Shown here one piece after another: positions 1 to 64,000 of a DNA stretch of 64,000 bases. The position numbers were made by a program, and so were the translations under genes. Below the pieces are notes generated by a model that was given only the letters and a program-made list of their open reading frames with translations, was not told where the DNA came from and did not search any database. The DNA lies in sequence record NC_027381.1. One strand, given 5' to 3'. Origin of the DNA: Escherichia phage Pollock. Each line of letters opens with the position of its first letter. Positions within the stretch are counted from its first letter, which is position 1.

Positions 1-15
1 CTTATTAAAATATTT

Positions 16-222
16 ATGAAAGATGAATTAATCATCATTTTAAATGAAATATGGTCATTACCAGAATACCAAAATATACGTGGTCCTAAGGAAGAATTAT
101 GTAGAAGAATAACATGTACCGGAGTTCACTGTACAAATTGTCCTCTTGGTTATTTCTTAAAAGACGAAGATTACGTCTCTCAAATCCATAAAATATTGGA
201 AGTCATTAATCATGAAATATGA
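16..222 (+). CDS. small Cys-rich protein, member of a 4-copy paralogue family (probable Zn-ribbon)
   Basis: 68 aa; N-terminal MKDELIIILNEI motif shared with ORFs 1367 and 1558; 4 Cys (C-x4-C-x4-C-x2-C); 3' end overlaps start of next ORF by 11 nt. Confidence 0.4.
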   Translation: MKDELIIILNEIWSLPEYQNIRGPKEELCRRITCTGVHCTNCPLGYFLKDEDYVSQIHKILEVINHEI

Positions 223-1135
223 AACTCAACTCCTGATTGAATCTATGTTCAACCGTCATCAAGAACGTGAACTCATTAGAAATGAATTAAGAAGTTCACC
301 TGAAATTATGGAGTTAGTTAATGCTGCTGTTAGTAAAGCATTGGAATGGGTTAAAGGAGATTACTTTGAAAGTAAGAATAAACGTTTAGCTTTATTAGAT
401 ACCAATATTTTAGAAGATTTTTATATTGATGTTGCTGGTTCATTGGCTCAGTTTGGTAAAGCTAAGTATACCCAAGTAGTAGGTATGGTGTCTGGGATGA
501 TAACTACTATGTCTCAGAAAGAGGCTATACGTACTGCTGGCGAGTTAATTTCATTAGCAGCTATGGTAGACCTAGTTGATGTGATTCCTGCGTCTATGAG
601 CATTACAGGCTCTATGGAATTGGTTTCTCGTATTCAACTTGAACCAAAAACATTAGAACTGATTGACCAGTATCAGTATCTTCCTCCAATGATTGTTCCA
701 CCTGAACCAGTTAAATCAAATACTGGTAGTGGATACCTGTCTATTAAATGGGATTCGTTAATTCTTAAAAAGAATCATCATGAACATGATATCTGTTTAG
801 ATAATATCAATAGATTCAATTCTGTAGCATTTTGTCTGAATGAACGAGTTATCCGTAATATTCGAGATAATCGTAAACATCTGGATAGTGCTAAAGCAGA
901 TGAGACTGCTGATGAGTTTAAAGCACGAGTAGAGTCATTCCTAAAAATGGAAAAAGAATCTATGAAAGTATTTGCAATGCTCATCAATGAAGGAAATAGA
1001 TTTTATCTAACTCATAAATATGACAAACGAGGACGTACTTACTGTCAAGGTTACCATGTCTCCTACCAAGGTAATACGTATCGTAAAGCTATTCTTGAAT
1101 TAGCTGATAAAGAAATAGTACCTATTGAGGAATAA
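212..1135 (+). CDS. T7-like RNA polymerase, N-terminal-half subunit (N4 RNAPII small-subunit-like)
   Basis: C-terminal HKYDKRGRTYCQGYHVSYQGNTYRKAILELADKE resembles T7 RNAP DWRGRVYAVSMFNPQGNDMTKGLLTLAKGK (recalled from memory); same operon as the catalytic half. Confidence 0.75.
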   Translation: MKYETQLLIESMFNRHQERELIRNELRSSPEIMELVNAAVSKALEWVKGDYFESKNKRLALLDTNILEDFYIDVAGSLAQFGKAKYTQVVGMVSGMITTMSQKEAIRTAGELISLAAMVDLVDVIPASMSITGSMELVSRIQLEPKTLELIDQYQYLPPMIVPPEPVKSNTGSGYLSIKWDSLILKKNHHEHDICLDNINRFNSVAFCLNERVIRNIRDNRKHLDSAKADETADEFKARVESFLKMEKESMKVFAMLINEGNRFYLTHKYDKRGRTYCQGYHVSYQGNTYRKAILELADKEIVPIEE

Positions 1136-1137
1136 TT

Positions 1138-1374
1138 ATGGCTGAATTATCTAAACCAGAACAACTCATTAAGATTACGTTATTACTCCGTAATATTCCA
1201 AATGAGTTAGATACGCATTTTTGTAGTACTCATCCTGCATGTGAAAAATTATGTGGACCTAAACATGATAAAAGTAAATGTGCTTTATTTACATGCTCTG
1301 AAGAAGAGATTAAGAAAACTATCTTTGGATTAGATGCAGCAGGGAGAATGTTAGGAATTATCCCTGATGAATAA
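1138..1374 (+). CDS. small Cys-rich protein (divergent member of paralogue family)
   Basis: 78 aa; 5 Cys incl. C-x5-C-x3-C; starts 3 nt after the RNAP small subunit stop; 3' end overlaps next ORF. Confidence 0.35.
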   Translation: MAELSKPEQLIKITLLLRNIPNELDTHFCSTHPACEKLCGPKHDKSKCALFTCSEEEIKKTIFGLDAAGRMLGIIPDE

Positions 1375-1561
1375 AGAATTAGTTTTAATCCTTAAAGAAA
1401 TAAAAAGAGTATCTGAAACTTCTAAACATGGATGTACTGGTAGTAAATTTAAAGAATTATTTCGTTGTTTAAATGTATCTTGTGGAGTATGTATATTAAA
1501 TAATATACAAAATCCAAAAAAGTATAATTATCAAATATTCTCTATTCCAATAAATCTATGA
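1367..1561 (+). CDS. small Cys-rich protein (paralogue family)
   Basis: 64 aa; MNKELVLILKEI N-terminus; Cys pattern ending C-x4-C-x2-C; overlapping start/stop with neighbours. Confidence 0.4.
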   Translation: MNKELVLILKEIKRVSETSKHGCTGSKFKELFRCLNVSCGVCILNNIQNPKKYNYQIFSIPINL

Positions 1562-1770
1562 ATAAACAATTTATTCTTATATTGGATTCAATTAGGGATT
1601 GGGCAAAATCAGAATTTTCTTGTAAGGGTGGACTGTTAACTATACGCGATACATATATAAATGAACATTTATGTGGGTATTTATGTACCTCATGCCCTAT
1701 TGTTCAAGTAAGAAGTAAACAACTTTATCCCGACCAAATCATTCAAACTTCCTCTCAACTAATTAAGTGA
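1558..1770 (+). CDS. small Cys-rich protein (paralogue family)
   Basis: 70 aa; MNKQFILILDSI N-terminus; Cys pattern ending C-x3-C-x2-C; stop overlaps start of RNAP large subunit. Confidence 0.4.
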   Translation: MNKQFILILDSIRDWAKSEFSCKGGLLTIRDTYINEHLCGYLCTSCPIVQVRSKQLYPDQIIQTSSQLIK

Positions 1771-3005
1771 GACTCAATATGCAACAGTTTACAGCTTTCC
1801 AATATATCAAATTAGATATTGCTAACTCTTTTGGTTTAGATAAAGAACTGTTTGATGACCGTATCAAATGGTTTGAAGAAAACAAAAATAATTTAGCTAA
1901 TTTGGTAAATGATGCAGATGAACCTGCTCAATTCTACGCAGGTATGTTGGCATACCAAGATGTACTGGAAGGTAAACCAATTGGTTATTTAGTAGGTATG
2001 GATGCTACTGCATCTGGATTGCAGTGTATGGCTGCATTAACTGGCTGTAAGACTACCGCTGAAACAGTAAATCTTATTGACCCTAATTGTCGTAAAGATG
2101 CTTATACCGATGGCTATAAAGTCATGGGAGAACTACTTAATGGCAAGATTGATAAGATTGACCGTAAGGATTTGAAGGGAGCTATTATGACTCACTTCTA
2201 TGGTTCTCAAGCAAATCCTAGAAGTGTATTTGGTGAAAATACTATAGAACTACAAAAGTTCTATGAAACTGTTCAAACCATTGCTCCCGGTGCAAATATG
2301 CTACGAGATGATTTAATCAATCTCTGGCAACCAAAAGCACTTCAACATTTATGGGAATTACCAGATGGCTTTACTGCTGTCGTTAAAGTAATGACCATGA
2401 AAGAAGAAAGCTTTGAAGTAAATGAATTAAATAGTTCCTTTACTCATCGTTATTGGGTTAATGAGGGTCAGGATTTTGGTTTATCACTTGCTGCTAATGT
2501 TGTTCACTCTGTAGATGGGATGGTAGTACGTGAGATGAATCGTCGTGCTAACTACGATGAAACCAAAATACAGCGTGTATATGAGCTTCTGACTGGTTCA
2601 AACAATACAGGTATTGTGGACTATACAGTAGATGATAAACAGCTTAAGAGAGCTATTGAGCTTGCTGAAAGACATCGTTTTGTTTCTACTGTGATGATTG
2701 AGTTCATTAACCATGAGAATGTACATATGATTCCTTTATGGATTAAGAACCAACTCATCGAAATTATTGAGAAGATGTTGGCTCATAAACCATATGCATT
2801 AATTGCAATTCATGATTGCTTTAAATGCCATCCTCTGTATATGAATAACGTGCGTCAGAACTACATTGATATCTTTGCTCAGATTGCAGATAGCACAATG
2901 CTTCAAGCAATTGCATCTCAAATCTCTGGTAAACGTATTCCAGTAACTAAACTGTCTAATGACCTTTCAACATACATTCGTAAATCCAACTACATGCTTA
3001 GTTAA
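1767..3005 (+). CDS. T7-like single-subunit RNA polymerase, catalytic C-terminal-half subunit (N4 RNAPII large-subunit-like)
   Basis: RIKWFEENKNNL (cf. T7 RIKFIEENHENI), GMDATASGLQ (motif A, cf. DGSCSGIQH), IMTHFYGSQ (motif B, cf. MTLAYGSK), IAIHDCF (motif C, cf. IHDSFGT); T7 sequences recalled from memory. Confidence 0.85.
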   Translation: MRLNMQQFTAFQYIKLDIANSFGLDKELFDDRIKWFEENKNNLANLVNDADEPAQFYAGMLAYQDVLEGKPIGYLVGMDATASGLQCMAALTGCKTTAETVNLIDPNCRKDAYTDGYKVMGELLNGKIDKIDRKDLKGAIMTHFYGSQANPRSVFGENTIELQKFYETVQTIAPGANMLRDDLINLWQPKALQHLWELPDGFTAVVKVMTMKEESFEVNELNSSFTHRYWVNEGQDFGLSLAANVVHSVDGMVVREMNRRANYDETKIQRVYELLTGSNNTGIVDYTVDDKQLKRAIELAERHRFVSTVMIEFINHENVHMIPLWIKNQLIEIIEKMLAHKPYALIAIHDCFKCHPLYMNNVRQNYIDIFAQIADSTMLQAIASQISGKRIPVTKLSNDLSTYIRKSNYMLS

Positions 3006-3014
3006 GGAACTTCT

Positions 3015-3395
3015 ATGTCCATTTTCACTAATGTAACTATTACCATTGACCCATTAGGTCATTACGTATCTATACCTCGTGACCGTATCCGTGATTCTTT
3101 AGGATACATTCCTCAAATTGTGGAACGTGGAGTACGTCAAGCCAAAGATGAAAAAGATGCTGGTTTCTGGATTTGGACAATTTATCAGTATGGTAATCCT
3201 CTAAATCCACCTGAAACCAAATTGAAATTTAAAGATGGTATTCTGACCTATCCAAAAGAAGAACCAAAATATCCAATAGCTGTTTATCACCTTAATAATG
3301 TTGCCGGATTAGATATCCGGTTTTGGCAATATGAACATGCTATGACTGTATATACAGTTAATGGTAAAGCAATTTTATTCGGGAGAATGGATTAA
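3015..3395 (+). CDS. hypothetical protein
   Basis: 126-aa ORF, co-directional and tightly packed. Confidence 0.4.
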   Translation: MSIFTNVTITIDPLGHYVSIPRDRIRDSLGYIPQIVERGVRQAKDEKDAGFWIWTIYQYGNPLNPPETKLKFKDGILTYPKEEPKYPIAVYHLNNVAGLDIRFWQYEHAMTVYTVNGKAILFGRMD

Positions 3396-3736
3396 TGATT
3401 AAAGTAGGTAATATGGTCAGAATGGTCTTTACTAAAGACCCAGAACAACATACATCCAATGTAATAATCAAAGGGTTATACATGGATAAAGCATGGGTAA
3501 TGTATGAACAGTCAGGTAAAGATGAAATTATTGATTTAGCTGACGTAAGCTTTGGCAACCCTATTCCAGAAGAACCTGCAAATCATTCTTTTGTAGCCAG
3601 AGACTATAGTGGTAATTGGCTATATTGGGACCATAAAAAAGGTTACTGGTATGAATGCAATGACCCAACACAACACGAAGAACAAGAAGTCTCTTTACCG
3701 ATTAATCAAAGCAAGCCAACTCAACCCATTTACTAA
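3395..3736 (+). CDS. hypothetical protein
   Basis: 113-aa ORF; start overlaps the upstream stop (ATGA-type). Confidence 0.4.
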   Translation: MIKVGNMVRMVFTKDPEQHTSNVIIKGLYMDKAWVMYEQSGKDEIIDLADVSFGNPIPEEPANHSFVARDYSGNWLYWDHKKGYWYECNDPTQHEEQEVSLPINQSKPTQPIY

Positions 3737-3893
3737 AATCTGGTTAAATGGGCGTCATTATGACGTCCATAATGTCTTTGATAAAGGGGAATATATTCAA
3801 GCTTACTTATGGACAGGCTGGGTATATTCCCCCTGCTTATTTAATAAAGAGGATTATATATGGCATTTAGTAAATTATGGAAAGCTATCCTAG
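3609..3893 (+). CDS. hypothetical protein (start uncertain; overlaps upstream ORF in another frame)
   Basis: 94-aa ORF overlapping 3395..3736 by 128 nt; no Met after the overlap. Confidence 0.25.
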   Translation: MVIGYIGTIKKVTGMNAMTQHNTKNKKSLYRLIKASQLNPFTKIWLNGRHYDVHNVFDKGEYIQAYLWTGWVYSPCLFNKEDYIWHLVNYGKLS

Positions 3894-4111
3894 TATTCAC
3901 TTTTTTGTTAATTGGTAGTGCTTATAGTAAGGAACACACATTAAATCCTATATCTGAAGAAATGGATGTTCAAAGAATCCATGATGATGAAGCAGGCGTT
4001 ACTTGCTGGATTTTATATGTTCCTAATACATCTAGATATCAAATGCCTGACCATTACAGTATGAGTTGTTTACCTAATACTGTAATCAAACCAGAAGCAA
4101 TTAAAAAATAA
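3860..4111 (+). CDS. hypothetical small protein with N-terminal signal-peptide-like segment
   Basis: 83 aa; hydrophobic N-terminus LVFTFLLIGSAYS; followed by a terminator. Confidence 0.35.
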   Translation: MAFSKLWKAILVFTFLLIGSAYSKEHTLNPISEEMDVQRIHDDEAGVTCWILYVPNTSRYQMPDHYSMSCLPNTVIKPEAIKK

Positions 4112-4137
4112 ATAATTAAAACTTATAACTTCATACT

Positions 4138-4168
4138 AAGCCTCCTTTTATGGAGGCTTTTAGTTTTA
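4138..4168 (+). terminator. rho-independent terminator
   Basis: aagcctcc-ttttat-ggaggctt hairpin followed by T-rich run. Confidence 0.55.
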
Positions 4169-4214
4169 TACAAATGCTTCTTATACAGGAGCATCTTTAT
4201 AAAACTATGTAGGA

Positions 4215-4670
4215 TTGGATATGAAAGTTAAACTGAAAGTACTTCCATTTAATAACACCAATATGAGCTTACCTAAACCAGCAACAGATGGTTCTGCTGG
4301 TATTGATTTACGAGCCAATACAGTTATGCCATTCGAACTTAAACCGGGAGAAACTACTCTGGTAAATACTGGTTTAGCTATCCATCTGGATGATGTTCAC
4401 TATGCAGGTATGATTTTACCTCGTTCTGGGTTAGGGCATAAACATGGTATTGTGCTTGGAAATCTTACAGGTCTCATTGATAGTGATTATCAAGGGGAAC
4501 TGATGGTAAGCCTCTGGAATCGCTCTACAAAGCCTTTTACTATTAATCCAGGTGACCGTATTGCTCAGTTAGTTATTGTGCCTGTAATGCAGCCTGAATT
4601 TGTTATAGTAGACTCTTTTGAAGCTACTGAAAGAGGCGAAGGTGGTTTCAACTCTACTGGAGTTAAGTGA
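4215..4670 (+). CDS. dut: dUTP diphosphatase (dUTPase)
   Basis: 151 aa; near-identical blocks to E. coli Dut as recalled: [59 protein letters not shown]. Confidence 0.92.
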
Positions 4671-4843
4671 TGACTGAACCAATGAGTAAGTTTGAGCTAG
4701 AAAGACATATCCATAATCTTAAGGAATATGATTCCAAGATTGCTGGTCATGAATCTGAAGTAGTTCGTCTACAAGAAGAACGTCGAGAGTACATTAATCG
4801 ACACAATCTTAACAAGATTGCAGAGAAGGTATTTCCTGCTTAA
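4670..4843 (+). CDS. hypothetical small protein (57 aa, coiled-coil-like)
   Basis: ATG overlaps dut stop (GTGATGA); not in ORF track because under 60 aa; translated by eye. Confidence 0.3.
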   Translation: MTEPMSKFELERHIHNLKEYDSKIAGHESEVVRLQEERREYINRHNLNKIAEKVFPA

Positions 4844-4865
4844 GCGCCTACGGCGCTCTCTTTGG
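4843..4865 (+). promoter_or_regulatory. recurrent motif: GC hairpin with 3-nt loop (aGCGCC-TAC-GGCGCt) followed by TCTCTTTGG
   Basis: one of four near-identical instances (4843, 5646, 13796, 59899); function unknown. Confidence 0.4.
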
Positions 4866-4869
4866 TTAT

Positions 4870-4898
4870 AGCTACCTTCGGGTAGCTTTTTATTTTTT
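4870..4898 (+). terminator. rho-independent terminator
   Basis: agctacc-ttcg-ggtagct hairpin followed by ttttatttttt. Confidence 0.6.
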
Positions 4899-4905
4899 GG
4901 GGAAA

Positions 4906-5217
4906 ATGATGGCTAAAGAACCAATCTCCAAACTATGTATTCCTATTGGAGATAAATATGAAATTACCTCTAATGGGTATTCATATGTATTAGTTGAGAA
5001 AAGAACTGTTCAATCAGGAGTTAAAGCTGGGACTACTGCTTCCAGTAATGTTGGTTATTTTCAGACTTTAGGTTCTCTTGCTAAACAGTTAATTAATAAA
5101 GAAGTATGTGAAACTAACATTACTTCTTTACAACAATTAAATGAGCGTATCGAAGAACTAGGTATTGGTATAGCTCAGTTACTTGAACAACTTGTTAAAC
5201 AAAATGAAGGTAAATGA
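4906..5217 (+). CDS. hypothetical protein
   Basis: ORF track gives 4897 (TTG); ATG at 4906/4909 after a GGGGA RBS is more likely. Confidence 0.4.
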   Translation: MMAKEPISKLCIPIGDKYEITSNGYSYVLVEKRTVQSGVKAGTTASSNVGYFQTLGSLAKQLINKEVCETNITSLQQLNERIEELGIGIAQLLEQLVKQNEGK

Positions 5218-5218
5218 A

Positions 5219-5641
5219 ATGGCACTAACCAATGAACAAAAGCAAGCACTTGAAATTGTAGCTGACTTGATTAAACAACAAGAGAATCCTCTAGTTGTTT
5301 CGGCTGGATTGGCTTTGCTGTTTAAATTGGAAATTTCCAATATGTCTCCTCGTGAAGTATTGGAACAGATTGGTAAAGAACTTAAAGCTGAACATGACCA
5401 TGATTCAGGATGTACTTGTCTTGAACGTCATCATTTCTTATTGAACGTTCTGAACAATCTGGAAAAACAGAAGTTCAATGATGAAGTTACTTATAAATTG
5501 TTGAGTACTGCTGAAGATGCTTGGGACACGTTTGAAGAACGTTATGAACGTATTCCTACTGTTACCTATACACCTTCGCAATTCACCATTCAAACTGGTG
5601 TACCGGGTATTTATTTTATTCACCCTGCTGTACAGAAGTAA
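5219..5641 (+). CDS. hypothetical protein
   Basis: ORF track start 5183 overlaps upstream gene; ATG at 5219 right after upstream stop with GAAGG RBS preferred. Confidence 0.4.
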   Translation: MALTNEQKQALEIVADLIKQQENPLVVSAGLALLFKLEISNMSPREVLEQIGKELKAEHDHDSGCTCLERHHFLLNVLNNLEKQKFNDEVTYKLLSTAEDAWDTFEERYERIPTVTYTPSQFTIQTGVPGIYFIHPAVQK

Positions 5642-5645
5642 TTCT

Positions 5646-5667
5646 CGCACTTCGTGCGTCTCTTAGG
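5646..5667 (+). promoter_or_regulatory. recurrent motif: hairpin CGCAC-TTC-GTGCG followed by TCTCTTAGG
   Basis: second instance of the hairpin + TCTCTT(T/A)GG motif; directly followed by a terminator hairpin. Confidence 0.4.
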
Positions 5668-5690
5668 AGTCATTTTGGCTCCTTTTTATT
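5664..5690 (+). terminator. rho-independent terminator
   Basis: aggagtc-atttt-ggctcct hairpin followed by ttttatt. Confidence 0.5.
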
Positions 5691-5713
5691 AACATCTGAA
5701 AGAGGAATTTATT

Positions 5714-6163
5714 ATGGGTTTATTTGGTTTTGGTAAGAAAAAAGTTAGTCAGAAAGTAGAACAAATGCGAGCTACCGCTGGAAAGATGGAAAATAAAGAT
5801 ATCGTTGAAGCAGGTATCGCTGTAATGGTTGGTGTAGCATTTGCAGATAAATCTTGCTCTGATGAAGAAATTGAAATTCTGGAAAATATCATTGAATCTG
5901 ATGACACCTTTGCAGAATGGCGTTCTGAAACTCAGGCAATGACTAATAAATGGATAAGCAAATTCCAGAAATTCCATCGTGGTGCAATGATGGATTTGGA
6001 AAAAGAATTTAACGACCTGAAAGGAGACCCTGCTGGTCAGAAACGTGCTTTGCTGTGTGGTATTGCCGTAGCAGAAGATGATGAAGGCATGGGTGCAGAA
6101 GAAAAAGCTTTTCTTGAAAAAGTTGCAGGTTGGGCAGGCATCCGTTTGGATACTTTACTGTAA
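5714..6163 (+). CDS. TerB-like protein (tellurite-resistance TerB domain family)
   Basis: 149 aa; two-part helical architecture with acidic blocks (SDEEIEILENII ... AEDDEGMGAEEKAFLEKVAGWAGI) recognised by eye as TerB-like; not database-verified. Confidence 0.45.
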   Translation: MGLFGFGKKKVSQKVEQMRATAGKMENKDIVEAGIAVMVGVAFADKSCSDEEIEILENIIESDDTFAEWRSETQAMTNKWISKFQKFHRGAMMDLEKEFNDLKGDPAGQKRALLCGIAVAEDDEGMGAEEKAFLEKVAGWAGIRLDTLL

Positions 6164-6317
6164 ATGGCACTGAAATTACGAGGAATAATAGTAGCCGTAT
6201 TATTGTTCCTTGTAGTTGCTATCGACTTCACTAGTAAGGTGATGTCGATACTAGCAGACGGTGTATTAGTTGCTGCTGTAATAGCAATAATGTGGCCTGT
6301 ATTTAAAAGGACTAACA

Positions 6318-6650
6318 ATGAGTAAACCAAAAATTGAAATTGAAAAGATTGATGCTTTACGTAATGCATTTAATGCAATGTACGTATCTCATCAAGAAAT
6401 ATCTGTAGGTGATATTGTTATTCTACACCCTTCAGTTCCGGGAATTTTTAAAGTTCCTACTGAAGAACGTCCGGGTATCGTTACTAAATTTCTACCAAAA
6501 CCAATGTATGCGTATGAAATGGCTGACGATACACGTCCAAGCCATCCTTCTTCAGCAATACAATATGATTGTGTAATCAATATCATTAATGACGATGGTG
6601 AAATTGTTCCATTCTTAATGGATTCTCGTCGCCTCCTTAAAGTTAATTAA
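6318..6650 (+). CDS. hypothetical protein
   Basis: 110-aa ORF followed by terminator. Confidence 0.4.
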   Translation: MSKPKIEIEKIDALRNAFNAMYVSHQEISVGDIVILHPSVPGIFKVPTEERPGIVTKFLPKPMYAYEMADDTRPSHPSSAIQYDCVINIINDDGEIVPFLMDSRRLLKVN

Positions 6651-6655
6651 TCTAT

Positions 6656-6690
6656 AAGCCTACTTAGTAGTAGGCTTTCATTTTTCATCT
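6656..6690 (+). terminator. rho-independent terminator
   Basis: aagcctac-ttagta-gtaggctt hairpin followed by tcatttttcat. Confidence 0.55.
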
Positions 6691-6704
6691 GTAAAGGTAA
6701 TCCT

Positions 6705-6788
6705 ATGCGTCCTACAGCTATTAAAAAAGCTATTGAAAGAGCTTTTGCAGCAGGACTTGTTCCTTTTATTAAAGGTAGTCCGGGTATT
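6705..6788 (+). CDS. MoxR-like AAA+ ATPase, exon 1 (ends inside Walker A: ...FIKGSPGI)
   Basis: ATG 6705; reading frame stops immediately after GSPGI (TGA at 6789); the GKS that completes the P-loop is at 7179. Confidence 0.55.
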
Positions 6789-7178
6789 TGATTTTACAAG
6801 ATACCCTAAGCAGTGATGCTTAGTAAAAAATCCCTTGAATTGCTGGAAACCCTTAAAGCTGAATTAACTACTGCGAGTTGAAAAACAAAGCCAATGTTTA
6901 AAAATAATTCAGATATGTAGGCAATCAGCAGCCAAGCTCCTAAGGTTTAGGATATTAAGCTATGGAGAAGGTTCAACGACTAGGCGTAAGCCGTACACTC
7001 AAGTGAGTGGAAGTGGGGGACTCTTTACAAACTTACCACCATGGAATACCTTTTGTATTTGCAAAGAAAGGTCTATGTCGTAAATGTAGTAAAGATGAAG
7101 ATATAGTCTCGTCTTATGTGAAAGCATAAGCTGTTTAATAAACAGAGGGTAGCTTAACGAACTACCCTGAAGATTACG
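6789..7178 (+). ncRNA. group I intron 1 (ORF-less), interrupting the AAA ATPase Walker A
   Basis: ~390 nt between exon end (last nt T) and exon 2 (preceded by G); contains AACGACTAGGCG...CTCAAGTGAGTGGAAG core-like element shared with intron 2; exact boundaries approximate. Confidence 0.5.
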
Positions 7179-7421
7179 GGTAAATCTGCAATTATTCGTC
7201 AAATTGCAAAAGAAGCTAAATTATTGGTTATTGACCTTCGTTTAGGTCAATGTGACCCAACTGATTTATTGGGATTTCCAAATATTGAGAATGGACGGTC
7301 TGTATATCATCCACCAAAAGATATTCCAATTATTGGGGATGAAATTCCTAAAGGATATAACGGTTGGCTGTTATTCCTTGATGAAATGAATACAGCACCT
7401 AAAGCTGTTCAGGCTGCTGCT
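7179..7421 (+). CDS. MoxR-like AAA+ ATPase, exon 2 (GKSAIIRQIAKEAKLLVIDLRLGQ ... Walker B LLFLDEMN)
   Basis: no start codon or RBS of its own; in-frame stop at 7155 upstream; ends with stop directly after AVQAAA. Confidence 0.55.
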
Positions 7422-8265
7422 TAAATTAATAGGCATTTATGGGGGAAACCTCATATCTAAAGCTACTTAAAACGGGGAACTCTTAGTAGTGTATATACAC
7501 TAAAGACAATCCGTTGCTAAATAGGAATTAAGATGCAAGAAGTTTGGAAAGCTATTCCCGGATATGAGAAAGAATATGAAATTTCTACTCATGGACGGAT
7601 TAAGAGTTTAGATAGAGTCGTTCCTTGTAAACATGGCACTCGCCTTGTTAAAGGAAAATTATTAAAAACCTATATTAATCGAAAAGGGTATTTAATTGTT
7701 ACTTTATCTAAAGAAAATAAACTGAAAACATATACCGTACATCAGTTAGTTGCTCTTACATTTATTCCAAATTTCATTAAAGGCACAGAAATTAATCATA
7801 AAGACGGTAATAAATCCAATCCAGTATTAGATAATTTAGAAATTAGCAACCCTAGCCATAACCAGTTACATGCTATAGCTACAGGTCTTAAAGCAAAGGT
7901 TGGTAAGAGTAAATACCACAATGTAACTTACATTAAAAACCCACGGGCTAAGAAAAAGTGGGCTGCAAGTATAAGTTATAATGGGGAAAAATCTTTTGGA
8001 TGGAAAACATTTATGACAGAAGAAGAAGCTGCAAGATATGTAGATAAACTTCTTGATGAAATAGGTGATACTTCCCGTTTAAGAAATTTCTAATTAATTC
8101 CTTAAATGCCCAACGACTAGTCGAAAGACGTAGGCTCAAGTGAGTCGAAAAAGTAGCTCCCCAAACAAGTAAAGTTGTGGGGATTGATATAGTCTGCTCT
8201 ATATAGAAATATATAGCTGGATTAATTATCCGGGTAATGATTAACGACCATTACTGAACATAAGG
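7422..8265 (+). mobile_element. group I intron 2 carrying an HNH homing endonuclease ORF (td-like)
   Basis: 7462-7530 CTTAAAACGGGGAACTCTTAGTAG...AGACAATCCGTTGCTAAATAGG closely matches the phage T4 td intron core as recalled; ORF begins right after this element; 3' part has CAACGACTAGTCG...CTCAAGTGAGTCG. Confidence 0.65.
7533..8093 (+). CDS. HNH homing endonuclease (intron-encoded)
   Basis: 186 aa; N-terminal WKAIPGYEKEYEISTHGRIKS, HNH core NHKDGNKSNPVLDNLEISNPSHNQLH, C-terminal AP2-like DNA-binding region. Confidence 0.8.
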   Translation: MQEVWKAIPGYEKEYEISTHGRIKSLDRVVPCKHGTRLVKGKLLKTYINRKGYLIVTLSKENKLKTYTVHQLVALTFIPNFIKGTEINHKDGNKSNPVLDNLEISNPSHNQLHAIATGLKAKVGKSKYHNVTYIKNPRAKKKWAASISYNGEKSFGWKTFMTEEEAARYVDKLLDEIGDTSRLRNF

Positions 8266-8955
8266 TATAAACTGTTGGACCGTATGGTAGGACAAACCAA
8301 ATTACATCCTAGTGTTTATATTGCTGCTGCTGGTAACAAAGATACAGATGGAGCAATTACTACTACTATGAGTAGTGCAACTCTATCTCGTATTGTTAGT
8401 ATGGAACTAGAAGTTAACTTTAATGATTGGGCTGTATGGGCATTAGCCAATAACATTGACCATCGCATCATGGGATATCTTCAGTTCAAACCAGAAGCAT
8501 TCCATAAATTTGACCCTAAAAATCTTAAAGAACCTTTTCCATGCCCACGTACATGGGAGTTCATTAACCGTGCTATTAATGGATTAGATGTATCTTTAAA
8601 TTCTGATTTGGGTTTATTGTCTGGAATTATTGGTAATGGCACTGCTCGTGAATTTATTGAGTATTGTGCTATCTATGGTGAGATTGCTTCCTTTGAAGAA
8701 ATTATGTCTAATCCAGAAAGCATTGTCATCAAAGACAGACCAGACATTAAGTATGCATATGCTGGTTTTGTAGCTTCTCGCATTACCCCTGAAAATGCAT
8801 CTCAATTAATGAAATTCATTAATCGACTGCCCGTTGAATTTCAGATTGTAACTTTGAGTAATGCTTTTAAAGCTAAACCTCTCATTTCTCAAGTTCCAGA
8901 AATAATGGAATGGATTACTCGTTATGCCAACGAGTCAGGTGAAGGGATGCTCTAA
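8266..8955 (+). CDS. MoxR-like AAA+ ATPase, exon 3 (C-terminal part)
   Basis: AVQAAA | (YKL)LDRMVGQTKLHPSVYIAAAGN continues the AAA fold after Walker B; ORF track start 8275 is a TTG; 5' boundary approximate. Confidence 0.5.
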   Translation, partial: YKLLDRMVGQTKLHPSVYIAAAGNKDTDGAITTTMSSATLSRIVSMELEVNFNDWAVWALANNIDHRIMGYLQFKPEAFHKFDPKNLKEPFPCPRTWEFINRAINGLDVSLNSDLGLLSGIIGNGTAREFIEYCAIYGEIASFEEIMSNPESIVIKDRPDIKYAYAGFVASRITPENASQLMKFINRLPVEFQIVTLSNAFKAKPLISQVPEIMEWITRYANESGEGML

Positions 8956-10069
8956 TAAGGAGTTTCCTATGGATAAGAATAAAGCACTGGATTTAGCCAA
9001 AGTAGATTTATTTGCCCGTAAACAAAATACTTTTATTTGTTCCATCTTTTGCTCACTTCAGCTTAAGTGGGACGATACCATCCCTACAGCTTGTACTGAT
9101 GGTTTGAGTATCTTGATAAATCCAGATTATTTTATGGATTTACCACGTCCAATGCGAGTGACACTTCTTGCTCATGAGACGTGGCATGTTGCTTTAAAAC
9201 ATGTCTTAAGGGTTACGGGAAGAAATCCAAAATTATGGAATTATGCTTGTGATTATTACATCAATAATATGCTTGATGATGCTAAGTATGTTATTGGTAC
9301 TGGTTGGCTATTAGACCATCAGTATGATGGCATGAGTGCTCCAGAAATCTATAACAAGCTACAAAAATCCAGTAAAAACCTGCCTCAAAATTTATTAGGT
9401 ATGGATATTAAACCCTGTCCTTCTTCATCAGAAGAAGCTATTGAATCACAAATTGATTCTATGCTTATTCGTGGCTCTATTGCTGCAAAGCAAGGAGGAC
9501 AAGCTGGAAGTATCCCCGGAGATATCCAAGCATATATTGATGAGCTTCTGAATCCTAAATTACCTTGGAACGATATTCTCAGAAATTTTATTAATGAGAT
9601 GACTCGTAATGACTACACTTGGGCTAAACCTAATAAACGGTATTTGCCTGATATTTATTTACCTTCTCTAAATTCTGAAGGTCTAGAACATATCATTTTT
9701 TATACTGATATTTCTGGTTCAGTATCTGATACACAATTTGGTGTGTATATCAGTGAAATTCATGCAATTAAAACAACATTGAATCCAAAACGAATTACAG
9801 TATGTACGTTCGATACAAAGATTCATGAAGTGTATGAATTAGAAGAAGGAGATGATATTAGTAAGTGTACGTTTACAGGTAGAGGAGGTACATCTCTTAC
9901 TTGTGTGTATGAACATGCTAAGAAAGAGAAACCAGAACTCATCGTAATATTTTCTGATTTGGATTGTGCTCCAATGAAGGAACAACCTACACCTAATGTC
10001 ATTTGGGTATGTTTGGACAATCCAACAAAAACAGTTGATTTTGGTCAACTGATTCATGTGAAAAGTTAA
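8924..10069 (+). CDS. HExxH metallopeptidase-like / von Willebrand factor A domain protein (MoxR partner)
   Basis: 381 aa; LLAHETWHVALKH (HExxH); MIDAS-like IIFYTDISGSVSD (DxSxS); overlaps ATPase 3' end. Confidence 0.6.
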   Translation: MPTSQVKGCSNKEFPMDKNKALDLAKVDLFARKQNTFICSIFCSLQLKWDDTIPTACTDGLSILINPDYFMDLPRPMRVTLLAHETWHVALKHVLRVTGRNPKLWNYACDYYINNMLDDAKYVIGTGWLLDHQYDGMSAPEIYNKLQKSSKNLPQNLLGMDIKPCPSSSEEAIESQIDSMLIRGSIAAKQGGQAGSIPGDIQAYIDELLNPKLPWNDILRNFINEMTRNDYTWAKPNKRYLPDIYLPSLNSEGLEHIIFYTDISGSVSDTQFGVYISEIHAIKTTLNPKRITVCTFDTKIHEVYELEEGDDISKCTFTGRGGTSLTCVYEHAKKEKPELIVIFSDLDCAPMKEQPTPNVIWVCLDNPTKTVDFGQLIHVKS

Positions 10070-10111
10070 TCTGCATGAGTAGGTAAATTTTAATTTACCT
10101 TTCAGATGTTT

Positions 10112-10142
10112 TTGCCCTCTTTGTGAGGGCATCTTTTTTTGG
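10112..10142 (+). terminator. rho-independent terminator
   Basis: gccctc-tttgt-gagggc hairpin followed by atcttttttt. Confidence 0.6.
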
Positions 10143-10151
10143 AGTTGTCTC

Positions 10152-10556
10152 ATGTTTAATATTCATAAAGCTGTACGTGATGCAGCTAATTCTATGTACC
10201 CAAAGAAAATTAAAATGGAAGTACCAAGTAATCTTCCTTTATCTAATAACCGTTGTCATTACAACGCTGTACAAGCAGTTAAAAATAATTTAGCTGCTGG
10301 AATATTAGAAGTAGTTATTATTTATAAAAATGACTGTACAGTTCATTATGTAAATGTATTACCTAATGGTACTTGTGTAGATTTCACATTAGGAGTCATG
10401 TGTATAAATGATGATTATCGTTTTATACGTCATGTTTCTCCTAATGAATATGACACCATTAATAAAACTTTAAAAAATGCTAAGGATAAGTTATATGCTT
10501 CAACCCCTTGGTACATACAGAAATTAATAAAACTTTCTGGTAAAGATTGGTGTTAA
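10152..10556 (+). CDS. hypothetical protein
   Basis: 134-aa ORF, Cys-containing. Confidence 0.35.
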   Translation: MFNIHKAVRDAANSMYPKKIKMEVPSNLPLSNNRCHYNAVQAVKNNLAAGILEVVIIYKNDCTVHYVNVLPNGTCVDFTLGVMCINDDYRFIRHVSPNEYDTINKTLKNAKDKLYASTPWYIQKLIKLSGKDWC

Positions 10557-11371
10557 TAATGAAAGAACAAGAACAACTTAGAAAAGATATTTCTCGTATC
10601 TTTTCAATCTTTAAAGCCAGTGAATGTAAATTACGTCCTCATTTCATTCTTACTGGAGAAAGTGGTACTGGAAAAACTTTCTTAATTAAGTCTTTAACTG
10701 AACAGCATAAAATGGATTATATTGAAATTAATGCTGCTCAGCTAACTAAAGAAGGTTTATCGGGAAATAGCTTAAGTAAGGCACTTGCTCCTTTACGCCA
10801 AGCTAATGGTAATCCTGTCATCTGTTTTGTAGATGAATTCGATAAATTATTTATCGCAGGGAATAACAATAGTGAATTAGCTCATGAATCTACCAATGGA
10901 GTTCAAAACGAATTCCTTAAGATTCTTGAATCTGAATGTACTTCTGTATTTGGTGATTATGGTAAATATGTAGATGTTCCTGTAAATAATGTTCTATTTG
11001 TATTTGCAGGAGCATTCAATGGTGAACCAAATATCACTTTAGATAAGCTACGTACTTTTGGTGTTAAAACTGAATTTTTAGGTCGTGTGGGTTTAGTTTA
11101 TAACACTGTCAAAATTAGCTTAGAAAGTCTTATTCAAGTCTTAAAAGATTCAGACACTCTCACTATGTATCTGGATTTATTTCCAGAAGTTAAACGAGAG
11201 AAAGCCATCAAAGATATCTCAGCATTTATCAAAGATAATTATGAGATGAATACTTTGGGTATTCGTATGGTTAATACGTTAATTACTCAATATTTCATTC
11301 AAGATGGAAAACTCACCCGAGATGAAGTTAAAACCAGTACTTTCCAAAATAAACTTAAATTTGGTGAGTAG
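10547..11371 (+). CDS. AAA+ ATPase (P-loop NTPase)
   Basis: 274 aa; Walker A ILTGESGTGKTFLIKSL; Walker B VICFVDEFDKLF. Confidence 0.5.
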   Translation: MVLIMKEQEQLRKDISRIFSIFKASECKLRPHFILTGESGTGKTFLIKSLTEQHKMDYIEINAAQLTKEGLSGNSLSKALAPLRQANGNPVICFVDEFDKLFIAGNNNSELAHESTNGVQNEFLKILESECTSVFGDYGKYVDVPVNNVLFVFAGAFNGEPNITLDKLRTFGVKTEFLGRVGLVYNTVKISLESLIQVLKDSDTLTMYLDLFPEVKREKAIKDISAFIKDNYEMNTLGIRMVNTLITQYFIQDGKLTRDEVKTSTFQNKLKFGE

Positions 11372-11508
11372 TACGTCTAAATCTCCTATTGCATGGGATA
11401 TCTTTCGTATCCCTTCAAAACATGTATGTCGAACCAAGAAACGCACTGTAGCCACTATTGCTCGTAATAAGGGTTATCGTGTGATTCCTGTGTTCGGAAG
11501 AAGTTAAA

Positions 11509-11523
11509 GCCCCTTCGGGGCTT
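11509..11523 (+). promoter_or_regulatory. GC hairpin with 3-nt loop (AGCCCC-TTC-GGGGCT)
   Basis: same hairpin architecture as the recurrent motif but without TCTCTTTGG; ~80 nt upstream of a highly codon-biased gene. Confidence 0.3.
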
Positions 11524-11601
11524 GCCTCGGAAAGAAAGAGGAATTAATCCTCTTCAAATTAAACTCTATTTTTAATCCCAATCTGAAAAGGTAAATGAAA
11601 A

Positions 11602-13044
11602 ATGGCTAAGACTCTTGAAAATGAAGAAAAGAAAGTTCACGTTGCTGACGTTGTTAAACACGGTGAGAAACTGATTCTCCCTGAAAACATGTCTATGTCT
11701 GATGCAATTGATTTGCTGAAGCGTCGTCAGAAGTACGAAGAAGAAGAAGTAATTGTTCGTCGTACTTATAACGTATTCCCATGGGATGGTGCTCATGCAC
11801 TGATGCTGGCTCTGACTGAACGTTATGGTTGGGCTGCTGCTGAAGCAACTCCGGGATTCTTTGGTTCTAACCCTCCGCAAATGCTGGATGTTCAGGTTGG
11901 TTATGGTCAAACCAAGAAAGTACCTTGGGGTCGTTTCTCTTTGCCTCAAGTAGATGGATTTGTTCAGTGCTCTGCACAGAAGAAAGATGGTCGTATTAGC
12001 TTTGAACTAGTTGGTAAAGTTCTGCGTAAAGACGAAAAGACCATCGAACTGCTATTTGATACTGTAGAAAAAACTCTGCGTACTAATTCCATTTATATGG
12101 GTCAGGCTATCAAAATTCGTTTCCGTGATAACGATGGTGAACTGTTGGAAATGCCTGAACCAGAATTTATGGATTTACGTGGTATCAGCCGTAATTCTCT
12201 GGTTTATTCTGATGATGTTCAAAATCTGATTGAAACTAATCTGTTTACTCCGATTGAGCGTGTAGCAGATTGCATCATCAATGAAATTCCAGTTAAACGT
12301 GGTGTACTGCTTGGTGGACCATATGGTACTGGTAAAACTATGGCTGCAACTGTTGCTGCTTCTCTGGCTACCAGCGTTGGTGTTACTTACGTATATGTAC
12401 CTCGTTGTGATGAACTGTCTGATGCAATTCAGTTTGCTAAGCAGTATAGCGATAAAGCGTGTGTAATCTTCTGCGAAGATATTGACCGTGCTGTATCTGG
12501 TGAACGTAGTGTTAAGATGGATGACATCCTGAATATTCTGGATGGTATTGATACTAAAACGTCTCGCATCATCACTGTTCTGACTACTAACCATCTGGAA
12601 AATATTAACCCAGCAATGCTGCGTCCGGGTCGTCTGGATGCAATCATTGATGTTACTCCGCCAGATGCTAAAGCAGTTGAAAAACTGGTACGTCTGTATG
12701 GTCGTGATACCATTGCTGCTGATGCAGACCTGACTCTGGTTGGTGAAGCTCTGGCAGGTACTATCCCTGCGGTAATTGCAGAAGTTGTTAAACGTGCTAA
12801 GTTGCACCAACTTCAGTATCAAGAGCCGGGTACTATGATTAAAGAAATCAGTGGTCAAGCTCTGCTGGATTCTGCTCTGACTATTCAAGCACAGCGTAAG
12901 CTGCTGGAAGAACAGTCTAAACCAAAAGTTAAAGAACCTACCTTTAACGAAACTATTGCTTCTGCCGTTGCTCCTGCAATTGAAGCTGCGGTAAGCAAAG
13001 TTACTAATCAGGTATCTGAACTGCACGAGCGCATCTGCGACTGA
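11602..13044 (+). CDS. classical AAA-family ATPase (FtsH/Cdc48-type AAA domain, no protease domain seen)
   Basis: 480 aa; Walker A LLGGPYGTGKTM; Walker B CVIFCEDIDR; ILDGIDTKTSRIITVLTTNHLENINPAMLRPGRLD; strongly CTG/CGT/GGT-biased codon usage unlike neighbours. Confidence 0.7.
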   Translation: MAKTLENEEKKVHVADVVKHGEKLILPENMSMSDAIDLLKRRQKYEEEEVIVRRTYNVFPWDGAHALMLALTERYGWAAAEATPGFFGSNPPQMLDVQVGYGQTKKVPWGRFSLPQVDGFVQCSAQKKDGRISFELVGKVLRKDEKTIELLFDTVEKTLRTNSIYMGQAIKIRFRDNDGELLEMPEPEFMDLRGISRNSLVYSDDVQNLIETNLFTPIERVADCIINEIPVKRGVLLGGPYGTGKTMAATVAASLATSVGVTYVYVPRCDELSDAIQFAKQYSDKACVIFCEDIDRAVSGERSVKMDDILNILDGIDTKTSRIITVLTTNHLENINPAMLRPGRLDAIIDVTPPDAKAVEKLVRLYGRDTIAADADLTLVGEALAGTIPAVIAEVVKRAKLHQLQYQEPGTMIKEISGQALLDSALTIQAQRKLLEEQSKPKVKEPTFNETIASAVAPAIEAAVSKVTNQVSELHERICD

Positions 13045-13070
13045 ATCATATTCGTTAAGTGATTCTCTAA

Positions 13071-13096
13071 TAGCCCTTCAATGAGGGGCTATTTTA
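13071..13096 (+). terminator. terminator-like hairpin
   Basis: tagccc-ttcaatgag-gggcta followed by ttttag. Confidence 0.4.
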
Positions 13097-13114
13097 GTTA
13101 TCACTGGAGGAATC

Positions 13115-13795
13115 ATGAAAAATCTTTATCAGAAGATTAATGGAAGCCAGTACAACCGAATCTTCGTTGTGGGAGATTTACATGGTTGTTTCGATGCTCT
13201 TCAAAAAGAAATGTGGGCTGTTCAATTTAATACTGAAACAGACCTTATTATATCTGTAGGTGATTTAATTGACCGTGGTACTCAAAACGTAGAGTGTTTA
13301 CGTCTATTAAAAGAACCTTGGTTTAAAGCTGTTTTAGGTAATCATGAAGTAATGGCATTGAATGCCTTATCTTCTGAACTTGACAGTGAAGAATCCAACT
13401 TAGCCTATTATAACTGGTTTAGTAATGGGGGTAGTTGGATTATGGATATTACGGAAGAACAGAAACCAGAAGTATTAGAGTTATTTGGTCTGGTAGCTGA
13501 ATTACCGGGAATCATCGAAATCTCTGTAGATGATAAAACTATTGTTGTTTGTCATGCAGACTACCCTTCAAATCAGTATGAATTCAATAAACCTATTGAT
13601 GAAAATACCCTTATTTGGGGAAGAGGACGTATTGTTCTAAACCAAAATAAAAAAGGTACTGTTATTGAAGGTGCTGATGAATTCTATTTTGGACATACCC
13701 CAGTTAAAGAACCTACTAAATTCTATAATCAAAACTATATTGATACAGGAGCAGTATTTCCTGTTGGTCAATTAAGTATGATTCAAATCAAATAA
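13115..13795 (+). CDS. Ser/Thr protein phosphatase (PPP / calcineurin-like metallophosphoesterase, lambda-PPase-like)
   Basis: 226 aa; GDLHGC (GDxHG), GDLIDRG (GDxxDRG), GNHE motifs in canonical order. Confidence 0.85.
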   Translation: MKNLYQKINGSQYNRIFVVGDLHGCFDALQKEMWAVQFNTETDLIISVGDLIDRGTQNVECLRLLKEPWFKAVLGNHEVMALNALSSELDSEESNLAYYNWFSNGGSWIMDITEEQKPEVLELFGLVAELPGIIEISVDDKTIVVCHADYPSNQYEFNKPIDENTLIWGRGRIVLNQNKKGTVIEGADEFYFGHTPVKEPTKFYNQNYIDTGAVFPVGQLSMIQIK

Positions 13796-13817
13796 CTGCC
13801 TACGGCAGTTTCTTTGG
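13796..13817 (+). promoter_or_regulatory. recurrent motif: hairpin CTGCC-TAC-GGCAG followed by TTTCTTTGG
   Basis: third instance; immediately after the phosphatase stop. Confidence 0.4.
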
Positions 13818-13837
13818 TTAATTTCACATCTGTATAG

Positions 13838-14152
13838 GTGCTCAATATGAATATTCAAAAATTTGGGGAGATTACATTTATTGGTAAATCTAATTTACCT
13901 GCAATGACTAACTTTGTTTTTGAAGTAGAAAACAAAGCAGAATCTGAAATGATTGAAAATCATCAAGTTAAAACATTGCTTATGTTAACTGCTGTACGAA
14001 ATCATTTCGATAGTGTAATCAGTATGGTTCAAAACAAGCTTGATAAAGCTTCTATAAGTGATTTTGAGGACTTTTCTGTACCAGTAGGTAAAAGTGATAA
14101 GTCTCCTAAAGAAATCGTATTAGAGAGCCTCTCACGAATTATGAATAAGTAG
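13838..14152 (+). CDS. hypothetical protein
   Basis: 104-aa ORF. Confidence 0.4.
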   Translation: MLNMNIQKFGEITFIGKSNLPAMTNFVFEVENKAESEMIENHQVKTLLMLTAVRNHFDSVISMVQNKLDKASISDFEDFSVPVGKSDKSPKEIVLESLSRIMNK

Positions 14153-14180
14153 TATTGAGCCTCTATAGTTAAGGGGGTTT

Positions 14181-14444
14181 ATGTCAGATTCTTCAAACAA
14201 TACATATCGTGGAAACATGATGTGTATTAAGTTTTCCTATGACTTTAAGATAATCCTCCCTATTGAAGATGGTAAAGCCTTACTAGAATTATTGAGTAAA
14301 GCTGAACTCTTCAAAGAAGAGTATCAAAAAGAACCTCATATTGAACCAATGGATAAAGACATTGATATTAGGTTCTTAGCAAGAACTACATATGAACGTC
14401 TTAAACTTAACTTTTTAAGGTCTGATAATAATGAGCCTGACTAG
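14181..14444 (+). CDS. hypothetical protein
   Basis: 87-aa ORF; 3' end overlaps helicase start. Confidence 0.4.
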   Translation: MSDSSNNTYRGNMMCIKFSYDFKIILPIEDGKALLELLSKAELFKEEYQKEPHIEPMDKDIDIRFLARTTYERLKLNFLRSDNNEPD

Positions 14445-15675
14445 TTGCCAAGAGCAAGCAGCTAAACAGTTCTTATCGTTTCTTTGTACTTCAGAGAAAC
14501 ATATGGTTATTTCAGGTCCTCCCGGAGTAGGCAAAACATTCATGCTTAATCACATGATTGAGATGTTGCCTAGTAGCAGGCGTATTACAACTATTATGGG
14601 AGCAGAACCTCTTCATAATATTGCTATAACAGCTACTACTAATAAAGCTGCTGAAGTACTTCAGGAAAGATTCCCTGATAGACAAGTAACAACAATTCAT
14701 TCAAAGCTAGGGCTTACAGTAAGAGATGATTACCGTACAGGTAAAACATTTACTGATAAGAGTAAAGGCTTTACACCTCTATCCGACACTCTCGTCTTAA
14801 TGGACGAATCTTCAATGGCGGATACTCAATTACTGAAATTGATTGATGAAGGTACTTCTAAAAACTGTAAGATAGTTTTTATTGGAGACCATTGTCAGTT
14901 AGCTCCAGTGTCAGAAACAATGAGTCCAGTCTTCAACTCGGGCTACATTACTTCATATCTAAATACCCAAATGCGTACTAGTAATAGTCCTGCATTAACT
15001 TTGCTGAATGAACAATTGCGTCAAACAGTAGAAACGGGTGTCTTCAGACCAATTACTCCTGTTCCCGGTACTATCGAATTCGTTGATGACGATACGATGA
15101 GACAATTGATGAATGCTAATTTCATCTCACAGGAAACTCCCGGTCACAAAATCCTTGCATACACAAACAATGGGGTTCAAGAATACAACACGTATATTCG
15201 AACCAAAAAGAATCTACCTCCGACATTAATAGTTGGTGATACTGTTGTATCAAACAATAGTATTGAGACTGCTGGTTCTCGAACAATTATTGAAAAAGCA
15301 TACAATGTATATCATGTATCTGAAATCCAATATGATGATGTAATTCCTTATTACTTAGTTGATATTGGAGTTGGTGGTTTAGTAAAACAACCAGTTAACT
15401 TTTCACAGCTACAAACTCATATCAGAGAAGAAGCCAGTGAAAAGAATTGGGTAGAGTATTTCCGTTTAAAGAATGAATTTGCTGACCTACGGTTTGCATA
15501 TGCATCAACGGTTCATAAATCTCAAGGTTCAACCTTTGATACTGTATATATAGATTTAACTGATTTATGTATCTGTAAAGACATGAATCAATTAGCCCGT
15601 ATGCTTTATGTAGCTGTAAGTCGTGCTACTACTCGTGTTGTGTTCTATGGTAATCCTCCTCATTTTATGAGGTGA
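14431..15675 (+). CDS. SF1 DNA helicase (Dda/RecD-like)
   Basis: 414 aa; Walker A ISGPPGVGKTF; Walker B LVLMDESSM; C-terminal YASTVHKSQGSTFDTVYID. Confidence 0.75.
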   Translation: MSLTSCQEQAAKQFLSFLCTSEKHMVISGPPGVGKTFMLNHMIEMLPSSRRITTIMGAEPLHNIAITATTNKAAEVLQERFPDRQVTTIHSKLGLTVRDDYRTGKTFTDKSKGFTPLSDTLVLMDESSMADTQLLKLIDEGTSKNCKIVFIGDHCQLAPVSETMSPVFNSGYITSYLNTQMRTSNSPALTLLNEQLRQTVETGVFRPITPVPGTIEFVDDDTMRQLMNANFISQETPGHKILAYTNNGVQEYNTYIRTKKNLPPTLIVGDTVVSNNSIETAGSRTIIEKAYNVYHVSEIQYDDVIPYYLVDIGVGGLVKQPVNFSQLQTHIREEASEKNWVEYFRLKNEFADLRFAYASTVHKSQGSTFDTVYIDLTDLCICKDMNQLARMLYVAVSRATTRVVFYGNPPHFMR

Positions 15676-16151
15676 TTATGTCTTCATATACAGAACCAAC
15701 AAAATTACAGAAAGAGATTCTTATAGATTGGTTATTAAACTCAATTACAGATAGTTTCTGTACTTTTGTTTATAACAGGGAAAAACAACTCTGTATTGAT
15801 AATGATGCTCCTAATGGATTTATGTTTAATAACATGGTCTTTAGGGAATCATCTAATATGGTTTTTTACTGTAAACCAGAATTAGTTGAAACAGCTAAAG
15901 AAGTGTGGAAACTCAAACAAAAAGTTAAAAGAGATTGGTTATATCTCGAAAACTATTTTAGAAAAGTTTTTGCACGAATAACTCACTACGGTCAGTTGTA
16001 TTGTTATGTTCCTTCATTCATGCATAAAAACTTAGATAAAGTATTCTCTACTACTGTTTTAGGGGAGAAGACTATTATCGAAGGATTAATGCCTGATGAA
16101 TCTATGCATAAGTTAATCTCTTTCTATGTAATGACACGATTGGTTATTTAA
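15672..16151 (+). CDS. hypothetical protein
   Basis: 159-aa ORF with overlapping start/stop. Confidence 0.4.
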   Translation: MIMSSYTEPTKLQKEILIDWLLNSITDSFCTFVYNREKQLCIDNDAPNGFMFNNMVFRESSNMVFYCKPELVETAKEVWKLKQKVKRDWLYLENYFRKVFARITHYGQLYCYVPSFMHKNLDKVFSTTVLGEKTIIEGLMPDESMHKLISFYVMTRLVI

Positions 16152-16396
16152 TGGATATCGCATTTGTAGTTTCCAAATTGATTGTTACAGAGTACACGTT
16201 GCTTAGACAATGGTGGCCTGAACAATTACGTCAATCCAGATATGTAGATAATGGAATGACTAGAACTTACTTCTTAGATACACATCCATCCCCTGAACTT
16301 CAAGAACTCATAGAAGAGTTACATAAGTTTGGGAGAGAGTATCGACTTATAGATTTAAGAGGAGTGGAAATAGATAATGCGTCATATAATCTTTGA
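16151..16396 (+). CDS. hypothetical protein
   Basis: 81-aa ORF. Confidence 0.35.
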   Translation: MDIAFVVSKLIVTEYTLLRQWWPEQLRQSRYVDNGMTRTYFLDTHPSPELQELIEELHKFGREYRLIDLRGVEIDNASYNL

Positions 16397-18323
16397 ACAA
16401 AATCAAAGATATCCAATCGCCATTCTTATTAAACCTCAACAACTAAAGAAGAAAGAGATATTAGAAGCTTATATCAATCCTACTGGAATCAAGCCAAATC
16501 AATTTATTGCATTTGACCTTGAGTACAATGGGAAAAAAGCTCCTGTATCTATGCAGAAAGACTATCTTAAAGTCTTACTACCAGAGCTTTGTAATTTAAG
16601 AACAGAATATATTCTGTGCTGTGATAGTGCATATTTCAAAACCTTAACCAAGCAATCTAAAGCAGAACCTCATTGTGGTTATGTATTGCCTTGTGTCATT
16701 CCTGGTTTTGAACATCTAAATATTATTTTCTGTCCTAATTATGCTCAGATTTTCTATGACCCTTCTGTACAGGATAAAGTTAATCTGGCTCTCAAAGTTC
16801 TAGTAGATAAGGTAAATGGTCAATACCAAGAGATTGGTAAGAACATTATCCATACTGCTTACTATCCTTCTACAGTTGAAGAAATTGAAGCTTGGCTTGA
16901 ATCTCTACATCAATATCCAATTCTAGCTTCAGATATAGAGGCATTTAGTCTTAAATTCTATAAAGCAGGTGTAGGTACTATTGGATTTGCATGGGACCAA
17001 CACAATGGAGGAGCATTCGCTGTTGATTATACGAATGAACCAGACAAGGCTGAAAGAATTAGGCAGGCTCTTAAGAAGTTTTTTGAAACTTATGAAGGCA
17101 AACTGATTTGGCATAACTCAAGTTATGACTTAACAGTGCTTATTTACCAGCTTTGGATGAATGGTTTAGTAGACCAAAAAGGATTGCTTAAGGGTTTGCA
17201 CATCATGTGTCGTAATTTTCACGATACTAAGATTGTGACATATCTGGCTACAAACTCTTGTGCAGGTAATGAGTTAGGGCTAAAAGCTCAAGCTCATGAA
17301 TTTGCAGGAAACTATGCACAAGAAGATATTGATGATATTACTAAAATCCCATTACCAGACCTTCTGGAGTACAACTTAATTGACTGTCTAAGTACTTGGT
17401 ATGTTGCAGACAAACATGCAGATACTATGGTATTGGATGAACAATGGGAAATTTATAATACTCTGATGTTACCTTCGCTGAAGAATATTATTCAGATGCA
17501 ATTAACTGGTATGCCTATTGATATGGCAGAGGTTAAGAAGGTTAAAGCAGAAATGATTAAAGAGCGAGATGGTTATCTTAGAGCCATCAAGTCATTTGCA
17601 GTAGTAGATTTGTTAGTTAACAACCTACGTAAACAACATGTTGCTACTAGAAATGCTACGCTCAAAACCAAGCAAATTACAATGTCTGATGAGGAGACAT
17701 TAGCAATAGAGTTTAATCCAAACTCTAACCCTCAAATGCAGGAACTTTTGTATGAAATTATGGGATTACCTGTAATTGATTTAACTGATTCTAAGCAGCC
17801 TGCTACTGGTGCAGATACTCTAGAAAAGTTAATTCATCATACAGATGATGATAGACAGAAAAAGATTCTTGAATGCCTTATTAAATATTCTAAGGTAGAA
17901 AAAATTCTTTCTGCATTTATACCTGCATTCGAAGAAGCACCTTTAGCTGAAGATGGTACTCATTATTTATTCGGAAGCTATAACTTAGGTGGTACTGTAT
18001 CTGGTCGTTTGAGTTCATCAAAACCAAACATGCAACAAATTCCTTCCTCTAAGAGTCCTTACGCCAAACCTATAAAACGATGTTTTAAAGCTGGTAAAGG
18101 TTGGCTTCTTATTGGATTAGATTTTGCATCTCTTGAAGACCGTATTTCTGCTCTAACAACCAAAGACCCTAATAAATTGAAAGTGTATATGGGGGTGAAT
18201 GTTTATACGGTTACTATAGAGGGGGTTGACCATCATATTCGAGATGACGATACAATCATTTATGATGGTAAAACTTACACTGGTGAAGAGTTCTATGATG
18301 CTTTTACCTGTGGCCTTCTATGA
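16377..18323 (+). CDS. family A DNA polymerase, N-terminal polypeptide (3'-5' exonuclease + pol motif A)
   Basis: 648 aa; exo motifs ASDIEAFSL, YNLIDC; SGRLSSSKPNMQQIP; motif A LDFASLEDRI; homology ends near KVYMG (~18194) then reads ~43 codons into the inserted HNH element. Confidence 0.8.
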   Translation: MRHIIFEQNQRYPIAILIKPQQLKKKEILEAYINPTGIKPNQFIAFDLEYNGKKAPVSMQKDYLKVLLPELCNLRTEYILCCDSAYFKTLTKQSKAEPHCGYVLPCVIPGFEHLNIIFCPNYAQIFYDPSVQDKVNLALKVLVDKVNGQYQEIGKNIIHTAYYPSTVEEIEAWLESLHQYPILASDIEAFSLKFYKAGVGTIGFAWDQHNGGAFAVDYTNEPDKAERIRQALKKFFETYEGKLIWHNSSYDLTVLIYQLWMNGLVDQKGLLKGLHIMCRNFHDTKIVTYLATNSCAGNELGLKAQAHEFAGNYAQEDIDDITKIPLPDLLEYNLIDCLSTWYVADKHADTMVLDEQWEIYNTLMLPSLKNIIQMQLTGMPIDMAEVKKVKAEMIKERDGYLRAIKSFAVVDLLVNNLRKQHVATRNATLKTKQITMSDEETLAIEFNPNSNPQMQELLYEIMGLPVIDLTDSKQPATGADTLEKLIHHTDDDRQKKILECLIKYSKVEKILSAFIPAFEEAPLAEDGTHYLFGSYNLGGTVSGRLSSSKPNMQQIPSSKSPYAKPIKRCFKAGKGWLLIGLDFASLEDRISALTTKDPNKLKVYMGVNVYTVTIEGVDHHIRDDDTIIYDGKTYTGEEFYDAFTCGLL

Positions 18324-18840
18324 ACAACGGTATAAGATTTTTGATGAAGGTTTCATCTTAAATCTTGCAAACAATCAACTCCTAAAACCAATTCTCAATT
18401 CTAATGGATACCTTAAAGTTGGATTAGCTAATGGTGATGGTACTCATCATCAAGAGCTACTTCATATTCTGGTAGCTAAACACTTCATTCTAAATCCTTA
18501 TGGCTACAAACAGGTAAACCATAAAGATGGTAATAAACTGCATTGCCATAAGGACAATCTGGAATTGTGTTCTGCTACTCAGAACGTCAAACATGCATTT
18601 AAAACAGGACTACGCCCCGGTTATATGTCTGCTGATGATAAAGAGAAATATCTCTTTGAGGTACTAGCAGGCAAGCAAGTTAAGGACATTGCTTTTGAAA
18701 TAGGCAGACGTCCTGAAACTCTGCACAAGATGCTTAGAATCACTGCTGACCGACTTGGTATCCGAAATGAATGGGACGATGTTATGAGGAGAAATAGAAA
18801 AGATGTTGCTTTACGACAGCTTGCCAAAATCAACTCATGA
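18226..18840 (+). CDS. HNH homing endonuclease inserted within the DNA polymerase gene
   Basis: 204 aa; HNH core VNHKDGNKLHCHKDNLELCSATQNVKH; different frame from both polymerase parts; true start may be an internal Met (~18295). Confidence 0.7.
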   Translation: MTIIFEMTIQSFMMVKLTLVKSSMMLLPVAFYEQRYKIFDEGFILNLANNQLLKPILNSNGYLKVGLANGDGTHHQELLHILVAKHFILNPYGYKQVNHKDGNKLHCHKDNLELCSATQNVKHAFKTGLRPGYMSADDKEKYLFEVLAGKQVKDIAFEIGRRPETLHKMLRITADRLGIRNEWDDVMRRNRKDVALRQLAKINS

Positions 18841-19663
18841 CTTCACTGGCAAGAAAATTGACAACGTAGTCAAGGCTGGTAATTCGTCAGGGTATGATGG
18901 TCATAGTTTGAGGGCATTTGCTTACTTTGGCGACCAGATGCCTGATATTGTAGATACTGTGGAAAGTATCAATAGTATTCAGGAATTATATAAGGACTTT
19001 AGACAAGACTCTAAAGCTCCTACTTTTGCATTAACTTATCAAGGTACTTATCACACATTAATGGCTAACTGTGGTTTCCCAGAGGATAAAGCCAAAATGG
19101 TTGAGAAGAGGTATCACGAACTCTACTTCGTATCTGACCAATGGGTAAACGCTAAATTAACTCAAGCCAGTAAAGATGGATATATCACTGCTGCATTTGG
19201 ATTAAGAATCCGTACTCCATTACTTAAAAATGTTGTCTGGGGAATTAAACAAACTCCTTATGAAGCTAAAGCTGAAGGCAGAACTGCTGGAAATGCTTTA
19301 GGTCAATCATGGTGTTTATTAAATAACAGGGCAGCAAATGAATTTATGGAACGAGTATGGAATTCTCCATACGCATATGTAATTAAACCATGTGCTCAAA
19401 TCCATGATGCTCAATATTATCTGGTTCCAGATAACATCGACATTGTTCATTGGGTTAATGAAAATTTAGTCGAATGTATTGAGTGGCAAAACCATCCTGA
19501 TATTTATCACGATAAAGTGAAATTAGGAGGGGAATTAAGCGTCTTTTATCCATCATGGGCTAATGATATTTCATTGAAAAATGGAGCCTCTAAAGAGGAA
19601 ATCTTAAGCACATGTGAAATTGGATTAGATAAGTATCTTTACCCGGAGAAATATAAAAAATGA
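18803..19663 (+). CDS. family A DNA polymerase, C-terminal polypeptide (motifs B and C)
   Basis: 286 aa; YDGHSLRAFAYFGD (cf. Pol I DIHRATAAEVFG), motif B-like RQDSKAPTFALTYQGTY, motif C QIHDAQYY; own ATG overlapping the HNH ORF 3' end. Confidence 0.8.
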   Translation: MLLYDSLPKSTHDFTGKKIDNVVKAGNSSGYDGHSLRAFAYFGDQMPDIVDTVESINSIQELYKDFRQDSKAPTFALTYQGTYHTLMANCGFPEDKAKMVEKRYHELYFVSDQWVNAKLTQASKDGYITAAFGLRIRTPLLKNVVWGIKQTPYEAKAEGRTAGNALGQSWCLLNNRAANEFMERVWNSPYAYVIKPCAQIHDAQYYLVPDNIDIVHWVNENLVECIEWQNHPDIYHDKVKLGGELSVFYPSWANDISLKNGASKEEILSTCEIGLDKYLYPEKYKK

Positions 19664-20037
19664 ATATCTTACAGTCACCTATTGATAATGCTCCTGCAAT
19701 TTTACAGGAAGCAAGTCGTTGTATTGCTGCCAGAGCACATGAACGAGATAAAGAATCTGAACGTTCAATGTCTCGTTGTGTAGCGGCTTTTAATGCCATG
19801 TATGATTTAAATTTAACAGAAGAACAAGGTTGGATGTTCATGGTTTTTTTGAAAGCTGCTAGAGCATCAGGAGGTGCATTTAAACTTGATGATTATGTTG
19901 ATGGTTCTGCTTACTTTGCATTAGCTGGTGAAGCTGCTATCCCACATCCTCAAATGAAATTATCTCTATCTACCTCAGAATTAGTTAAAAAACATATGGA
20001 ACATTTTGGTATTCCAGCAAGTAAGGAACAAATTTAA
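19660..20037 (+). CDS. hypothetical protein
   Basis: 125-aa ORF. Confidence 0.4.
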   Translation: MNILQSPIDNAPAILQEASRCIAARAHERDKESERSMSRCVAAFNAMYDLNLTEEQGWMFMVFLKAARASGGAFKLDDYVDGSAYFALAGEAAIPHPQMKLSLSTSELVKKHMEHFGIPASKEQI

Positions 20038-20669
20038 TGCAAGTTAAATTAATTACTGTAACTCCTGATGCAGAAAAAATCATTGGTTATATTGCTCGTG
20101 TATCCAATCCAGATAACCAAGATAATCCATCTGTAGCTGGTTTACTTCGTTACTGTATTAAACATGCTCATTGGAGTGTGTTTGAACAAGCAGACATGAC
20201 TCTTGAGATTGAAACTACTCGTGCTATTTCTGCACAAATTATTCGTCATCGTAGTTTTACTTTCCAAGAATTTAGTCAGCGATATGCAGAAGTTAAACAA
20301 ATTCCTGCTGTTTTTGATTTACGTTCTCAGGATGAAAAGAATCGTCAAAATTCTATCGACAATATTCCTGCCGATTTAAAAGCTGACCTTCAAACCAAGA
20401 TTCAAACTCACATTGTAGAAACTCAACGTTTGTATGAAGAGTTATTGGCTCAAGGTGTAGCTAAAGAATGTGCTCGTATGATTCTGCCAATGTGTACTCC
20501 AACTAAGATTTACATGAAAGGTAATATTCGTAGCTGGATTACATATATTCAATTACGTAGTGCAAATGGTACTCAGAAAGAACATATGGAAATTGCTTTA
20601 GCTGCTAAAGAAATTTTCAAAACACAATTCCCAATTATCTCTGAAGCCCTAGGATGGGATAAGGATTAA
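20037..20669 (+). CDS. thyX: flavin-dependent thymidylate synthase (ThyX)
   Basis: 210 aa; ThyX signature RHR-x7-S (IIRHRSFTFQEFSQRY). Confidence 0.8.
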   Translation: MQVKLITVTPDAEKIIGYIARVSNPDNQDNPSVAGLLRYCIKHAHWSVFEQADMTLEIETTRAISAQIIRHRSFTFQEFSQRYAEVKQIPAVFDLRSQDEKNRQNSIDNIPADLKADLQTKIQTHIVETQRLYEELLAQGVAKECARMILPMCTPTKIYMKGNIRSWITYIQLRSANGTQKEHMEIALAAKEIFKTQFPIISEALGWDKD

Positions 20670-20672
20670 TTT

Positions 20673-21305
20673 ATGTCTGTACGCTTAACTAATGCTGCTC
20701 GTGATGAAATTATAAAAGCTGCCCTAGATAAATCTGGTTTTCCTGAACGTCTCAAAGAAGCCCGAGATGAAGTAGAAAAAGTTAAAATGGAATGTCTGAT
20801 TGCATCTTTTGGTGGGTTAAAAGCATATCGTCGTATTTGCGATAAATTTAAAACTATTGAAGATAAAATTGATGCTCTCTCTAAAGAAGGAATCTTAGTT
20901 AAATCTTCTCGTGATTACAGTACTTGGAATGCAGATAAAATGAATTTGGGGGGTATGAATGTGTACTATCCAAATCATTCTGCATTAAGTGGTGAGTTTG
21001 AAGATTTGATGATAATCCATTTAAGTAATGGAGTAAAACCAACTTTACCTGCTGATAATTCTTTGGTTCAAAAATTTCTTGATGCAGAAGCAAAAGTAAA
21101 AGAACTGGATTCTAGTATTAAAACTATTAGAGAAAACGTAAGAGCAGTAGTTTATTCAGTAACTACTGTTAAACGTTTAATTGAAGTATGGCCTGAATCT
21201 GCGGAATTAATCCCAAAGGAAGTTGAAGTAGTCCGTGCAGGACTACCAGCAATTAATTTCGAAAGTCTTAATGCTGCTATCGGTATTCCCTCTAAAAAGG
21301 CTTAA
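20673..21305 (+). CDS. hypothetical protein
   Basis: 210-aa ORF. Confidence 0.4.
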   Translation: MSVRLTNAARDEIIKAALDKSGFPERLKEARDEVEKVKMECLIASFGGLKAYRRICDKFKTIEDKIDALSKEGILVKSSRDYSTWNADKMNLGGMNVYYPNHSALSGEFEDLMIIHLSNGVKPTLPADNSLVQKFLDAEAKVKELDSSIKTIRENVRAVVYSVTTVKRLIEVWPESAELIPKEVEVVRAGLPAINFESLNAAIGIPSKKA

Positions 21306-21307
21306 TC

Positions 21308-22294
21308 ATGAAGTTAACCAATAACACTAACATCGCATTGTCGATGGCAGTATGGTTAGCTCAAGATGATTATGACTATATTGAAAAACCTAACTACATC
21401 TCTGCTACCAGTCTATTAAAGAGTGTTCGACAGTTAGTTCTAATGAAACGTCTTACAAGCGTTTCTAACGCATCAACTGATGTAGCTGACCGAATCTCTA
21501 ATCGTATGGGTTCTGCCTTTCATGATGCGATTGAAAGAGCGTGGAAGGGTAATTATCAACAGTCTCTTAATGCTCTTGGTTATCCAAAAAGGGTTATTGA
21601 ATCAATTCGTATTAACCCAACTCCTGAAGAGTTAAATGAAGATGTAATTCCTATTTGGTTAGAACAGCGGGTTGAAAAGGAATTCAAAGGATGGATTATC
21701 GGAGGAAAGTTCGACATGGTTATGGAATATCGCTTAAGAGATGTTAAGTCTACTAGCGTATTCACATACATGAACAAATCCAATGATGAAAAATTCCGTA
21801 TACAAGGAAGTATTTATCGTTGGCTCAATCCAGAAAAAATCAAACATGATTACATGTACATAGATTATCTCTTTACTGATTGGTCAGCTAATCAAGCCAA
21901 AAGTAATAAGGATTACCCACAGCAGAAGATTTTAGAATACCCCTTACAGTTGAAATCAGTACATGAAACGGAGCAGTATATTGCCTCCAAACTTGCTGCT
22001 TTGGAGAAGTATAAAGACTCTCCTGAACCAGAGTTACCTGAATGTACAGAAGAAGAGTTATGGCGTGCTAAACCAGTTTATAAGTACTACAAAAATCCTA
22101 ATTCAACGGGACGTAGTACAAAGAACTTTGACAACCTGCACGATGCCAATTTGAGATTAGCTCAGGATGGTGGAGTAGGAATTGTTGTTACAGTTCCGGG
22201 TGAAGTTAAAGCTTGTAAACACTGTCCTGTCTATTCTCTTTGTACACAAAAAGATAGGTATCTGGCATCAGGAGAACTTGTCATTTCAGATTGA
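21308..22294 (+). CDS. PD-(D/E)XK-type nuclease with C-terminal Cys cluster (Cas4/RecB-like exonuclease)
   Basis: 328 aa; GKFDMVMEYRLRDVK (D...E...DxK-like); C-terminal four-Cys cluster PECTEEE ... CKHCPVYSLC. Confidence 0.45.
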   Translation: MKLTNNTNIALSMAVWLAQDDYDYIEKPNYISATSLLKSVRQLVLMKRLTSVSNASTDVADRISNRMGSAFHDAIERAWKGNYQQSLNALGYPKRVIESIRINPTPEELNEDVIPIWLEQRVEKEFKGWIIGGKFDMVMEYRLRDVKSTSVFTYMNKSNDEKFRIQGSIYRWLNPEKIKHDYMYIDYLFTDWSANQAKSNKDYPQQKILEYPLQLKSVHETEQYIASKLAALEKYKDSPEPELPECTEEELWRAKPVYKYYKNPNSTGRSTKNFDNLHDANLRLAQDGGVGIVVTVPGEVKACKHCPVYSLCTQKDRYLASGELVISD

Positions 22295-24465
22295 GGAATC
22301 CAATGTTTGACCTATCATCAGCCACATACCATCCAATCTCAGAAGAGATTGTAGATGTGCTATGTAAAAAAACCCTTAATAGTAATCGCTTGTTCTTTAG
22401 AGTTCAGGTTAGTTACTTTCTGGCTAAGATGGCATCCAGTATGCGTTGTACTCTGGATACATTAGACAGAGGAAAGATTCCTGTTAATGTTTATGCCCTT
22501 AACTTAGCTCCATCAGGTTCAGGTAAAGGGCATTCCACTAATATCATTGAAGGTCAGTTCCTGAATCAATTTAAGGGTACTTTCCTTCAGGATACATTTC
22601 CATATATAGCTAAACAGAATCTTATAGATGTAGCTGCTAAAAGAGCAGGTAAAAATGGTACAGACCCAGCAGATGAACTTGTTAAGGTAGAAAAGGAATT
22701 TGCTAGTACGGGTGCTTTAGCATTTTCGTTTGATAGTGGTACTGTTCCTGCCCTTAAACAATTACGTCATAAGTTACTTTTAGCAGGAATTGGTGCTGCA
22801 TCTTTTGAATGTGATGAGTTAGGTAAAAACTTAATTGCAAACATGGATTTGTTAACAGCTTTTTTAGAGTTGTATGACCAAGGACTTATCAAACAAAAGT
22901 TAACCAAAAATACAGCAGACTCTCAACGAATGGAGGAATTAGAGGGGAAAACCCCAACTAATATGCTTCTGTTTGGTACTCCAAATAGTTTGCTGAATGG
23001 TGGTAAAGAAGAAGATGAATTCTATGCATTGTTAATAGCAGGCTATGCAAGACGTTGTTTATTTGGATATTCTCGTAAAGAGGATTTTCAAAAAGACATG
23101 TCTCCTGAAGAAGTCTTCGATATGCTTACCGATTCTACGTCTAATGCTACTGTAGCTAGACTATCTCAGCATTTTGGTATGTTGGCTGATGTAGCCAAAT
23201 ATAACCAACATATAGCAGTTAACAGAGATGTAAGTATTAAACTTATTGCTTATAAACTTCACTGCGAACAAATAGCTGATAAGCTTCCTGACCATGAAGA
23301 AATTCGTAAAGCTGAATTACGACACCGTTATTTCAAAGCATTGAAGTTAGCAGGCGTATATGCATTTGTAGATGAAACTCCAGAAGTAACTGAAACTCAA
23401 TTACTATCTGCAATTAAATTAGTTGAAGAGTCTGGTGAAGCTTTTAATAAAATTCTCAGTCGTGAGAAGAATTATGTGAAGCTTGCTAATTATATTGCAG
23501 AAATAGGAAAAGAAGTTACTCATGTAGATTTGGTAGAAGACTTACCATTCTATAAAGGGAGTAATGCACAGAAGCAAGAGCTTATGAATTTGGCTATTGC
23601 TTATGGGTATAAGCATCACATTATTATTAAGAAAACATATATTGATGGTATTGAGTTCTTTAAAGGTGAAGCTCTTAAACCAACTGACCTCAATAAACTT
23701 ATTGTTTCTTATAGTAATCATATAGCCTATAACTATCTCTCAGAGACGATATCCTTTAGTAACCTAGAATCCTTATGCAAGATGGAAGACATGCATTGGA
23801 TTAATCATGCATTGGTTAAAGGTGCTAGTGGGGATGGTCACAGAGAAGGTGGAAATATCATTCCTGGTTTTAATGTTATCGTCATTGATGTTGATGGAGG
23901 AACATCTCTGGATGAAGTTAGAGTATTGATGAAAGACTATACGTATATCATCCATACTACTAAACGGCATCAAACAGAAGGATATGGCGATAGATTCAGA
24001 TTAATTATACCTATCAACTATCATCTAAAATTAGATGAGAATGAATTCAAAGAATTTATGTCAAATATCTTTGAATGGCTTCCATTTAAAGTAGATGAAC
24101 AGACTAGTCAACGTGCTCGTAAATGGGCAACACATCCGGGTATTTCATTTTCTAATGAAGGTGAAATCTTAGATGCTTTAGCTTTCATTCCAAAAACCAG
24201 TAAGAATGATGAGCTAAAGAAAACTATGGTTGATTTAGGTAATCTGGATAATCTTGAACGTTGGTTTGCTCAACGTATGGGCAACGGAAACCGAAACAAT
24301 CAACTGCTAAAATTTGCTATGATGCTTGCAGATACTGGTATGAATTATCAAGATATTCTGCATAAGGTAATTGATTTCAATTCTAAATTGAGTAATAGCC
24401 TTCCAGAGATTGAAATCCATAACACTATCATGCGTAGCGTCAGCAAAAAGTTATCAGAAAAATAA
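22291..24465 (+). CDS. large replication-associated protein (possible primase; function uncertain)
   Basis: 724 aa; P-loop-like APSGSGKGHS near N-terminus; acidic NVIVIDVDGG motif in C-terminal half; location between nuclease and ATPase/SSB-like genes. Confidence 0.35.
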   Translation: MRNPMFDLSSATYHPISEEIVDVLCKKTLNSNRLFFRVQVSYFLAKMASSMRCTLDTLDRGKIPVNVYALNLAPSGSGKGHSTNIIEGQFLNQFKGTFLQDTFPYIAKQNLIDVAAKRAGKNGTDPADELVKVEKEFASTGALAFSFDSGTVPALKQLRHKLLLAGIGAASFECDELGKNLIANMDLLTAFLELYDQGLIKQKLTKNTADSQRMEELEGKTPTNMLLFGTPNSLLNGGKEEDEFYALLIAGYARRCLFGYSRKEDFQKDMSPEEVFDMLTDSTSNATVARLSQHFGMLADVAKYNQHIAVNRDVSIKLIAYKLHCEQIADKLPDHEEIRKAELRHRYFKALKLAGVYAFVDETPEVTETQLLSAIKLVEESGEAFNKILSREKNYVKLANYIAEIGKEVTHVDLVEDLPFYKGSNAQKQELMNLAIAYGYKHHIIIKKTYIDGIEFFKGEALKPTDLNKLIVSYSNHIAYNYLSETISFSNLESLCKMEDMHWINHALVKGASGDGHREGGNIIPGFNVIVIDVDGGTSLDEVRVLMKDYTYIIHTTKRHQTEGYGDRFRLIIPINYHLKLDENEFKEFMSNIFEWLPFKVDEQTSQRARKWATHPGISFSNEGEILDALAFIPKTSKNDELKKTMVDLGNLDNLERWFAQRMGNGNRNNQLLKFAMMLADTGMNYQDILHKVIDFNSKLSNSLPEIEIHNTIMRSVSKKLSEK

Positions 24466-24490
24466 CCCCTTAATTGGGGTTTTCTTATTT
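24464..24490 (+). terminator. rho-independent terminator
   Basis: aacccc-ttaatt-ggggtt followed by ttcttattt. Confidence 0.5.
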
Positions 24491-24504
24491 AAGCAGGAGA
24501 TACA

Positions 24505-25233
24505 ATGTCAGAACCAATTAAAGATTTGGTATTGATTGCAGGTGCATCCTCTTCAGGTAAATCATCTTCATTGATGAATTTGCCAGACCATCCGGGAGTG
24601 ATGTATTTAAACTGTGAATCAGGTAAACGTCTGCCATTTCCAAACAAGTTTGATAAATATGTAATCACTGACCCACTTCAAGTATACGAAGCATTTGATG
24701 CTGCTGAACAGATGCCTCATATTCATACCATTGTTGTAGATTCACTTACATTCTTGATGGATATGTTTGAATCTCTTTATGTAGTTGGTTCTACCAATAC
24801 CATGAAGGGATGGGCAGATTATAACCAATATTTTAAAAACTTGATGCAGGATAAAGTAGCTAAGTCTACTAAACGTGTAATTTTCACTGCTCATACTCTA
24901 TCTCAATTAAATGAGAATGAGATGATTATTGAAACTAAAATTCCGATTAAAGGTGCTTTAAAGAACCAAGGAATTGAAGCGTATTTTACCTGCATTGTTT
25001 ATGCCAAGAAGATGCAGCTTAAGCATCTGAAACCATATGAAAATGACTTATTAGTCATTACTCCTGAAGAGGAAATTCTTGGCTATAAGCATGTATTTCA
25101 AACATGTATCACTAAAGATACTGTGCATGAACGTATTCGTTCTCCACGCTTTATGTGGAAGATGAATGAAAGTTTCATTGATAATGATGTAACTAAAGTA
25201 TTGGACCGTATTAAAGAATTCTACGAAGAGTAA
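24505..25233 (+). CDS. P-loop ATPase (RecA-like core; possible Sak4-type recombination ATPase)
   Basis: 242 aa; Walker A IAGASSSGKSS; Walker B-like IHTIVVDSLT. Confidence 0.4.
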   Translation: MSEPIKDLVLIAGASSSGKSSSLMNLPDHPGVMYLNCESGKRLPFPNKFDKYVITDPLQVYEAFDAAEQMPHIHTIVVDSLTFLMDMFESLYVVGSTNTMKGWADYNQYFKNLMQDKVAKSTKRVIFTAHTLSQLNENEMIIETKIPIKGALKNQGIEAYFTCIVYAKKMQLKHLKPYENDLLVITPEEEILGYKHVFQTCITKDTVHERIRSPRFMWKMNESFIDNDVTKVLDRIKEFYEE

Positions 25234-25242
25234 GGAATAAAT

Positions 25243-25983
25243 ATGTCTCTGTTAAAAAATCTGGAAACTAAAGCTGGTGTTGAAGGTGAAAAGGATACCC
25301 TAGGTGGAGGTGGTGTACTTGACTCTGGTCTGTATGACCTGATTGTAAAAGTAGCTTATATCTCTGCTTCTAGTGGTGGTGCTTTAGCTCTAAATACTAT
25401 CTTTGATTATGATGGTAAAGAAGTACGTCAGCAGTTCTGGATGACTTCTGGCAATGATAAAGGCAATAAGAACACCTATATCGGTAAAGATAATAAAGAA
25501 CATTATCTACCGGGTTTCTTAGCTGCTAATAGTTTGGCTCTTTTGACTGTTGGTAAAGAAATTAGCCAACTGGAATTGGAAGAGAAAACTATCAAGCTGT
25601 ATGACTATGAGGCTAAAGCTGAAGTACCTACTAAGGTACAGGTATTTGTTGAATTAACTGGTCAAAAAATTACTGCTGGTATTCAGAAACAGACCGTTGA
25701 TAAGAACATTGATTCTGGTCAGGTTGACGGTAATGGTAGAAAAATTTATGTAGCATCTGGTGAAACTCGTGATATTAACGAAGTAGTTAAATTCTTCCGT
25801 CACGATGATGGTTTGACTGTACCTGAAATTGAAGCTGGTAAAACTGAGGCTCAATTTAAAAATGATTGGGATGCTAAATTTACTGGTAAAACCATCAATA
25901 AAGCTAAAGGCTCTAAGGATGGTGTAACAGCAGGTGCTCCATCAGCAACAGCAAAACCAACTAAATCCCTATTTGCTAAATAA
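25243..25983 (+). CDS. abundant DNA-metabolism protein, candidate single-stranded DNA-binding protein
   Basis: 246 aa; highly biased codon usage; position just upstream of the late block; C-terminal tail KPTKSLFAK shared with ORF 26637..27068. Confidence 0.35.
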   Translation: MSLLKNLETKAGVEGEKDTLGGGGVLDSGLYDLIVKVAYISASSGGALALNTIFDYDGKEVRQQFWMTSGNDKGNKNTYIGKDNKEHYLPGFLAANSLALLTVGKEISQLELEEKTIKLYDYEAKAEVPTKVQVFVELTGQKITAGIQKQTVDKNIDSGQVDGNGRKIYVASGETRDINEVVKFFRHDDGLTVPEIEAGKTEAQFKNDWDAKFTGKTINKAKGSKDGVTAGAPSATAKPTKSLFAK

Positions 25984-25989
25984 AAAAGA

Positions 25990-26012
25990 AGCCCTCTACG
26001 GAGGGCTTTTTA
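25990..26012 (+). terminator. rho-independent terminator
   Basis: gccctc-tacg-gagggc followed by ttttt. Confidence 0.6.
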
Positions 26013-26024
26013 ATAGGTATTTTT

Positions 26025-26258
26025 ATGACAATCAAAGTAAGAATGTTCCAAAATGTCTCTGGTACAGCTTATCAGAAAGTGTCATATAAAATCATTCAAG
26101 GGATTATAGAAAATCCTAATGATAAAGAAATTGATGTTCTTCTTACTGGTTGGGAACATGCTAGTTCTAAATCAGTAATGAGAACTAAAATTTTACAACA
26201 ACTAGAGTGGTTTAAGTCTCAAGGGTACACTGTCATTTTTAATAATGAGAGACTTTAA
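26025..26258 (+). CDS. hypothetical protein
   Basis: 77-aa ORF. Confidence 0.35.
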   Translation: MTIKVRMFQNVSGTAYQKVSYKIIQGIIENPNDKEIDVLLTGWEHASSKSVMRTKILQQLEWFKSQGYTVIFNNERL

Positions 26259-26260
26259 TC

Positions 26261-26644
26261 ATGTATAAACTTATTGCCCCTCTTCGAGTACACAAATCTA
26301 AAAATAAGTTATTTAGTCTCAATTTGAATGCATACAGGAATGAGAATAGATTTGCTTTGGACAATGCCAAAGTTAATTTTAAAAAGGTTATGGAAGAACA
26401 AATTAGTGAGTTACCTGAGTTCACTAAAGTTCATATTACATATGTCTTTTATCCTGGAACCAAACATTTAAGTGATATTGGTAATGCGTGCTCGATAGTT
26501 GATAAGTTTTTTGCAGATGCTTTAGTTGAACTAGGGAAACTCCCAGATGACAATTATCTTTATATTCCTGAATTGGTTTTTCGGTTTGGGGCTGTAGACC
26601 AAAAAAATCCACGAGTAGAAATCTTTATTAAGGAAATTGAATAA
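26261..26644 (+). CDS. RusA-like Holliday junction resolvase (tentative)
   Basis: 127 aa; LSDIGNACSIVDKFFADALVELGKLPDDNYL resembles RusA D-x-D-N...D-A-L...DD pattern as recalled. Confidence 0.4.
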   Translation: MYKLIAPLRVHKSKNKLFSLNLNAYRNENRFALDNAKVNFKKVMEEQISELPEFTKVHITYVFYPGTKHLSDIGNACSIVDKFFADALVELGKLPDDNYLYIPELVFRFGAVDQKNPRVEIFIKEIE

Positions 26645-27068
26645 TATGCAAATTACTCTGAACCAAGATGAAATTCTTGAAGCTCTGAAGAACTATGCTT
26701 TCTCTGTTATCAACGTAGCTCCGGGTAATGATATTACTATCGACCTGAAAGCTGGTCGTGGTGAGAACGGATATTCTGCTACTTTAGAAATTACTCCTCA
26801 ACGTAAAGAAGTAAAAACTTCCAACGTACATACAGGTTCTACTGAAAATACTGTAGGACTTCGTACAGAAGTTGTAGAACGTACTGTTGAATCTGATAAA
26901 AGAGTTATGCATGAAGTAACTCCAGAACTTCCAGTAGAAGGAGTAGACATTATAGATACTGAAGCTAAAGACCCTGCTGCAGACATGACTGAAGAAGAAG
27001 TTGATGCAGAAGTAGATGCATTTATGGCTACCCAGAATCCAACTAAATCACTCTTCGCTCGTAATTAA
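26637..27068 (+). CDS. hypothetical acidic protein with C-terminal PTKSLFA tail
   Basis: 143 aa; biased codon usage; ends NPTKSLFARN, matching the C-terminus of ORF 25243..25983. Confidence 0.4.
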   Translation: MNNMQITLNQDEILEALKNYAFSVINVAPGNDITIDLKAGRGENGYSATLEITPQRKEVKTSNVHTGSTENTVGLRTEVVERTVESDKRVMHEVTPELPVEGVDIIDTEAKDPAADMTEEEVDAEVDAFMATQNPTKSLFARN

Positions 27069-27081
27069 TTAAGGAGCTAAA

Positions 27082-27231
27082 ATGAAAGCACTTAAAGCTG
27101 CTTTCATTACTGCTCTCATAGTAGGGGTCTTTTTTACATGGCCCCTAGTATTAACAGTAGCTGTGATAGCAGGATTATTTTGGTTTATCTATATGGCTCT
27201 GATTCAAACAGAAGAGGAAGAAGATAATTGA
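27082..27231 (+). CDS. small membrane protein (49 aa)
   Basis: AAGGAG RBS then ATG; single hydrophobic helix; acidic C-terminus EEEEDN; not in ORF track (<60 aa). Confidence 0.3.
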   Translation: MKALKAAFITALIVGVFFTWPLVLTVAVIAGLFWFIYMALIQTEEEEDN

Positions 27232-27458
27232 TTGTTTGGATTGTAATTGGATTAATTGTAGTCATTTGTCGTCTATCAATTTTTAGACAAAATGACCCAA
27301 AAGTAAAGAAAACTATGAGGAATGTTAAAATAGCCTTTGAAGATGAAAGACTTTATTGGGCTATCATTACTCCTTCTTTAATATTTTGGAGCATTATACT
27401 AGCTATATTTTGGCCTGTTGTAGTGTATACAAGATTTTTCTACAAACAGAAAAAATAA
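27228..27458 (+). CDS. small membrane protein
   Basis: 76 aa; two hydrophobic segments. Confidence 0.3.
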   Translation: MIVWIVIGLIVVICRLSIFRQNDPKVKKTMRNVKIAFEDERLYWAIITPSLIFWSIILAIFWPVVVYTRFFYKQKK

Positions 27459-27463
27459 ATAAT

Positions 27464-27483
27464 AAGCCTCTTCCATGAGGCTT
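27464..27483. terminator. bidirectional terminator between convergent plus and minus blocks
   Basis: aagcctc-ttccat-gaggctt hairpin with T-rich tracts on both strands; sits between + gene ending 27458 and - gene ending 27490. Confidence 0.6.
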
Positions 27484-27489
27484 TTTCTT

Positions 27490-30400
27490 TTAGTACAGAC
27501 TTACTAAAGGATGGATAGTAAATCCATTTAGTGCTGTACCCATTCCAACGTTATAACTTAAGCTACCTGTTGCTAAGTTTGCTTCCATGATATTAGGTAA
27601 TCCAGATTCAGCAGTATTACCAAACATAAGGAATAATGCTCTTAATGGGTTTTCCCTAATCGTTCTTAAGATAATTTTCTGAATACGAATCTTATAGTTT
27701 AAGAACCATGTTAAACCAATAGCATCCAAATAGAATCTGGTGCGACTAGGTAATATGTCATAGTTCACAAACTCATCCATTACTCTATTCAATGCACTAT
27801 CTTTATCCATTGGATTACGAGAACGAGTAGTTAAATGCTTATATAGAGAGTATTTAGCAACGAAGTCACCATACTGAATTGAACGATTCAATAAGAAGTA
27901 CACATTACTATCTCTAGATAAAGTGATTTCTTTAGCAACACGTTTAACACTATCTGGAATACCAGAAGTGTACTCATCCATTTTAGTAAGTAGTTTATCC
28001 TTCAAAGAGTAATCATCCTGCTGACCTAAATCTTCTGCGATAGTTGGTAACAAACCAGCTTTAATTAAATCAGCTACTGGGTTACGAGCTTGAGAATCTT
28101 TAAGTTCAGATATTTTTCTCTGATACTCTTCAGCCATTCTTGGATTATGGTTTACAGCCAGATAATGAGAATACTCGTTAATTAATTTCTCATTTCTTCT
28201 GTACTCCTCAGCAGCCAGTACAGCAGTAGACATATCTTTAGCCATAGTAATTGGGCTAATACCTACCGTAGCCAAATGTACCATGTTAGATAAGATATTC
28301 CCTGCGGATACAACTACTGAACGAACTACAATCCAGTCCTTCATTTCCTTCACAAATTCCATCAAACCACGTTCACCAAGTCTTAGATAGCGTGCAGCAT
28401 TCTTACCTAAGAATGTTTCTGCAATGTTTACAAATGCTTTCTGAAACTCTTTAGAGAAATTGGTTTGACCAGTCCATAGATTCAGTACAGAAGGTTCACG
28501 ATAACCAAATGCATTATTCAGTAAATCCTTACGTACTTTAATTTTCCCATTAGGCCAAATACGTTTGGCTGCTTCTTTCATCTCAATAGGCATCAGTTCA
28601 TAGATTTCTTTTAACTGATGGTCTGTAGAGTTTTCATCTATAGTGATGTATTGATATGCTTTTCCTTCTCTAGCATCCTTCTTATAGATTTCACCAAGTC
28701 TTTCTAAAAGCATCTCATTGTATTTGGCAGCCTGAATCTCTTCAGCAATACGACCTTCCCAAGCAGCTAATACTTTAGTGAAGTCATTATCTACATTTAA
28801 TTGAGCTTCTCTATTAGCTCTTGGCATTTGGTACGAGTATCCCATTATTGAACCAGCGCGGTTTAAAACAGGCTGCATCTGTCCATCATAGTTCTGAGGC
28901 ATTGGTTTAGAAGCATCAAATAAATCATTGATAGCAGCTTGTTTATTAGCTGATACCTTGTTCTTTTCTGATGTCTTCCATGCACCCGGGGTCATAGAAC
29001 CATTAACACTTCTGCCTGTAATTGGGTTTACTCCACCTACGGTGCTTTGCAGGGTACTCATTACACCAGCAATCCAACGAGGTTCACCACCATTGTTAGA
29101 ATGGTAGTAGTACATTGGAGTTTTATCTGTATCTGCTGGGTCACGTTTAACTTGAGCACCTCTGGTATAGCCTCTACGAGATAAGCTTGGTTCATCCTTA
29201 ATGGATGCAATAATTACTTTTTTGTTTGGGTCAGTGATAGTAGGAGTAAATCCTTTAACTGCTGCCAAAGAATAGTTATTACCAGATTTAGCTAACTCAG
29301 CGCCTTTAAGGCTTTCATAGTATTTGAGAGTAAAAGTCATACCATTATTATCTGGTTCACCTTTAGTCATCTCTCTACTGATTACATTACTTACTGTTTC
29401 TTTATCTGCTTGAGATAATTCAGTAAGAGCACTCAATGAAGCCAAGGTATCAATTAACTGAGTAGCTATTTCAACAGCATCATTTGATGGTCTTTCTCTA
29501 CCAGTACCAATCAAACGTGCAATAGCAGCAGCATTTGATAATTGGTATGCCAGTGGAGATACTCCATGCACCATCTGTTTAGCTAAACCATGAGCAGATT
29601 TAATATAGAATGCAGAGTTTTGAGCACCTGCTTTTTGTAACTGAGATTCTATTAAATCTATCTCTTTAGCTAACTCATTTGGATTAGTTAATAATTCATT
29701 TAAACGAACCAAGTCATACCCATTAGCAAACAGGTATGCCATATCTGTATTGGCAACTACTCTCTGAATAGCCTCTTTCTCATTTTGGTTTAAAGAAACA
29801 AACGTTTTTTCAATCATACCCGGAACCATCTCACGAATAATCTGACGTGCTCTATCAGCAGCCATATTTTTCTGAGTTAATAAGGTATGAATACTACTGT
29901 TGGTTTCATTAGAACCAATAAATTCATTAATGAGTTCAGCGATAGTACCTAGTTTTCCATCCTGATGAATGGTCATATAAATGTGAGTTATAGCCTCACG
30001 TACATCATGAGCATCTTGTTCATTAAATACTGCTGCTCCAACAGTAATACCAAATGCTACAGACTTAGGTACTTTCTTCTCTACTTTGCTTAACTGCTTA
30101 CGAATAGAGTTACCAAAAGCTCTCAACCTATCTTGAGTAGCTTCAGTGATTTCTTCTGTACCTCTACCAATTCTGGTAAAGAGATTATCTCTTGCCTGAC
30201 TATCTACATGACTAATGTTCTTAGCCAGTTTAGATAAACGAGAAGCAATATTTGTATCTCTTAAAGATTTAGTAGCTAAGCCAGATAACCAAGTAAGAAT
30301 CATATTAGTTAAATCACCAATACGTTCTCTAAGAGATGTAGCCTGATTCTGTCTGGTACGTTTAACACTAATTTGAGACAGCTTATTTCTTAATTGTTCA

Positions 30401-33400
30401 TTGGTTTCAGCCAATGCAATAAAGTTAGCAAGTCTGTTAGTACGACCAGTAGCATCAGTAGTAATAGCTGTATTGCCAAATACTGCATCATATCTTTGTT
30501 TAGCTAATGCCATTTCATTAGCAGAACGATTGTTAGGGTCAGTTAAGAAATCTTCTACTTTTAAGTTTTCTCTGGCTTGCGAGTACAAACTACGTGCAAC
30601 CAGAACACTTGGAGAAAAGTTCTCTAACCCATATTTCATAGATACTTGCAGCATCTTGAATACAAATGCTTCTTTCTCACTCATGTTAAAACCATGAGCA
30701 ATTAATGCATTTGGTGAGTCATCAATTTCTGGGTCAATGCTATCTACCAAAAGTTTATCTTGGTAATGCTCTAAACCAGATATTTGCTGACCAGTATTTT
30801 TAATTACTTTAATGATATTGGATTGTAAGTAATCCAGAGTATCTGTTAGATGATTTACATGTTCCTGAGATGCTTTACCTGCATCCAATTTATTAAATAA
30901 TGTTTCTGCATCTAATCTATTAATGTTGTTAGCATTTTGCTGAGCATAGCTTGTTGTATCTCTGGATTTAACAGGATTGGTAGCATCAGCCAAAGCAACG
31001 GTATGGCCTAACAAACGAGTCCAGTAAGAAGTAATGTCTGGATTAGAGCCAATAGCAAACAGACGTTTAATAGATTCAGCTAATTGCTTAAGTACCTTTG
31101 TTACAGTTCCTGTAATAGTTTTTTTAGTCATTGCATCAATCATCCTTGGGTTAACAAGACCCCATGCAATGAATTCAGCAGTAGCCTGAGCCATATCACC
31201 AGAAGCAATATGATTATTAATCAAGTCTACAACACTATCTGTTTCAGGATTCGTACTAGAATACTCATTAACAAATTTAGTCATGAGTGCTTCTATTGAA
31301 GCAATCTCTACTTTTTGAGCAGGAGTTAATGCTTCTGGATTACTGTAATAATTGTGAACAGCATTAGCAGTAGCAGCATGAATTAACTCATGCATTACAG
31401 TCTCAATAGACTGAGAACCAATATAGATATTCTGTCCCTGTGTAAGCCCTAAGAATGAGTTATTAAACTCAACCTTAGTATCAGGTGTCATTTCCTGTTG
31501 AACGGCTGAGAGAGCTTCTGGAGAGCCTACATACACATTAATATCTTCAGGAATAGAGTTAGCAATCTTATCTAATACGAAGCTAGTAATTCTATTTTGA
31601 CGAGAAGGTAAAGATTTAGCTGCTTCTTTAATAGCAGCAATCACATCACCTTTAGACAGTACTTTAATTCCATCATGTCCTGATACATTTCTTCCATTTT
31701 TAGCCAATGCTTCAATCATTTGACGAGTAGGAGGAATAGTTACTCTACCTTTAGGGAGAGATACTGATTCCATAGTAGGAAGTTCTGTATTAGCAATTAA
31801 CTGTTCTAAAGGAGTTCTGGTATCAATTGCTTCTTTATCAGTCTGCTTACCATTCTGAACATTGAATGGAATATTAGCCCCGGTCATTTGGTTAATAGAA
31901 GTAACTGCTTCTCCTCCTAATAAACCTTGTTTAATAGCAGTTTGAGTAGCAGCTTCTTTTTTAAGAAGTGTAGTAAATGCTTCTAACACTTCTGGGCTAG
32001 TAGGTGAATTGGTTTCATCTGCTCCAATCATTTCCATAATTCCACGGAAAGATTGTTCCAAACGTGTATCTGCATCTGGACCTAATTCTTCAGTTAGATT
32101 TACTCCTTCCATCGCTTGCTCAAAACGATTAGTAAAATCTTGAAGTAAATCAAATTCATTCCAACTTTGCAGAACACCTTGGTTAATAGCTTGAGAACCA
32201 GTATCTAAATGAGCTACAGCATTAATATAACCATCAAATACGTTAAGGGCATTGTTAGGGTTAATATCACGAGCAATAGCCTGCATAGCTGCTTCTACAG
32301 ATTGAACCAATAAAGGCATTACACGAGTACCTGGTTCAGTATAAGTAGGAGTATCTACACCAAAAGTAGCACGACGCATTTTACCATCCAGATTTCTACG
32401 TCCTCTGGATTCCATACGATAAATATCAAATGTGACTCTACCTTCTTCACTCAGAAGAATACCTTCATTTAATTTAGCTGCATCAGTATTACCAGCAGTA
32501 AACCAAGAGTTAAAGATAGGCATCTGAGTAATCAGTTCTCTCTTAATCTCGTTATATTGCTGCTGAGAAAGAGATTCATACTTAGATAATTTACCTGCTT
32601 CTCTAAGTTCTTTTTCTTTAGCTTCTACTACTTTATTCCAACGAGACATGAATACTTCATGCATTACAGCAGCAGCATAAACCATCATCTTGCCGCGATT
32701 GATTACAGTACCAAATTCATTAGCAATTGATTCATTTACTGCTGCACCAATACCAATTTTGATGTTTTGGGTAATTGCTTCAATCTGCTCGCTAGTAAAC
32801 TCAAATTTAGTTACATCTTTTCCTAAATTGATAGGAGCACCAATTTTTACCCAAGAACCATTACGAAATACTTGAGCAGTAGTTAATTCATTAGTTGTAT
32901 TGGTCAAATCATTAATATGAGCAATTGCAGCATCTCTATCTTCCTGATTAGTAGCTGAATCTACTGCTCTTAATGCTTCTGTGATTGCTTCGTAATAACC
33001 ATTAGCAATACCCATAGCAATCTTTCTATTGATTGCATTAGCACCACCAGAATAAACAGTAACTGTTACTGGATTTTTAAGTAATCCTCGACCTATTTGG
33101 ATTGGATGTTCTACATCCTCTCCTTCAACAATATTTACATCACCAATTAGTTTTGATGCAGCAAGAGTTACCCTTACCTGATTTTTCAAGCGTTCAATAT
33201 CTCTCATCTCTTTTTGTTGGAATTGTCGAGATTTATTTTTAAGGGCAGCTAACCTGTTAGGGATATTACTGTAAGCATCCATCATGTTGTTGATGTATTG
33301 CTGTGAGCCAGCAGCAGCAGTTTTATACAGGTCTAAGAATCCCGGTTCTTCAGCAGCATCATTGTATAGACGGTCTGATTGCCCATAGAACAAACCACCT

Positions 33401-36400
33401 TTCTCTAACTTATTCAGTAAATCTTGGTTCACGTCTTTTAAACCAAGCTGAACAATAGAGTTAAATGGTCCATTAGTTACACCATCAAGCTCCAGCATCA
33501 CATGAGTCTGGAATGAGGATTTACCTTGTTCTACTGCTAATTCATATTGAGCTTGTGCATATAAAGCATGGAGTGTTTTAGTTTTCTCCTTACCTGCTTT
33601 TACAGCTTCTAAAAGAACCTCTGCATCAGCATCACTAATTGAATCTTGGTTTTCAGCAGCTTTTAGAATATTGATAGCATCTCTAAATAAACCAGTACTG
33701 ATAGCTTTATTTAGCTTATCTCTGGCAGTCTCAGAAGAGAGTTTATCAACAGCAATATCCAATCCTTGAGCAATAGCATAATCAAGAAATGCACCATGTT
33801 GAGGATTGTTGAGTTCAATAGTAGAAGGTTCAACAGTAATTAATTCACGATGTAATTTAGCTGACTGAGGGTTTAAATCCCCTGAGTTAAGCATCATACG
33901 GAAGTTACTAATTACGTTATATGCAAAATAAATAGGTGTATTAGCCAGAGGTAATCCAGCTTCTGACATACGAGTTAAACCGTTAATCAGAGTATTAATA
34001 TCTCTTTCAATAGTACGGTTAGAACCTTGAATGGATTTCAGATGAGCACCATTAGCATTCTCTTCTGATTGAATGCCTAACATTCTACCAATCCATTCTG
34101 TACCTAATTTATCCAGCATAAGGTCATGAAGACCCATGTTGATATAATGAGGTTGTTTACTGGCTTTGTTACGTGCAGCAAGCATCTTTTCAGGAATATC
34201 CTGACCACCACCATTTTTAACTTTAGTGCTCTGACCTTTTGGTGGAGTACCAAAGTATGCTCCTGCTTTTTCTCTCTGAGGATTAGTTAATTGACCTAAG
34301 AGGTCATTGGAATCCTTCATTAAGTCTACTAAACGTTTAGCAGCTTCAGATTCTTCATTCATACGAATGAATATACGAGAGTTTTTAATGTTGGATTCAT
34401 TTACTTTAGTAGAACCAACAGCAGCTAATTCACTGTTTTTAACAACAGATTCTTGAACCAGATTAGCATTAATCATTACGTTCAATACTTCAGTTGCTAG
34501 TGCTTTAGATACAGCATCACGAACAGAGATAGGAGTATTAGGGTCAGCATTAATACCTAAGATTCCAAAAATCTCTCTGCTTAAATAATCAATAACATTT
34601 TGCCGGTCTGTACCTACATTACGTAATAAATCTGTTTGCTCTACAGTAGGTTTAGTTTTGTTATCTAAACCAAGAATATCCATTACTGTACGGTCATCAT
34701 TGAATGTAGTTTCAACTGCATTACGTACAAACCACTGCATCATACCAGCAGTCATTGCTTCAATTACTGGCTGAGGTAAGAAGTAAACATTTTCACCATT
34801 GATATTTCTTACTTCACTAAAATATTCGACAGGGTATGTTTCCCAGAAGATACGTTGACCTTCAGGAGTTAATTTACCCCAAGATTGAATTAACGATTGT
34901 TCAATAGCAGGGACTAAACCAGCAAATTGACGTAGTACTTTTACTTCTTTCTCTGTTACTTGTTCTGGTTTAATAAATCCTTTAAACAGATTTTGAATCT
35001 GAGTAATAGGATTAGAACCATTGGTAAAAATGTTATTAAGTCTTCCAGAGAAATTAGAAGTTCTCAGGAATGCAGAACGTTTACCTGTAGGTTTAAACCA
35101 TTTTTTAACTTGGTTAGTAGCCTGATAGTTCTTATCTGCTTCTGAAGTAGATTTAGCATCAGAACGTACAGTTTCTGATTGCAGACTACTCAGAATATCG
35201 AAATTAACACCTTTATCTAAACCAAGTTCTAATTGAGACTCATCCATTAAATCAGTCTCAACTTCAGTTGGTTTTTCCTGAATCTGAATTTCAGATTCAA
35301 CTACATCTGGTTTCTCAAATAGTTCTCCTTGAACTGGAGTACTAGTAGGAGCTTCTGTAACAGCTTCTGGCTGTGTTTCTACAGTCTCAGAAGGTGTTTG
35401 TACCTGTTCTTCAGAAACCTGTGCAGAAGCCTCTATAGGAGCTTCTGATTCTTGAGTTGAGACTAATTCCTCTGTAGCAACTGGAGCAGATTGTGCTGGC
35501 ACAGATACAGGTTTACCATCTACTAATTGACTAGTAATGGTATGTGCTTGACGAACAGCATTAGCATCATTACGAATTTCTTTGATTAATCCTTTAGAAC
35601 GTACCGGATGATACGTCATAGGATTTCCATCTAAAGATAAATATGGTTGTCCTGTAGTTGGATTAATTACTTCTACAGGTTGATTACCAGTAAAGTTTTG
35701 AGCAGCCTGTTCAAATGCATTAGCTTTAGTTTCCATGTGCTCTGCAAAACGGTTTAAATGGTCTAATAAACCTTGAGCACGAGCAGTATCCCCTAAAGAT
35801 AATGCACGGAAGATACCTTGCTGATACTGTTGAATACCAATAAATCCATCAGAACCTTTACGTACATCTTCTCCTACTTGGCTCATTGCTTTACCAGTAG
35901 CAGAGATAATTTTTAATTTATCTACATCCTGCTGGTTCAAACCAATGGTTTCTGCTGAATTAACTAAACGGTCAGCAACTTCTGGAGTAATAGAAGATGC
36001 ATCTAAATTCATTTGAGCCAGAACAGATTTAATGTTCTTTTGTACTTCAGGAGATTTATAAGTTTCTGGAGTAATTTCAGAAGGTAAAGACTCCATAATC
36101 TTATTCATTTCTTCTGGAGTCAGTCTGAAGCTTTCAGCAGTAGTTTTAACTGCTTGTACATCAGGATGGTTCAGCACAGCATTGATATTATCAATAGCTG
36201 TTTGATACTGAGCTTTCTCTTCTTCTGGTGCAACTTCCATCTGTGCTTGAATTTGAGGTAAAGCTTCCTCATAAGCAGAGATAACATTATTACCTACAAC
36301 AGCTAAATCTCTACGAGAAGCTTCATCCAAATTACGTTCTTTAATTGCACGGGAAATTCTCAAAATAGAATCTGGAGAACTAATTTCCTCTTCAGGAATA

Positions 36401-38103
36401 GCTTTAAATACTTCTTTAGCAGCAGGTTCAGTAACAGCATCAACAGCTTTAACTACAGTTGGTTCTGCTACTGCTTCAGCATCTGTTTGTTGTACTGTTT
36501 GTTTAACTGATTCATTAGCAGCAGATACAGTATTCCTAAAAGATTGTGCTCTGGATTCTGCTTTACGGGCTTCTCTTGCTTCAAATGCTTCACGACCTTG
36601 TTGAGCACCTTCTTGAATTGCTCTAGGTGTTTCACTGATAGCCGAGCCAAAAGCACCCATACCCGCACCAGCAATAGCAGACTCAACAGCGTTTGAACCA
36701 ATGTCTTCAGCAAGGGACTGAGATTCATCAGCAGAAGTCCGTATGCCGAGGTTAGAAGCAAATTGACCAGTAATCCCTTGGGAGGTTTCTTCAATAGTTT
36801 CTTTGAAAGCATTGTTAAGAACTCGTGAGGAAGCACTAAAGAATCCCGTACCTTCAAGTAAGGAAGGAGTGAATATACGAGATTCAAATGGAGCAGCAAC
36901 CTTACCAGTCAGAGCACCAAGAGTACCTGCTACCAAAGCAGTGACATTACCTGTTTGAGTACGTACTTGTCTTCTGGCTTGCTCTGGAGACATACCATCA
37001 GCAATTAAATCACGATACATAGGTGATTTTTCTGCTAATTGCTTATCAGTCATTCCATCAATCTGGTCTAATGTTTGTTGGGCATTAGAACCTGCTTCTT
37101 GGAAACCTACATAACCAACCAATGCTCTTTCAGCAGCATCCTGAAGACGTTTTCTACCATACTGAGTTGAAGCTAGCTTGGTAGCAAAATCTGCACCATA
37201 TTCTTCAGCTAATTGTTTAAATGCTCCACGAGAAGCAATCTTACCTACTAAACCACCAGTTAATATATCTGGAGCAGATTCAGCAATAAGTGTAGTTAAT
37301 GCTCCCGGAGCACCACCATATTGTTCAGCAGTATTAACAAACTGACGTAATTGTTCTTTAGCCCCTGCAACTAAAGGATTATCACCTTTAGCTATATCAG
37401 CAGCTTCACGAGCTTCAGCACCTTGTTTAAATCTCTCTTTTTCTGCTTCAATTACAGATTGTTCATATTGAACACGCGGAGAATATTGAGAACGTTGTTC
37501 TTCAACATACTGTTTTAATGGTACATCAATACCCACTTGTTCTAATAAAGTAGGTTGTCCTAATTGTTCTTCTTGACCAGTAACATTAGCAATTAAATCT
37601 TGAGTATTTTGTAATGCTAAGTTACCCAAACCAGTAACAAATCTAGCTGTATTACCTGCCCATATCTGTGCAGCATTACCTACATCAGATAATTCTATAG
37701 GAGCATTTTCAAATATATCTGTATTGGCTTGAGCAATATTTAAAGACAGTTTGTCTCTAGCTGCCTGAGGACCATATTTCTGCTGTAATGCAGATAAAGG
37801 CATATCTCTTAAATCAGCCAAATATTGCTCAGAAGGATTAGTTTGAGTAGCAGTAGTAGTAGTTCTTTGTCCAGATAGCATCTGATTCATCTGTTCTCTT
37901 GTATATTTAGGACCAGATTCTGCTAACTGGATTGCTTGCTGTGCTCTTTGATACTGTGGAGAACCTACAGCAAAGTCTATTTCTACCCCGGGTACTGGAG
38001 TACCTAACTCTAATTTCTTCTGTTGAGTAGCTATATTTAATTGTTGTGTTTTTTGTAAGGCAGCATTAGCTAATTCTTGCTGTTTCTCAAATCCGGTGGC
38101 CAT
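27490..38103 (-). CDS. giant virion-encapsidated RNA polymerase (N4 vRNAP-like)
   Basis: single uninterrupted 3,537-aa ORF; size and position at the head of the late structural block fit N4-type architecture; catalytic motifs not verified by eye. Confidence 0.8.
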   Translation of the reverse strand: MATGFEKQQELANAALQKTQQLNIATQQKKLELGTPVPGVEIDFAVGSPQYQRAQQAIQLAESGPKYTREQMNQMLSGQRTTTTATQTNPSEQYLADLRDMPLSALQQKYGPQAARDKLSLNIAQANTDIFENAPIELSDVGNAAQIWAGNTARFVTGLGNLALQNTQDLIANVTGQEEQLGQPTLLEQVGIDVPLKQYVEEQRSQYSPRVQYEQSVIEAEKERFKQGAEAREAADIAKGDNPLVAGAKEQLRQFVNTAEQYGGAPGALTTLIAESAPDILTGGLVGKIASRGAFKQLAEEYGADFATKLASTQYGRKRLQDAAERALVGYVGFQEAGSNAQQTLDQIDGMTDKQLAEKSPMYRDLIADGMSPEQARRQVRTQTGNVTALVAGTLGALTGKVAAPFESRIFTPSLLEGTGFFSASSRVLNNAFKETIEETSQGITGQFASNLGIRTSADESQSLAEDIGSNAVESAIAGAGMGAFGSAISETPRAIQEGAQQGREAFEAREARKAESRAQSFRNTVSAANESVKQTVQQTDAEAVAEPTVVKAVDAVTEPAAKEVFKAIPEEEISSPDSILRISRAIKERNLDEASRRDLAVVGNNVISAYEEALPQIQAQMEVAPEEEKAQYQTAIDNINAVLNHPDVQAVKTTAESFRLTPEEMNKIMESLPSEITPETYKSPEVQKNIKSVLAQMNLDASSITPEVADRLVNSAETIGLNQQDVDKLKIISATGKAMSQVGEDVRKGSDGFIGIQQYQQGIFRALSLGDTARAQGLLDHLNRFAEHMETKANAFEQAAQNFTGNQPVEVINPTTGQPYLSLDGNPMTYHPVRSKGLIKEIRNDANAVRQAHTITSQLVDGKPVSVPAQSAPVATEELVSTQESEAPIEASAQVSEEQVQTPSETVETQPEAVTEAPTSTPVQGELFEKPDVVESEIQIQEKPTEVETDLMDESQLELGLDKGVNFDILSSLQSETVRSDAKSTSEADKNYQATNQVKKWFKPTGKRSAFLRTSNFSGRLNNIFTNGSNPITQIQNLFKGFIKPEQVTEKEVKVLRQFAGLVPAIEQSLIQSWGKLTPEGQRIFWETYPVEYFSEVRNINGENVYFLPQPVIEAMTAGMMQWFVRNAVETTFNDDRTVMDILGLDNKTKPTVEQTDLLRNVGTDRQNVIDYLSREIFGILGINADPNTPISVRDAVSKALATEVLNVMINANLVQESVVKNSELAAVGSTKVNESNIKNSRIFIRMNEESEAAKRLVDLMKDSNDLLGQLTNPQREKAGAYFGTPPKGQSTKVKNGGGQDIPEKMLAARNKASKQPHYINMGLHDLMLDKLGTEWIGRMLGIQSEENANGAHLKSIQGSNRTIERDINTLINGLTRMSEAGLPLANTPIYFAYNVISNFRMMLNSGDLNPQSAKLHRELITVEPSTIELNNPQHGAFLDYAIAQGLDIAVDKLSSETARDKLNKAISTGLFRDAINILKAAENQDSISDADAEVLLEAVKAGKEKTKTLHALYAQAQYELAVEQGKSSFQTHVMLELDGVTNGPFNSIVQLGLKDVNQDLLNKLEKGGLFYGQSDRLYNDAAEEPGFLDLYKTAAAGSQQYINNMMDAYSNIPNRLAALKNKSRQFQQKEMRDIERLKNQVRVTLAASKLIGDVNIVEGEDVEHPIQIGRGLLKNPVTVTVYSGGANAINRKIAMGIANGYYEAITEALRAVDSATNQEDRDAAIAHINDLTNTTNELTTAQVFRNGSWVKIGAPINLGKDVTKFEFTSEQIEAITQNIKIGIGAAVNESIANEFGTVINRGKMMVYAAAVMHEVFMSRWNKVVEAKEKELREAGKLSKYESLSQQQYNEIKRELITQMPIFNSWFTAGNTDAAKLNEGILLSEEGRVTFDIYRMESRGRRNLDGKMRRATFGVDTPTYTEPGTRVMPLLVQSVEAAMQAIARDINPNNALNVFDGYINAVAHLDTGSQAINQGVLQSWNEFDLLQDFTNRFEQAMEGVNLTEELGPDADTRLEQSFRGIMEMIGADETNSPTSPEVLEAFTTLLKKEAATQTAIKQGLLGGEAVTSINQMTGANIPFNVQNGKQTDKEAIDTRTPLEQLIANTELPTMESVSLPKGRVTIPPTRQMIEALAKNGRNVSGHDGIKVLSKGDVIAAIKEAAKSLPSRQNRITSFVLDKIANSIPEDINVYVGSPEALSAVQQEMTPDTKVEFNNSFLGLTQGQNIYIGSQSIETVMHELIHAATANAVHNYYSNPEALTPAQKVEIASIEALMTKFVNEYSSTNPETDSVVDLINNHIASGDMAQATAEFIAWGLVNPRMIDAMTKKTITGTVTKVLKQLAESIKRLFAIGSNPDITSYWTRLLGHTVALADATNPVKSRDTTSYAQQNANNINRLDAETLFNKLDAGKASQEHVNHLTDTLDYLQSNIIKVIKNTGQQISGLEHYQDKLLVDSIDPEIDDSPNALIAHGFNMSEKEAFVFKMLQVSMKYGLENFSPSVLVARSLYSQARENLKVEDFLTDPNNRSANEMALAKQRYDAVFGNTAITTDATGRTNRLANFIALAETNEQLRNKLSQISVKRTRQNQATSLRERIGDLTNMILTWLSGLATKSLRDTNIASRLSKLAKNISHVDSQARDNLFTRIGRGTEEITEATQDRLRAFGNSIRKQLSKVEKKVPKSVAFGITVGAAVFNEQDAHDVREAITHIYMTIHQDGKLGTIAELINEFIGSNETNSSIHTLLTQKNMAADRARQIIREMVPGMIEKTFVSLNQNEKEAIQRVVANTDMAYLFANGYDLVRLNELLTNPNELAKEIDLIESQLQKAGAQNSAFYIKSAHGLAKQMVHGVSPLAYQLSNAAAIARLIGTGRERPSNDAVEIATQLIDTLASLSALTELSQADKETVSNVISREMTKGEPDNNGMTFTLKYYESLKGAELAKSGNNYSLAAVKGFTPTITDPNKKVIIASIKDEPSLSRRGYTRGAQVKRDPADTDKTPMYYYHSNNGGEPRWIAGVMSTLQSTVGGVNPITGRSVNGSMTPGAWKTSEKNKVSANKQAAINDLFDASKPMPQNYDGQMQPVLNRAGSIMGYSYQMPRANREAQLNVDNDFTKVLAAWEGRIAEEIQAAKYNEMLLERLGEIYKKDAREGKAYQYITIDENSTDHQLKEIYELMPIEMKEAAKRIWPNGKIKVRKDLLNNAFGYREPSVLNLWTGQTNFSKEFQKAFVNIAETFLGKNAARYLRLGERGLMEFVKEMKDWIVVRSVVVSAGNILSNMVHLATVGISPITMAKDMSTAVLAAEEYRRNEKLINEYSHYLAVNHNPRMAEEYQRKISELKDSQARNPVADLIKAGLLPTIAEDLGQQDDYSLKDKLLTKMDEYTSGIPDSVKRVAKEITLSRDSNVYFLLNRSIQYGDFVAKYSLYKHLTTRSRNPMDKDSALNRVMDEFVNYDILPSRTRFYLDAIGLTWFLNYKIRIQKIILRTIRENPLRALFLMFGNTAESGLPNIMEANLATGSLSYNVGMGTALNGFTIHPLVSLY

Positions 38104-38139
38104 TTGAAATCCTCTAAAGGAATGTAACTGGATAGGAGT

Positions 38140-38170
38140 GTACTAAAAGAAATCCCTCACTAGGAGGGAT
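38140..38170 (-). terminator. terminator-like hairpin (minus strand)
   Basis: atccctc-actag-gagggat with T-run on minus strand, between upstream structural gene and the giant ORF. Confidence 0.45.
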
Positions 38171-38177
38171 TTTGTCA

Positions 38178-39593
38178 TTATCTCGTAGATTTATTCACTT
38201 TTGGATTACCTAATGTATCCTCAAGGAACTTTCTTAACTGTTGTCGTTGTCCACTGTAATCAGGAACAACTGGTTGGAATGATTCCACAGGAGTACCAGA
38301 AATATTAGCTCTAGGTAGTTTTCTCTGAAACTCAATTAAAGGAGCATTTGCTTCTTTAAGAAGTGATTCTTGAGATTTATCTACCAGTCTTAATGCATCA
38401 GTTAAAGCTTGTTTAGCAGCAGCATTACTTGCTGTTTTCTTAGCTTGTTCTGCATTTCTTTCTACAGTACCAAATGAAATAGATACCCCATCTGTAAACC
38501 AATTAGGAGATAACGATTGTTCCATGATATACCCAACAGTGGCTGGCGTAGCATTGGGGTATTTTTTCTTAATACGAGTATATGCTTCTGTAGCTTCATC
38601 TGGGTCTGATAATCTAGACTGAAAGCTTTTGATAACATCATCTGCTTTAGTCTTCTTATCATCCTGTAGATTGAATACAGTAGGGTCAATACCAGAACTA
38701 AGAAATGCAGCATTAACTTCCTGTATTGCATCCTGCTTGTATTGGTCTGCTGCTTCTTTATTAAGAACACTTTGGTTCTGAATAATAGTTGCTTGTTCAG
38801 GAGTAGGAGCACCTAATGTACTAATGTTCTGGGATACAGCAGTAGCAACCTGATTACCAGTAACAGGGTTAACATTAAATTTCTTCTGCAATTCAGCAGC
38901 TTTAGCCCCAATAGGTTTATCTGGATTATCCAATACCCATTGGTTTAATTCCTGAGCATAATTTCTTAAACCAATACGTTCTTCAGCAGCAAGCTTTCTT
39001 TCTGCATTTGCAGATGCTCTGGTAGCACGAGATTCAGCTAGTTGTGCCTGTCTTAAACCAAGCTCTGCTAATTGCTGTCTACGATTAGTTAAATCACCAT
39101 ATAGTTGACGAGCATTAGCAAAATTAGCTTCATTTTGTCTAAGGAATGCTTCTGCCTGATTAGGATTACTAGCCAATAAAGAATAGAACTGGTTCTCATA
39201 TGGTTGAGATGCCTGTTCTTTCTGTAGATTCTCTAATTGAATCTGACCAGAAATATCTTGTCTTAACTGCCCCGGTCTTGTAGCTAAAATTTGGTTAATA
39301 GCTGATTGGTCTACAGCAGCACCAAATCTACTTCTTAAATTATCAGCAGCAAACTGTTGTCTGGCTGCTTCTAATGAAGCAGGGTCAGTAAAACCAAGTA
39401 ATTCATTTTGTAATGCAGCAGTGTTTTGAGTACGTGCAGTATTAAAATTGATATTACTTAGTTCTTGCTGTCGTTGGACAGGAGCCAATAAACCAGAAAG
39501 AGCATCTCTGATGCTTTGAGCACCTACTTGTTGGAGTCTTGCTATTCCTGTTAAATCAGGAGCATCAATATTTCTCCATGTTATCTGAGCCAT
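38178..39593 (-). CDS. virion structural protein (Q/A-rich, coiled-coil-like)
   Basis: 471 aa; low-complexity Q/A/N-rich sequence; late block. Confidence 0.4.
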   Translation of the reverse strand: MAQITWRNIDAPDLTGIARLQQVGAQSIRDALSGLLAPVQRQQELSNINFNTARTQNTAALQNELLGFTDPASLEAARQQFAADNLRSRFGAAVDQSAINQILATRPGQLRQDISGQIQLENLQKEQASQPYENQFYSLLASNPNQAEAFLRQNEANFANARQLYGDLTNRRQQLAELGLRQAQLAESRATRASANAERKLAAEERIGLRNYAQELNQWVLDNPDKPIGAKAAELQKKFNVNPVTGNQVATAVSQNISTLGAPTPEQATIIQNQSVLNKEAADQYKQDAIQEVNAAFLSSGIDPTVFNLQDDKKTKADDVIKSFQSRLSDPDEATEAYTRIKKKYPNATPATVGYIMEQSLSPNWFTDGVSISFGTVERNAEQAKKTASNAAAKQALTDALRLVDKSQESLLKEANAPLIEFQRKLPRANISGTPVESFQPVVPDYSGQRQQLRKFLEDTLGNPKVNKSTR

Positions 39594-39602
39594 GATTACT
39601 CC

Positions 39603-40067
39603 TTAGAGACGATTTTTATTTAAGTAGGCTTGAACGTCTTCTTCTTTACCAGCGTAATCAGAAGTACGTCCTCTGATTCTGTCTTCAAGGGCTGTGTTAT
39701 ATGCTTGTCTTTGGTTTGCTAGATTAGTGTTATATGCGTTTCTTTGGAAATTTAACTGGTCTTTAGCTAAACCAAGATTCTGCATACCTGACCATGCTTG
39801 GAATATAGAACCTAATCCTTGTAAGGTAGGGGAGATGATTCCTTGACTCTGAAATCCAGTTGACGGGTCAGTACCACCAAATAAAGTGCGTGCAGTATCC
39901 CCATTCAACCAATCAGAGAATGCAGAAAACATTCCTGAATTACCTAATGCAGAAGTATCTACAGTAGATAAAGGTGTGTTTAATATACTACTTTGTGTTG
40001 GATTATAGTTTTGGTAAACCAAAGGTAATTGCTGTTGGTTCATACCAAAGTTTAAATCAAAAGCCAT
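39603..40067 (-). CDS. virion-associated protein (hypothetical)
   Basis: 154-aa ORF in late block. Confidence 0.4.
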   Translation of the reverse strand: MAFDLNFGMNQQQLPLVYQNYNPTQSSILNTPLSTVDTSALGNSGMFSAFSDWLNGDTARTLFGGTDPSTGFQSQGIISPTLQGLGSIFQAWSGMQNLGLAKDQLNFQRNAYNTNLANQRQAYNTALEDRIRGRTSDYAGKEEDVQAYLNKNRL

Positions 40068-40069
40068 AG

Positions 40070-42445
40070 TTAACTCCTCATAGAATTTAAGTCAGTAGGT
40101 AATGTTAAAGCATAATCAACATAATTCTCTATACTTTCTAAGGTAACAACACCTGGATTTGTACTTAAAGTTCTAGTAAAGAATTCATCTGGCTGTTCAA
40201 ATAAATTAAAGAATGCAGAGTTAATTAATGCATCTATATCAATATTAGGATTTATAGTTCCTAAAGCATCCATAGCATCTTCAATCTCTTCCATCTGCTT
40301 CTTATAGTTTTCAGCATTCTTCTGCATCTCTTTAACGATATTTTGTAAATCTTGCTGTAGACGCATTTGAGCACCCTTAGCAACTGAAGGTACTAAATTC
40401 ATTACTTCAGTAGCATAAGGGAGTCCTTTGTTACCTGTAGTACCATACGATTGATATGCAGATACTGCTCCATAGGTAAGCATTGCAATAGTAGCAATGA
40501 ACATAATATTTGGACTAACAAACTTAGCTAAAATAGAAACACCAAAACTAATAGCTAAACCAATAGCTACTTGAGTAGTGATGTATACAGCTACAGCAGC
40601 AGCAACAGAAGTACCAGCAGCAGTAGCAGCACTTGCAGCAGCAGTAATACCAGCAGATAAAGTACCCAATGAATACACAGCAATTACTACAGCAATAGCT
40701 ATAGTAACTACTTTAAATATTCCAGATTGATACCACTTAGCTTTAGTAACTTGATATGAGTTAACTACAATATGTAAGCAGTCATATGTCATCTGAGTAC
40801 GATGAACAATTTGTTGTGCATCTACAATATTTGCACATAAGGGAATAAGAAATCCTTCATTATCTGGGTCAGATAAACTAGCTTCTCCAGTAATATTTAC
40901 TGAATGCCCTTTGTATATATAGTTGATATGTTCTAATCCACATATCTCTACTTCTTCATATTGAGTTTCAGATATCTGTTTTCTGAACAAGATAGTAGAA
41001 ACATCAGCAGTCATTTCTACTGATGCATTAAGTATGTTTACTACATTGATTGTAGCCTTATTACCTACGCTTCTAGTTACAGTACCAATACTGCCAATGC
41101 TTCCATTTTTTACAGTAAGGTCTGAATATTGATATGCAATGGTAATATCATAAGGGTCTTGTCTTAGGCTTAATCTGTTAACAGGAGGTTTGCTATCAGT
41201 GTTAGAAATAGTACCTTCTTCATTAACATTCTCTGTATACCATTTAATATAATTTTCTTTATCGTTAGGAGATACCTGAGCCAGATATTTAAAGAACTCA
41301 TGTAAGTAATCTATGGAAGATTCATACTTTGAATTTAAAGAAATACCCATTACAAAGAATGCATGGTCTATATCTTTAATATCTGGATTCTCATTTAAGG
41401 TATCCCCTAAATCTGTAAATCTGAGATTCAATTTATTAAGTAGAGTTTTACTGGTTTTGAATTGTTCTGCACTGACATTATTTGGGTCAGTTAAATCTGT
41501 ATTATTTACTCTTAAAGGTACAACAGGATAATAGGCAGAATCCCTAACTACATCAGTTAAGATTTTATCCAGTATAGGATAAGTTCCTGAACCAGCTTCA
41601 TAAATAAAATATTTTTTACGAGATAGAGTACTTACAACAACTGTAGTTGTAATAGTGGTTTCAGTCTTATCTTCATTAATAGTTGCCTGTACTGTAGTAA
41701 CAGTTGAAGTTATTAAACCAAAATTATTATTAATGGTTTCATCAGTAGTAGTACCTTCTTCATCTCCTTCTTCATATGCTCTGGTTTCTGTAGTTACTTC
41801 AGGAGTACCCGGAGTACGTACACGATAAATTACCTGATAGTATTCAGAACCATAGTTAATATCTGAGAAGGAAACTTGTTCTGTAAAATCAATTTCAGAA
41901 CCAGTACCCATTGTAATGGTGACTACACCATTATTATCAATAGACCAGTCAATGGTAGCTGTAGAAGCTACTCCTGCTGGTGGATTACCCATACCACCAT
42001 AGTCTGCATCCCAATCATATGTATTAGTCAGATACCGTTCTATCCAATAAGATAGGTCAGCTACGTTATAATCTGACATTACAATAGATACTTCTTTTCC
42101 TTCATTTAATGAAGAAAGTACAGTCATCAAATCATCGTAGTTAGGTACAACATAAAAAATAGAACCATCTGGTAATCCTAATGAATAATAATCTCTACCA
42201 TATCTATATGCTTGTCTAATCTGAGTACCCATACCATTCAAGTATGCTTGGTTTAAAGTACTTCCAATACCACTACCATTCATAACAGCAGTGGTAATAG
42301 TTTTCTGTAAAAAGTTTTCAGCATCATCTCCAGCTAAATTAACTGTAACTGAAGATACTGAAATAATTTTCTTTCTACTAAATAATCCCATATACATTAA
42401 AGGGGGCTTTCGCCCCCTCTCCTTAATATGTAACACTAACTCCAT
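40070..42445 (-). CDS. large virion protein with C-terminal hydrophobic segments
   Basis: 791 aa; long hydrophobic region near C-terminus; true start may be an internal Met (~42397/42391) because a hairpin overlaps the first 16 codons. Confidence 0.45.
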   Translation of the reverse strand: MELVLHIKERGRKPPLMYMGLFSRKKIISVSSVTVNLAGDDAENFLQKTITTAVMNGSGIGSTLNQAYLNGMGTQIRQAYRYGRDYYSLGLPDGSIFYVVPNYDDLMTVLSSLNEGKEVSIVMSDYNVADLSYWIERYLTNTYDWDADYGGMGNPPAGVASTATIDWSIDNNGVVTITMGTGSEIDFTEQVSFSDINYGSEYYQVIYRVRTPGTPEVTTETRAYEEGDEEGTTTDETINNNFGLITSTVTTVQATINEDKTETTITTTVVVSTLSRKKYFIYEAGSGTYPILDKILTDVVRDSAYYPVVPLRVNNTDLTDPNNVSAEQFKTSKTLLNKLNLRFTDLGDTLNENPDIKDIDHAFFVMGISLNSKYESSIDYLHEFFKYLAQVSPNDKENYIKWYTENVNEEGTISNTDSKPPVNRLSLRQDPYDITIAYQYSDLTVKNGSIGSIGTVTRSVGNKATINVVNILNASVEMTADVSTILFRKQISETQYEEVEICGLEHINYIYKGHSVNITGEASLSDPDNEGFLIPLCANIVDAQQIVHRTQMTYDCLHIVVNSYQVTKAKWYQSGIFKVVTIAIAVVIAVYSLGTLSAGITAAASAATAAGTSVAAAVAVYITTQVAIGLAISFGVSILAKFVSPNIMFIATIAMLTYGAVSAYQSYGTTGNKGLPYATEVMNLVPSVAKGAQMRLQQDLQNIVKEMQKNAENYKKQMEEIEDAMDALGTINPNIDIDALINSAFFNLFEQPDEFFTRTLSTNPGVVTLESIENYVDYALTLPTDLNSMRS
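42395..42419 (-). terminator. hairpin (possible weak terminator/attenuator, minus strand)
   Basis: gggggc-gaaa-gccccc on minus strand just after stop of ORF 42423..43067. Confidence 0.3.
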
Positions 42446-43067
42446 CCGCTACCTTTTTGGTAAATGCATCAACTGCACTTGTATCAAATCCTGTAGGTAG
42501 AGGAGTGCCATCATCAACCGTCTTACGAGTAATCCAAGTATCAGCAATTATCTTCAGAGCTTTCTGTTCAGCATCTCGTAAGAAACCTTCTTTCTGCTGT
42601 TTATATAAAGCTACCTGAGCACCAATAATTCCTGTTACTGAAGTACCATCAACTGTATCAGATATTTGAGCTATCTCAGTTTTAACCTTTTGAGCAATAA
42701 GGTCAGCATTAAGCTGTTGAAGTTCAATTTGTTTATCTAACAATTGAAGTTCTTTATCTGCTTTCTCAAGTTCTTTATCTGCTAATTCAATTTGTTTATT
42801 AGCCAGATTAATTTGAGATTCAACTAAAAGGTTATTGAGATAGGTCTTATCCTTTTCAATAAGAAAAGTGACAGCTTGAGCTAGTACTGCTGTTAACTGG
42901 CCTAAATATACTTCTGCATATTGAGTACCAGTAATTCTGTCTTTATCCCACTGGTTATCTAGATGAGCATTGGCTGCTGACATCAACTCATCAAAGATAC
43001 CAGAACCACCAACTACCTTAGTAGTTAGGTCTTCATTTGTAATTGGATTGATAACAACAGCCATCAT
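42423..43067 (-). CDS. coiled-coil protein (hypothetical)
   Basis: 214 aa; heptad-like LxxKxxE repeats. Confidence 0.4.
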   Translation of the reverse strand: MMAVVINPITNEDLTTKVVGGSGIFDELMSAANAHLDNQWDKDRITGTQYAEVYLGQLTAVLAQAVTFLIEKDKTYLNNLLVESQINLANKQIELADKELEKADKELQLLDKQIELQQLNADLIAQKVKTEIAQISDTVDGTSVTGIIGAQVALYKQQKEGFLRDAEQKALKIIADTWITRKTVDDGTPLPTGFDTSAVDAFTKKVADGVSVTY

Positions 43068-43074
43068 CTATTCC

Positions 43075-43626
43075 TTAGTCAATAGACTTAGCAGCAGCTT
43101 GTTTAGCTTTAAGGTCAGCAAGCTCTTGTGCAGTCAGTTGAGGGAGTACCTGAATGCTGTATGCATTGGCTTGGATGTTCTGTTGAGTATCACCTTTAGG
43201 ACCTTTAATGGTTTTAATAGATGAATACTTACGGTCTCTCAGGAATTTATAAATGATGTTTGGTACATGGTAACCATCTTCATAGAACTCTTCACGATAC
43301 GGTACAAAGACTTTAACGTTACCTACTACGTCATTACCTACAGTAATGATTTCACCATGATAATCAGCTTTAGATGGGTCCATACAGGTAAGACGAATAC
43401 GTACAAGCTTCATAGCTTCACTATAGGCTTCAGCACGTAATTGAGAAGCAGTTTTAGCTTTAGTAATAAACTCAGAATTATCAGCTTCTTCTGTTACATT
43501 GGCTTGACCTGACAATTTAGCTTGTACTTTTTCACGTAATTTATCTACACCAATATTTGGATGGTAAGAAATACCTAATTGGTCAGCACGTTGTTTCAGT
43601 AAATCAAGTTCATTTAATTCGGACAT
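43075..43626 (-). CDS. hypothetical virion protein
   Basis: 183-aa ORF. Confidence 0.4.
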   Translation of the reverse strand: MSELNELDLLKQRADQLGISYHPNIGVDKLREKVQAKLSGQANVTEEADNSEFITKAKTASQLRAEAYSEAMKLVRIRLTCMDPSKADYHGEIITVGNDVVGNVKVFVPYREEFYEDGYHVPNIIYKFLRDRKYSSIKTIKGPKGDTQQNIQANAYSIQVLPQLTAQELADLKAKQAAAKSID

Positions 43627-43698
43627 AAATATTTTCCTTTTAACTTTCTGGGTGGAACCAGTTTTATATGGTCTCGGTAAGTTTACCGTATTTTAAGG

Positions 43699-43725
43699 AT
43701 AAAAAAAGAGTGGGTTTCCCCACTC
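43699..43725 (-). terminator. strong rho-independent terminator after capsid gene (minus strand)
   Basis: gagtggg-gaaa-cccactc followed by 7 T on minus strand. Confidence 0.65.
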
Positions 43726-43742
43726 TCTTTGCACTTACTGCA

Positions 43743-44930
43743 TTACATCTGAGCTACAGTTTTGTACAAACCAATCCACTCAGGACGCAGAATCAGAGAA
43801 CCGTAGTACCACTTGATAGAAGTGAAACCTAATTCACCGAATGGGTCAGAGTAAGATGCAGTAGCTTCACCCGGTTTTTTAGTGTAGGTAACAAACTTAA
43901 CAGTCTTACCATCAGTCTGGAAGCCAATAGTAGTAAAGGAACCAGAACCAACACACAGCATTGGGAATACGTCATACTTATCATCAGTAGCGTAGTAACC
44001 CGGATTGATAGTTACAGAATCACCTGCACCTGCCCATTTCATCATCTTAGGTACAACGATGATACGGAAAGAAGCAATAGAACCAATCTCACCTTTTAAC
44101 AGATTACCTGCATCTGCATAATGCTGTACTGGAATGAATGCTGCATTACCAAATGGGTCTTGCATCTTACGTAACATCAGTTCCAGTTCAGAACCAATAT
44201 ACAGAGCACGAGCACCTGGGATAACACGAGTATCAGTCATTAGAGAACCTTTAATCATCTTCGTCTGAAGAGGACACAGGTTATCGTTTAAAGTGATACC
44301 TAACTTAACCAGACCATCATAGGTAACTACGTTAGGAGAATTACCTTCACCAGTCATTTCACTGTTTTCTGTAGCTGTACCCGGATAGCGGATAACACCA
44401 GCACCATTCAACAGGTCAATCTGTAACTGGTCTTCAGTGATTTCATTAGCACCTTTAACAGCTTCCTGAATCAAATGCATATCCAATTCTTCATCAGAAT
44501 CGAAATCCATTGATTCTTGGGTCCATTCATAGAAGAAACCAAATTTCTTAATAGTGCCTTCTAATTGAATACGTGTAAAACCAACACGGTTAACACGACC
44601 ACCATTCTCAGTCAGAGTTGGTAGTTTACCCGGAATAGTACCAATGTCTTTACTAGAGCCGTACAGGTTACCTTTATTATCAGAGGTAGTACCATCAGCA
44701 TTAATACCTTGGTCATTCATGTTACGGTCATCCAGTAACGGAACATAATGGTACATCTTAATTTTTTTACCCATATGCTTTGGCATAGCAGTGACATCAG
44801 CAAGCTGGCTGAAGTACATTTCTTTTGCTGCATCTACCAAAGCCTTCTTATAGTAATAATCCAGACGAATCTGAGGACCAATGGTAGAAGCCTTTGGACT
44901 GGAATCAGCTCCGGGGGTATTGTACTGCAT
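43743..44930 (-). CDS. major capsid protein (putative)
   Basis: 395 aa; strongly biased codon usage; follows scaffold-like gene and is followed by a strong terminator; no motif verification. Confidence 0.6.
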   Translation of the reverse strand: MQYNTPGADSSPKASTIGPQIRLDYYYKKALVDAAKEMYFSQLADVTAMPKHMGKKIKMYHYVPLLDDRNMNDQGINADGTTSDNKGNLYGSSKDIGTIPGKLPTLTENGGRVNRVGFTRIQLEGTIKKFGFFYEWTQESMDFDSDEELDMHLIQEAVKGANEITEDQLQIDLLNGAGVIRYPGTATENSEMTGEGNSPNVVTYDGLVKLGITLNDNLCPLQTKMIKGSLMTDTRVIPGARALYIGSELELMLRKMQDPFGNAAFIPVQHYADAGNLLKGEIGSIASFRIIVVPKMMKWAGAGDSVTINPGYYATDDKYDVFPMLCVGSGSFTTIGFQTDGKTVKFVTYTKKPGEATASYSDPFGELGFTSIKWYYGSLILRPEWIGLYKTVAQM

Positions 44931-44946
44931 AGATTATCATCCTATT

Positions 44947-46020
44947 TTAACGAAATTTTAATTTAAACGTTTTTTCAAACTCTTCATCATCCATAGCCAA
45001 AGGACTTACTTCTTGCTCTTTAGCTTTGTTTGAAGGTTTGGTTGGACTTGCAGCTTTACGCTTTGCAGCCCTCTCAGAGTCTTCTTGCGTTGGAATACGA
45101 GGTTTAACTTCTACAGGTTGTTTAGGAGTTGCTTTATTAAAGGCTCCTTTAGCTGCTAGTTCTTTACCTACATATTCATACGCTTGTAAATCTGAAAGAC
45201 CACTCAAATTACCCAATGCTCTTTGCTTCGTTATTTCCGTAGCGATTGTATCAAAGATTCCATTTGCTACATGCTCGTTAATAAGTGGAATAAGAGTTGG
45301 TTCATTTGCAAGTGCACGTTTACTATTATCATCCCATTCGTCAAGAATGACGGTCATTGTCCGATTGTATGTTGGAGTATGTTCAATACTATCCAACACC
45401 ATATCTAGATTAACCTGTGCATCTGGAACAGAATAATCTCTAGGTGTGTACTTTGGTTCTTCCTGAGTATTTACATCTAGTGGGTCAATCCCACTTTCAC
45501 GAATAAGTTTACTAATTGCTTCAGGATTCTTCTTATCTAAATCTATTAAATAAGAAAGTTTCTGTTCATCTAATAAACCATTATTTTCAAGCATCTTAAG
45601 AACTTTCAAAGATGGTTTCAAGGCTTCCATCTTCTTATTATAGTTTGCTCCTTTTTGCATGAGCTTAATAGCGTCATCAACATTATCAATTTGAATGTCT
45701 CGACCATTAGCTTTAAAAGGAGAAAACAGTTTCTTAAGCTGTTCCTCTGCATTAGTAATTTTTACTTCTTCAGTCTGATTTTCTTCAGACTCTTCAGTAG
45801 ATTCTGTTTCTTTATTTTCTTCTACTGATTCATCAGAAGTATTAATTTCTTCTTCAGAAGTATTTTCTTCAGTAGTTAATGCTTCTTCTTCAGTATCTTG
45901 TTCCTGAGTATTTTCCTGTTGCTCAAATGAAGATGCCGACTCGAAAGTCGGCATTGGAGCATTCAGGAAATCAGCATCAGACATACCAAGAATAGATTGT
46001 TCAACACTGTTTCCAGACAT
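44947..46020 (-). CDS. scaffolding-like protein (acidic, low complexity)
   Basis: 357 aa; Glu/Thr/Ser-rich N-terminal half; lies between portal and capsid genes. Confidence 0.4.
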   Translation of the reverse strand: MSGNSVEQSILGMSDADFLNAPMPTFESASSFEQQENTQEQDTEEEALTTEENTSEEEINTSDESVEENKETESTEESEENQTEEVKITNAEEQLKKLFSPFKANGRDIQIDNVDDAIKLMQKGANYNKKMEALKPSLKVLKMLENNGLLDEQKLSYLIDLDKKNPEAISKLIRESGIDPLDVNTQEEPKYTPRDYSVPDAQVNLDMVLDSIEHTPTYNRTMTVILDEWDDNSKRALANEPTLIPLINEHVANGIFDTIATEITKQRALGNLSGLSDLQAYEYVGKELAAKGAFNKATPKQPVEVKPRIPTQEDSERAAKRKAASPTKPSNKAKEQEVSPLAMDDEEFEKTFKLKFR

Positions 46021-46026
46021 AAGCTA

Positions 46027-46365
46027 TTACTCCTGTACTTCTTCTTCTAACAGTTCGACCTGAGTCTCTTCATCTGCTGGCAAGGAATTACGTGCCTGTT
46101 CAGCAAACATTTCAGTACGACCTAAGAAGTTACGGAAATATGCAATAGCTAACATCTGATTGCGAATTTCAGTCTGGGAAACTTCATCCTGCATATTTGG
46201 ATGAGCCAACAGAGATACAAGACGCTTAGGTTCATTCTCAAAGAACTCAGTATCAATTAGACGTTTCCAATCACGGTTCTTAGTGAGACGTGATACAGAA
46301 TCACCTAAAGCAATCATCTCTTTTTTTTGTTCGATAGTAATACGAATTTGTTCAATCTGACTCAT
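46027..46365 (-). CDS. hypothetical protein
   Basis: 112-aa ORF. Confidence 0.4.
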   Translation of the reverse strand: MSQIEQIRITIEQKKEMIALGDSVSRLTKNRDWKRLIDTEFFENEPKRLVSLLAHPNMQDEVSQTEIRNQMLAIAYFRNFLGRTEMFAEQARNSLPADEETQVELLEEEVQE

Positions 46366-46388
46366 ACGTGTGTCCTCATAATGAGATA

Positions 46389-48509
46389 TTAAATTTCACT
46401 TAATGGCTTACCAGATTTAAGAATGTAATCAACAATCTTAGTTTGAGTTTGACTTTCAGCTTGTGCAGAAATCTTCTCAACATCTCTGGCTTGTTTAACC
46501 CCAGACTCTTGTTCAATATAATCCAAGTTTTTAAGGTCTGTATCACTTTGAACATTTTGAGCTTGGGTAGCTTTATACCCTGCATTAGCTCTGTTTTCAA
46601 TTGCTTTAGATTGCTTCTCAGCGATTTCAGCTTCTAAAAGTGCAATTTCTAGTTCAGCTTTACGTTGTGCTAATGGGTCAGGTTGTGGCTGATAGGATTC
46701 AATTCTTTTAGCTAAGTCAGGCATATTTCTTAAACGAGCAATATCACTTAATACCATTTGAGTCATTTCAAAAGGCATACTATTACCCATTGTTTGTAGC
46801 ATAAATGCCAATTCTTGAGCTTTTTGGTTATCAGCTTCAGCAGTAGAGATACTTAGTTTAAGGTCAAAATCACCAGCTAATTCATCTCTTCGTACTCTAA
46901 CAAATTCATCATTAGTAATACGTACTACTTCTTCCTCAGATAAGAACTCAGCATTCATAGAAACAAACTTACGTCCAATTTCTATAATACCTTGAGCCAA
47001 TCTACGTAAAATTCCTAATTCACGTTTAGAAGCTGCATCTAATGCACCACGAATACCAGCAGCAACATCACCTAATGCTTGTGATGCAATACCTTGAGAG
47101 AAGGATTTAACACCTGTAAGAGATTCTGCTTCATTATTCTGATACTGAATCATTACAGCAGCAGATTGAGGAATCTCAGGGGCTGTATGCATGTAGATAC
47201 CTTGTCTTGGGTCTACGTTAGCATTGAACTCATAATCCTCACCCTTATCAAACTTACGTCTGTTGGTAATATCCAGCATGTCTTTACGAATACCAGTTTG
47301 ACCGTTAGCACTACGAGCCAAGATATCAATCATTGCTCTAGTAGTAGCTCCAATAATCTTCTGGTTATCTTCCAGTAATGCACCATCTGGTTCACCATAT
47401 ACAGAACGAGTAACAGGTAAATATGGAACCACAATAAATGGAATTTGTTTATCTGGATAAGGATTCTCTTCAAGACGAATCATAGTATTACCTACAAAAG
47501 TAGCTACTATAGGTACAGTCTTACCATTACCTGAAATATCCCACCAACCCCAATACTCATAAGCTACAAATTTCTTACGAGGTTCATCTTTAAAATTAAA
47601 ACCAGATGAATCTTCAGTTTCATGGTCAGGGGTATTTAAAGGGCTAGTTGAAGATACAGAAATCTTATCCAGATTCTTATATCTACCATCTTTCTCTAAA
47701 TCGGATTTAGAAGTTTCAAAACTATAGATAACAAACTGTGCCTGAGAAATATCACCATTACATGTTGGGTCAATTACTACGTTTTGAGGATTAACTACTT
47801 CAACAGTAGGATGGTTTTTAATAACTTTCTCATACTCAATTTCTTCAGTACCAGTTTGTACTGCTACATATGCACCATTGTTCTCATATGAGTAATCTAC
47901 TGAAGCAATAATATCATCAGGAAGATTATGATATTCATTTGGATTATTAACTTTAAGTTGTAGAGCTTCTTGAATAGCCTGTACTTGGTCTTCATTCTCA
48001 GCAGGATAATAAGCATATACAGGTACAGTTTCTTTAACTGTTTCTGTTTGACTTACCCAACCAACTCTAGCAATAACAGTCCCTTCATTAACAGCAGCAC
48101 GTACATACTCATCAATGAAACGAACCTTATTTATCTTTATATTGAATTGGTAATTAAGAACTAACTGGTTTTGAATAGCAGCATCTCTGTCTTCCCATGT
48201 AGCAGGAGAAACAGTAAATAATTCATCAGTACTTAAGAAGGGTTCTGTAAGAGCAGAGTATCTCCACTCAGCTTGCTTACGAATAAGCATAGGTTGAACA
48301 GAAGAACGTCCCGGACTTTTCTTTGGTTTGGCTGAACCTTCAATCTTTAGGTTATTAAGCCAAGTAGTGATTTGGGACATCTGAGCACTATGAGAGCTAT
48401 ATGCAGCATTATAGTCTGCCCTCAAATCTGAGACTGTAGGTTCATTTTTCCAGTCTGTTAGATTGCTGGTTTCTTCTGGGTTTACTATACGTAAATCGTC
48501 TTTAGACAT
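46389..48509 (-). CDS. portal protein (putative)
   Basis: 706 aa; first large gene of the morphogenesis block upstream of scaffold and capsid; assignment by size and order only. Confidence 0.55.
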   Translation of the reverse strand: MSKDDLRIVNPEETSNLTDWKNEPTVSDLRADYNAAYSSHSAQMSQITTWLNNLKIEGSAKPKKSPGRSSVQPMLIRKQAEWRYSALTEPFLSTDELFTVSPATWEDRDAAIQNQLVLNYQFNIKINKVRFIDEYVRAAVNEGTVIARVGWVSQTETVKETVPVYAYYPAENEDQVQAIQEALQLKVNNPNEYHNLPDDIIASVDYSYENNGAYVAVQTGTEEIEYEKVIKNHPTVEVVNPQNVVIDPTCNGDISQAQFVIYSFETSKSDLEKDGRYKNLDKISVSSTSPLNTPDHETEDSSGFNFKDEPRKKFVAYEYWGWWDISGNGKTVPIVATFVGNTMIRLEENPYPDKQIPFIVVPYLPVTRSVYGEPDGALLEDNQKIIGATTRAMIDILARSANGQTGIRKDMLDITNRRKFDKGEDYEFNANVDPRQGIYMHTAPEIPQSAAVMIQYQNNEAESLTGVKSFSQGIASQALGDVAAGIRGALDAASKRELGILRRLAQGIIEIGRKFVSMNAEFLSEEEVVRITNDEFVRVRRDELAGDFDLKLSISTAEADNQKAQELAFMLQTMGNSMPFEMTQMVLSDIARLRNMPDLAKRIESYQPQPDPLAQRKAELEIALLEAEIAEKQSKAIENRANAGYKATQAQNVQSDTDLKNLDYIEQESGVKQARDVEKISAQAESQTQTKIVDYILKSGKPLSEI

Positions 48510-48670
48510 TTCAAATATCCTTTAGTTACTTTGCAAGCAGTATATATGTTTATCCTCTTTCTAAACATACTTTGTCTTCTTGCGTAAGAATTATCTAATA
48601 TTTCTTTGGATTTCTATTGTATTCTTGACGAACTTCTAGAGAAGTATTTCTTATTTACTGGAGGATTCTT

Positions 48671-49045
48671 ATGCATGAACCAGTTTCTGGTACAGCTATT
48701 ACATCAGGACTATGGGCTACTACTCTACTATCCTATTGGGCTGGTATACCTTCTGGGGTAATCATTGGTTCTTTTGCAGGTGCAGTTGTCTATGTGTTAA
48801 CTAACTCTGATGTTCCTATCTTTAAGAGATTAACTTTTTTCTTAATTTCTTTTCTTGTAGGGATAATAGGAGCAGGATATACAGCTAAAGTTATTGAGGG
48901 ATTTACTCGTGTATGGACTCAATCAGATGTTCATGTAGACCACTCTATAGGGGCACTCATAGCAGCAGCACTAGCTATTAAAGTACTATTCAATTTAATA
49001 GCTAAAGCTAAGGTTCCCAATGTTTCAGCAGGGGGAAACCAGTAA
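48671..49045 (+). CDS. holin-like membrane protein
   Basis: 124 aa; multiple hydrophobic helices; first gene of lysis cassette. Confidence 0.45.
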   Translation: MHEPVSGTAITSGLWATTLLSYWAGIPSGVIIGSFAGAVVYVLTNSDVPIFKRLTFFLISFLVGIIGAGYTAKVIEGFTRVWTQSDVHVDHSIGALIAAALAIKVLFNLIAKAKVPNVSAGGNQ

Positions 49046-49335
49046 TGACAATCATAGAGTATTTTGCTTCTTTTTCTCCAATGGAGTTAGTCAATGCATT
49101 TGTCTGTATAAGCATTGCTCTAAGATTAATGGTATTTAGACAAGGAAATGCCAAACATAAACTAAGTTATTCAATTTTTGCTTATGTTCTTACAGTATCA
49201 TCTGTTGCAATTGCTATACGTATAATTATGAAGCACTATACAAATATTGACCCTTGGGAAGTATTTCTCAACTCGTCAATTTTAATTGGTGTATTTTGTG
49301 CTAAAGGTAATGTAGCAAAGTTACTAAGGGTATAA
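49045..49335 (+). CDS. small membrane protein (holin/antiholin-like)
   Basis: 96 aa; hydrophobic segments. Confidence 0.4.
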   Translation: MTIIEYFASFSPMELVNAFVCISIALRLMVFRQGNAKHKLSYSIFAYVLTVSSVAIAIRIIMKHYTNIDPWEVFLNSSILIGVFCAKGNVAKLLRV

Positions 49336-49337
49336 GT

Positions 49338-49838
49338 ATGTCTCGTGATATTTCAAATAATGGATTGAAATTTACTGCTGCTTGGGAACAGTTAAGAACC
49401 AAAGCATATAGAGCTACACAAAATGAGAAGTACCTAACGATAGGGTATGGTCACTACGGTCCTGATGTTAAACCGGGTGACACTATCACTGCTGATGGTG
49501 CTTTAAATTTACTGTACAAGGATATGGCTAAAGCTGTTCGTAAAGCATCAGAATTAGTTCATCCATCTTTTAATCAAGCTCAATTCGATGCCATTGTAGA
49601 CCTATGTTTTAACGTAGGTATTGGTGTTATCGAAAAAGATAATGTTCTTGGTGATTTCGATGATGCTGTTCGTTTAGGGGATATTCCCAAAGCCAGAGAA
49701 ATCATGGGGCAATTTATCTATCAAAATAAAAAACCATTATTAGGATTAAAAAGACGAGCAGTAGGACGTATTGCTCTGTTTGATGGTAAGTCTTGGTTAG
49801 AAGCAGAAGCTATCGGGAGAGGAGTTAAATCTCTATGA
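49338..49838 (+). CDS. endolysin, GH24 lysozyme family (P22 gp19-like)
   Basis: 166 aa; WEQLR...AY...LTIGYGH, TITA, NQAQFDAIVDLCFNVG, RRAVGRIALF match phage lysozyme blocks as recalled. Confidence 0.8.
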   Translation: MSRDISNNGLKFTAAWEQLRTKAYRATQNEKYLTIGYGHYGPDVKPGDTITADGALNLLYKDMAKAVRKASELVHPSFNQAQFDAIVDLCFNVGIGVIEKDNVLGDFDDAVRLGDIPKAREIMGQFIYQNKKPLLGLKRRAVGRIALFDGKSWLEAEAIGRGVKSL

Positions 49839-50383
49839 TAAATAAAACCAAGTTATTAATGCTTGGTTTGACTGCTATAGCTCTCACTTCGGTGGGAGCT
49901 TTTTTATCTTGGTATATAGCCAGTAATAAGTATGAATATGAAATAGCTATATTAAAGTCAGATTACAGTCTGAAATTAAAAGCTATATCAGATGAAGCAG
50001 CATTCAAACTAGGTAATGAAATAGTACGTAATAACCAACTACAACAAGAATTGAATGAATTAGATTCTAAATATTATAGAGATTTAGAGTATGAAAAAGA
50101 ACGTAATAAACAACTTAGCATTGATGTTAGTAATGGTACTCGTAGGGTGCAATTCGCAGAAACAAGTCTTGCAACCTGTAAGCAATCCAGAAATACAGGA
50201 ACAATCTCCCCCAGCATGGGTAATGGAACCACCATCGAACTCTCTCCAATTGCTGGACAAAACATTCTCAATATCCGAGAAGGAATTATTGCAGACCAAA
50301 TTAAATTGAGATATTTACAAGATTACATTCGTAAAGTAGAGGCATCCAGATATGGCAAAACTAACATCCAAACAAAGAAATAA
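49835..50383 (+). CDS. i-spanin (Rz-like)
   Basis: 182 aa; N-terminal TM helix then coiled coil; contains embedded +1-frame ORF. Confidence 0.55.
   Translation: MINKTKLLMLGLTAIALTSVGAFLSWYIASNKYEYEIAILKSDYSLKLKAISDEAAFKLGNEIVRNNQLQQELNELDSKYYRDLEYEKERNKQLSIDVSNGTRRVQFAETSLATCKQSRNTGTISPSMGNGTTIELSPIAGQNILNIREGIIADQIKLRYLQDYIRKVEASRYGKTNIQTKK
50091..50309 (+). CDS. o-spanin (Rz1-like lipoprotein), embedded in the i-spanin gene
   Basis: 72 aa; signal peptide with lipobox LVGC; Pro-rich mature part. Confidence 0.5.
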   Translation: MKKNVINNLALMLVMVLVGCNSQKQVLQPVSNPEIQEQSPPAWVMEPPSNSLQLLDKTFSISEKELLQTKLN

Positions 50384-50552
50384 ACTTCCTGATTCAGCTT
50401 TTGCTGGTCCAGATAGGAGTTATCCGGTACATGATAAAGCTCATGCAGCTAATGCTAAAGCTAGAGCAACACAGCAATATGAAGCAGGTAATCTCTCTAA
50501 GTCACAAAGAGATAAGATTCGAGCCAGAGCTAATAAAGTTTTATATGGTTAA
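50352..50552 (+). CDS. hypothetical small basic protein
   Basis: 66-aa ORF followed by terminator. Confidence 0.35.
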   Translation: MAKLTSKQRNKLPDSAFAGPDRSYPVHDKAHAANAKARATQQYEAGNLSKSQRDKIRARANKVLYG

Positions 50553-50556
50553 AATA

Positions 50557-50582
50557 AGCCCCCAAATAAGGGGGCTTTTTAT
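50557..50582. terminator. terminator between convergent lysis (+) and tail (-) genes
   Basis: agccccc-aaataa-gggggct hairpin followed by tttttatt. Confidence 0.6.
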
Positions 50583-50585
50583 TAC

Positions 50586-53441
50586 TTACTTATTCTCAAG
50601 TGCATCTATTCTACTAACCAATACATTAACAGTTTCTGCTAATGAATCAATTTGATTAATAGTAGCTCTCAGACACCACCAAAGAAGTTCTTCTTTTCTA
50701 AAGCGATATCGAGTACCTGCTTCTAATGCAGGACGTACTAGAACTTTTTGAGATTCTCTTACAAGTACTAAGGTTGTACCACTTAATAGCTCTCCTTCAT
50801 CAGAGTAGATAGCAGGTTGTACAGGTACTTCTTCATACTCTGCTGGAATCTCTTCATATTCTGCTTCAACAGCATCCCAAGAATCTAAACAGAAAGCACT
50901 GTATTTTCTCCAATCCAGTCCATGTTTAGTCATGATATCAATTGCTGCTTGCACAGTAGGACCAGAATGTAATCTGGCATCATCACCTTCTTCTTCAATT
51001 CGTTGTAACCATCTCCATACAGAAGGTAAACGAGCTATTTCTGCAAATGCAGCAATCTCTGATGAATTGATATCTCTTGGTTCATCTTTCAATGTTGCAT
51101 CAGATACAACAGTCGGTGAATTATTAAAGTAAGCATTACTGAATGCTTTACTAGAAGAACCAATATTATAGGTATTGTTAGTTGAAGGTAAGAAGTTACC
51201 TTTAATATCTGTATCCATCTGCATGAATGCAGTGCCGTTACTACGGGCTGCAATTACATAAGCGTCAGCAGAATCGTCATAAATACCCAGATTCCCGGAT
51301 GTTGATACCTGGAAAGCTCCCGCCTTCAGCGTGGTACTGATAGTCATGCGCTTCTGGGTTTTGTCATCCGATTTAATATTCACGCCCTGCAGGTATGCCA
51401 CATTCCAGCGATTTGGCGATGACCCCAGATTCATTGCCTTGTCCTGGTCGGGATGAAATGACGGCGAGACCGGACTCAATAATACAGACCAGGTCTCGCT
51501 GCCATCGGTACAATAAAGCCTTGTGCGCCCCGCCGACTGAGTATCGTTCATTGAGTAAAGGTTAATCCCGCCACCGCTCAACAAATTCACGTCAGCGCGT
51601 ATTTCCAGACAATCGTGCACGGCGTTCAGGCGGTGTTTCCACTGAACGAAGCGGCCTGTGTATTCTCCGGTTCGGAACGCATCCCCGAACAAACGAAAAA
51701 CAGCAGCAGAAGTGTCTGTATCCGGAGCCTCCTTTCTGACCTCAAATAACGGGCGATGCGAGCGCAGATTCTGCTCATAGGCTGCCACCTGGAAGTCTTC
51801 ATTGGGTGACAGGGCAATATTTACAGCATTGGGACATAGAAAAAGACTGGCATGACTATCAGGATAAGCTACACCAAAAATTGAATACCCAGTACCATCA
51901 TAAGGTTCTACAGAGACAATAGCTTTAGTACGCTTTGTTCTTGTACCACGAGTATAAGTCTTTGTTGAATCCCATTGACTTGCATTACTTGTTCCATAAG
52001 TAGTAGGTGTCCAATAAGTTGGGTTTACTGGAGAATACCCGGAAAAATTAGCTGTTCTTGCAGCAAAGTATTTTCCTTCAAATAAAACAACATCTGCTGT
52101 GGCATACCAAAAATCCATATCAAGCAGATATAGTTTACCTTTATATAAAGCTAATCCTTCTGGTTCTTGTAAACATGGATAACCTAATTCTGCATTACCA
52201 AGCATTTTCTCACGTCCATACTTAGCACGCACACCATCTACATTAAACCATCTAATAATCTCACCTGTGAATAAATTATAAATAACAATACGGTGGGTTA
52301 AGAAAACACCATTGTATCCATAATATACATATAGATATTGGTCATCACTTGCCATCCCTTGGAAAGATTGAGCCACCATAGGGATATTATTTATATGAAA
52401 TCTATATTTAAATGTTAAAGAAACACGGTCAAATACATAAATTATACGGTGGTCATCTCTGTTATACTGTACGTGAACAGGCTCACCTATAGTTTCAATA
52501 ACTAATGTTTTACCACTTTCAGATAATGCAAGTGTGATAATTTCATCGTTGTTATAGAAGTCTGATTTAAATACTTCTACTCTAGTAATATTTGATGTAG
52601 TAGTATCTCTTCCTTTCCAATTAATTATATTGATACCTTTACTGTCTTCAGTAGGTAAATACAAAATTACACCACCATTCTCATATATAGCCCCGATACT
52701 CTGATGACCTATATCTTCAAATACTGGAGAGAAAGAAATAACAGTAGGGTTTTCATTGTCCCCTTCTGGATTAAATGTTGTTTCAACAATTCTAACTCCA
52801 CCTGTTACTGGTTGATGGATAAACATACGTAAACCATCTGGAGTTTCACAAATACAGAATCCCTGACTTAAATTTTCTGCACCTTCAAAAATTCCTGAAT
52901 AATCAATATCATGTACAACTTTATGTTGTAGAGCTATATTATCAACAATAGGGTTATGTGTTGCTAAAGTTCCTACAGGAACCCATGCACCAACATGAAT
53001 ACCTCCACTTTTTTCTGGAGTAGAATCTGGTTCAACTACTTTAGGTAGTTCTCCATCCCATCTATATAAACCAGAAATACTTGTAAGTACTTCATTCTTA
53101 GTAGTTATAGTAGTTCCTGTAGTAAATGAACCAGGTACAGTTATAAACTCTTCTCGTTGTGCCCCTAATTCACCTAAATCTACAGAACCTTGTGAATGTA
53201 CAAGTACAGCATCAGTACCAAGACTGATGGCAGTAGTACCAGAAGAAATGTCAGTAGGTAAGGAATAAGCTCTTTGTGTTGTCTTATCATAAATAACCTT
53301 ATAACCACCTAAATCTACTCCTTCTGAGAAGTAGACTACTTCACTCTGTTTAACACCAAACTTACGAGCAATAGCTTGTTTGTTGGTTAAGATTCCAGTT
53401 GAACCTCTACCACCTTGGCTGAACATTTCGTTCATATACAC
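50586..53441 (-). CDS. tail fibre protein with C-terminal intramolecular chaperone domain
   Basis: 951 aa; C-terminal SDATLKDE ... IAAFAEIARLPSVWRW ... coiled-coil end; contains GC-rich segment 51240-51860. Confidence 0.65.
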   Translation of the reverse strand: MYMNEMFSQGGRGSTGILTNKQAIARKFGVKQSEVVYFSEGVDLGGYKVIYDKTTQRAYSLPTDISSGTTAISLGTDAVLVHSQGSVDLGELGAQREEFITVPGSFTTGTTITTKNEVLTSISGLYRWDGELPKVVEPDSTPEKSGGIHVGAWVPVGTLATHNPIVDNIALQHKVVHDIDYSGIFEGAENLSQGFCICETPDGLRMFIHQPVTGGVRIVETTFNPEGDNENPTVISFSPVFEDIGHQSIGAIYENGGVILYLPTEDSKGINIINWKGRDTTTSNITRVEVFKSDFYNNDEIITLALSESGKTLVIETIGEPVHVQYNRDDHRIIYVFDRVSLTFKYRFHINNIPMVAQSFQGMASDDQYLYVYYGYNGVFLTHRIVIYNLFTGEIIRWFNVDGVRAKYGREKMLGNAELGYPCLQEPEGLALYKGKLYLLDMDFWYATADVVLFEGKYFAARTANFSGYSPVNPTYWTPTTYGTSNASQWDSTKTYTRGTRTKRTKAIVSVEPYDGTGYSIFGVAYPDSHASLFLCPNAVNIALSPNEDFQVAAYEQNLRSHRPLFEVRKEAPDTDTSAAVFRLFGDAFRTGEYTGRFVQWKHRLNAVHDCLEIRADVNLLSGGGINLYSMNDTQSAGRTRLYCTDGSETWSVLLSPVSPSFHPDQDKAMNLGSSPNRWNVAYLQGVNIKSDDKTQKRMTISTTLKAGAFQVSTSGNLGIYDDSADAYVIAARSNGTAFMQMDTDIKGNFLPSTNNTYNIGSSSKAFSNAYFNNSPTVVSDATLKDEPRDINSSEIAAFAEIARLPSVWRWLQRIEEEGDDARLHSGPTVQAAIDIMTKHGLDWRKYSAFCLDSWDAVEAEYEEIPAEYEEVPVQPAIYSDEGELLSGTTLVLVRESQKVLVRPALEAGTRYRFRKEELLWWCLRATINQIDSLAETVNVLVSRIDALENK

Positions 53442-53451
53442 CTCTTTGTTT

Positions 53452-53481
53452 TTCTAAAAAAATCCCCTCCGAAGAGGGGAG
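53452..53481 (-). terminator. rho-independent terminator (minus strand)
   Basis: tcccctc-cgaa-gagggga hairpin followed by 7 T on minus strand. Confidence 0.6.
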
Positions 53482-53487
53482 TAAAGC

Positions 53488-56400
53488 TTAGTAAAATTTC
53501 TTTTCAGTAGAAGATTCTAAAACAGAAAGACGTTCTTCTATTCTTTCTAATCTTCTGCGTAGATAAGCAGCCTCAAGCCATAAGCATTGGTCTGCACGTA
53601 TTCCCCAACGATTACCAGCCTCTCTTACGAGAACTTTTTCACCAGTATCATATTCTTCCTCTACTTCTGTTTCCACACCATCAATAATGGTAGATACTTT
53701 TCTAGTTGCTAATACTGGCTCATAAGAGTCTTCCCATTCGTCATAACAAAGAAGACCAAATTTAGTTCCATCTAAACCATGAGCAAGGAAAGCATCTCTT
53801 ACCTGTTGAGCTATTACACCAAAATGCCAACGAGCATCATCATTTTTAAGTTTGATAGCAGAGAGCCAACGGAAAGCTATGATTCTTACATCTTCCCAAG
53901 CATCCAGAATTGCATCTCCATCATATTCTGAAGACAGAGATGAGCTAAGTTCACTGGTAGTTACTGGCTCTGTTTTCTCTCTTTCATCAGATGTATTTAT
54001 TGTTCCAGATACAGCATAAACCTGAGTAGGTCTATTATCTGCAACACCAAGACTATAGGAGTTATCCAGATAAGGATGCCAATGACCATTTGGACTTACT
54101 TTCCATCTCCATGTGTCATTACTTCCCAAATGTAAATCAGCTCCATTTGCAGCCATTAAAGCTACATTGGAAGTGCTCATGTACATCTGGAAATAACCAA
54201 CGCCTTTTCTCTGCCATTCATAAAGCAAGCCTGTTTCCTGTTCGTTGTTGAACTTTAATGCTTTTATAGGTGAATTTTCTCCCCATGTTGTATCACCCGA
54301 ATAAATTACATGAGGAACCACCTCAGGATTATCAGAGATACATATTTCTTTAGATGGTAGAGATAGCGTTCTTTTATCTCCTGCACCAAGCGCATAAATC
54401 AGAATGGTGCGTCTGGTTGCCCCCATAACATCAGAATGCTCAGATACTATTGTTACCGATGGATATAGAACACCATCGTAATCAACAAAATGCATTCCTT
54501 CTGATTCACGGAATGTAGGAGTAGAACCAATGATTCTAGGTAAATCAGTATCACCTAAATCAGAGATAGCTTTCCGTACATCATTACCTAACAAGTCACA
54601 ACTGGATAAGTACTGGGTTTGTCCAAATGTAATATTCCCGCAATACATATACAGATGCGAGCCATCAGAACAAAATCCACTAAGTGATGTGGTTTCATCA
54701 CCACCGACTTGTGAAAGTTGAAGAGTAAACTCATGAGTACACATAGATGAATAATCACCTTGTGTATCAAAAATATCTGTAGAGAAAATGCGGAATGTTT
54801 GATTGTTGTAGTCAGCATTATCAGTAAATCTAACAATCAACCATTTACCATCAAGAGAAATAGTAGGTGTAGTTGAGCTACCTGCTGTACGAGTTTCTTC
54901 TACAACTCTAAACAATTCAGGCGCATCAATTTCACCGTCTGTGTTACTTCTCCAAGAAAATCTAACAATCCCGTGAGAACCGCCTACAGAAAAATCAAAA
55001 TCAGTATGGGTAGTAGAACCTGCTGGTGTATCTGGTGCTGTAGTCCATAACTTAATTGCATTATTTAAATTCTGTACTGCTATACCCTGATGACCCAATC
55101 TGTCTTCAGGTAACATAAAGTCAGTAGAACTATTAATAATTCTTGAGTCAGCAGAATACTTATTCCAGATAGAAACAGTAGTGGCATTACCATCTATTTC
55201 TGTATTGTGGTTAGAGTAATAAGCCCTATCTACAGGGTCATATGTGAATGTCTGTAGTGTTCTTATTTGTCCACGACCCTGAGCAATAGGAATGAATCTT
55301 ACTGCTGAATTAGATTCTCGACCTATAGTATAAACATCCCATGCTGGCTTCTTATTAGTAAGAAGCTCCCCATTCATAGGAATGGATTTTCCGTTTATAA
55401 GCCAAGTACCATTAATATAGATATTTTTAAAGAAGGTTTTAGTAGTGGCATATACTTTGCCATCCATATCTATAACCTTGGATGTAACATCTGATTCTAG
55501 TTGCTCAAATGCACTAGTATCATCAGTAACACCATTACCTACTATTCCCCATGCACGAGGGTCATACTCATCTTTCCAACGAGCTATCTGTAAATCAGGA
55601 TATAAAGTAGCACCATCAGGATTACTAATTTTATCCTGAAGGTCTAAACCAGTAATTACTTCATCTAAGATAACTACTACGTTACCGGGAGTATAAGTAA
55701 GTTTTCCATCTGCTACTGTAGAGATATAAACATTTCTTAAAGCAGTAGGTAACCTATAGATTTTCTGTTCATCTACAGAATAGATAATAGTTTTATTATC
55801 TAATGCCTGACTGGTATTAGTACTTAAAATTACTTCTGAATTTTTTACATTAGTGGCTCTTGCTACCTCTTGAATAGTACGGTCAGCAATCTCAATAACT
55901 TCTTGCTCACCTCCAATCTGAATAATCAAACGGTCATTAGCAACCAATGGTTCAGTAAGAGTAATGGTTTGAGCATTAGCATCTACAAAGTAGGATTGAG
56001 TTTGTAATCCCTTATAGAATCTCAAACCATTCTTAAATACCGCAGGAATATCCTGAAAGGTATATGGAATATTGATAGTAGTTTCACCACCAACAGCAGC
56101 ACCTTCATTGTATAACCAGTTAAAAATAGTCCAGTTATCAATATTTGGATTATCAGGTACAGCAGGAGTACCACTAAGAAGTAAAACTACTTCATCTCCT
56201 TCCTCTAAAGCTTGAGATAATGTAACCAAGTTATTGGAAATAGAGAATTGAAATCCATAACCAACAGATTGCATGTAGCCATTAACAATAATAAATGGAA
56301 CACTTACAGTTCCATTGGGTACTGTAATAGTAGTTTCTCCACCTAAAGCAAAGCCACTCTTATAAACATAAGGAATGTAGGAACCACCACCATTTCCACC

Positions 56401-56754
56401 AGACGAGGATGTACCTACAACAATCCAACTACCTGTAGCTCCAGATTCATTAGGAATGATTCCAGAAGTATCGTTTTCTACATACAAATAATCTGTATAG
56501 ATTATGTAACTAGAATCAAAAGTATTATAGATACGTGCATACTTGACAGATACAGGAAGTGCTTTTAATTCATCTTCTGAAGTAACACAAATAAGTACTC
56601 CATACTTATTTAGAAATTCATAGATAAAGTGAATTTCTCCTAAGCTATCATATACAGCTTTAACTACGTCATATGCTGTACCAATAAACTTTTCTACTAA
56701 TGGAGCATTGTTACCACAACAAGTATTAGTAGTTCTGATTGACATTATACCCAT
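53488..56754 (-). CDS. large tail / receptor-binding protein with C-terminal intramolecular chaperone domain
   Basis: 1088 aa; C-terminal SDEREK (S-D-x-R-x-K-like) ... ILDAWEDVRIIAFRW ... LERIEERLSVLE. Confidence 0.6.
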   Translation of the reverse strand: MGIMSIRTTNTCCGNNAPLVEKFIGTAYDVVKAVYDSLGEIHFIYEFLNKYGVLICVTSEDELKALPVSVKYARIYNTFDSSYIIYTDYLYVENDTSGIIPNESGATGSWIVVGTSSSGGNGGGSYIPYVYKSGFALGGETTITVPNGTVSVPFIIVNGYMQSVGYGFQFSISNNLVTLSQALEEGDEVVLLLSGTPAVPDNPNIDNWTIFNWLYNEGAAVGGETTINIPYTFQDIPAVFKNGLRFYKGLQTQSYFVDANAQTITLTEPLVANDRLIIQIGGEQEVIEIADRTIQEVARATNVKNSEVILSTNTSQALDNKTIIYSVDEQKIYRLPTALRNVYISTVADGKLTYTPGNVVVILDEVITGLDLQDKISNPDGATLYPDLQIARWKDEYDPRAWGIVGNGVTDDTSAFEQLESDVTSKVIDMDGKVYATTKTFFKNIYINGTWLINGKSIPMNGELLTNKKPAWDVYTIGRESNSAVRFIPIAQGRGQIRTLQTFTYDPVDRAYYSNHNTEIDGNATTVSIWNKYSADSRIINSSTDFMLPEDRLGHQGIAVQNLNNAIKLWTTAPDTPAGSTTHTDFDFSVGGSHGIVRFSWRSNTDGEIDAPELFRVVEETRTAGSSTTPTISLDGKWLIVRFTDNADYNNQTFRIFSTDIFDTQGDYSSMCTHEFTLQLSQVGGDETTSLSGFCSDGSHLYMYCGNITFGQTQYLSSCDLLGNDVRKAISDLGDTDLPRIIGSTPTFRESEGMHFVDYDGVLYPSVTIVSEHSDVMGATRRTILIYALGAGDKRTLSLPSKEICISDNPEVVPHVIYSGDTTWGENSPIKALKFNNEQETGLLYEWQRKGVGYFQMYMSTSNVALMAANGADLHLGSNDTWRWKVSPNGHWHPYLDNSYSLGVADNRPTQVYAVSGTINTSDEREKTEPVTTSELSSSLSSEYDGDAILDAWEDVRIIAFRWLSAIKLKNDDARWHFGVIAQQVRDAFLAHGLDGTKFGLLCYDEWEDSYEPVLATRKVSTIIDGVETEVEEEYDTGEKVLVREAGNRWGIRADQCLWLEAAYLRRRLERIEERLSVLESSTEKKFY

Positions 56755-57449
56755 CCTCTCATTTCAGGCTTCATATTAGATTGACCAATGTAAGCATTGT
56801 TCAAATCCAAATCCTCTATTCTCTTACACTCTGCTTCATATCTTTGAGACCATTCAACACCTTTAGCAGCAGTCTCTTGATTTGGTGAGTTAGAGTACAG
56901 TTGAGATGCAATGTAATAAGTAAGAGCTTTTTCATGACTAGCAGGAATACGAATATCAGTATTTAAATCTGTAGTATCCAAAGGAATCTTTGGATGATTG
57001 GCTCTATACGTAACAAACAATGCATTAGTTTCGATAGGAGATACTATCTGAATACAATCAAATGATGGAGTCATGATTGAACCACATTGAGGTTCATCAT
57101 TTAAATAGAGGCAACAACCTACTTCACTAAAAACACTCTCTACTCTAATTACATCCTCAGAGAATCTGTCAAAAGGAGTATCTTTAATGTATTTATATGG
57201 TTCAGTAGATTCAGTATTCATTTCAGCATACTGAACTCTTAGATAGTATTTACTAATGTGTTCATACTGCTGAATGATTACTTCCTTTTCTAGTAAAGGA
57301 AATCTTGTATGTAATGCAGTTAAGCCTGCATTAAGTTGAGCAATAATTTTAGGATAATCTTGTTCACGAATACCCTCTCCATTATTACCTACCCTAATCA
57401 GGCTTAACTCACCTACAGACAGCATCTGGAATAGTTCAGATAATTTCAT
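56745..57449 (-). CDS. hypothetical virion/tail-associated protein
   Basis: 234-aa ORF overlapping the tail gene start. Confidence 0.4.
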   Translation of the reverse strand: MKLSELFQMLSVGELSLIRVGNNGEGIREQDYPKIIAQLNAGLTALHTRFPLLEKEVIIQQYEHISKYYLRVQYAEMNTESTEPYKYIKDTPFDRFSEDVIRVESVFSEVGCCLYLNDEPQCGSIMTPSFDCIQIVSPIETNALFVTYRANHPKIPLDTTDLNTDIRIPASHEKALTYYIASQLYSNSPNQETAAKGVEWSQRYEAECKRIEDLDLNNAYIGQSNMKPEMRGWV

Positions 57450-57492
57450 AATGTAGTCCCATAAATTAATGTCGCTACATTATATGCTTAAC

Positions 57493-59115
57493 CTAAACCA
57501 GATAACTATCAATTCCATTGGTTTGATGAGGTGTAGACATATCCCATATACTATCTTCTTGTACGGCTCCTGAGATGCCCTGAGATGGTTTCCACACCTT
57601 CAAACAAGACAACATACTGATGGTATCAATGAAGTCATCATGCTTACTTTTAAAGCCTTCTACAGTAGCCATACGAAGTTCATCCATAGCTTCAAGCATG
57701 ATTTTTTCTTCCTTCATTTCTTCAGGGAAGTAAAACTTACCTGTTTTAAACCAAGGAAGTACTGTATTGAATCTCACCATCTTATTGGTATTAGGTCTAA
57801 TACCCGGTCTATTGTTATTGCCTTCAGAAGCAAAGTTAAACCAGATATTACGTCTCATCATCTCATCCTGAAGTAGAGGGATGAATCCACCTTGTTGACC
57901 TGTAACTTCAATACCTACAGATTGAGGTTGGTATTCAACTACCAATCTAAATAAATCATCGAAGTTTTTATCCATAAGCTGACGTCTACAGATACCATCA
58001 ACCCAGAACCAGTCACCATTACTATTGATAGCCCATACAGATATTACAGAGAAGTCTGCTGATTGCTTATCAGAGGTAGCAAAGTCAGTAGTGATATAAA
58101 AATTAAAATGCCCTCTATTCAGTAGTAGAGATTTACGTTTATACCACTGAATATCTGACTCAAGAATTAGTCGTTCTTCATCAGAAGTAATACGTAACAT
58201 CAATTCTTGGTTAAATGCAGCTACCTGTCCTGTAGATACAGCAAGGTCATACTGACCTTTAACAAAGTCATAAGAGAATCTGTCTTCCCATGCTCCTACA
58301 AATTCTTCTCTCGTACATGGGAATTTCTCACATATTGGGAATACGTTGACGTACCAACCCCCAGACTCAACAGCTTCATAAAGAATATCGTTCTTGTTAA
58401 AGGGTGTGCCACTGAAAACAATTTTTCTACGAGTAGGGTCAAGAGCATAGTCTACTCCTTTATACACAGTATCTTTAATTGCCTGCATTGTGCTCTTAGA
58501 TTTAGCATCATCATCACTAACCAAATCATCAAGCACAGCTAAAACAGGACGTTTACCAAAGATTTTAGTACCACGTAAACCAGTTTTAGCACCAAACATA
58601 CGAACACCTAACTTATGTCCATCAGCATTAGTAAATTCTAAGTAGGCATCAGTGAATTTAGCTTCAGGAATGTACTTCTGAAGAAATTCAGAGTTGTTAT
58701 AGCGATATTCGATGTTTTTTCTTAATGATTTAACCCCGTTTTCCATAGAATCCGAGATATAAATCATACCCTCGATTTCACCAAATCCATCAATTTCACC
58801 ATAAAGTGCTATGTATAAAACTAGATACTCACCAAATAGAGTAGTTTTAGCCATACCACGAGAACATAGATTAGCTAATCGAGTACGTTTACCTGCTAAT
58901 TCATCTAACATCTTAAGATGAACTACAGGAGTTAGATTTGACTCTCCTGCTTCACCATTAACTAACTTAATAAAGTTAACGTAATTAAGTGCGAATACAG
59001 AAGGAACATAATTTCCAGAGTTCAAGGAAGCATAATCGACAGAATTAAGCCATTCCTCTACTGTCTTTTTAACCATTGGGTCTTCTTTAATCGACACGTT
59101 CTGATTCCCCATCAA
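57493..59115 (-). CDS. terminase large subunit
   Basis: 540 aa; Walker B-like VLAVLDD; C-terminal nuclease-like FYITTDFATSDKQSADFSVISVWA. Confidence 0.7.
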   Translation of the reverse strand: MMGNQNVSIKEDPMVKKTVEEWLNSVDYASLNSGNYVPSVFALNYVNFIKLVNGEAGESNLTPVVHLKMLDELAGKRTRLANLCSRGMAKTTLFGEYLVLYIALYGEIDGFGEIEGMIYISDSMENGVKSLRKNIEYRYNNSEFLQKYIPEAKFTDAYLEFTNADGHKLGVRMFGAKTGLRGTKIFGKRPVLAVLDDLVSDDDAKSKSTMQAIKDTVYKGVDYALDPTRRKIVFSGTPFNKNDILYEAVESGGWYVNVFPICEKFPCTREEFVGAWEDRFSYDFVKGQYDLAVSTGQVAAFNQELMLRITSDEERLILESDIQWYKRKSLLLNRGHFNFYITTDFATSDKQSADFSVISVWAINSNGDWFWVDGICRRQLMDKNFDDLFRLVVEYQPQSVGIEVTGQQGGFIPLLQDEMMRRNIWFNFASEGNNNRPGIRPNTNKMVRFNTVLPWFKTGKFYFPEEMKEEKIMLEAMDELRMATVEGFKSKHDDFIDTISMLSCLKVWKPSQGISGAVQEDSIWDMSTPHQTNGIDSYLV

Positions 59116-59788
59116 TTATTAGTTTAGTATGAGCAACTTCTTTAGCGGAATACAAACCACCTTCAATGAGTTGTTGCTGCTTCGCAGCTAATCTTGAAGT
59201 TATTTCTCTTAATTCATTAATAACTCCACCTTCCTGAATACCAACATTGAGTTCAATCTTACTGGCTTCAGGACGTTTAAGATGATTAAGCAATGAGTTG
59301 GCTGCATCACATCTAACTTTTTCACTTTTAGCTGTCAACATTAAATCAGCTTGTACATTAATAGCTTTCTGGAATATGTCAGCATTAAGTACATGAGTTG
59401 GAACCAAAGTTTGCTCATAAATTAAATTAACTAATTTATTTTTATTATATGCAGATACATAACAATGAATGTCCTTAGTAGGAGTATTGTTATTTAAGAA
59501 GTTCTGATATCTATCAGGGAATGTTTTTATGTAAGCTTCAAAGTTAGTGTGTCCCATCAGTTTAAAACTTACGTACTTAACAGCAGAGATATAGTCTTCA
59601 ATCTTAAACCTACCTTCTTTCATGACATGGGTATAAGACATTAAGTTATCTCTAAGTACTTCACCCATATTAGGGTCAGACAGAATCTTATTGATTTTAT
59701 CCATCAATTCTTGATTGATGTTGCCTTTATGATTAGTAGGCATTACAGCTTTAAATTGTTCTACGGTTAATTGAGTAGACATGAGCAC
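59087..59788 (-). CDS. hypothetical protein (possible terminase small subunit by position)
   Basis: 233-aa ORF immediately upstream of terminase large subunit on minus strand. Confidence 0.35.
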   Translation of the reverse strand: MLMSTQLTVEQFKAVMPTNHKGNINQELMDKINKILSDPNMGEVLRDNLMSYTHVMKEGRFKIEDYISAVKYVSFKLMGHTNFEAYIKTFPDRYQNFLNNNTPTKDIHCYVSAYNKNKLVNLIYEQTLVPTHVLNADIFQKAINVQADLMLTAKSEKVRCDAANSLLNHLKRPEASKIELNVGIQEGGVINELREITSRLAAKQQQLIEGGLYSAKEVAHTKLIIDGESERVD

Positions 59789-59898
59789 TCCAATAGCATC
59801 TATAGTTAGTCTATAGGTACTATATAGTACTTTTTAATAAAAATAGAAGATACTTAAGAAAGGAAGCTATAGAAGTGTTACTGATACATCTTTTGTTT

Positions 59899-59922
59899 AA
59901 GCACCTTCGGTGCTTTTCTTGG
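59899..59922 (+). promoter_or_regulatory. recurrent motif: hairpin AAGCACC-TTC-GGTGCTT followed by TTCTTGG
   Basis: fourth instance; in divergent region at the start of the plus-strand block. Confidence 0.4.
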
Positions 59923-60086
59923 AAAAATATAAAGGTGAAAACCAGAGGATAAGAGCTTTCTTATCCAGAGGTTGGCAAAAGAGTCATATCAGTCATAATG
60001 TATTCCTTGAGTGAGATACGAACAGAATGTTCGTTTCAGCAGTTTGATTGAATTCTCACTTGTTATCACTCTTTTAAGGAAATGTT

Positions 60087-60239
60087 ATGGATAGGCGCTA
60101 CTGTTCGTCTTGCGGTACATTGCAATATAAGTGCCCTGAATGTGGTGAATGGTTTACTAAAAAGAGAAGTGACCAAGTTTTATGTAGGCCGAGTTGTAGA
60201 CAAAGAAAGTCTAGAAGAAAGAAAAAAGAGCAAGAATAA
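60087..60239 (+). CDS. small zinc-ribbon protein (50 aa)
   Basis: AAGGA RBS 6 nt upstream; CSSC...CPEC...CRPSC Cys pairs; basic C-terminus; followed by terminator; not in ORF track (<60 aa). Confidence 0.35.
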   Translation: MDRRYCSSCGTLQYKCPECGEWFTKKRSDQVLCRPSCRQRKSRRKKKEQE

Positions 60240-60247
60240 TGAAAAAT

Positions 60248-60272
60248 AAGCCTCTATTTGAGGCTTTTTATT
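60248..60272 (+). terminator. rho-independent terminator
   Basis: aagcctc-tattt-gaggctt followed by tttatt. Confidence 0.55.
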
Positions 60273-60307
60273 GAATTAAACATTTAATCTAATGTATAAA
60301 GCATTCA

Positions 60308-60384
60308 CGGAATGTAGCACAGCCGGGTAGTGCATCTGCTTTGGGAGCAGAGGGTCATAGGTTCAAATCCTATCATTCCGACCA
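60308..60384 (+). tRNA. tRNA-Pro (anticodon UGG)
   Basis: hand-folded cloverleaf: acceptor CGGAATG/CATTCCG, anticodon loop TTTGGGA, T-loop TTCAAAT, encoded CCA. Confidence 0.75.
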
Positions 60385-60389
60385 AATTA

Positions 60390-60467
60390 TTCCCGTTTAG
60401 CTTAATTGGTTAAAGCACCCGACTCATAATCGGATGATTACAGGTTCGAATCCTGTCACGGGAACCA
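60390..60467 (+). tRNA. tRNA-Met or Ile2 (anticodon CAU)
   Basis: hand-folded: anticodon loop CTCATAA, T-arm ACAGG-TTCGAAT-CCTGT, encoded CCA; exact 5' end ambiguous by 1 nt. Confidence 0.65.
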
Positions 60468-60471
60468 AAAT

Positions 60472-60547
60472 GCATCCTTAGCTCAATGGATAGAGCAGTA
60501 GCCTTCTAAGCTATTGGTTACAGGTTCGAATCCTGTAGGATGCACCA
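60472..60547 (+). tRNA. tRNA-Arg (anticodon UCU)
   Basis: hand-folded: acceptor GCATCCT/AGGATGC, anticodon loop CTTCTAA, T-loop TTCGAAT, encoded CCA. Confidence 0.75.
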
Positions 60548-60552
60548 TATTA

Positions 60553-60637
60553 GGGAGTATGGTGAAATTGGTAAACACAAGGGATTTAAAATCCCTCGCT
60601 TAATTGCTTACGAGTTCGAGTCTCGTTACTCCCACCA
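60553..60637 (+). tRNA. tRNA-Leu (anticodon UAA)
   Basis: hand-folded: acceptor GGGAGTA/TACTCCC, anticodon loop TTTAAAA, long variable arm, T-loop TTCGAGT, encoded CCA. Confidence 0.75.
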
Positions 60638-61491
60638 AATTAGTGCTCTGGTATATTATGTTTAACTCTTAGGTTATGCACAGTATTACAACAGATTGGG
60701 TCATCTGAAATCAGAGCACTAATCCTATATGAACCAGGTATGAACAACTTACTTAGTATTAACAATTCCGCATAGGGGTATGTTTGGGTTGTTGGTGGTA
60801 AGTAGCTGGTTAGAATCCAGCATGGTTCATTAATTAATTGCCATTCTCTTATGGCGATTGGGATAGCACGCTGGCTCTGCTTAAACCAGCATACAACAGG
60901 TAAGAGCACTGAATGTTGACTGGCTTAGCATACCAAATCCAACATTGTTGCCGCAGTGCTCTTACCGTTGTAGCGACCCTGCAACACCGAAGACCGAAGC
61001 TTTTCCTTCCCTGCTTTTTGGGAATAGCACTTCAAACAGGTATATCCTGTATATGTATCAAAGGCGTAAAAACTGGAGATACCAGAGTACTAGAACTCTG
61101 TTACCAAACTCAGGGAGTGATTGGCCTAACCAATCCAACATCCTATCAATGAGTGTACTGAGATAACGTGCGGAGGTTTACACTGTAGCCGGTGTAAATA
61201 GAGAAGACGGCAAGATAGCTACTTGTTCTTAGTGCACTCTTTGATAGTTTTCGTGAGCGACTTTGCGGACTTTTTAGAAACTGACCTCAAAGATAAATGC
61301 AAACGATGATGTTGTTCTGATGGCGGCGTAATAGCCTATAAATCAGCAAGGTCTTCCGATTCCTTGTAAACAAATTCGGCGCACTGGCCCGGTGTGATTA
61401 ATAATGGGCAACTACATCCCTCTAAGGGTATTTAATTAAGTATTCTTAAAGGGATGGGTACTCTCTATCTCCGTAAACATGTCAACTCTTT
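60638..61491 (+). other. ~0.85 kb apparently non-coding, structure-rich region (candidate structured RNA or cis-acting DNA element)
   Basis: no convincing ORF; multiple long inverted repeats (13-bp perfect GGTAAGAGCACTG/CAGTGCTCTTACC at 60899-60965); visibly more GC-rich than flanks; bounded by tRNA-Leu and a strong terminator. Confidence 0.3.
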
Positions 61492-61520
61492 GCCTCTATT
61501 AATTAGAGGCTTTTTTTTTT
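61492..61520 (+). terminator. strong rho-independent terminator
   Basis: gcctcta-ttaat-tagaggc hairpin followed by T10. Confidence 0.7.
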
Positions 61521-61534
61521 ATCCCAATTACTGC

Positions 61535-61588
61535 CTTACGCTTACGCGCTTCCATCGCTCACTACGTTCGCTTGGAGCGCCCGCTTCA
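61535..61588 (+). promoter_or_regulatory. GC-rich CGCTT-repeat cluster upstream of early gene (candidate promoter/operator)
   Basis: CGCTT occurs four times in ~55 nt (cttacgcttacgcgcttcc...cgttcgcttggagcgcccgcttcagg) in an otherwise AT-rich genome. Confidence 0.25.
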
Positions 61589-61612
61589 GGCATTATTGTA
61601 GGAGATTTTATA

Positions 61613-62641
61613 ATGGCTTCCCCTTGCGAAATGCTAGGTTATGAAGAAGGAATGAGATTTGTTGTAGTTAGTCCTAATGAGGAGTTCTCAGTAGGAGATA
61701 CTATATGGCTACATCATGATGATAAATCTCATTGTCCTCTCTTCCGAGATACTGAAGAAGATAATGAAGATGCTAATACCGATTACTGTTATTTAAATAA
61801 TGTAGCTCCTTATTCAGAATCTCATACTCTTGCTTATAACCGTGGATTCAGAAAAGGTGATATTTTATTAGTTACCGAAGATGATGAAGATGAAGATGCA
61901 TTAGCAGGAGATATTGTTACCTTCATCCATGATGATGGTGATACTTGTCCTAAATTTAAAGTACATAGAACTGGTACTGAAGAATATCTCTATCTAGGCT
62001 GTATTGATAGTCTGAAACCAAAAGTTGGCCGTAAAGTTCGTATCATTTATAACTGTACTGCAGGTCATCCATCTGGTTCAGAAGGCATCATCGAAAAAAT
62101 AGATGCAGATGGTGATTTAATGATAAATGTTGATGGTACGTGTTGCTTTCATCATCCATATTCTTGTGTTGTATTTGGTTATTCAGAAGATGAATTATCA
62201 GACAATACAAAATCTGAACCAAAAACAGAATGGACTACTAAACCAGCTTCTGAATGGAAAAAAGGTGATAAAGGAATTGTTCGAGGACAACAGAAATCTG
62301 ACCAACACAATTTCAATATTGGTGCAGAAGTAACCTTTATATCTCATGCTTGGGAAAACAGAGGTCGCTTTGAATCCCCCTCATTCCATCGTTCTCAGAC
62401 AGTTGAATATGATTTGATTGAACCAATTGAATCAAATAAACCATCTGAAACCAAACCAACAGTAGTAGCTGTTGATGAACTTACGGATGTCTCTGGTAAG
62501 TACAAATACTTTATTGATGGTGATTCTATTGAAGTAACTTTAGTTGGTTACTTTGAAGGGGAACCTATCTGTGCATATAAAGACAGATGGGGAGATACTC
62601 AAGTATTCGTTGCTAAGCCTTCTCTACTAGTAAAAGAATAA
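61613..62641 (+). CDS. hypothetical acidic protein (early)
   Basis: ORF track start 61454 rejected because the terminator lies inside the extension; ATG 61613 preceded by GGAG RBS; DEDEDA-type acidic stretches. Confidence 0.45.
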   Translation: MASPCEMLGYEEGMRFVVVSPNEEFSVGDTIWLHHDDKSHCPLFRDTEEDNEDANTDYCYLNNVAPYSESHTLAYNRGFRKGDILLVTEDDEDEDALAGDIVTFIHDDGDTCPKFKVHRTGTEEYLYLGCIDSLKPKVGRKVRIIYNCTAGHPSGSEGIIEKIDADGDLMINVDGTCCFHHPYSCVVFGYSEDELSDNTKSEPKTEWTTKPASEWKKGDKGIVRGQQKSDQHNFNIGAEVTFISHAWENRGRFESPSFHRSQTVEYDLIEPIESNKPSETKPTVVAVDELTDVSGKYKYFIDGDSIEVTLVGYFEGEPICAYKDRWGDTQVFVAKPSLLVKE

Positions 62642-62645
62642 ACCA

Positions 62646-62888
62646 ATGGTACAAGACCAATTAGCTTTATCCTTAGAAGAACGTAAGCTTTGGAGAAGGG
62701 CAGCTACTAGATGGTCTGATTTACTCTTATCCGGTGATTTATCTAATTCAGAGATGGATTGGGTATTAGCCAGAAAAGAATATTGTCTAAGACAAGCAAA
62801 GAGAACAGTACCTTATTCTGATTCTAGTAGTTTACAAGGTAATGTTAATGCATCTCTATATACTTACTTAGGTTCTTTAAGTAAATAG
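62646..62888 (+). CDS. hypothetical protein
   Basis: 80-aa ORF followed by terminator-like hairpin ggggtac-atcta-gtacccc. Confidence 0.35.
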   Translation: MVQDQLALSLEERKLWRRAATRWSDLLLSGDLSNSEMDWVLARKEYCLRQAKRTVPYSDSSSLQGNVNASLYTYLGSLSK

Positions 62889-62996
62889 TAATAAGGGGTA
62901 CATCTAGTACCCCATTTCATAAATTACTATTAAACCAATAGTAAATACCTCTATTAACCACCATCTCATATCCCAATCTCCATTAGGAATAAACCA

Positions 62997-63287
62997 ATGA
63001 ATTTAGATTTATACATACTGATATTAACCAGTATTGGATTTATCTTTGGTTGGATTGTAGGAAGATTTAACTATAAAAAGAAATTACTTAAATGTATTGA
63101 AGGAATAGAATTTAAAGGTACTTCTAATAATGAATATTTTACTGCTAGTATGTATAAGGGAATTGATGCTCTAAAGATATACTTGAAAAGTATTATACTA
63201 GATAACAAAGTAGGTAAATCTTATCTATTAGAATTACATTCTAACAAAGATTTATTATCTAAATCCTCTAAAAAGAATAATAAATAA
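62997..63287 (+). CDS. hypothetical small membrane protein
   Basis: 96 aa; N-terminal hydrophobic helix; very AT-rich. Confidence 0.3.
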   Translation: MNLDLYILILTSIGFIFGWIVGRFNYKKKLLKCIEGIEFKGTSNNEYFTASMYKGIDALKIYLKSIILDNKVGKSYLLELHSNKDLLSKSSKKNNK

Positions 63288-63422
63288 TAAAGTATTACTG
63301 TCAATATGTAATTTAATACAGTATGTATATTTATCTATTATTTTTAAGAGGGTTTAGATTTTTACTATAATTTTGTCTCATGTTAGTAATAATGCACACA
63401 ATCATTCTGTAAGCAAAGTACT

Positions 63423-63433
63423 CCCCCCCCCCC
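63423..63433. repeat. homopolymeric C11 tract
   Basis: 11 consecutive C in an AT-rich intergenic region upstream of ORF 63509. Confidence 0.9.
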
Positions 63434-63508
63434 ATACTTCACACATTGATGAGTCTTCGACTCTAGTGGAGCAATGGTGCTCTACTTAATCATGATTAGG
63501 AGTATGTT

Positions 63509-63844
63509 ATGAAACCTGTTAACTCTATCGGTATCTTTGGTGCTGTATCTTCCTCTACTGTATCTGCATTGAATGCAATTGAACGTGGTGCAGTAGCTGT
63601 AGCTAATACTGCTAACATGGCAGTAGCTCTTACTGAATGGGGTAATGAGGAGATTGAGAACCTTCGTCATCATCGTGCTATGAAGCGTGAAGTAGAAGGT
63701 GAAATCTTCCGAACCAAGTATGTAATGGAAGCAGCTAAAGAAGTAGCTGAAGTACATGCAGAAGCCAATAAAGCTATGGAGAGTGCATCTCCCGAAGTTA
63801 AAGCAGTATTTGATGCATTAGTAGCTAAGCATCTCAACAAGTAA
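63509..63844 (+). CDS. hypothetical protein (Ala-rich, helical)
   Basis: 111-aa ORF; biased codon usage; followed by hairpin aagcctactc-ttcg-gagtaggttt. Confidence 0.4.
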   Translation: MKPVNSIGIFGAVSSSTVSALNAIERGAVAVANTANMAVALTEWGNEEIENLRHHRAMKREVEGEIFRTKYVMEAAKEVAEVHAEANKAMESASPEVKAVFDALVAKHLNK

Positions 63845-63850
63845 TTACTA

Positions 63851-63873
63851 AGCCTACTCTTCGGAGTAGGTTT
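63851..63873 (+). terminator. terminator-like hairpin
   Basis: cctactc-ttcg-gagtagg followed by tttaaaaatt. Confidence 0.4.
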
Positions 63874-64000
63874 AAAAATTCTAATTCACACATTACACAT
63901 CAGATAGATAGTATGTACATAAACACATGTGTATCCATACATATCGCTATAACGCTCTAGGAAGCTCTACAATGAGATTAAGGGTAGAGGTAATAGGGTA

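Follow-up and report, generated by a model that had tools for sequence, protein, structure and literature searches.

Close described systems for a pair of adjacent tailspikes on an N4-like backbone include those of phages G7C and B2. In G7C, gp63.1 binds gp66 rather than the phage particle, and gp66 is an anchor with a branching role like that of T4 gp10. The B2 proteins gp48 and gp49 co-purify, are detected in virions, and have been solved as a complex; a physical 1:1 complex of the two trimers on the virion has been demonstrated for both phages. The second theme is the Peptidase_S74 intramolecular chaperone domain, for which the dyad is Ser911/Lys916 in the K1F endosialidase and Ser1264/Lys1269 in T5 pb1 (for the Ser-Lys cleavage mechanism and the T5 residue numbering, see PMC4690869). 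Earlier work already documents this domain and how it acts, as well as branched tailspikes and phages that have the domain on both spikes (K1-5, UE-S5b), and the locus examined here raises no new question. For the two presumed receptor-binding proteins of an Ithacavirus-like phage, our analysis now maps the domains and predicts where each protein would be cleaved and how large its mature form would be.

The tailspike locus and its gene boundaries

We examined a window of 64,000 nucleotides from Escherichia phage Pollock (NC_027381.1), which is an N4-like podophage of Ithacavirus type with a Humphriesvirinae-type backbone and is about 82% identical to its nearest relatives at the nucleotide level. 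The gene order of terminase, adaptor, anchor tailspike, branch tailspike and lysis cassette is the same in G7C, SP-058 and B2, and an independent metagenomic contig that is 96-97% identical has the same tailspike pair. The two tailspike genes correspond to adjacent large open reading frames on the minus strand, at 50586..53441 (951 aa) and 53488..56754 (1088 aa), which we call branch and anchor after their positions. The branch protein matched the tail spike family phrog_19921 with 1916.7 bits.

Both mechanical starts probably lie slightly upstream of the true ones. For the anchor gene, ATG 56745 (1085 aa, 120.5 kDa) is the probable start rather than 56754 because it has a ribosome-binding site, a TAATG overlap with the upstream gene, whose stop codon overlaps the anchor start codon, and the 1085-aa length of a homolog that is 99% identical (P0051). 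For the branch gene, ATG 53435 (949 aa, 105.5 kDa) is likewise probable in place of GTG 53441 because of an AGAGG ribosome-binding site 6 nt upstream and the starts of homologs. The 234-aa upstream protein matched phrog_2125 (virion structural protein, E 9.3e-85) and, below threshold, the Pfam family SU10_adaptor, and its gene is syntenic with those for G7C gp67 and B2 gp50. A stem-loop has been described in the G7C set of phages at the same position as the hairpin between the two tailspike genes (Table 1).

Table 1. Features of the Pollock tailspike locus (window coordinates; aa positions in the first column count from the probable starts)
Feature	Coordinates	Strand	Basis or remark
Upstream virion structural/adaptor gene, 234 aa, N4 gp67 / B2 gp50-like	56745..57449	-	
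Anchor tailspike gene, G7C gp66-like position (probable start)	53488..56745	-	ORF list; PHROG tail protein/tail spike matches
Anchor: predicted N-terminal virion-anchor and branch-binding module, ~aa 1-365	55651..56745	-	phmmer against PDB
Anchor: cap/linker before the propeller, ~aa 367-464	55354..55647	-	Similar to residues 212-299 of 9VVR and 207-301 of Dpo31
Anchor: central beta-propeller, bounds approximate	54361..55353	-	hhalign, Foldseek
Anchor: stalk, ending in pre-cleavage motif ...YLDNSYSLGVADNRPTQVYAVSGTINT	53992..54360	-	End_tail_spike, T5 pb1 alignment
Anchor: C-terminal intramolecular chaperone domain, 167 aa, 19.3 kDa	53491..53991	-	Peptidase_S74, 3GW6
Intergenic terminator-like hairpin of the tailspike pair, TCCCCTCTTCGGAGGGGA and then T7	53463..53480	-	
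Branch tailspike gene, G7C gp63.1 / B2 gp48-like position (probable start)	50586..53435	-	ORF list; phrog_19921
Branch: predicted N-terminal attachment module, ~aa 1-160	52956..53435	-	Tail_spike_N, PDB matches
Branch: central beta-propeller	51876..52928	-	AlphaFold model, Foldseek
Branch: stalk, low model confidence	51105..51875	-	Interval from propeller to predicted cleavage site
Branch: internal degenerate copy of stalk end and pre-cleavage motif (...NLGSSPNRWNVAYLQGVNIKSDDKTQK)	51351..51503	-	Local alignment
Branch: C-terminal intramolecular chaperone domain, 172 aa, 19.6 kDa	50589..51104	-	Peptidase_S74, PDB matches
Bidirectional terminator-like hairpin at the junction of the branch gene and the converging lysis cassette	50556..50577	both	AAGCCCCCAAATAAGGGGGCTT on the + strand, complement on the - strand

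C-terminal chaperone domains and their predicted cleavage

An earlier note on this DNA had proposed that both tail proteins finish in chaperone-type domains, each with a Ser/Asp segment (SDEREK; SDATLKDE) followed by hydrophobic and coiled-coil regions. At the level of sequence, we confirmed that both tailspikes end in a Peptidase_S74 intramolecular chaperone domain. The Pfam profile (PF13884, curated gathering score 22) matched the 951-aa ORF with 37.3 bits (E 3.4e-9, residues 780-842) and the 1088-aa ORF with 41.0 bits (E 2.4e-10, residues 922-993). When isolated, the anchor C-terminus aligned over the whole domain to the chaperone structure 3GW6 (E 5.9e-37; fragment residues 23-212 against 92-274), and the branch C-terminus matched 9VVR (E 1.7e-18), 7Y5S (2.5e-17), 6EU4 (5.2e-17), 4UW8 (1.5e-16) and 3GW6 (7e-9). 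Each domain sits at the extreme C-terminus directly behind a stalk, in proteins that PHROG assigns as tail spikes. The fold of this family is an alpha/beta domain whose long terminal helix forms a trimeric coiled coil. The hydrophobic and coiled-coil regions correspond to this helix, predicted in both structure models, which are monomeric, with pLDDT of about 55-85 in the chaperone region and low to moderate confidence for stalk and chaperone (mean pLDDT 67 and 55). In the anchor, the helix lines up with its counterpart in 3GW6, a structure that was also the first Foldseek match of the anchor model; no chaperone-domain structure was among the 50 Foldseek matches listed for the branch model.

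The segments singled out in the note contain the presumed catalytic dyads. SDATLKDE occupies residues 780-787 of the 951-aa ORF (172 residues from the C-terminus) and SDEREK residues 922-927 of the 1088-aa ORF (167 residues from the C-terminus), and their S780/K785 and S922/K927 pairs align with S911A/K916 of 3GW6 and S1264A/K1269 of 4UW8. Counted from the corrected starts, the nucleophiles are S778 in the branch (codon 51102-51104) and S919 in the anchor (codon 53989-53991), each with its Lys five residues downstream. The short SDxxxK motif alone is little proof, because a second S[DN]xxxK occurs at residue 421 of the 1088-aa protein, and such a motif can arise randomly. A chance resemblance of motifs and helical tails, with C-termini unrelated to intramolecular chaperones, is nevertheless refuted by Pfam scores 15-19 bits over the gathering threshold, by PDB alignments with E down to 5.9e-37 across the full domain and by the Foldseek match to 3GW6, and we give it practically no chance.

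Among the homologs that retain the domain, the dyad is kept throughout, save for a handful in which Cys replaces the nucleophile Ser. In the anchor, the end of the stalk aligns to the pre-cleavage region of T5 pb1 (4UW8), with D897, R908 and T921 (ORF numbering) opposite the auxiliary Asp1239, Arg1250 of the neighbouring subunit and Thr1263 at position -1, so that all five T5 mechanism residues, including Ser1264 and Lys1269, are conserved. A sub-threshold End_tail_spike match in the anchor (residues 890-921, profile positions 129-160 of 160) stops exactly at the predicted cleavage site. In the branch, only the Ser and Lys are kept in register with T5 pb1, whose receptor-binding domain is unrelated; the T5/K1F auxiliary positions hold N755, A766 (with K765 one residue earlier) and V779 in place of Asp, Arg and Thr. 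These replacements speak for a reading in which one C-terminal domain, most likely that of the branch, aids folding but stays uncleaved as the distal tip of the spike. Retained C-terminal modules are known in other branched receptor-binding systems such as KP32 gp38, and the Cys found in some homologs indicates that the nucleophile site can drift. However, the KP32 gp38 modules are carbohydrate-binding domains rather than S74, and the branch Ser and Lys are in register and conserved across the homolog set. The K1-5 K5 lyase also lacks the auxiliary Asp and has an Arg in the same -15 register as the branch Lys, and it belongs to a group in which autocleavage has reportedly been found (Schwarzer 2007). 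The auxiliary residues of T5 do not appear to be a strict requirement of the family, because the K5 lyase and 9VVR both vary there; the TVVSDA form is common to the branch, 9VVR and 6EU4. We consider an uncleaved domain improbable.

The reading that we prefer is that both chaperone domains are autocleaved after the trimers fold. On the model of the K1F endosialidase and T5 pb1, trimerisation of the chaperone domain would come first in each spike, and the trimer would template the folding of the intertwined stalk; the Ser-Lys dyad (S778/K783 in the branch, S919/K924 in the anchor, from the corrected starts) would then sever the domain. The predicted products are 85.9 and 19.6 kDa for the branch and 101.2 and 19.3 kDa for the anchor, so that the mature spikes, which may be kinetically stable, would have masses near 86 and 101 kDa. 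These predicted sizes should be useful when virion proteomics is read, and expression constructs of either spike must keep the chaperone domain. Given that each spike brings a chaperone domain of its own and that these share only 28% identity, independent trimer folding and maturation is plausible.

Attachment of the two spikes

The earlier note had spoken of two independently matured fibres. Independent maturation fits the two diverged domains, but the separate attachment implicit in that picture did not hold up against the N-termini. The anchor matches B2 Gp49 over residues 6-368 (9D83/9D84; phmmer against PDB, E 2.2e-140) and 9D80 over residues 12-372 (E 8.1e-119). The branch N-terminus matched the Pfam family Tail_spike_N (PF18668) with 64.6 bits against a gathering score of 25, and its PDB matches were the CBA120 tailspike 4OJ5 (E 5.9e-69), B2 Gp48 (9D84, 7.4e-63) and G7C gp63.1 (4QNL, 1.9e-57), a type of N-terminus that binds gp66 in G7C and is found in complex with gp49 in B2. 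Two fibres that each attach to the tail on their own are therefore very improbable. From this strong homology to the G7C pair gp66/gp63.1 and to the B2 pair gp49/gp48, whose complex has been solved, we infer that the spikes are the anchor and the branch of one branched complex. The 1085-aa protein would be fixed to the tail through its gp66/B2-gp49-like module, and the 949-aa protein would dock on it through its gp63.1/B2-gp48-like N-terminus.

The likeness to G7C gp66/gp63.1 and B2 gp49/gp48 covers both N-termini (E 1e-57 to 1e-140), the gene order and the terminator-like hairpin between the genes, and it ends in the distal parts. Unlike the Pollock anchor, B2 gp49 is a 410-aa adapter that has no distal module; G7C gp63.1 and B2 gp48 belong to the SGNH esterases, and the tailspike module of SP-058 is of P22 type. 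Peptidase_S74 was found on neither spike in FSL SP-058 or B2, the closest backbone relatives tested, or in the more distant G7C. It is present on both spikes in K1-5 and in the N4-like UE-S5b. In K1-5, an SP6-like autographivirus, gp46 (K5 lyase) and gp47 (endosialidase) carry the domain with 54.4 and 40.1 bits and have SDxxxK sites; however, it is a separate adapter protein that carries those spikes, whereas one Pollock spike is predicted to be the anchor itself, and their central domains are a lyase beta-helix and a sialidase propeller in place of two phi11-type propellers. The Gamaleyavirus phages UE-S5a/b, UE-M3/M6 and PBM-2/3 (N4-like, with an endosialidase and a K5 lyase) belong to the same family and share the order adaptor, anchor spike, branch spike. 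In this group, Peptidase_S74 scores 36.6 and 52.9 bits on the two spikes, and both spike proteins were detected in virion proteomics; these phages differ in being Enquatrovirinae with other receptor-binding modules, and identity is low outside the N-termini and C-terminal domains. SP-058, B2 and G7C have none of these domains and Pollock has two, an example of a chaperone domain that follows the receptor-binding cassette and not the phage lineage.

Propeller modules and the distal cassette

The central modules of both spikes resemble the five-bladed platforms of staphylococcal receptor-binding proteins. The branch propeller was modelled with block-mean pLDDT mostly of 70-94 (fragment residues 10-360), and its top Foldseek matches were phi11 RBP 5EFV (E 3.5e-12), 80alpha 6V8I and P68 6IAB, with E of 1e-9 to 1e-12 and low whole-chain TM scores of 0.26-0.42; the five-bladed glutaminyl cyclase 3NOL gave a TM of 0.64. 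A weak model of the anchor propeller matched 5EFV with E 2.6e-6, and the two Pollock propellers matched each other in hhalign (probability 97.8%, E 1.1e-12). The platforms of phi11, 80alpha and P68 were the best structural matches of both central modules, but these proteins are only 11-14% identical, serve phages of Gram-positive hosts and have no S74 domain. Pfam matches to Phage_RBD_prop (PF21311) fell below the gathering score of 23.7, at 13.6 bits in the branch and 18.5-20.2 bits in homologs (P0052-P0054).

We rejected an identity as GH58 endosialidases. Neither spike has a Pfam match to the six-bladed endosialidase propeller or its inserted beta-barrel (End_beta_propel and End_beta_barrel, PF12217 and PF12195); on these profiles, the endosialidases of UE-S5b and K1-5 reach 681-749 bits. 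What is shared with endosialidases is confined to the final ~30 residues of the stalk and the chaperone domain. The K1F endosialidase (3GW6) is like both spikes in its Ser-(4 residues)-Lys dyad and in the position of the domain at the extreme C-terminus behind a stalk, and differs upstream, where the Pollock spikes have a phi11-type propeller and only sub-threshold End_tail_spike and End_N_terminal matches, the latter in the anchor cap/linker. Taken as a whole, a branched complex of two spikes with phi11-type propellers, stalks and cleaved Peptidase_S74 ends is, in our judgment, highly probable.

The same propeller-stalk-chaperone cassettes recur in other phages and E. coli prophages, where they are joined to N-terminal anchors of at least five different types. 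The branch stalk, which is beta-rich and modelled poorly as a monomer, contains the degenerate copy of the stalk end and pre-cleavage motif listed in Table 1. In this copy an Asp stands in for the nucleophile, and the chaperone domain is missing behind it; a weak End_tail_spike match (residues 661-686) falls in the same region. Its local alignment to the true site of the anchor scored 62, a value reached by 0 of 2000 shuffles (mean 23.6, sd 4.6), and the motif is kept in homologs. A more speculative proposal, which we regard as rather unlikely, takes the two spikes as distant homologs across the whole distal part (propeller, stalk end and chaperone domain). Since both are made in one cell, their strongly diverged chaperone domains could then sort the chains and so prevent mixed trimers. 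In the same proposal, the cassette could be a new enterobacterial receptor-binding class, a lectin or a new glycan-degrading enzyme, that moves as a unit among these anchor types, and the degenerate motif would be the relic of an old junction.

Chaperone domains and their catalytic residues

The two large tail proteins of phage Pollock lie exactly where the earlier note had placed their ORFs (Table). That note proposed that both end in self-cleaving chaperone domains, pointing to the segments SDATLKDE and SDEREK, which do begin at residue 780 of the 951-aa ORF and residue 922 of the 1088-aa ORF, leaving 172 and 167 residues, respectively, to the C-terminus. A short six-residue motif is insufficient alone (a further S[DN]xxxK occurs at residue 421 of the 1088-aa ORF), and it is the profile matches that are decisive. 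In the comparison with Pfam Peptidase_S74 ("Chaperone of endosialidase") that the note had suggested, both proteins exceeded the gathering score of 22 (37.3 bits, E 3.4e-9 for the smaller; 41.0 bits, E 2.4e-10 for the larger), and in each the match begins precisely at the Ser of SDATLK or SDEREK. When isolated C-terminal pieces were compared with the PDB, that of the larger protein matched 3GW6, the C-terminal chaperone domain of K1F endosialidase, over nearly the entire domain (E 5.9e-37), followed by 9VVR (1.3e-27), 3GUD (1.5e-21) and 4UW8 (9.3e-15). The smaller protein's piece matched 9VVR (1.7e-18), 7Y5S, 6EU4, 4UW8 (1.5e-16) and 3GW6 (7e-9). Compared with each other, the two chaperone domains show 28% identity.

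Both 3GW6 and 4UW8 are Ser-to-Ala mutants; their mutated Ala falls on the Ser of SDATLK/SDEREK, and five residues further on their catalytic Lys pairs with a Lys here. The mechanism described for the T5 protein involves Asp1239, Arg1250 (from the neighbouring chain), Thr1263, Ser1264 and Lys1269 (PMC4690869), and adding 969 to the chain index of 4UW8 gives all five in the alignment, which confirms the register. The larger protein keeps all five residues (D897, R908, T921, S922 and K927 in ORF numbering). The smaller keeps only the Ser and Lys, the other three positions being Asn, Ala (with a Lys one residue earlier) and Val. The K5 lyase of phage K1-5 likewise has no Asp and carries its Arg in the same -15 register, and the form TVVSDA is common to the smaller protein, 9VVR and 6EU4. 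Because established members of the family differ there, we take the auxiliary positions to be variable within the family, and the T5 auxiliary residues were dropped as a mark of Peptidase_S74 membership. The Ser/Lys dyad itself is kept in the homologs that retain the domain, with four exceptions among database homologs: P0030, in one homolog alignment (A1), and P0055-P0057, in the other (A2), have Cys at the nucleophile position (…IVCDARLK, …NTCDARLK). They include homologs of both cassettes, and their sequences suggest a natural Ser-to-Cys swap of the nucleophile.

Both mechanically called ORFs probably begin a few codons ahead of the true start. In the smaller protein, an AGAGG Shine-Dalgarno sequence lies 6 nt ahead of ATG 53435, giving 949 aa, and solved homologs begin MNEMFSQGG. 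For the larger, ATG 56745 shares TAATG with the stop codon of the upstream gene; a 99% identical homolog (P0051) is 1085 aa long, and the gene in its own contig was called with the equivalent start. The corrected starts place the dyads at S778/K783 of the 949-aa protein and S919/K924 of the 1085-aa protein. From these domains we infer that both proteins would undergo autocleavage, with predicted products of 85.9 and 19.6 kDa for the smaller protein and 101.2 and 19.3 kDa for the larger.

Attachment of the spikes and precedents for the pair

The earlier note also read the pair as two independently matured fibres. The Pfam and PDB matches uphold a chaperone domain on each protein, but separate attachment does not agree with the N-termini, whose homologies point to a branched complex. 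The first ~365 residues of the larger protein match B2 Gp49 (9D83/9D84; E 2.2e-140) in the PDB, as well as 9D80, a 1086-aa tail fibre protein (E 8.1e-119). The first ~160 residues of the smaller protein match the CBA120 tailspike 4OJ5 (5.9e-69), B2 Gp48 (7.4e-63) and G7C gp63.1 (4QNL; 1.9e-57), and also Pfam Tail_spike_N (64.6 bits). The B2 chains agree in name and length with gp49 (410 aa) and gp48 (777 aa) of phage B2, whose complex was solved and detected in virions (the Moo19/B2 paper, PMC11654681). In G7C, gp66 is anchored to the tail and gp63.1 binds its T4gp10-like region without contacting the particle (PMC6872550). Since the N-termini are homologous to gp66/gp63.1 and gp49/gp48, the larger and smaller proteins would be the anchor and branch of a single branched complex rather than separately attached fibres.

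A Peptidase_S74 scan found no match on G7C gp66 and gp63.1, the two spikes of FSL SP-058, or B2 gp49 and gp48. In contrast, UE-S5b, an N4-like Gamaleyavirus, has the domain on both its anchor spike, an endosialidase (36.6 bits), and its branch spike, a K5 lyase (52.9 bits), and both proteins were found by virion proteomics (PMC11927229). K1-5, the classic phage with two spikes, likewise bears it on gp46 (54.4 bits) and gp47 (40.1 bits), whereas KP32 has a cleaved chaperone on its first receptor-binding protein only. A phage with two spikes both bearing Peptidase_S74 is thus uncommon but well precedented, Schitoviridae included. A tblastn search with one C-terminal domain returned 308 places in 302 records, a count unfit as a frequency estimate because the search misses divergent copies; in K1-5 it finds one place where Pfam finds two.

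Distal propellers, stalks and cassette exchange

When residues 160-951 of the smaller protein were modelled, the structure was confident over an all-beta stretch of ~350 residues. Its closest structures are receptor-binding proteins of the staphylococcal phages phi11, 80alpha and P68 (E 1e-9 to 3.5e-12), and five-bladed glutaminyl cyclases match the propeller well (target TM 0.60-0.64). Pfam Phage_RBD_prop points the same way, though its hits in this phage and in homologs stay below threshold. The distal model of the larger protein was poor (mean pLDDT 55), yet it retrieves 3GW6 first and the phi11 protein next; we treat it as weak corroboration only and rely on profile-profile alignment instead. 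With hhalign restricted to the propeller columns, the two proteins are linked at 97.8% probability (E 1.1e-12, 187 columns). Both spikes thus follow one general order in their distal parts, from propeller through stalk to chaperone, and they are distantly homologous. To our knowledge, the phi11-type propeller fold has not been functionally characterised in spikes of enterobacterial phages. Endosialidase identity, prompted by End_tail_spike and End_N_terminal hits, was rejected: these hits fall below threshold, and neither the propeller nor the barrel profile of sialidases was matched.

In its distal part, the smaller protein shares 70-79% identity with tail proteins of E. coli prophages whose N-terminus is PF12571, and about 50-55% with fibres whose N-terminus is of the T7 type. 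The corresponding part of the larger protein is about 80% identical to P0052, which has a P22 head-binding N-terminus, and to the E. coli tail-fibre protein P0053; for P0054, which has a gp63.1-type N-terminus, the figure is about 60%. The same distal cassettes thus stand behind different N-termini, which argues that the chaperone domain moves with the receptor-binding cassette and not with the phage lineage; such movement fits the general picture of modularity in receptor-binding proteins. The E. coli prophage relatives suggest Escherichia or Shigella as the host.

Within the smaller protein there is also a degenerate second copy of the stalk-end/pre-cleavage motif (Table). Its score of 62 against the true site of the other spike was reached by none of 2000 shuffles, and it is more like that site than is the smaller protein's own true site. 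The copy is kept in homologs, has Asp in place of the nucleophile Ser and is followed by no chaperone domain; for these last two reasons, its SDDKTQK stretch was rejected as a second functional cleavage site. It may be a duplicated unit of the stalk, or a relic junction left where an older cassette ended.

Features of the spike region and the neighbouring genes
Feature	Coordinates	Strand	Remarks
Larger spike ORF	53488..56754	-	1088 aa
Smaller spike ORF	50586..53441	-	951 aa
Central propeller module, larger protein	54361-55353	-	homologous to that of the smaller protein; phi11-type resemblance
Central propeller module, smaller protein	51876-52928	-	homologous to that of the larger protein; phi11-type resemblance
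Internal motif copy, …NLGSSPNRWNVAYLQGVNIKSDDKTQK	51351-51503	-	residues ~647-697 of the 951-aa ORF
Terminator-like hairpin, strong	53463-53480	-	between the two tailspike genes
Terminator-like hairpin, strong	50556-50577	both	just past the second tailspike gene
Rz-like spanin gene	49835-50383
72-aa ORF in the Rz-like gene	50091-50309	+	lipoprotein-type signal (…LVGC) at start
tRNA cluster	60308-60637	+	Pro-TGG, Met-CAT, Arg-TCT, Leu-TAA; upstream of terminase region

Genomic setting and relatives

Within positions 28000-50500 of the window, Shigella phage B2 and the Salmonella phages FSL SP-058 and SP-076 (Schitoviridae, Humphriesvirinae, Ithacavirus) align over 95-100% of the length at 80-83% nucleotide identity; for the backbone, identity to phages of the genus Ithacavirus is about 82%. 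No record among 50,697 phage records covered more than 10% of the entire tailspike region by megablast, so that collection holds no close described relative of these tailspike genes. Gene order is N4/G7C-like: terminase, a 234-aa adaptor/structural protein, anchor spike, branch spike, then a lysis cassette (two holins, lysozyme, Rz) that runs towards the spike genes. The 72-aa ORF within the Rz-like gene fits a candidate embedded Rz1 o-spanin. In the G7C set of phages, a stem-loop between g66 and g63.1, at the same position as the hairpin between the two spike genes here, has been proposed as a recombination boundary. FSL SP-058 (L003, 10655-12028) and B2 (L005, 8608-9981) carry three small genes between branch spike and lysis cassette, including an annotated head fibre/decoration protein (B2 gp45); no counterparts were found at the equivalent position (window 50552-50586) or in L001, an independent ENA metagenomic contig. 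The four-tRNA cluster is smaller than the annotated clusters of 9-10 tRNAs in FSL SP-058 and B2.

L001 matches the window at 96-97% identity and carries both spike genes, each with Peptidase_S74. It also has ~1.9 kb extra at 2841-4702, resembling a second copy of a gp69-like gene (~79% identical) with terminase-region-like fragments; either a duplication or a chimeric assembly from two strains could explain it.

Follow-up and report, generated by a model that had tools for sequence, protein, structure and literature searches.

Codon-compensation tRNA clusters are found in phages T4, T5 and Felix O1 and in N4-like phages such as Ithacavirus FSL SP-076, as tandem, one-strand arrays of bacterial-type tRNA genes whose anticodons are biased towards codons used often by the AT-rich phage and seldom by the host. 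In lambdoid and Stx prophages an Ile(CAU)-Arg tandem, named ileZ-argN-argO in Stx phages, is located between the gene for antiterminator Q and the lysis genes. Two-piece (permuted) tmRNAs are known from alpha-proteobacteria and certain cyanobacteria, and also from some phages of these bacteria; one gene yields both pieces, and the coding piece bears the 5′ acceptor strand. The phage studied here is a lytic N4-like podophage (Schitoviridae) approximately 83% identical to Ithacavirus. As in Ithacavirus, its tRNA array lies between the late genes on the terminase side and the rightward genes, but with four tRNAs it is the smallest of the group, the others having 7–10.

An earlier note on this sequence had described a cluster of four tRNA genes at 60308–60637 with the anticodons UGG (Pro), CAU, UCU (Arg) and UAA (Leu). 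Both the cluster and the anticodons were confirmed, with ARAGORN accepting all four genes and agreeing with the Rfam tRNA model on the same coordinates. Exactly four tRNA genes were found by ARAGORN across the window (the whole 64-kb stretch of DNA that was analysed), all on the + strand:

60308..60384, + strand: tRNA-Pro, anticodon UGG (ARAGORN; Rfam 70 bits; 76.6% identical to K-12 proM)
60391..60467, + strand: CAU tRNA, putatively of Ile2 (lysidine) type, predicted AUA reader (ARAGORN 'Met'(cat); Rfam 64 bits)
60472..60547, + strand: tRNA-Arg, anticodon UCU, AGA reader (ARAGORN; Rfam 75 bits)
60553..60637, + strand: tRNA-Leu, anticodon UAA, UUA/UUG reader, class II with a long variable arm (Rfam 62 bits; ARAGORN)

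With the Rfam RF00005 model, for which the gathering score is 29, the four scored 62.1–75.4 bits (E 1e-14 to 5e-11), well outside what chance would give. Each gave a cloverleaf as its MFE fold, with a 7-nt anticodon loop (U33, purine at 37) and a T loop, and CCA is encoded at the 3′ end of every gene. The spacers within the tandem array are of 3–10 nt. The anticodon loops are those of K-12 proM, ileX, argU and leuZ, and the Leu anticodon stem is also the same as that of its K-12 cognate, while outside the anticodon loop the phage tRNAs differ from the host tRNAs at 23–29% of positions. These are genuine, bacterial-type tRNA genes.

It had also been claimed that AGA and UUA are frequent in the phage genes and typically rare in enterobacterial hosts, in agreement with codon-usage compensation. 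The codons of 50 phage ORFs (18,353 codons) were compared with those of 42 annotated E. coli K-12 genes (14,748 codons), K-12 being a stand-in for the natural host. The counts agreed with the claim: AGA was used at 14.9 versus 1.2 per 1000 (rank 1 of 61 by enrichment) and TTA at 34.9 versus 10.2 (rank 4), with ATA at 8.9 versus 2.4 (rank 3). Of the proline codons, CCT ranked 5 and CCA 19, the latter only 1.8-fold enriched. The rank-sum of the four cognate codons (AGA, ATA, TTA and CCA) was 27 (P = 7e-4 versus random codon sets; P = 0.016 when the null was limited to A-ending codons), which supports the compensation reading with E. coli as proxy. The phage genome has a GC content of approximately 36%, and its A-ending cognate codons are used 2–12 times more than in an enterobacterial host. 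The E. coli tRNAs for these codons are minor ones, the products of argU, ileX, leuZ and proM being of low abundance. AGA was densest in late genes at 20.0 per 1000, compared with 7.8 in early genes and 1.2 in the host sample. Neither AGA nor ATA occurs in the major head protein gene (43743–44930), and hence two of the four tRNAs are not required by the most highly expressed gene. The enrichment demonstrates a match to the tRNA set, not a benefit from it. As relatives of similar composition carry 7–10 tRNAs, the set is not determined by codon use alone, and the repertoire is partly contingent.

The earlier note had left the CAU tRNA as 'Met/Ile', and of the two the Ile2 side was retained and the Met side was not, given an ileX-type anticodon stem-loop and an annotated homologue. 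Overall identity to ileX and to metT is 71.4% in each case and does not separate the two, and therefore determinant positions and annotated homologues were used. Over 13 nt the anticodon stem-loop, CGACUCAUAAUCG, is that of ileX, whereas metT has UCACUCAUAAUGA. C4-G69, C29-G41, U12-A23 and A73 all fit the known Ile identity set; the acceptor stem of tRNA-Met has U4-A69 and A5-U68. E. coli TilS reportedly uses the acceptor-stem pairs C4-G69 and C5-G68. The first is present in the phage tRNA, but at 5-68 it has G-C where E. coli tRNA-Ile2 has C-G, which makes recognition by TilS uncertain. The D arm, anticodon arm and variable loop are wholly shared with a lambdoid-prophage tRNA that the NCBI pipeline labels tRNA-Ile, the label also carried by the closest E. 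coli prophage homologue. An initiator tRNA-fMet, in which a C1xA72 mismatch and three consecutive G-C pairs at the lower end of the anticodon stem would be expected, was rejected, as U1-A72 is paired and the anticodon stem (CCCGA/UCGGA) lacks initiator features. That the gene encodes an ordinary elongator tRNA-Met decoding AUG is unlikely. It is what ARAGORN and most GenBank records for such genes would call it, the equal identity to metT and the deviating pair 5-68 would suit it, and CAU tRNAs of relatives are Met-like, that of FSL SP-076 for instance being 78% identical to metT. Against it stand, besides the stem-loop, the identity positions and the prophage annotation, a 3.6-fold enrichment of AUA and none of AUG (0.83-fold) relative to the K-12 sample in a phage for which ARAGORN found no other Ile tRNA in the 64-kb window. 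These features resolve the tRNA towards the Ile2 (lysidine) type and away from Met, which would correct a routine mislabel.

The most likely reading, and one that is considered quite probable, is that of four functional tRNA genes of an Ithacavirus-related phage which serve codon compensation from within an RNA interval. The tRNAs would presumably be co-transcribed, expressed and charged, with the CAU tRNA decoding AUA after lysidine modification by host TilS, and would top up minor host pools so that the large late proteins could be translated at full speed. As such, the cluster is ordinary, one more well-matched example of a fifty-year-old phage observation. It has already been put forward that phage tRNAs are counter-defence spares for host tRNAs which are cleaved by anticodon nucleases or lost during infection as the host translation apparatus decays (PMC10264068), and defences that cleave tRNAs are still being described (PMC12445682, PMC13056530). 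The divergence from the host tRNAs outside the anticodon loop would agree with this. However, the proposed signature of defence evasion consists of escape mutations in the anticodon loop (PMC10264068), and it is absent here since all four loops, as well as the Leu anticodon stem, are the same as in the K-12 cognates. Counter-defence also gives no reason why the set should match the codons most at odds with host usage, and it is judged to be rather improbable.

It is less probable still that the tRNAs are largely passengers, carried as mobile cassettes that collect in a recombination-prone, hairpin-flanked region and pass between unrelated phages, with little selection on the set. The array is mosaic, with Pro 83% identical to the FSL SP-076 copy, Arg-Leu 90% identical to the Ithacavirus copies and the CAU-Arg tandem 80–81% identical to copies in siphoviruses of approximately 46–48 kb and in a lambdoid prophage, located there between Q and the lysis genes. 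Among relatives the arrays range from 4 to 10 tRNAs, and the region is rich in inverted-repeat hairpins of a kind that also flank cassettes in lambdoid prophages. Yet all four genes are intact and high-scoring, and the four kept in this smallest array are those for the most skewed codons. The Arg(UCU)-Leu(UAA) pair moreover keeps its position in every Ithacavirus relative, at approximately 90% identity, while the rest of the array varies. Codon compensation remains the preferred explanation for the cluster. The tRNAs open an RNA interval at 60267–61520 that is bounded by terminators, contains no protein gene and also holds strongly folded hairpin modules. The features detected around and within this interval, apart from the tRNAs, were the following:

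59972..59999, + strand: sigma-70-like promoter match TTGGCA-16-CATAAT, 5′ of a small ORF (consensus match only)
60087..60239, + strand: 50-aa Cys-rich (zinc-ribbon-like) ORF adjoining the tRNAs on the upstream side (sub-threshold Pfam Zn-ribbon/NinG-like matches only)
60248..60266, either strand: terminator-like hairpin with a trailing T run, bidirectional; taken as the left boundary of the interval
60271..60300, + strand: candidate promoter, TTGAAT-18 nt-TATAAA, with its end 7 nt upstream of tRNA-Pro (proposed by eye)
60639..60723, + strand: long hairpin 1, with a 12-bp perfect stem ATTAGTGCTCTG/CAGAGCACTAAT
60729..60830, + strand: tRNA-like fold without D arm or CCA (MFE fold)
60899..60966, + strand: long hairpin 2, with a 13-bp perfect stem GGTAAGAGCACTG/CAGTGCTCTTACC
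61143..61247, + strand: long hairpin 3, with 21-nt arms that are 86% complementary
61415..61456, + strand: hairpin 4, with 24-nt palindromic arms
61492..61520, + strand: intrinsic-terminator-like hairpin GCCTCTATTAATTAGAGGC with T10
61613..62641, + strand: next protein gene, 342 aa from an ATG after AGGAG (phrog_26483, unknown function)

The candidate promoter before tRNA-Pro was missed by the scanner because position 6 of its −10 region is A. A terminator scan detected no + strand terminator-like site between 60266 and 61492; the hairpin at 61492–61520 is the first after 60266 and was therefore taken as the right boundary. The start at 61454 that was mechanically assigned to the next ORF, upstream of this terminator, is unlikely to be the real one. 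The tRNA-like fold has an 8-bp closing stem, a long arm and a T-arm-like GCTGG-TTAGAAT-CCAGC, and had no Rfam match. The inverted-repeat motif of long hairpin 2 is that found after tR′ in lambdoid phages, and the 3′ arm of long hairpin 3 ends on the first bases of a further RNA.

This further RNA is an unannotated tmRNA-like element at 61243–61413, approximately 600 bases downstream of the tRNAs and before the next terminator. It comprises:

61243..61298, + strand: leader, predicted antisense to host tmRNA nt ~49–107
61299..61334, + strand: tag-like reading frame ANDDVVLMAA (GCA resume codon, ten codons, TAA TAG)
61317..61346, + strand: helix around the tag-frame end with its stops, CTGAT/ATCAG, resembling tmRNA helix 5 (98.5% paired; 3 of 4 pairs covary)
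61347..61379, + strand: pseudoknot A, a CAAGG/CCTTG stem with loop CCGA pairing with downstream TCGG
61380..61409, + strand: pseudoknot B, CGCAC/GTGTG and GCCC/GGGC around an invariant loop GATTAATAA

The codons of the frame are GCA AAC GAT GAT GTT GTT CTG ATG GCG GCG TAA TAG, and the peptide ends in hydrophobic and Ala residues. Among the homologues there are 27 distinct tag DNAs, every one with ten codons and a stop; third positions vary at nine of the ten codons and second positions at four, and codons 1, 2, 3 and 10 vary only synonymously. The other two frames across the region are not conserved. The frame is under coding-type constraint. Ordinary initiation was rejected, as there is no conserved in-frame start upstream (ATA/ACA/GTA at −2), and no Shine-Dalgarno sequence was seen by eye 5′ of the frame. 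A frame-setting U(−5) A(−4) is present at 61294–61295 (AUAAAU before GCA), with A(−4) invariant in 36 sequences; the role of the corresponding U85-A86 in E. coli tmRNA has been described (PMC2481249).

The helices of pseudoknot A are 98–100% paired, with covariation in seven of nine pairs. Taken together, the downstream pseudoknots had 89% of cells paired and 15 pairs with double changes, while none of 500 shuffles scored as high and slid controls gave 26–47%. A PK1-like fold of the leader had no covariation support. No tRNA-like domain was detected by ARAGORN in the window, at eight loci or within ±400 nt around the scanned viral loci, E. coli ssrA being detected as positive control. The RNA has no acceptor stem, G3:U70, T arm or CCA. 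An acceptor-like pairing, GUUGUG/CACAAC, was rejected since it occurs in lambdoid contexts only and belongs to the inverted repeat of the cassette, which is also present in lambda after tR′. The Rfam tmRNA models gave at best 11.9–22.8 bits against thresholds of 47–84, with matches confined to the tag region. In Sf11 and Felix O1-like phages, consensus promoters on the + strand directly adjoin the conserved 5′ end. Along with the conserved 10-codon frame and an invariant G-U pair in pseudoknot B (36/36), these led to rejection of a minus-strand reading. Rfam did not bear out a hammerhead-like motif that had been noticed by eye in a single lambdoid cassette.

The tmRNA-like RNA is present in hundreds of unrelated enterobacterial phages, both lytic and temperate, and in 591 of 5426 E. 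coli genomes. Its carriers include relatives of Felix O1, P1-like phage-plasmids, lambdoid prophages of pathogenic E. coli and N4-like and Vi1-like phages. It was recognised neither in the sequence records nor by Rfam 15, and a search of the literature on tag peptides, phage tmRNA-like RNAs and antisense or hijack of tmRNA found nothing relevant. This tmRNA-like antisense RNA looks new.

Within the leader, the seed UAGUUUUCGU (61245–61254) is the complement of E. coli ssrA tag codons 3–6, and a seed of 10–11 nt lies at the same ssrA site in 30 of 36 sequences. The predicted duplex of the leader with host tmRNA has a dG of −44.8 versus −28.3±2.9 kcal/mol (z −5.7), and none of 274 real genome windows paired as strongly. 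The leaders of five other families gave z values of −4.3 to −6.3 and those of six more −0.6 to −3.3, with the duplex always ending at ssrA nt 105–108. The signal is in the leader only, the duplex of the whole element with ssrA having P = 0.55 versus shuffles. In a test of host-phage co-variation there was only a coarse match to host range, the tmRNA target being almost invariant in Enterobacterales. Judged by these comparisons, complementarity of the leader to host tmRNA exceeds chance, at a site conserved among homologues.

It is suspected that the RNA pairs with host tmRNA and then either substitutes its own tag or blocks the tmRNA. The leader would anneal to host tmRNA from pseudoknot 1 through the frame-setting U85-A86 and the resume codon to tag codons 1–6, masking the host tag frame and placing the phage resume codon and ANDDVVLMAA next to the host tRNA-like domain, so that stalled ribosomes would be rescued with a phage-specified tag. 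In a less exotic version, the RNA would simply disable host trans-translation. The interval ends in a tmRNA-derived RNA with a probable action on host trans-translation. A tentative proposal, rated at somewhat less than an even chance, is that the tRNAs and this tmRNA-derived messenger module, pairing with host tmRNA, form a phage 'translation take-over' RNA module, with the tRNA cluster as its first half. The RNA at 61243–61413, perhaps extending to the terminator at 61520, would be the last member of this module and a new kind of RNA. If the pairing is true, this would be the first virus to reprogramme or block bacterial ribosome rescue by an RNA that is both tmRNA mimic and antisense. It would also explain a conserved 'non-coding gap' left empty by annotators in hundreds of phage genomes. 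As the RNA is present in model phages, direct testing with standard tools is possible.

Compared with known systems, the CAU-Arg(UCU) tandem has 81% identity, across 96% of its length, with a prophage tandem of E. coli DY612, annotated as tRNA-Ile and tRNA-Arg, and like the lambdoid and Stx tandems it addresses the rare codons AUA and AGA. Those tandems are carried by temperate phages, whereas the present one is flanked by Pro and Leu tRNAs in a lytic N4-like phage. It also differs from FSL SP-076, which has a Met-like CAU tRNA and an Ile(GAU) tRNA in place of the putative Ile2-type CAU tRNA. With bacterial tmRNA (SsrA; RF00023) the phage RNA shares the GCA resume codon, a 10-codon AND...AA frame, stops inside a helix, pseudoknots after the frame and U-A at −5/−4, as in U85-A86 of E. 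coli (PMC2481249). In contrast, it is of approximately 170 nt instead of 363, falls below the Rfam thresholds, has no tRNA-like domain, no helix 2 that could be seen and two downstream pseudoknots only, and carries a leader predicted to be antisense to host tmRNA. Two-piece tmRNAs resemble it in having a separate tag-coding RNA that needs a base-paired tRNA-like partner. However, the acceptor piece is absent from the phage, and the only extensively complementary partner is the one-piece tmRNA of the host, at its tag region. In mycobacteriophage DS6A, a CDS-less tmRNA consisting of the tRNA-like domain only is reported to be an inhibitor of endogenous tmRNA in E. coli (cited in PMC11915505). 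Both would be phage-borne partial tmRNAs that interfere with host trans-translation, which is predicted for the present RNA. As DS6A is described there, it has the tRNA-like domain without a tag frame, while here there is a tag frame with an antisense leader and no tRNA-like domain, and by that description the phage tmRNA-like RNA is the reciprocal half of the DS6A tmRNA.

The closest relatives of the window belong to the Ithacavirus group (Salmonella phages FSL SP-076/SP-058, SP154 and S5, and Shigella phage B2), and its flanks and structural genes match the N4-like podophages (Schitoviridae). Identity to Ithacavirus is ~83% in the structural genes and 77–78% over 60% of the tRNA region. The window has a GC content of ~36%. 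Its genes point rightward up to ~27 kb and leftward between 27.5 and 59.8 kb, in a block that holds an ORF of virion RNA polymerase size (3537 aa) and the genes for the major head protein and the large terminase; beyond it they point rightward again. The tRNA cluster lies at this last switch; 7–10 tRNAs occupy the equivalent site in relatives. Elsewhere, a group I intron was detected at 6778–7130 on the + strand (Rfam RF00028, 101 bits, model matched full-length), with an upstream ORF (6318–6650) falling in phrog_22456 and a 3′ ORF (7533–8093, +) which, from its NUMOD4 and HNH_3 domains, looks like a homing endonuclease.

The earlier note had described a cluster of four tRNAs with the anticodons UGG, CAU, UCU and UAA. 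ARAGORN, run on the whole 64-kb window, returned exactly these genes, at the positions stated in the note, and no others. The features of the region are as follows.

Upstream of the tRNA cluster: zinc-ribbon-like ORF, 50 aa
60248–60266: bidirectional terminator-like hairpin, upstream of the tRNA cluster
60308–60384, +: tRNA-Pro(UGG) (ARAGORN, Rfam)
60391–60467, +: tRNA with anticodon CAU (ARAGORN, Rfam)
60472–60547, +: tRNA-Arg(UCU) (ARAGORN, Rfam)
60553–60637, +: tRNA-Leu(UAA) (ARAGORN, Rfam)
60639–60723, 60899–60966 and 61143–61247, +: long hairpins in the spacer (fold)
60729–60830, +: tRNA-like fold without D arm (fold)
61243–61413, perhaps to the terminator at 61520, +: tmRNA-like RNA, unannotated
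61492–61510 plus T10, +: strong terminator-like hairpin, right end of the RNA interval

The tRNA folds were accepted by both predictors, with 62–75 bits against the Rfam tRNA covariance model (threshold 29), and all four have a cloverleaf, a 7-nt anticodon loop and an encoded CCA. The cluster is thus confirmed as real, far beyond chance. It should also be noted that tRNA features are misplaced in two GenBank records, by ~1024 nt in FSL SP-076 (KC139520.1), where a 202-aa "hypothetical protein" overlaps them, and by ~28 nt from the real genes in Shigella phage B2 (OM858838.1), where several isotypes are also wrong when compared with ARAGORN.

Codon usage was compared between 50 non-overlapping phage ORFs of at least 100 aa each (18,353 codons) and 42 annotated E. 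coli K-12 genes (14,748 codons).

Codon frequencies per 1000 (phage; E. coli K-12) and enrichment rank
AGA: 14.9; 1.2; rank 1/61
ATA: 8.9; 2.4; rank 3/61
TTA: 34.9; 10.2; rank 4/61
CCT: 19.5; 6.0; rank 5/61
CCA: 15.3; 8.7; rank 19/61
ATG: 22.8; 27.4; rank 33/61

The suggestion that AGA and UUA are frequent in the phage and rare in its presumed host was borne out against this sample, and the four cognate codons (ranks 1, 3, 4 and 19) gave a rank-sum of 27 (P = 7e-4 versus random four-codon sets). As P remains 0.016 versus random sets of A-ending codons, the match exceeds general AT-richness. This comparison, the check that the note itself had called for, thus supports its reading of the cluster as consistent with codon compensation; the cluster is ordinary and of a known kind. 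In the leftward late genes AGA stands at 20.0 per 1000, against 7.8 across the early and middle ones. The major head protein gene (43743–44930, −, phrog_1357), the most expressed gene, avoids the codons of two phage tRNAs, with zero AGA and zero ATA where late genes average 20 and 9 per 1000. Since the late genes are AGA-rich and the head gene lacks both codons, it is suggested that the supplement serves the bulk of the large late proteins and not the single most expressed one.

Phage tRNAs have been proposed to escape host anticodon nucleases by anticodon-loop changes (PMC10264068). This does not apply here, as all four loops are the same as those of K-12 proM, ileX, argU and leuZ (100% identity, in tRNA bodies 71–77% identical to these cognates). 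The tRNAs may, on the other hand, simply refill depleted host pools. They could also be cassettes carried as passengers: the array is a clear mosaic, the CAU–Arg tandem having ~80% identity to 46–48-kb siphoviruses and a lambdoid prophage and Arg–Leu ~90% identity to Ithacavirus, and the repertoire has therefore been shaped by cassette exchange. However, the four genes of this minimal array fit the codons most at odds with the host, and the Arg(UCU)–Leu(UAA) pair is always retained, which argues against mere passengers.

The CAU tRNA had been left as Met or Ile. Overall identity (71.4% to both ileX and metT of E. coli) does not discriminate, while determinant positions can. The anticodon stem-loop CGACUCAUAAUCG is exactly that of ileX and differs from metT; the tRNA also carries C4–G69, C29–G41, U12–A23 and A73, and the initiator tRNA features looked for were absent from it. 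Its closest E. coli homologue sits between Q and the lysis genes of a lambdoid prophage and is followed by tRNA-Arg, as in the window. This homologue matches the CAU tRNA throughout the D arm, anticodon arm and variable loop, and the NCBI pipeline annotates it as tRNA-Ile. We read the CAU tRNA as Ile2-type, for AUA, and the Met alternative is not favoured. Pair 5–68 is G–C instead of C–G, making TilS modification probable rather than certain.

Between tRNA-Leu and the hairpin at 61492–61510, no supported ORF and no promoter- or terminator-like site was found. A mechanical ORF (61454–62641, +) starts upstream of this hairpin and reads through it; its true start is probably ATG 61613, after AGGAG at 61600–61604. 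The 613 nt following tRNA-Leu (60638–61250, +) fold at −207.5 kcal/mol versus −160±3.8 for shuffles (z −12.6), with hairpin stems made of the motif GGTAAGAGCACTG/CAGTGCTCTTACC. This motif, which we take to be the inverted repeat after the late terminator tR′ of lambda, flanks tRNA and ncRNA cassettes that have inserted into lambdoid prophages (compared loci L022 and L111), and its hairpins may be RNase III processing or cassette-recombination sites. The fold at 60729–60830, called by neither ARAGORN nor Rfam, is closed by an 8-bp stem (UGAACCA.../...UGGUUCA) and has, besides a single long arm, a hairpin resembling a T arm (GCUGG-UUAGAAU-CCAGC), but neither D arm nor CCA; it may represent a degenerate tRNA or else a signal for processing.

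The tmRNA-like RNA recurs at 72–97% identity in hundreds of records of phages that belong to unrelated families, among them N4-like phages, Felixounavirus, Kuttervirus and other Ackermannviridae, Chaseviridae and 46-kb siphoviruses, and is almost never annotated. Of 5426 complete E. coli genomes, 591 contain it, likewise unannotated, its sites being the interval from Q to the holin gene in lambdoid prophages and the vicinity of the tRNA genes in ~90–100-kb P1-like phage-plasmids. A consensus sigma-70 promoter (TTGACA-17-TATAGT or TAGATT) adjoins its conserved 5′ end in Sf11 and in the Felix O1-like phages, and in the latter a tRNA lies 3′ of it. Among 36 non-redundant sequences, 89% of helix cells are paired and 15 of 31 pairs change on both sides (90 cells), values reached by 0/500 shuffles, with slid controls 26–47% paired; this is a conserved, structured RNA of the + strand.

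Its tag-like frame has a GCA "resume" codon, no start codon and exactly ten codons before the stop. The window tag, ANDDVVLMAA (followed by two stops), differs from the ANDENYALAA of E. coli tmRNA; others include ANDNVFLAVA, ANDDLMLMAA, ANDNTFLAVA and ANDDQFLAVA. Among 27 distinct tag DNAs, codons 1, 2, 3 and 10 change only synonymously, third positions vary in 9/10 codons and second positions in 4/10, and the alternative frames are not conserved. The frame is under coding-type constraint without the means of conventional initiation. Positions −5/−4 from the resume codon are U-A, with A(−4) invariant, at the spacing of U85-A86 in E. coli tmRNA, A86 being its main frame-setting nucleotide (PMC2481249). 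The stop codons lie within a helix, followed by two H-type pseudoknots that show covariation.

While this central part is built like tmRNA, the RNA does not qualify as a true tmRNA: ARAGORN detected no tRNA-like domain in any locus scanned, promoters abutting the 5′ end leave no space for a 5′ acceptor strand, and Rfam's three tmRNA models matched the tag region only, well below threshold. Directly 3′ of it in Felix O1 (NC_005282.1, 1694–1775), and likewise in some of its relatives (L021, L053, L078, L092 and L094 of the compared loci), is a D-arm-less tRNA-like gene with a UCU anticodon loop, long extra arm, acceptor G3:U70 and ACCA in Felix O1 (Rfam tRNA 31.7 bits; no ARAGORN call; no annotation in the record). 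In other Felix O1-like phages this slot is filled by an ordinary tRNA-Arg(UCU), and the window has no counterpart of the D-arm-less gene. Because G3:U70 is the alanine identity element, used by tmRNA too, this gene might encode an RNA partner.

Conservation within the leader (61243–61298) peaks at its extreme 5′ end, where UAGUUUUCGU(C) is exactly complementary to GACGAAAACUA, codons 3–6 of the E. coli tag frame (ssrA nt 96–106), and this seed is the longest ssrA complementarity in 30 of the 36 representatives. When the leader alone was folded against the entire 363-nt tmRNA, the predicted duplex spanned ssrA nt ~49–107, taking in pseudoknot 1, the linker with U85-A86, the resume codon and codons 1–6. 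The window leader gave −44.8 kcal/mol versus −28.3±2.9 for dinucleotide shuffles (z −5.7). Leaders of FSL SP-076, Matapan, two lambdoid types and one further family gave z −4.3 to −6.3 and the P1-like leader −3.3, with weaker values at the same site for Felix O1-like phages, SSEM1 and two other types (−0.6 to −2.6). For the window, FSL and lambdoid leaders, 274 real E. coli genome windows yielded no pairing as strong. The leader is thus complementary to the functional core of host tmRNA, with high significance and at a conserved site. Against its own tag region it reaches −23 kcal/mol versus −45 for host tmRNA, since codons 4–6 are just where the phage and host tags diverge. Among 38 gamma-proteobacterial tmRNAs, the target is nearly invariant within Enterobacterales, leaving no room for a fine test of host–phage co-variation, and predicted pairing drops to −31 to −37 kcal/mol in Pasteurellaceae, Vibrio, Aeromonas and Yersinia, a pattern in coarse agreement with the hosts that phages carrying the RNA infect.

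A model in which the leader docks on host tmRNA and substitutes a phage-specified tag is tentatively preferred. The 5′ seed would dock on the host tag frame, which is single-stranded, and from there the duplex would zip back via the resume codon into pseudoknot 1, masking the host frame and leaving the phage 9-nt linker and resume codon emerging beside host helix 2 and the tRNA-like domain; alanyl-tmRNA-SmpB could then resume on the phage frame. Somewhat less probable is that the RNA only inhibits or destabilises host tmRNA, a reading that leaves the coding-type conservation of the tag frame unexplained; the remaining probability falls to another function or none.

A literature search found no published description of such a phage RNA combining a tag frame and an antisense leader. 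Met via the tRNA cluster's own RNA interval, this anti-tmRNA-like RNA merits separate, high-priority attention. The nearest precedent is the tmRNA of mycobacteriophage DS6A, which has only the tRNA-like domain and is reported to inhibit host tmRNA (cited in PMC11915505); the two are reciprocal, the tRNA-like domain being kept there and the tag frame here.

Follow-up and report, generated by a model that had tools for sequence, protein, structure and literature searches.

In bacteria, ribosome rescue and protein tagging depend mainly on tmRNA-SmpB. In two-piece tmRNAs (RF01849, RF01850, RF01851 and RF04321) both pieces come from one gene and are paired through acceptor and P2 helices. AgvB and AsxR of EHEC are prophage anti-sRNAs, or sponge RNAs, that base-pair with a host non-coding RNA, the target being an Hfq sRNA, whilst GOLLD and ROOL are long, highly structured non-coding RNAs that adjoin phage tRNAs. 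One-piece tmRNA (ssrA; RF00023) has long been recognised as a host factor for certain phages, as in plaque formation by lambda-immP22; its frame is set by U85 and A86, with A86 as the key determinant, and both its PK1 and its tag are replaceable (PMC2481249). Phage tmRNAs may be complete or, in mycobacteriophage DS6A, take a template-less, TLD-only form that inhibits host tmRNA (PMC11915505).

We analysed a stretch of 64,000 nucleotides (the window) from a new N4-like (Schitoviridae) phage, whose presumed host is taken from its relatives only. The last module of its non-coding segment 60638-61520 (61243-61415, and on to the terminator) compares with these systems as follows. As in tmRNA, it has a GCA resume codon with U and A at -5 and -4, a 10-residue tag of the AND....AA type, stop codons in an H5-like helix and an H-type pseudoknot after the template. 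Unlike tmRNA, it is without acceptor stem, G3:U70, T-arm, CCA or PK1, has one pseudoknot only and falls far below the Rfam cut-offs; unlike any tmRNA, it includes a block that is antisense to tmRNA. Its closest sequence similarity, including the AUAAAUGCAAACGA context, is to the two-piece tmRNA models, and as in two-piece tmRNAs the template RNA would have to base-pair with a separate acceptor-bearing RNA. However, its presumed partner is the complete one-piece tmRNA of the host, and the pairing lies at the template region. Like phage tmRNAs and the DS6A form, it would be a phage-borne RNA aimed at trans-translation, but it is the reciprocal of these, comprising template only plus antisense. 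As with AgvB and AsxR, an RNA of phage or prophage origin would base-pair with a non-coding RNA of the host, and some copies lie in lambdoid late leaders, but its target is a housekeeping translation RNA and the antisense is fused to a functional-looking template. We consider the chances about even that the terminal module is an anti-tmRNA RNA carrying a surrogate tag template, and that it ends a polycistronic, non-coding operon transcript of separable modules (long hairpins, tRNA-like structures and small hairpins).

The segment makes up the 3′ part of a tRNA operon (~60300-61520, + strand; Table 1), and the tRNA genes at 60308-60637 are the 5′ part of the same unit. The original prediction had taken the segment to be non-coding, and it contains only short, mutually overlapping ORFs (89, 79 and 73 aa), none of them with a PHROG match. 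The inverted repeats that it described were recovered at, or a few bases from, where it had placed them, namely ATTAGTGCTCTG/CAGAGCACTAAT (60639-60650/60712-60723; 12 nt, 100% complementary), GGTAAGAGCACTG/CAGTGCTCTTACC (60899-60911/60954-60966; 13 nt, 100%) with AATGTTG/CAACATT inside, and GTTTACAC/GTGTAAAT (~61177-61198). Two further repeats are a pair of 21-nt arms (61143-61163/61227-61247) and, at 61415-61456, a 24-nt palindrome. The raised G+C content also held (0.38-0.465 in the region vs 0.29-0.36 in the flanks), as did the closing terminator, GCCTCTA-TTAAT-TAGAGGC plus T10. The region folds at a minimum free energy of -292 kcal/mol, below the -232 ± 8 of dinucleotide-shuffled sequences; the z score was -7.2 for the + strand and -6.5 for the - strand. 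On the tRNA strand one terminator lies before the tRNAs (60248-60266) and there is none until 61492, which supports the proposed co-transcription with the tRNAs. A promoter candidate 5′ of tRNA-Pro (TTGAAT-N18-TATAAA) was seen by eye only; the promoter scan gave no call.

Across relatives, the helices carry compensatory changes, including double-sided ones, and their G-U pairs would turn into C-A mismatches if the opposite strand were transcribed, which supports an RNA of the + strand. Of the suggested large structured RNA, the structured RNA therefore stands, but a single RNA of the GOLLD/ROOL kind does not, since the modules are shared in differing orders. Nothing besides the tRNAs reached the Rfam gathering score within the region, and the proposed Rfam check returned no large-RNA family at E<=1 across 59800-62000; GOLLD, ROOL and other known large RNAs were ruled out on this basis. 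Unlike GOLLD and ROOL, the region is modular and rearranging and is not one conserved fold. The other proposal, that the DNA itself acts in cis (as a replication origin, pac site or genome end), found no support, and this reading or that of a frameshifted protein gene now has only the faintest probability. The inverted repeats are dense and lie near terminase genes, and in the records of relatives parts of the homologous stretch are annotated as ‘hypothetical proteins’. However, these annotated ORFs lie on either strand or are absent, and the ORFs found here are not conserved. Moreover, the helices hold + strand-specific G-U pairs, the unit is bracketed by terminators, and in other phages the same modules are found at genome positions that bear no relation to this one: G7C-like phages have them mid-genome, HK620 in its pR′ late leader and P1 beside dmt. 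Elsewhere they have sigma-70 promoters of their own.

Table 1. Features of the tRNA operon and its non-coding 3′ part (window coordinates; structures are predicted).
Feature	Position	Strand	Details
tRNA-Pro(tgg), Met(cat), Arg(tct), Leu(taa)	60308-60637	+	ARAGORN; Rfam tRNA 62-75 bits
Hairpin, perfect 12-bp stem AUUAGUGCUCUG/CAGAGCACUAAU	60639-60723	+	Recurrent GAGCAC/GUGCUC duplex
tRNA-like structure	60729-60830	+	8-bp acceptor-like stem AUGAACCA/UGGUUCAU, long central arm
Two small conserved hairpins	60836-60892	+	UUGCCAU..AUGGCGAUU; GCUGG-CUCUGCUUAAA-CCAGC; predicted fold
Long hairpin, ‘CAACA-GGUAAGAGCAYU ... ARUGCUCUUWCC-GUUG’ family	60893-60972	+	
Small conserved hairpins	61031-61137	+	ACAGG..CCUGU 61036-61050; CAGAGU-ACUAGA-ACUCUG 61083-61100; GAUUGG-CCUAA-CCAAUC 61120-61134
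Hairpin, 21-nt arms CUAUCAAUGAGUGUACUGAGA / UCUUAGUGCACUCUUUGAUAG	61143-61247	+	Two small hairpins inside
Putative antisense block	61243-61288	+	GAUAGUUUUCGU-GA-GCGACU-UUGCGG-A-CUUUUUA-GAAACUGACCUC
A-rich linker AAAGAUAAAU	61289-61298	+	U61294 and A61295 at -5 and -4 of the resume codon
Putative tmRNA-type tag template	61299-61334	+	GCA AAC GAU GAU GUU GUU CUG AUG GCG GCG UAA UAG
H5-like helix	61317-61346	+	Outer 61317-61320 with 61343-61346; inner 61325-61327 with 61334-61336
Hairpin CAAGG-UCUUCCGAUU-CCUUG	61347-61366	+	98.4% paired
H-type pseudoknot	61380-61409	+	S1 CGCAC 61380-61384/GUGUG 61392-61396; S2 GCCC 61387-61390/GGGC 61406-61409
Lineage-specific 3′ hairpin CAUCCCU...AGGGAUG	61415-61456	+	Kept in Humphriesvirinae, some compensatory changes
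Intrinsic terminator closing the unit	61492-61520	+	Stem covaries among relatives

The modules upstream of the anti-tmRNA element recur in other phages. The hairpin that follows the tRNAs is 91% identical to one in phage N4, where it also lies directly 3′ of tRNA-Pro. In the tRNA-like structure, a T-arm-like hairpin (GCUGG-UUAGAAU-CCAGC, 60808-60824) adjoins the 3′ strand, and the N4 homologue has GUUGG/CCAAC in this T-like stem, a compensatory change; neither ARAGORN nor Rfam called this structure. The two hairpins at 60836-60892 are 85-94% identical in Humphriesvirinae relatives, and the second is also found just 5′ of a tRNA in siphophages (tRNA-Ser, Bas81). The core of the long hairpin at 60893-60972 is perfect over 13 bp; the hairpin also contains an AAUGUUG/CAACAUU stem further in, and one A is bulged. 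Its family comprises ~20 distinct copies (St11Ph5, two each in HK620, Bas81 and P1, and IMG/VR phages), usually beside the anti-tmRNA module, and its motif is enriched in the window (5 matches vs 0.6 expected). Identity over 61031-61137 is 83-85% in 7 Humphriesvirinae relatives, with compensatory changes in the first and third hairpins (RNAalifold). The hairpin at 61143-61247, whose 3′ arm overlaps the first 5 nt of the antisense seed, is common to G7C-like phages at 87% and its stem covaries between the window and B2 (G-C/U-G vs A-U/C-G); its interior is replaced in relatives by other inserts, some of them tRNA-like with a T-arm.

Sub-segments of the region are thus common to N4-like and unrelated enterobacterial phages in varying orders. 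This scrambled order, the site within a tRNA cluster and the tRNA-like remnants would fit decayed tRNA or tmRNA gene debris with RNase-processing hairpins, whose only function would be tRNA spacing or processing. We hold this to be very improbable, as debris would not be expected to show 94-98% module identity between unrelated phage families, helices maintained by compensatory changes, dedicated promoters or the codon-level constraint described below.

The antisense block (~45 nt) forms the 5′ end of the terminal module. Its core is complementary to E. coli ssrA nt 97-106, 86-91, 75-80 and 68-74, with a predicted extension to nt 52-66. The target at 68-106 includes A86, the resume codon and codons 1-6, together with the linker and the 3′ part of PK1. 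The reverse complement of the block was colinear with ssrA 68-106 at a score of 32, whereas 5000 shuffles averaged 14.7 and peaked at 27. All 38-40 distinct family variants were likewise colinear with this stretch, lineage-specific indels notwithstanding, and complementarity to the host exceeded that to the RNA's own template in 38/38 variants (mean 31.3 vs 13.3). Cofolding with ssrA predicted 40 intermolecular pairs (ddG -14.5 kcal/mol), in which host A86-C91 pair with phage 61257-61262 and host 97-106 with 61245-61254. A dimer was predicted for 17 of the 18 variants tested; the exception is one Felix O1-like variant, whose reverse complement still aligns to ssrA. Alignment-based tests were used in place of RNAduplex energy scans because the background median of the latter was too high (-29 kcal/mol), and RNAduplex energy itself discriminated only weakly (z = -5; one shuffle came close to the observed value). 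The complementarity is invisible to BLAST searches of E. coli genomes, as the blocks are shorter than 11 nt. The target is near-invariant among 111 gammaproteobacterial ssrA genes (Salmonella ssrA lies outside this set); its near-constancy across Enterobacterales makes phage-host co-variation of seed and target uninformative. The extent of pairing past ssrA nt 68 varies between variants, and therefore so does the length of the linker (10 or ~22 nt). RNAalifold also proposed that the block pairs in cis with GCAAACGA of the phage itself, which could account for part of the conservation. Judged from sequence, the block has the extended, conserved complementarity to one defined target, ssrA 68-106, that is expected of a trans-acting antisense RNA.

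This complementarity is the best-supported feature of the element, and it is shared by the main rival reading, a pure antisense inhibitor or sponge. Host tmRNA would then be blocked, or cut by RNase III or RNase E, and host tagging shut down, with the template an untranslated leftover of a captured ssrA fragment or a decoy for SmpB/S1. Base pairing around A86 is indeed known to inactivate tmRNA (PMC2481249), the module has no TLD, and a TLD-only phage form inhibiting host tmRNA is on record (PMC11915505). Moreover, tmRNA held in a long, imperfect duplex might be cut by RNase III instead of having its template exchanged.

The template itself argues against a leftover. It starts with the GCA resume codon at 61299 and would encode ANDDVVLMAA followed by two stops, in a frame that has neither a start codon nor a Shine-Dalgarno sequence. 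In the linker, U61294 and A61295 match the positions of tmRNA U85 and A86, and the U(-5)A(-4)A(-3) columns are invariant in 37 sequences. Among 50 loci there were 26 distinct nucleotide versions of the template, every one with 10 codons and a stop, and the tags of the family include ANDDVVLMAA, ANEEMYLAVA, ANDN[TV]FLAVA, ANDDLM[ML][MV]AA and ANDTEFKAAA. Differences fall mostly at third codon positions (879/721/1396 for positions one to three), all four codons are in use for the last Ala, and residues 7-10 are A, V, M or L in 98% of cases vs at most 94% in 2000 column shuffles. A captured fragment that is not translated would not hold 10 sense codons and a stop over 26 versions, nor would it retain an invariant U(-5)A(-4), synonymous turnover at third positions and a hydrophobic C-terminus.

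The structure downstream, too, is maintained by compensatory changes, which would not be expected of an inhibitor alone. The H5-like helix holds the stop codons apically; its outer part is 95.8% paired with double-sided changes in 4/4 pairs (A-U to G-C in 17/37 sequences), and its inner part is weaker (74% paired). In the hairpin at 61347-61366, 3/5 pairs show compensatory changes (C-G and U-A split 18:18). The pseudoknot has 96.8% pairing in S1 and 85.5% in S2, with double-sided changes in 7/9 pairs, and in Kuttervirus S2 is enlarged to GGCGGGAG/CUCCCGCC. For the module helices combined, 91.6% of cells were paired vs ~40% when the helices were slid, and double-sided changes were seen in 15/21 pairs; none of 500 shuffles reached these values. 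One helix pair is G-U in 32/37 sequences and is specific to the + strand. On this evidence we regard a pure inhibitor as unlikely and favour the anti-tmRNA RNA with a surrogate template.

Rfam tmRNA models matched over the template only, at 15-34 bits vs cut-offs of 47-84; the best scores were 22.8 bits in the window and 33.7 bits in KpCHEMY26, below the gathering threshold, and the best similarity was to the two-piece models. A complete tmRNA was ruled out, with no TLD found by ARAGORN or Rfam. ARAGORN called no tmRNA in the window or in 10 related loci, and its calls in 4 + 46 further loci were unrelated, genuine tmRNAs plus two others. One of these (L073) overlaps a tRNA-Met; the other, in a Felix O1-like locus (L016), is a permuted tmRNA call made through a permuted tRNA-like junction 480 nt upstream, of which there is no equivalent in the window, HK620 or the siphophages.

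Three apparent tmRNA identities were also rejected. The 5′ motif (G)AUAGUUUUCGU, which the Rfam alignment had set against the tmRNA D-loop GGAUUCGAC, was dropped as a homologue of it because the motif is the exact complement of ssrA 97-106 and promoters start the RNA there. The seed-adjacent stem GAGUGUACU/AGUGCACUC is not an acceptor stem with G3:U70, as its G-U is not conserved (G-U in the window, C-G in B2). The CGCAC-UGGCCCG-GUGUG stem-loop is not a T-arm, since its loop pairs downstream in the pseudoknot and is 15 nt long in Kuttervirus. Inspection of the region showed no covarying partner elsewhere for the P2a-like GCGACUUUGCGG, and the window holds no second copy of the anti-tmRNA element. 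As far as the primary structure can tell, the terminal module has no tRNA-like acceptor domain of its own.

That domain could instead be supplied from elsewhere in the same non-coding region, by the tRNA-like structures or T-arm-bearing hairpins, in which case the module would be the coding piece of a genuine phage two-piece (permuted) tmRNA. The Rfam similarities and the permuted ARAGORN call are consistent with this, tRNA-like structures are plentiful here, in N4 and in St11Ph5, and real permuted tmRNAs with ATAAATGCAAACGA exist in viral contigs. However, in siphophages and Felix O1-like phages the module is started by a promoter and has no acceptor 5′ strand, the locus of the HK620 copy has no tRNA or tmRNA gene by ARAGORN, and the seed-adjacent stems covary without retaining G3:U70 or CCA. 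The tRNA-like structure of the window is likewise without CCA or G3:U70, having G3-C70. Since a two-piece tmRNA would also leave the specific complementarity to host ssrA unexplained, we consider it improbable.

The anti-tmRNA family was found in ~760 phage records and in 591/5426 complete E. coli genomes, and is almost never annotated as RNA. Its carriers include P1, HK620, Felix O1, Kuttervirus, G7C-like and T1-like phages, and the element is also present in other prophages and P1-type plasmids. In the full-text literature we found no earlier description of an anti-tmRNA RNA with a tag template. Two carriers have consensus promoters with a start at the seed (TTGACA-17-TAGATT in Bas81 and TTGACA-17-TATAGT in a Felix O1-like phage), and in others the seed lies directly 3′ of the 3′ arm of a hairpin.

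The element is best read, partly by inference, as an RNA that binds to host tmRNA, silences the host template and supplies a phage tag in its place. The mature 5′ end would lie at (GA)UAGUUUUCGU, arising by transcription initiation where a promoter is present and, in the present phage, by cleavage at the base of the hairpin just upstream. The RNA would then hybridise to host alanyl-tmRNA-SmpB, burying host A86 and the resume codon in a duplex that replaces the dispensable PK1, and would present the phage resume codon in place of that of the host. Rescued ribosomes would add ANDDVVLMAA, and not the ClpXP degron ANDENYALAA. The phage might benefit if tagged proteins were spared from ClpXP, or if ribosome recycling were kept while host tagging was disabled. 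We tentatively propose, at somewhat less than an even chance, that a parasitic ‘coding piece’ of Enterobacterales phages, prophages and P1-type plasmids turns the one-piece tmRNA of the host into a hybrid two-piece tmRNA, and that the conserved hairpins and tRNA-like structures are processing punctuation that frees the seed-first 5′ end. In such a hybrid, rescue would continue and the degradation tag would be re-coded to a phage-chosen peptide. As the HK620 late-promoter leader, other prophages and P1-type plasmids hold the element, a re-coded ssrA tag could be present, even without lytic infection, in ~11% of sequenced E. coli.

The element matters for annotation, because spurious ‘hypothetical proteins’ are called over these RNAs. 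The last module of this non-coding stretch apparently gives phages a widespread means, not described before, of interfering with ribosome rescue. If so, it would represent a new route to subvert host translation quality control, with tmRNA silenced or its template swapped, and a natural demonstration of a tmRNA template supplied in trans. Hundreds of well-studied phages, and roughly one complete E. coli genome in nine, carry this unannotated element, which would then have a function.

The window belongs to a new N4-like podophage of the Schitoviridae, whose nearest relatives (SP-058, B2, S5, KpCHEMY26, Pylas and TR2; Ithacavirus, Pylasvirus, Triduovirus) share only 70-80% DNA identity with it. 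In agreement with the original prediction, 60638-61520 contains no credible ORF (just short overlapping ones, with no PHROG matches), has a raised G+C content (0.38-0.465 against 0.29-0.36 around it) and ends at the terminator GCCTCTA-TTAAT-TAGAGGC + T10 (61492-61520). Two of the inverted repeats that had been quoted are perfect (12 nt, 60639-60650/60712-60723; 13 nt, 60899-60911/60954-60966), and to these can be added a pair with 21-nt arms (61143-61163/61227-61247) and a palindrome of 24 nt (61415-61456). The stretch is indeed highly structured: shuffles fold at -232 +/- 8 kcal/mol and the + strand at -292 kcal/mol (z = -7.2), with z = -6.5 for the - strand. Because a terminator precedes the tRNAs and none follows before 61492, the tRNAs and the 880-nt stretch form one + strand unit. 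Directly upstream of this operon lies a 50-aa ORF (60087-60239) with a CxxC...CxxC motif, a basic tail and its own terminator. Elsewhere, AT-rich intergenic sequence close to the window end has a run of ~11 C (about 63425-63436), and a group I intron, well away from the stretch at 6778-7130 (+; Rfam RF00028, 101 bits, E = 4e-25), is followed 3' by a 186-aa HNH-type endonuclease-like ORF (7533-8093).

Features of the tRNA-linked region and of the terminase gene (window coordinates)
Feature	Position	Strand	Remarks
Large terminase	57493-59115	-	
Terminator upstream of tRNAs	60248-60266		
tRNA-Pro, Met, Arg, Leu	60308-60637	+	
12-bp hairpin	60639-60723	+	
tRNA-like structure	60729-60830	+	8-bp acceptor-like stem; T-arm-like hairpin GCUGG-UUAGAAU-CCAGC abutting 3' strand
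Two small hairpins	60836-60892	+	
Member of CAACA-GGUAAGAGCA...UGCUCUUWCC-GUUG hairpin family	60893-60972	+	
Three small conserved hairpins	61031-61137	+	
21-nt-arm hairpin	61143-61247	+	Relatives carry other inserts in interior, some T-arm-bearing
H5-like helix around stop codons	61317-61346	+	
Hairpin	61347-61366	+	
Pseudoknot stem S1	61380-61384 with 61392-61396	+	
Pseudoknot stem S2	61387-61390 with 61406-61409	+	

The terminator layout is consistent with the predicted co-transcription with the tRNAs; the idea of a single large RNA is not upheld, as BLAST revealed that conservation is modular (782 matching phage records in total). Identity to phage N4 is 82-91% over 60638-60831, its copy lying directly 3' of its tRNA-Pro, whilst 60837-60915 and 61031-61654 are common to the window and Humphriesvirinae. 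G7C-like phages match 61138-61410 at 88% and ~46-kb siphophages match 61243-61415, the 3' module, at 94-98%. The order of modules differs among relatives: the GGUAAGAGCA hairpin, of whose family about 20 distinct copies were found among the loci examined, is placed 400 nt before the 3' module in the window and directly after it in St11Ph5, HK620 and P1. The tRNA-like structure lacks CCA and was called by neither ARAGORN nor Rfam; its T-like stem covaries with the N4 homologue through a compensatory change. Modules other than the template-bearing one might serve as processing punctuation, although this is a guess. Phage N4 (980-2500 of its locus), from which the 3' module is absent, and St11Ph5 (1530-3400) have unannotated tRNA-linked non-coding regions of 1.5-1.9 kb, with several tRNA-like elements (T-arms GGUUCGAxUCC in long stems, acceptor-like stems ending CCAA) called by none of the tools. 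In FSL SP-058 (KC139517) the GenBank tRNA features are ~1.1 kb off the ARAGORN positions, a displacement that puts annotated tRNAs within a 'hypothetical protein' CDS of 609 bp. Klebsiella phage Pylas carries, at 1502-1577 of its locus, the position of its relatives' tRNA-Arg(tct), an amber-reading tRNA (anticodon cta, annotated tRNA-Pyl), which may be a suppressor.

The 3' module contains a complete-looking tag template under peptide-level constraint, directly 3' of an antisense block. From 61299 it reads GCA AAC GAU GAU GUU GUU CUG AUG GCG GCG UAA UAG (ANDDVVLMAA and two stops; E. coli ssrA, the tmRNA gene, gives ANDENYALAA, likewise with two stops). Scanning IMG/VR with ATAAATGCAAACGA and adding phage records gave 50 non-identical members, with tags that include ANEEMYLAVA, ANDNTFLAVA, ANDNVFLAVA, ANDDLMMVAA, ANDDLMLMAA, ANDEQFLAVA, ANEEAYLMVA and ANDTEFKAAA. 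The length never departs from 10 codons plus a stop across the 26 distinct nucleotide versions. They differ mainly in third codon positions (879/721/1396 for positions 1/2/3), and all four codons are used for the last Ala. At residues 7-10 the share of A/V/M/L is 98%, above every one of 2000 column shuffles. The template lacks both a start codon and a Shine-Dalgarno sequence; an AUG that overlaps it is not conserved (missing in Kuttervirus). Invariant in 37 sequences are U(-5), A(-4) and A(-3) before the resume codon, the first two standing where tmRNA has U85 and A86, the latter its main frame determinant (PMC2481249). Both PK1 and the tag sequence of tmRNA are replaceable (PMC2481249).

Downstream, four elements (the H5-like helix, the hairpin at 61347-61366 and pseudoknot stems S1 and S2) were tested in a 37-sequence alignment against slid partners and 500 shuffles. 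Here 91.6% of cells pair (39-45% with partners slid 1-3 columns) and 15/21 pairs are changed on both sides, values reached by 0/500 shuffles on any measure; the covariation looked for is present. RNAalifold independently recovered the hairpin and S1, and one S1 pair is G-U in 32/37 sequences, which places the module on the + strand.

The antisense block is complementary to the template-entry region of host tmRNA. The invariant (G)AUAGUUUUCGU was considered as a D-loop homologue and dropped; it is exactly complementary to E. coli ssrA nt 97-106 (ACGAAAACUA, codons 3-6). GCGACU is complementary to nt 86-91 (A86 through G90 and C91, the first two resume-codon bases), UUGCGG to 75-80 and CUUUUUA to 68-74. 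Aligned to ssrA 68-106, the reverse complement of 61243-61298 scores 32 (5000 shuffles: mean 14.7, maximum 27), and all of the ~40 distinct variants align colinearly to this same interval despite lineage indels and substitutions. For instance, the N4-like GCGAUUAU pairs AUAGUCGC via a G-U, and the Kuttervirus variant covers AGUC-CGCA-AACGA-CGAAAAC. In 38/38 variants the block is more complementary to host ssrA than to the phage's own template (mean 31.3 vs 13.3), and codons 3-6 are exactly where the two templates differ. When 61243-61425 is cofolded with ssrA, the prediction is 40 intermolecular pairs in the block and a dimer 14.5 kcal/mol stabler than the monomers, with similar behaviour in 17/18 variants tested; energy-based duplex scores discriminate weakly, the predicted extent past nt 68 is variant-dependent, and cis pairing of the block with the phage's own GCAAACGA is likewise predicted. 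Across 111 gammaproteobacterial ssrA genes, those of Escherichia, Citrobacter, Enterobacter, Klebsiella, Erwinia, Serratia and Pectobacterium among them, the target hardly varies, which explains why the seed (the first bases of the block) is so highly conserved between phages.

The module has no acceptor domain. For the window, and for nearly all family loci, ARAGORN called no tmRNA, though it did call many genuine ones, mostly permuted, in unrelated contigs sharing the search word. Its sole family call, in a Felix O1-like locus, links the template to a permuted tRNA-like junction that lies 480 nt upstream, beyond three tRNAs. That circularly permuted junction (2510-2466 of the locus, - strand) comprises T-arm, ACCCUUC, GCCA, AACA, GAAGGGU and D-arm, in a tmRNA of 749 nt as called. 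Rfam, proposed as a check, gave no family at E<=1 besides tRNAs, the sole other signals being weak two-piece tmRNA matches at 61278-61380. In siphophages and Felix O1-like phages, consensus sigma-70 promoters (TTGACA-17-TAGATT, TTGACA-17-TATAGT) predict a start at the module's first bases, and the acceptor strand is missing 5' of it. The stem before the module in N4-like phages covaries, and a G3:U70 pair is not kept.

We tentatively suggest, at a little under even confidence, that the phage RNA supplies a template to host tmRNA, the host being presumed from the relatives. It would hybridise to tmRNA and turn A86 and the resume codon double-stranded, a state in which tmRNA is inactivated (PMC2481249). 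Plain inhibition of tagging is the minimal alternative and seems rather unlikely to us; a self-sufficient two-piece tmRNA seems very improbable. With a hybrid template, the duplex would take the place of PK1, which is dispensable (PMC2481249). The phage resume codon would be used instead, with its own U/A determinant and a linker of 10 or ~22 nt. Rescued ribosomes would then add a phage-specified tag ending ..LMAA, ..LAVA or ..MVAA, unlike ..LAA, the C-terminus recognised by ClpX. Full-text searches of papers open without subscription found no description of such an element, and a 2025 tmRNA database paper has, as phage forms, only tmRNAs of the standard kind and that of DS6A, which lacks a template (PMC11915505).

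At promoterless loci the 3' arm of a long hairpin immediately precedes the seed: ...UGCUCUUUCC|AGUUUUCGU in four IMG/VR contigs (L028, L030, L031, L086), ...GUGUUCUUUCC-GAU|GGUUUUCGU in HK620 and ...AGUGCACUCUUU|GAUAGUUUUCGU in the window. At such loci the 5' end would probably be freed endonucleolytically by RNase III, E or P. In the four contigs the seed is cis-paired with an upstream ACGAAA(C/U)C(U/C)GG mimicking the tmRNA target, inside a GGUAAGRGC-type hairpin, and may be an auto-inhibited precursor.

The module occurs in 759/50,697 phage records, among them N4-like phages, ~46-kb siphophages, Kuttervirus and other Ackermannviridae, Felix O1-like and Erwinia phages, HK620/HK633 (between pR'/qut and the late terminator), and P1 and D6 (after dmt, beside tRNA-Asn/Thr). 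Of 5426 complete E. coli genomes, 591 have it too, with 150 of its locations on chromosomes and 484 on plasmids. Among the records listed it is annotated as nothing or, now and then, as 'hypothetical protein'. The Bas81 unit has the reverse of the window order: a promoter first, then module, hairpins, tRNA-Ser, tRNA-Arg and terminator. In HK620 (1276-1947 of its locus) a ~650-nt leader, from the annotated late promoter pR'/qut to the late terminator tQ, consists of hairpin, module and hairpin. The pR' promoter of lambda is constitutive; if that of HK620 is too, the element would be made in lysogens.
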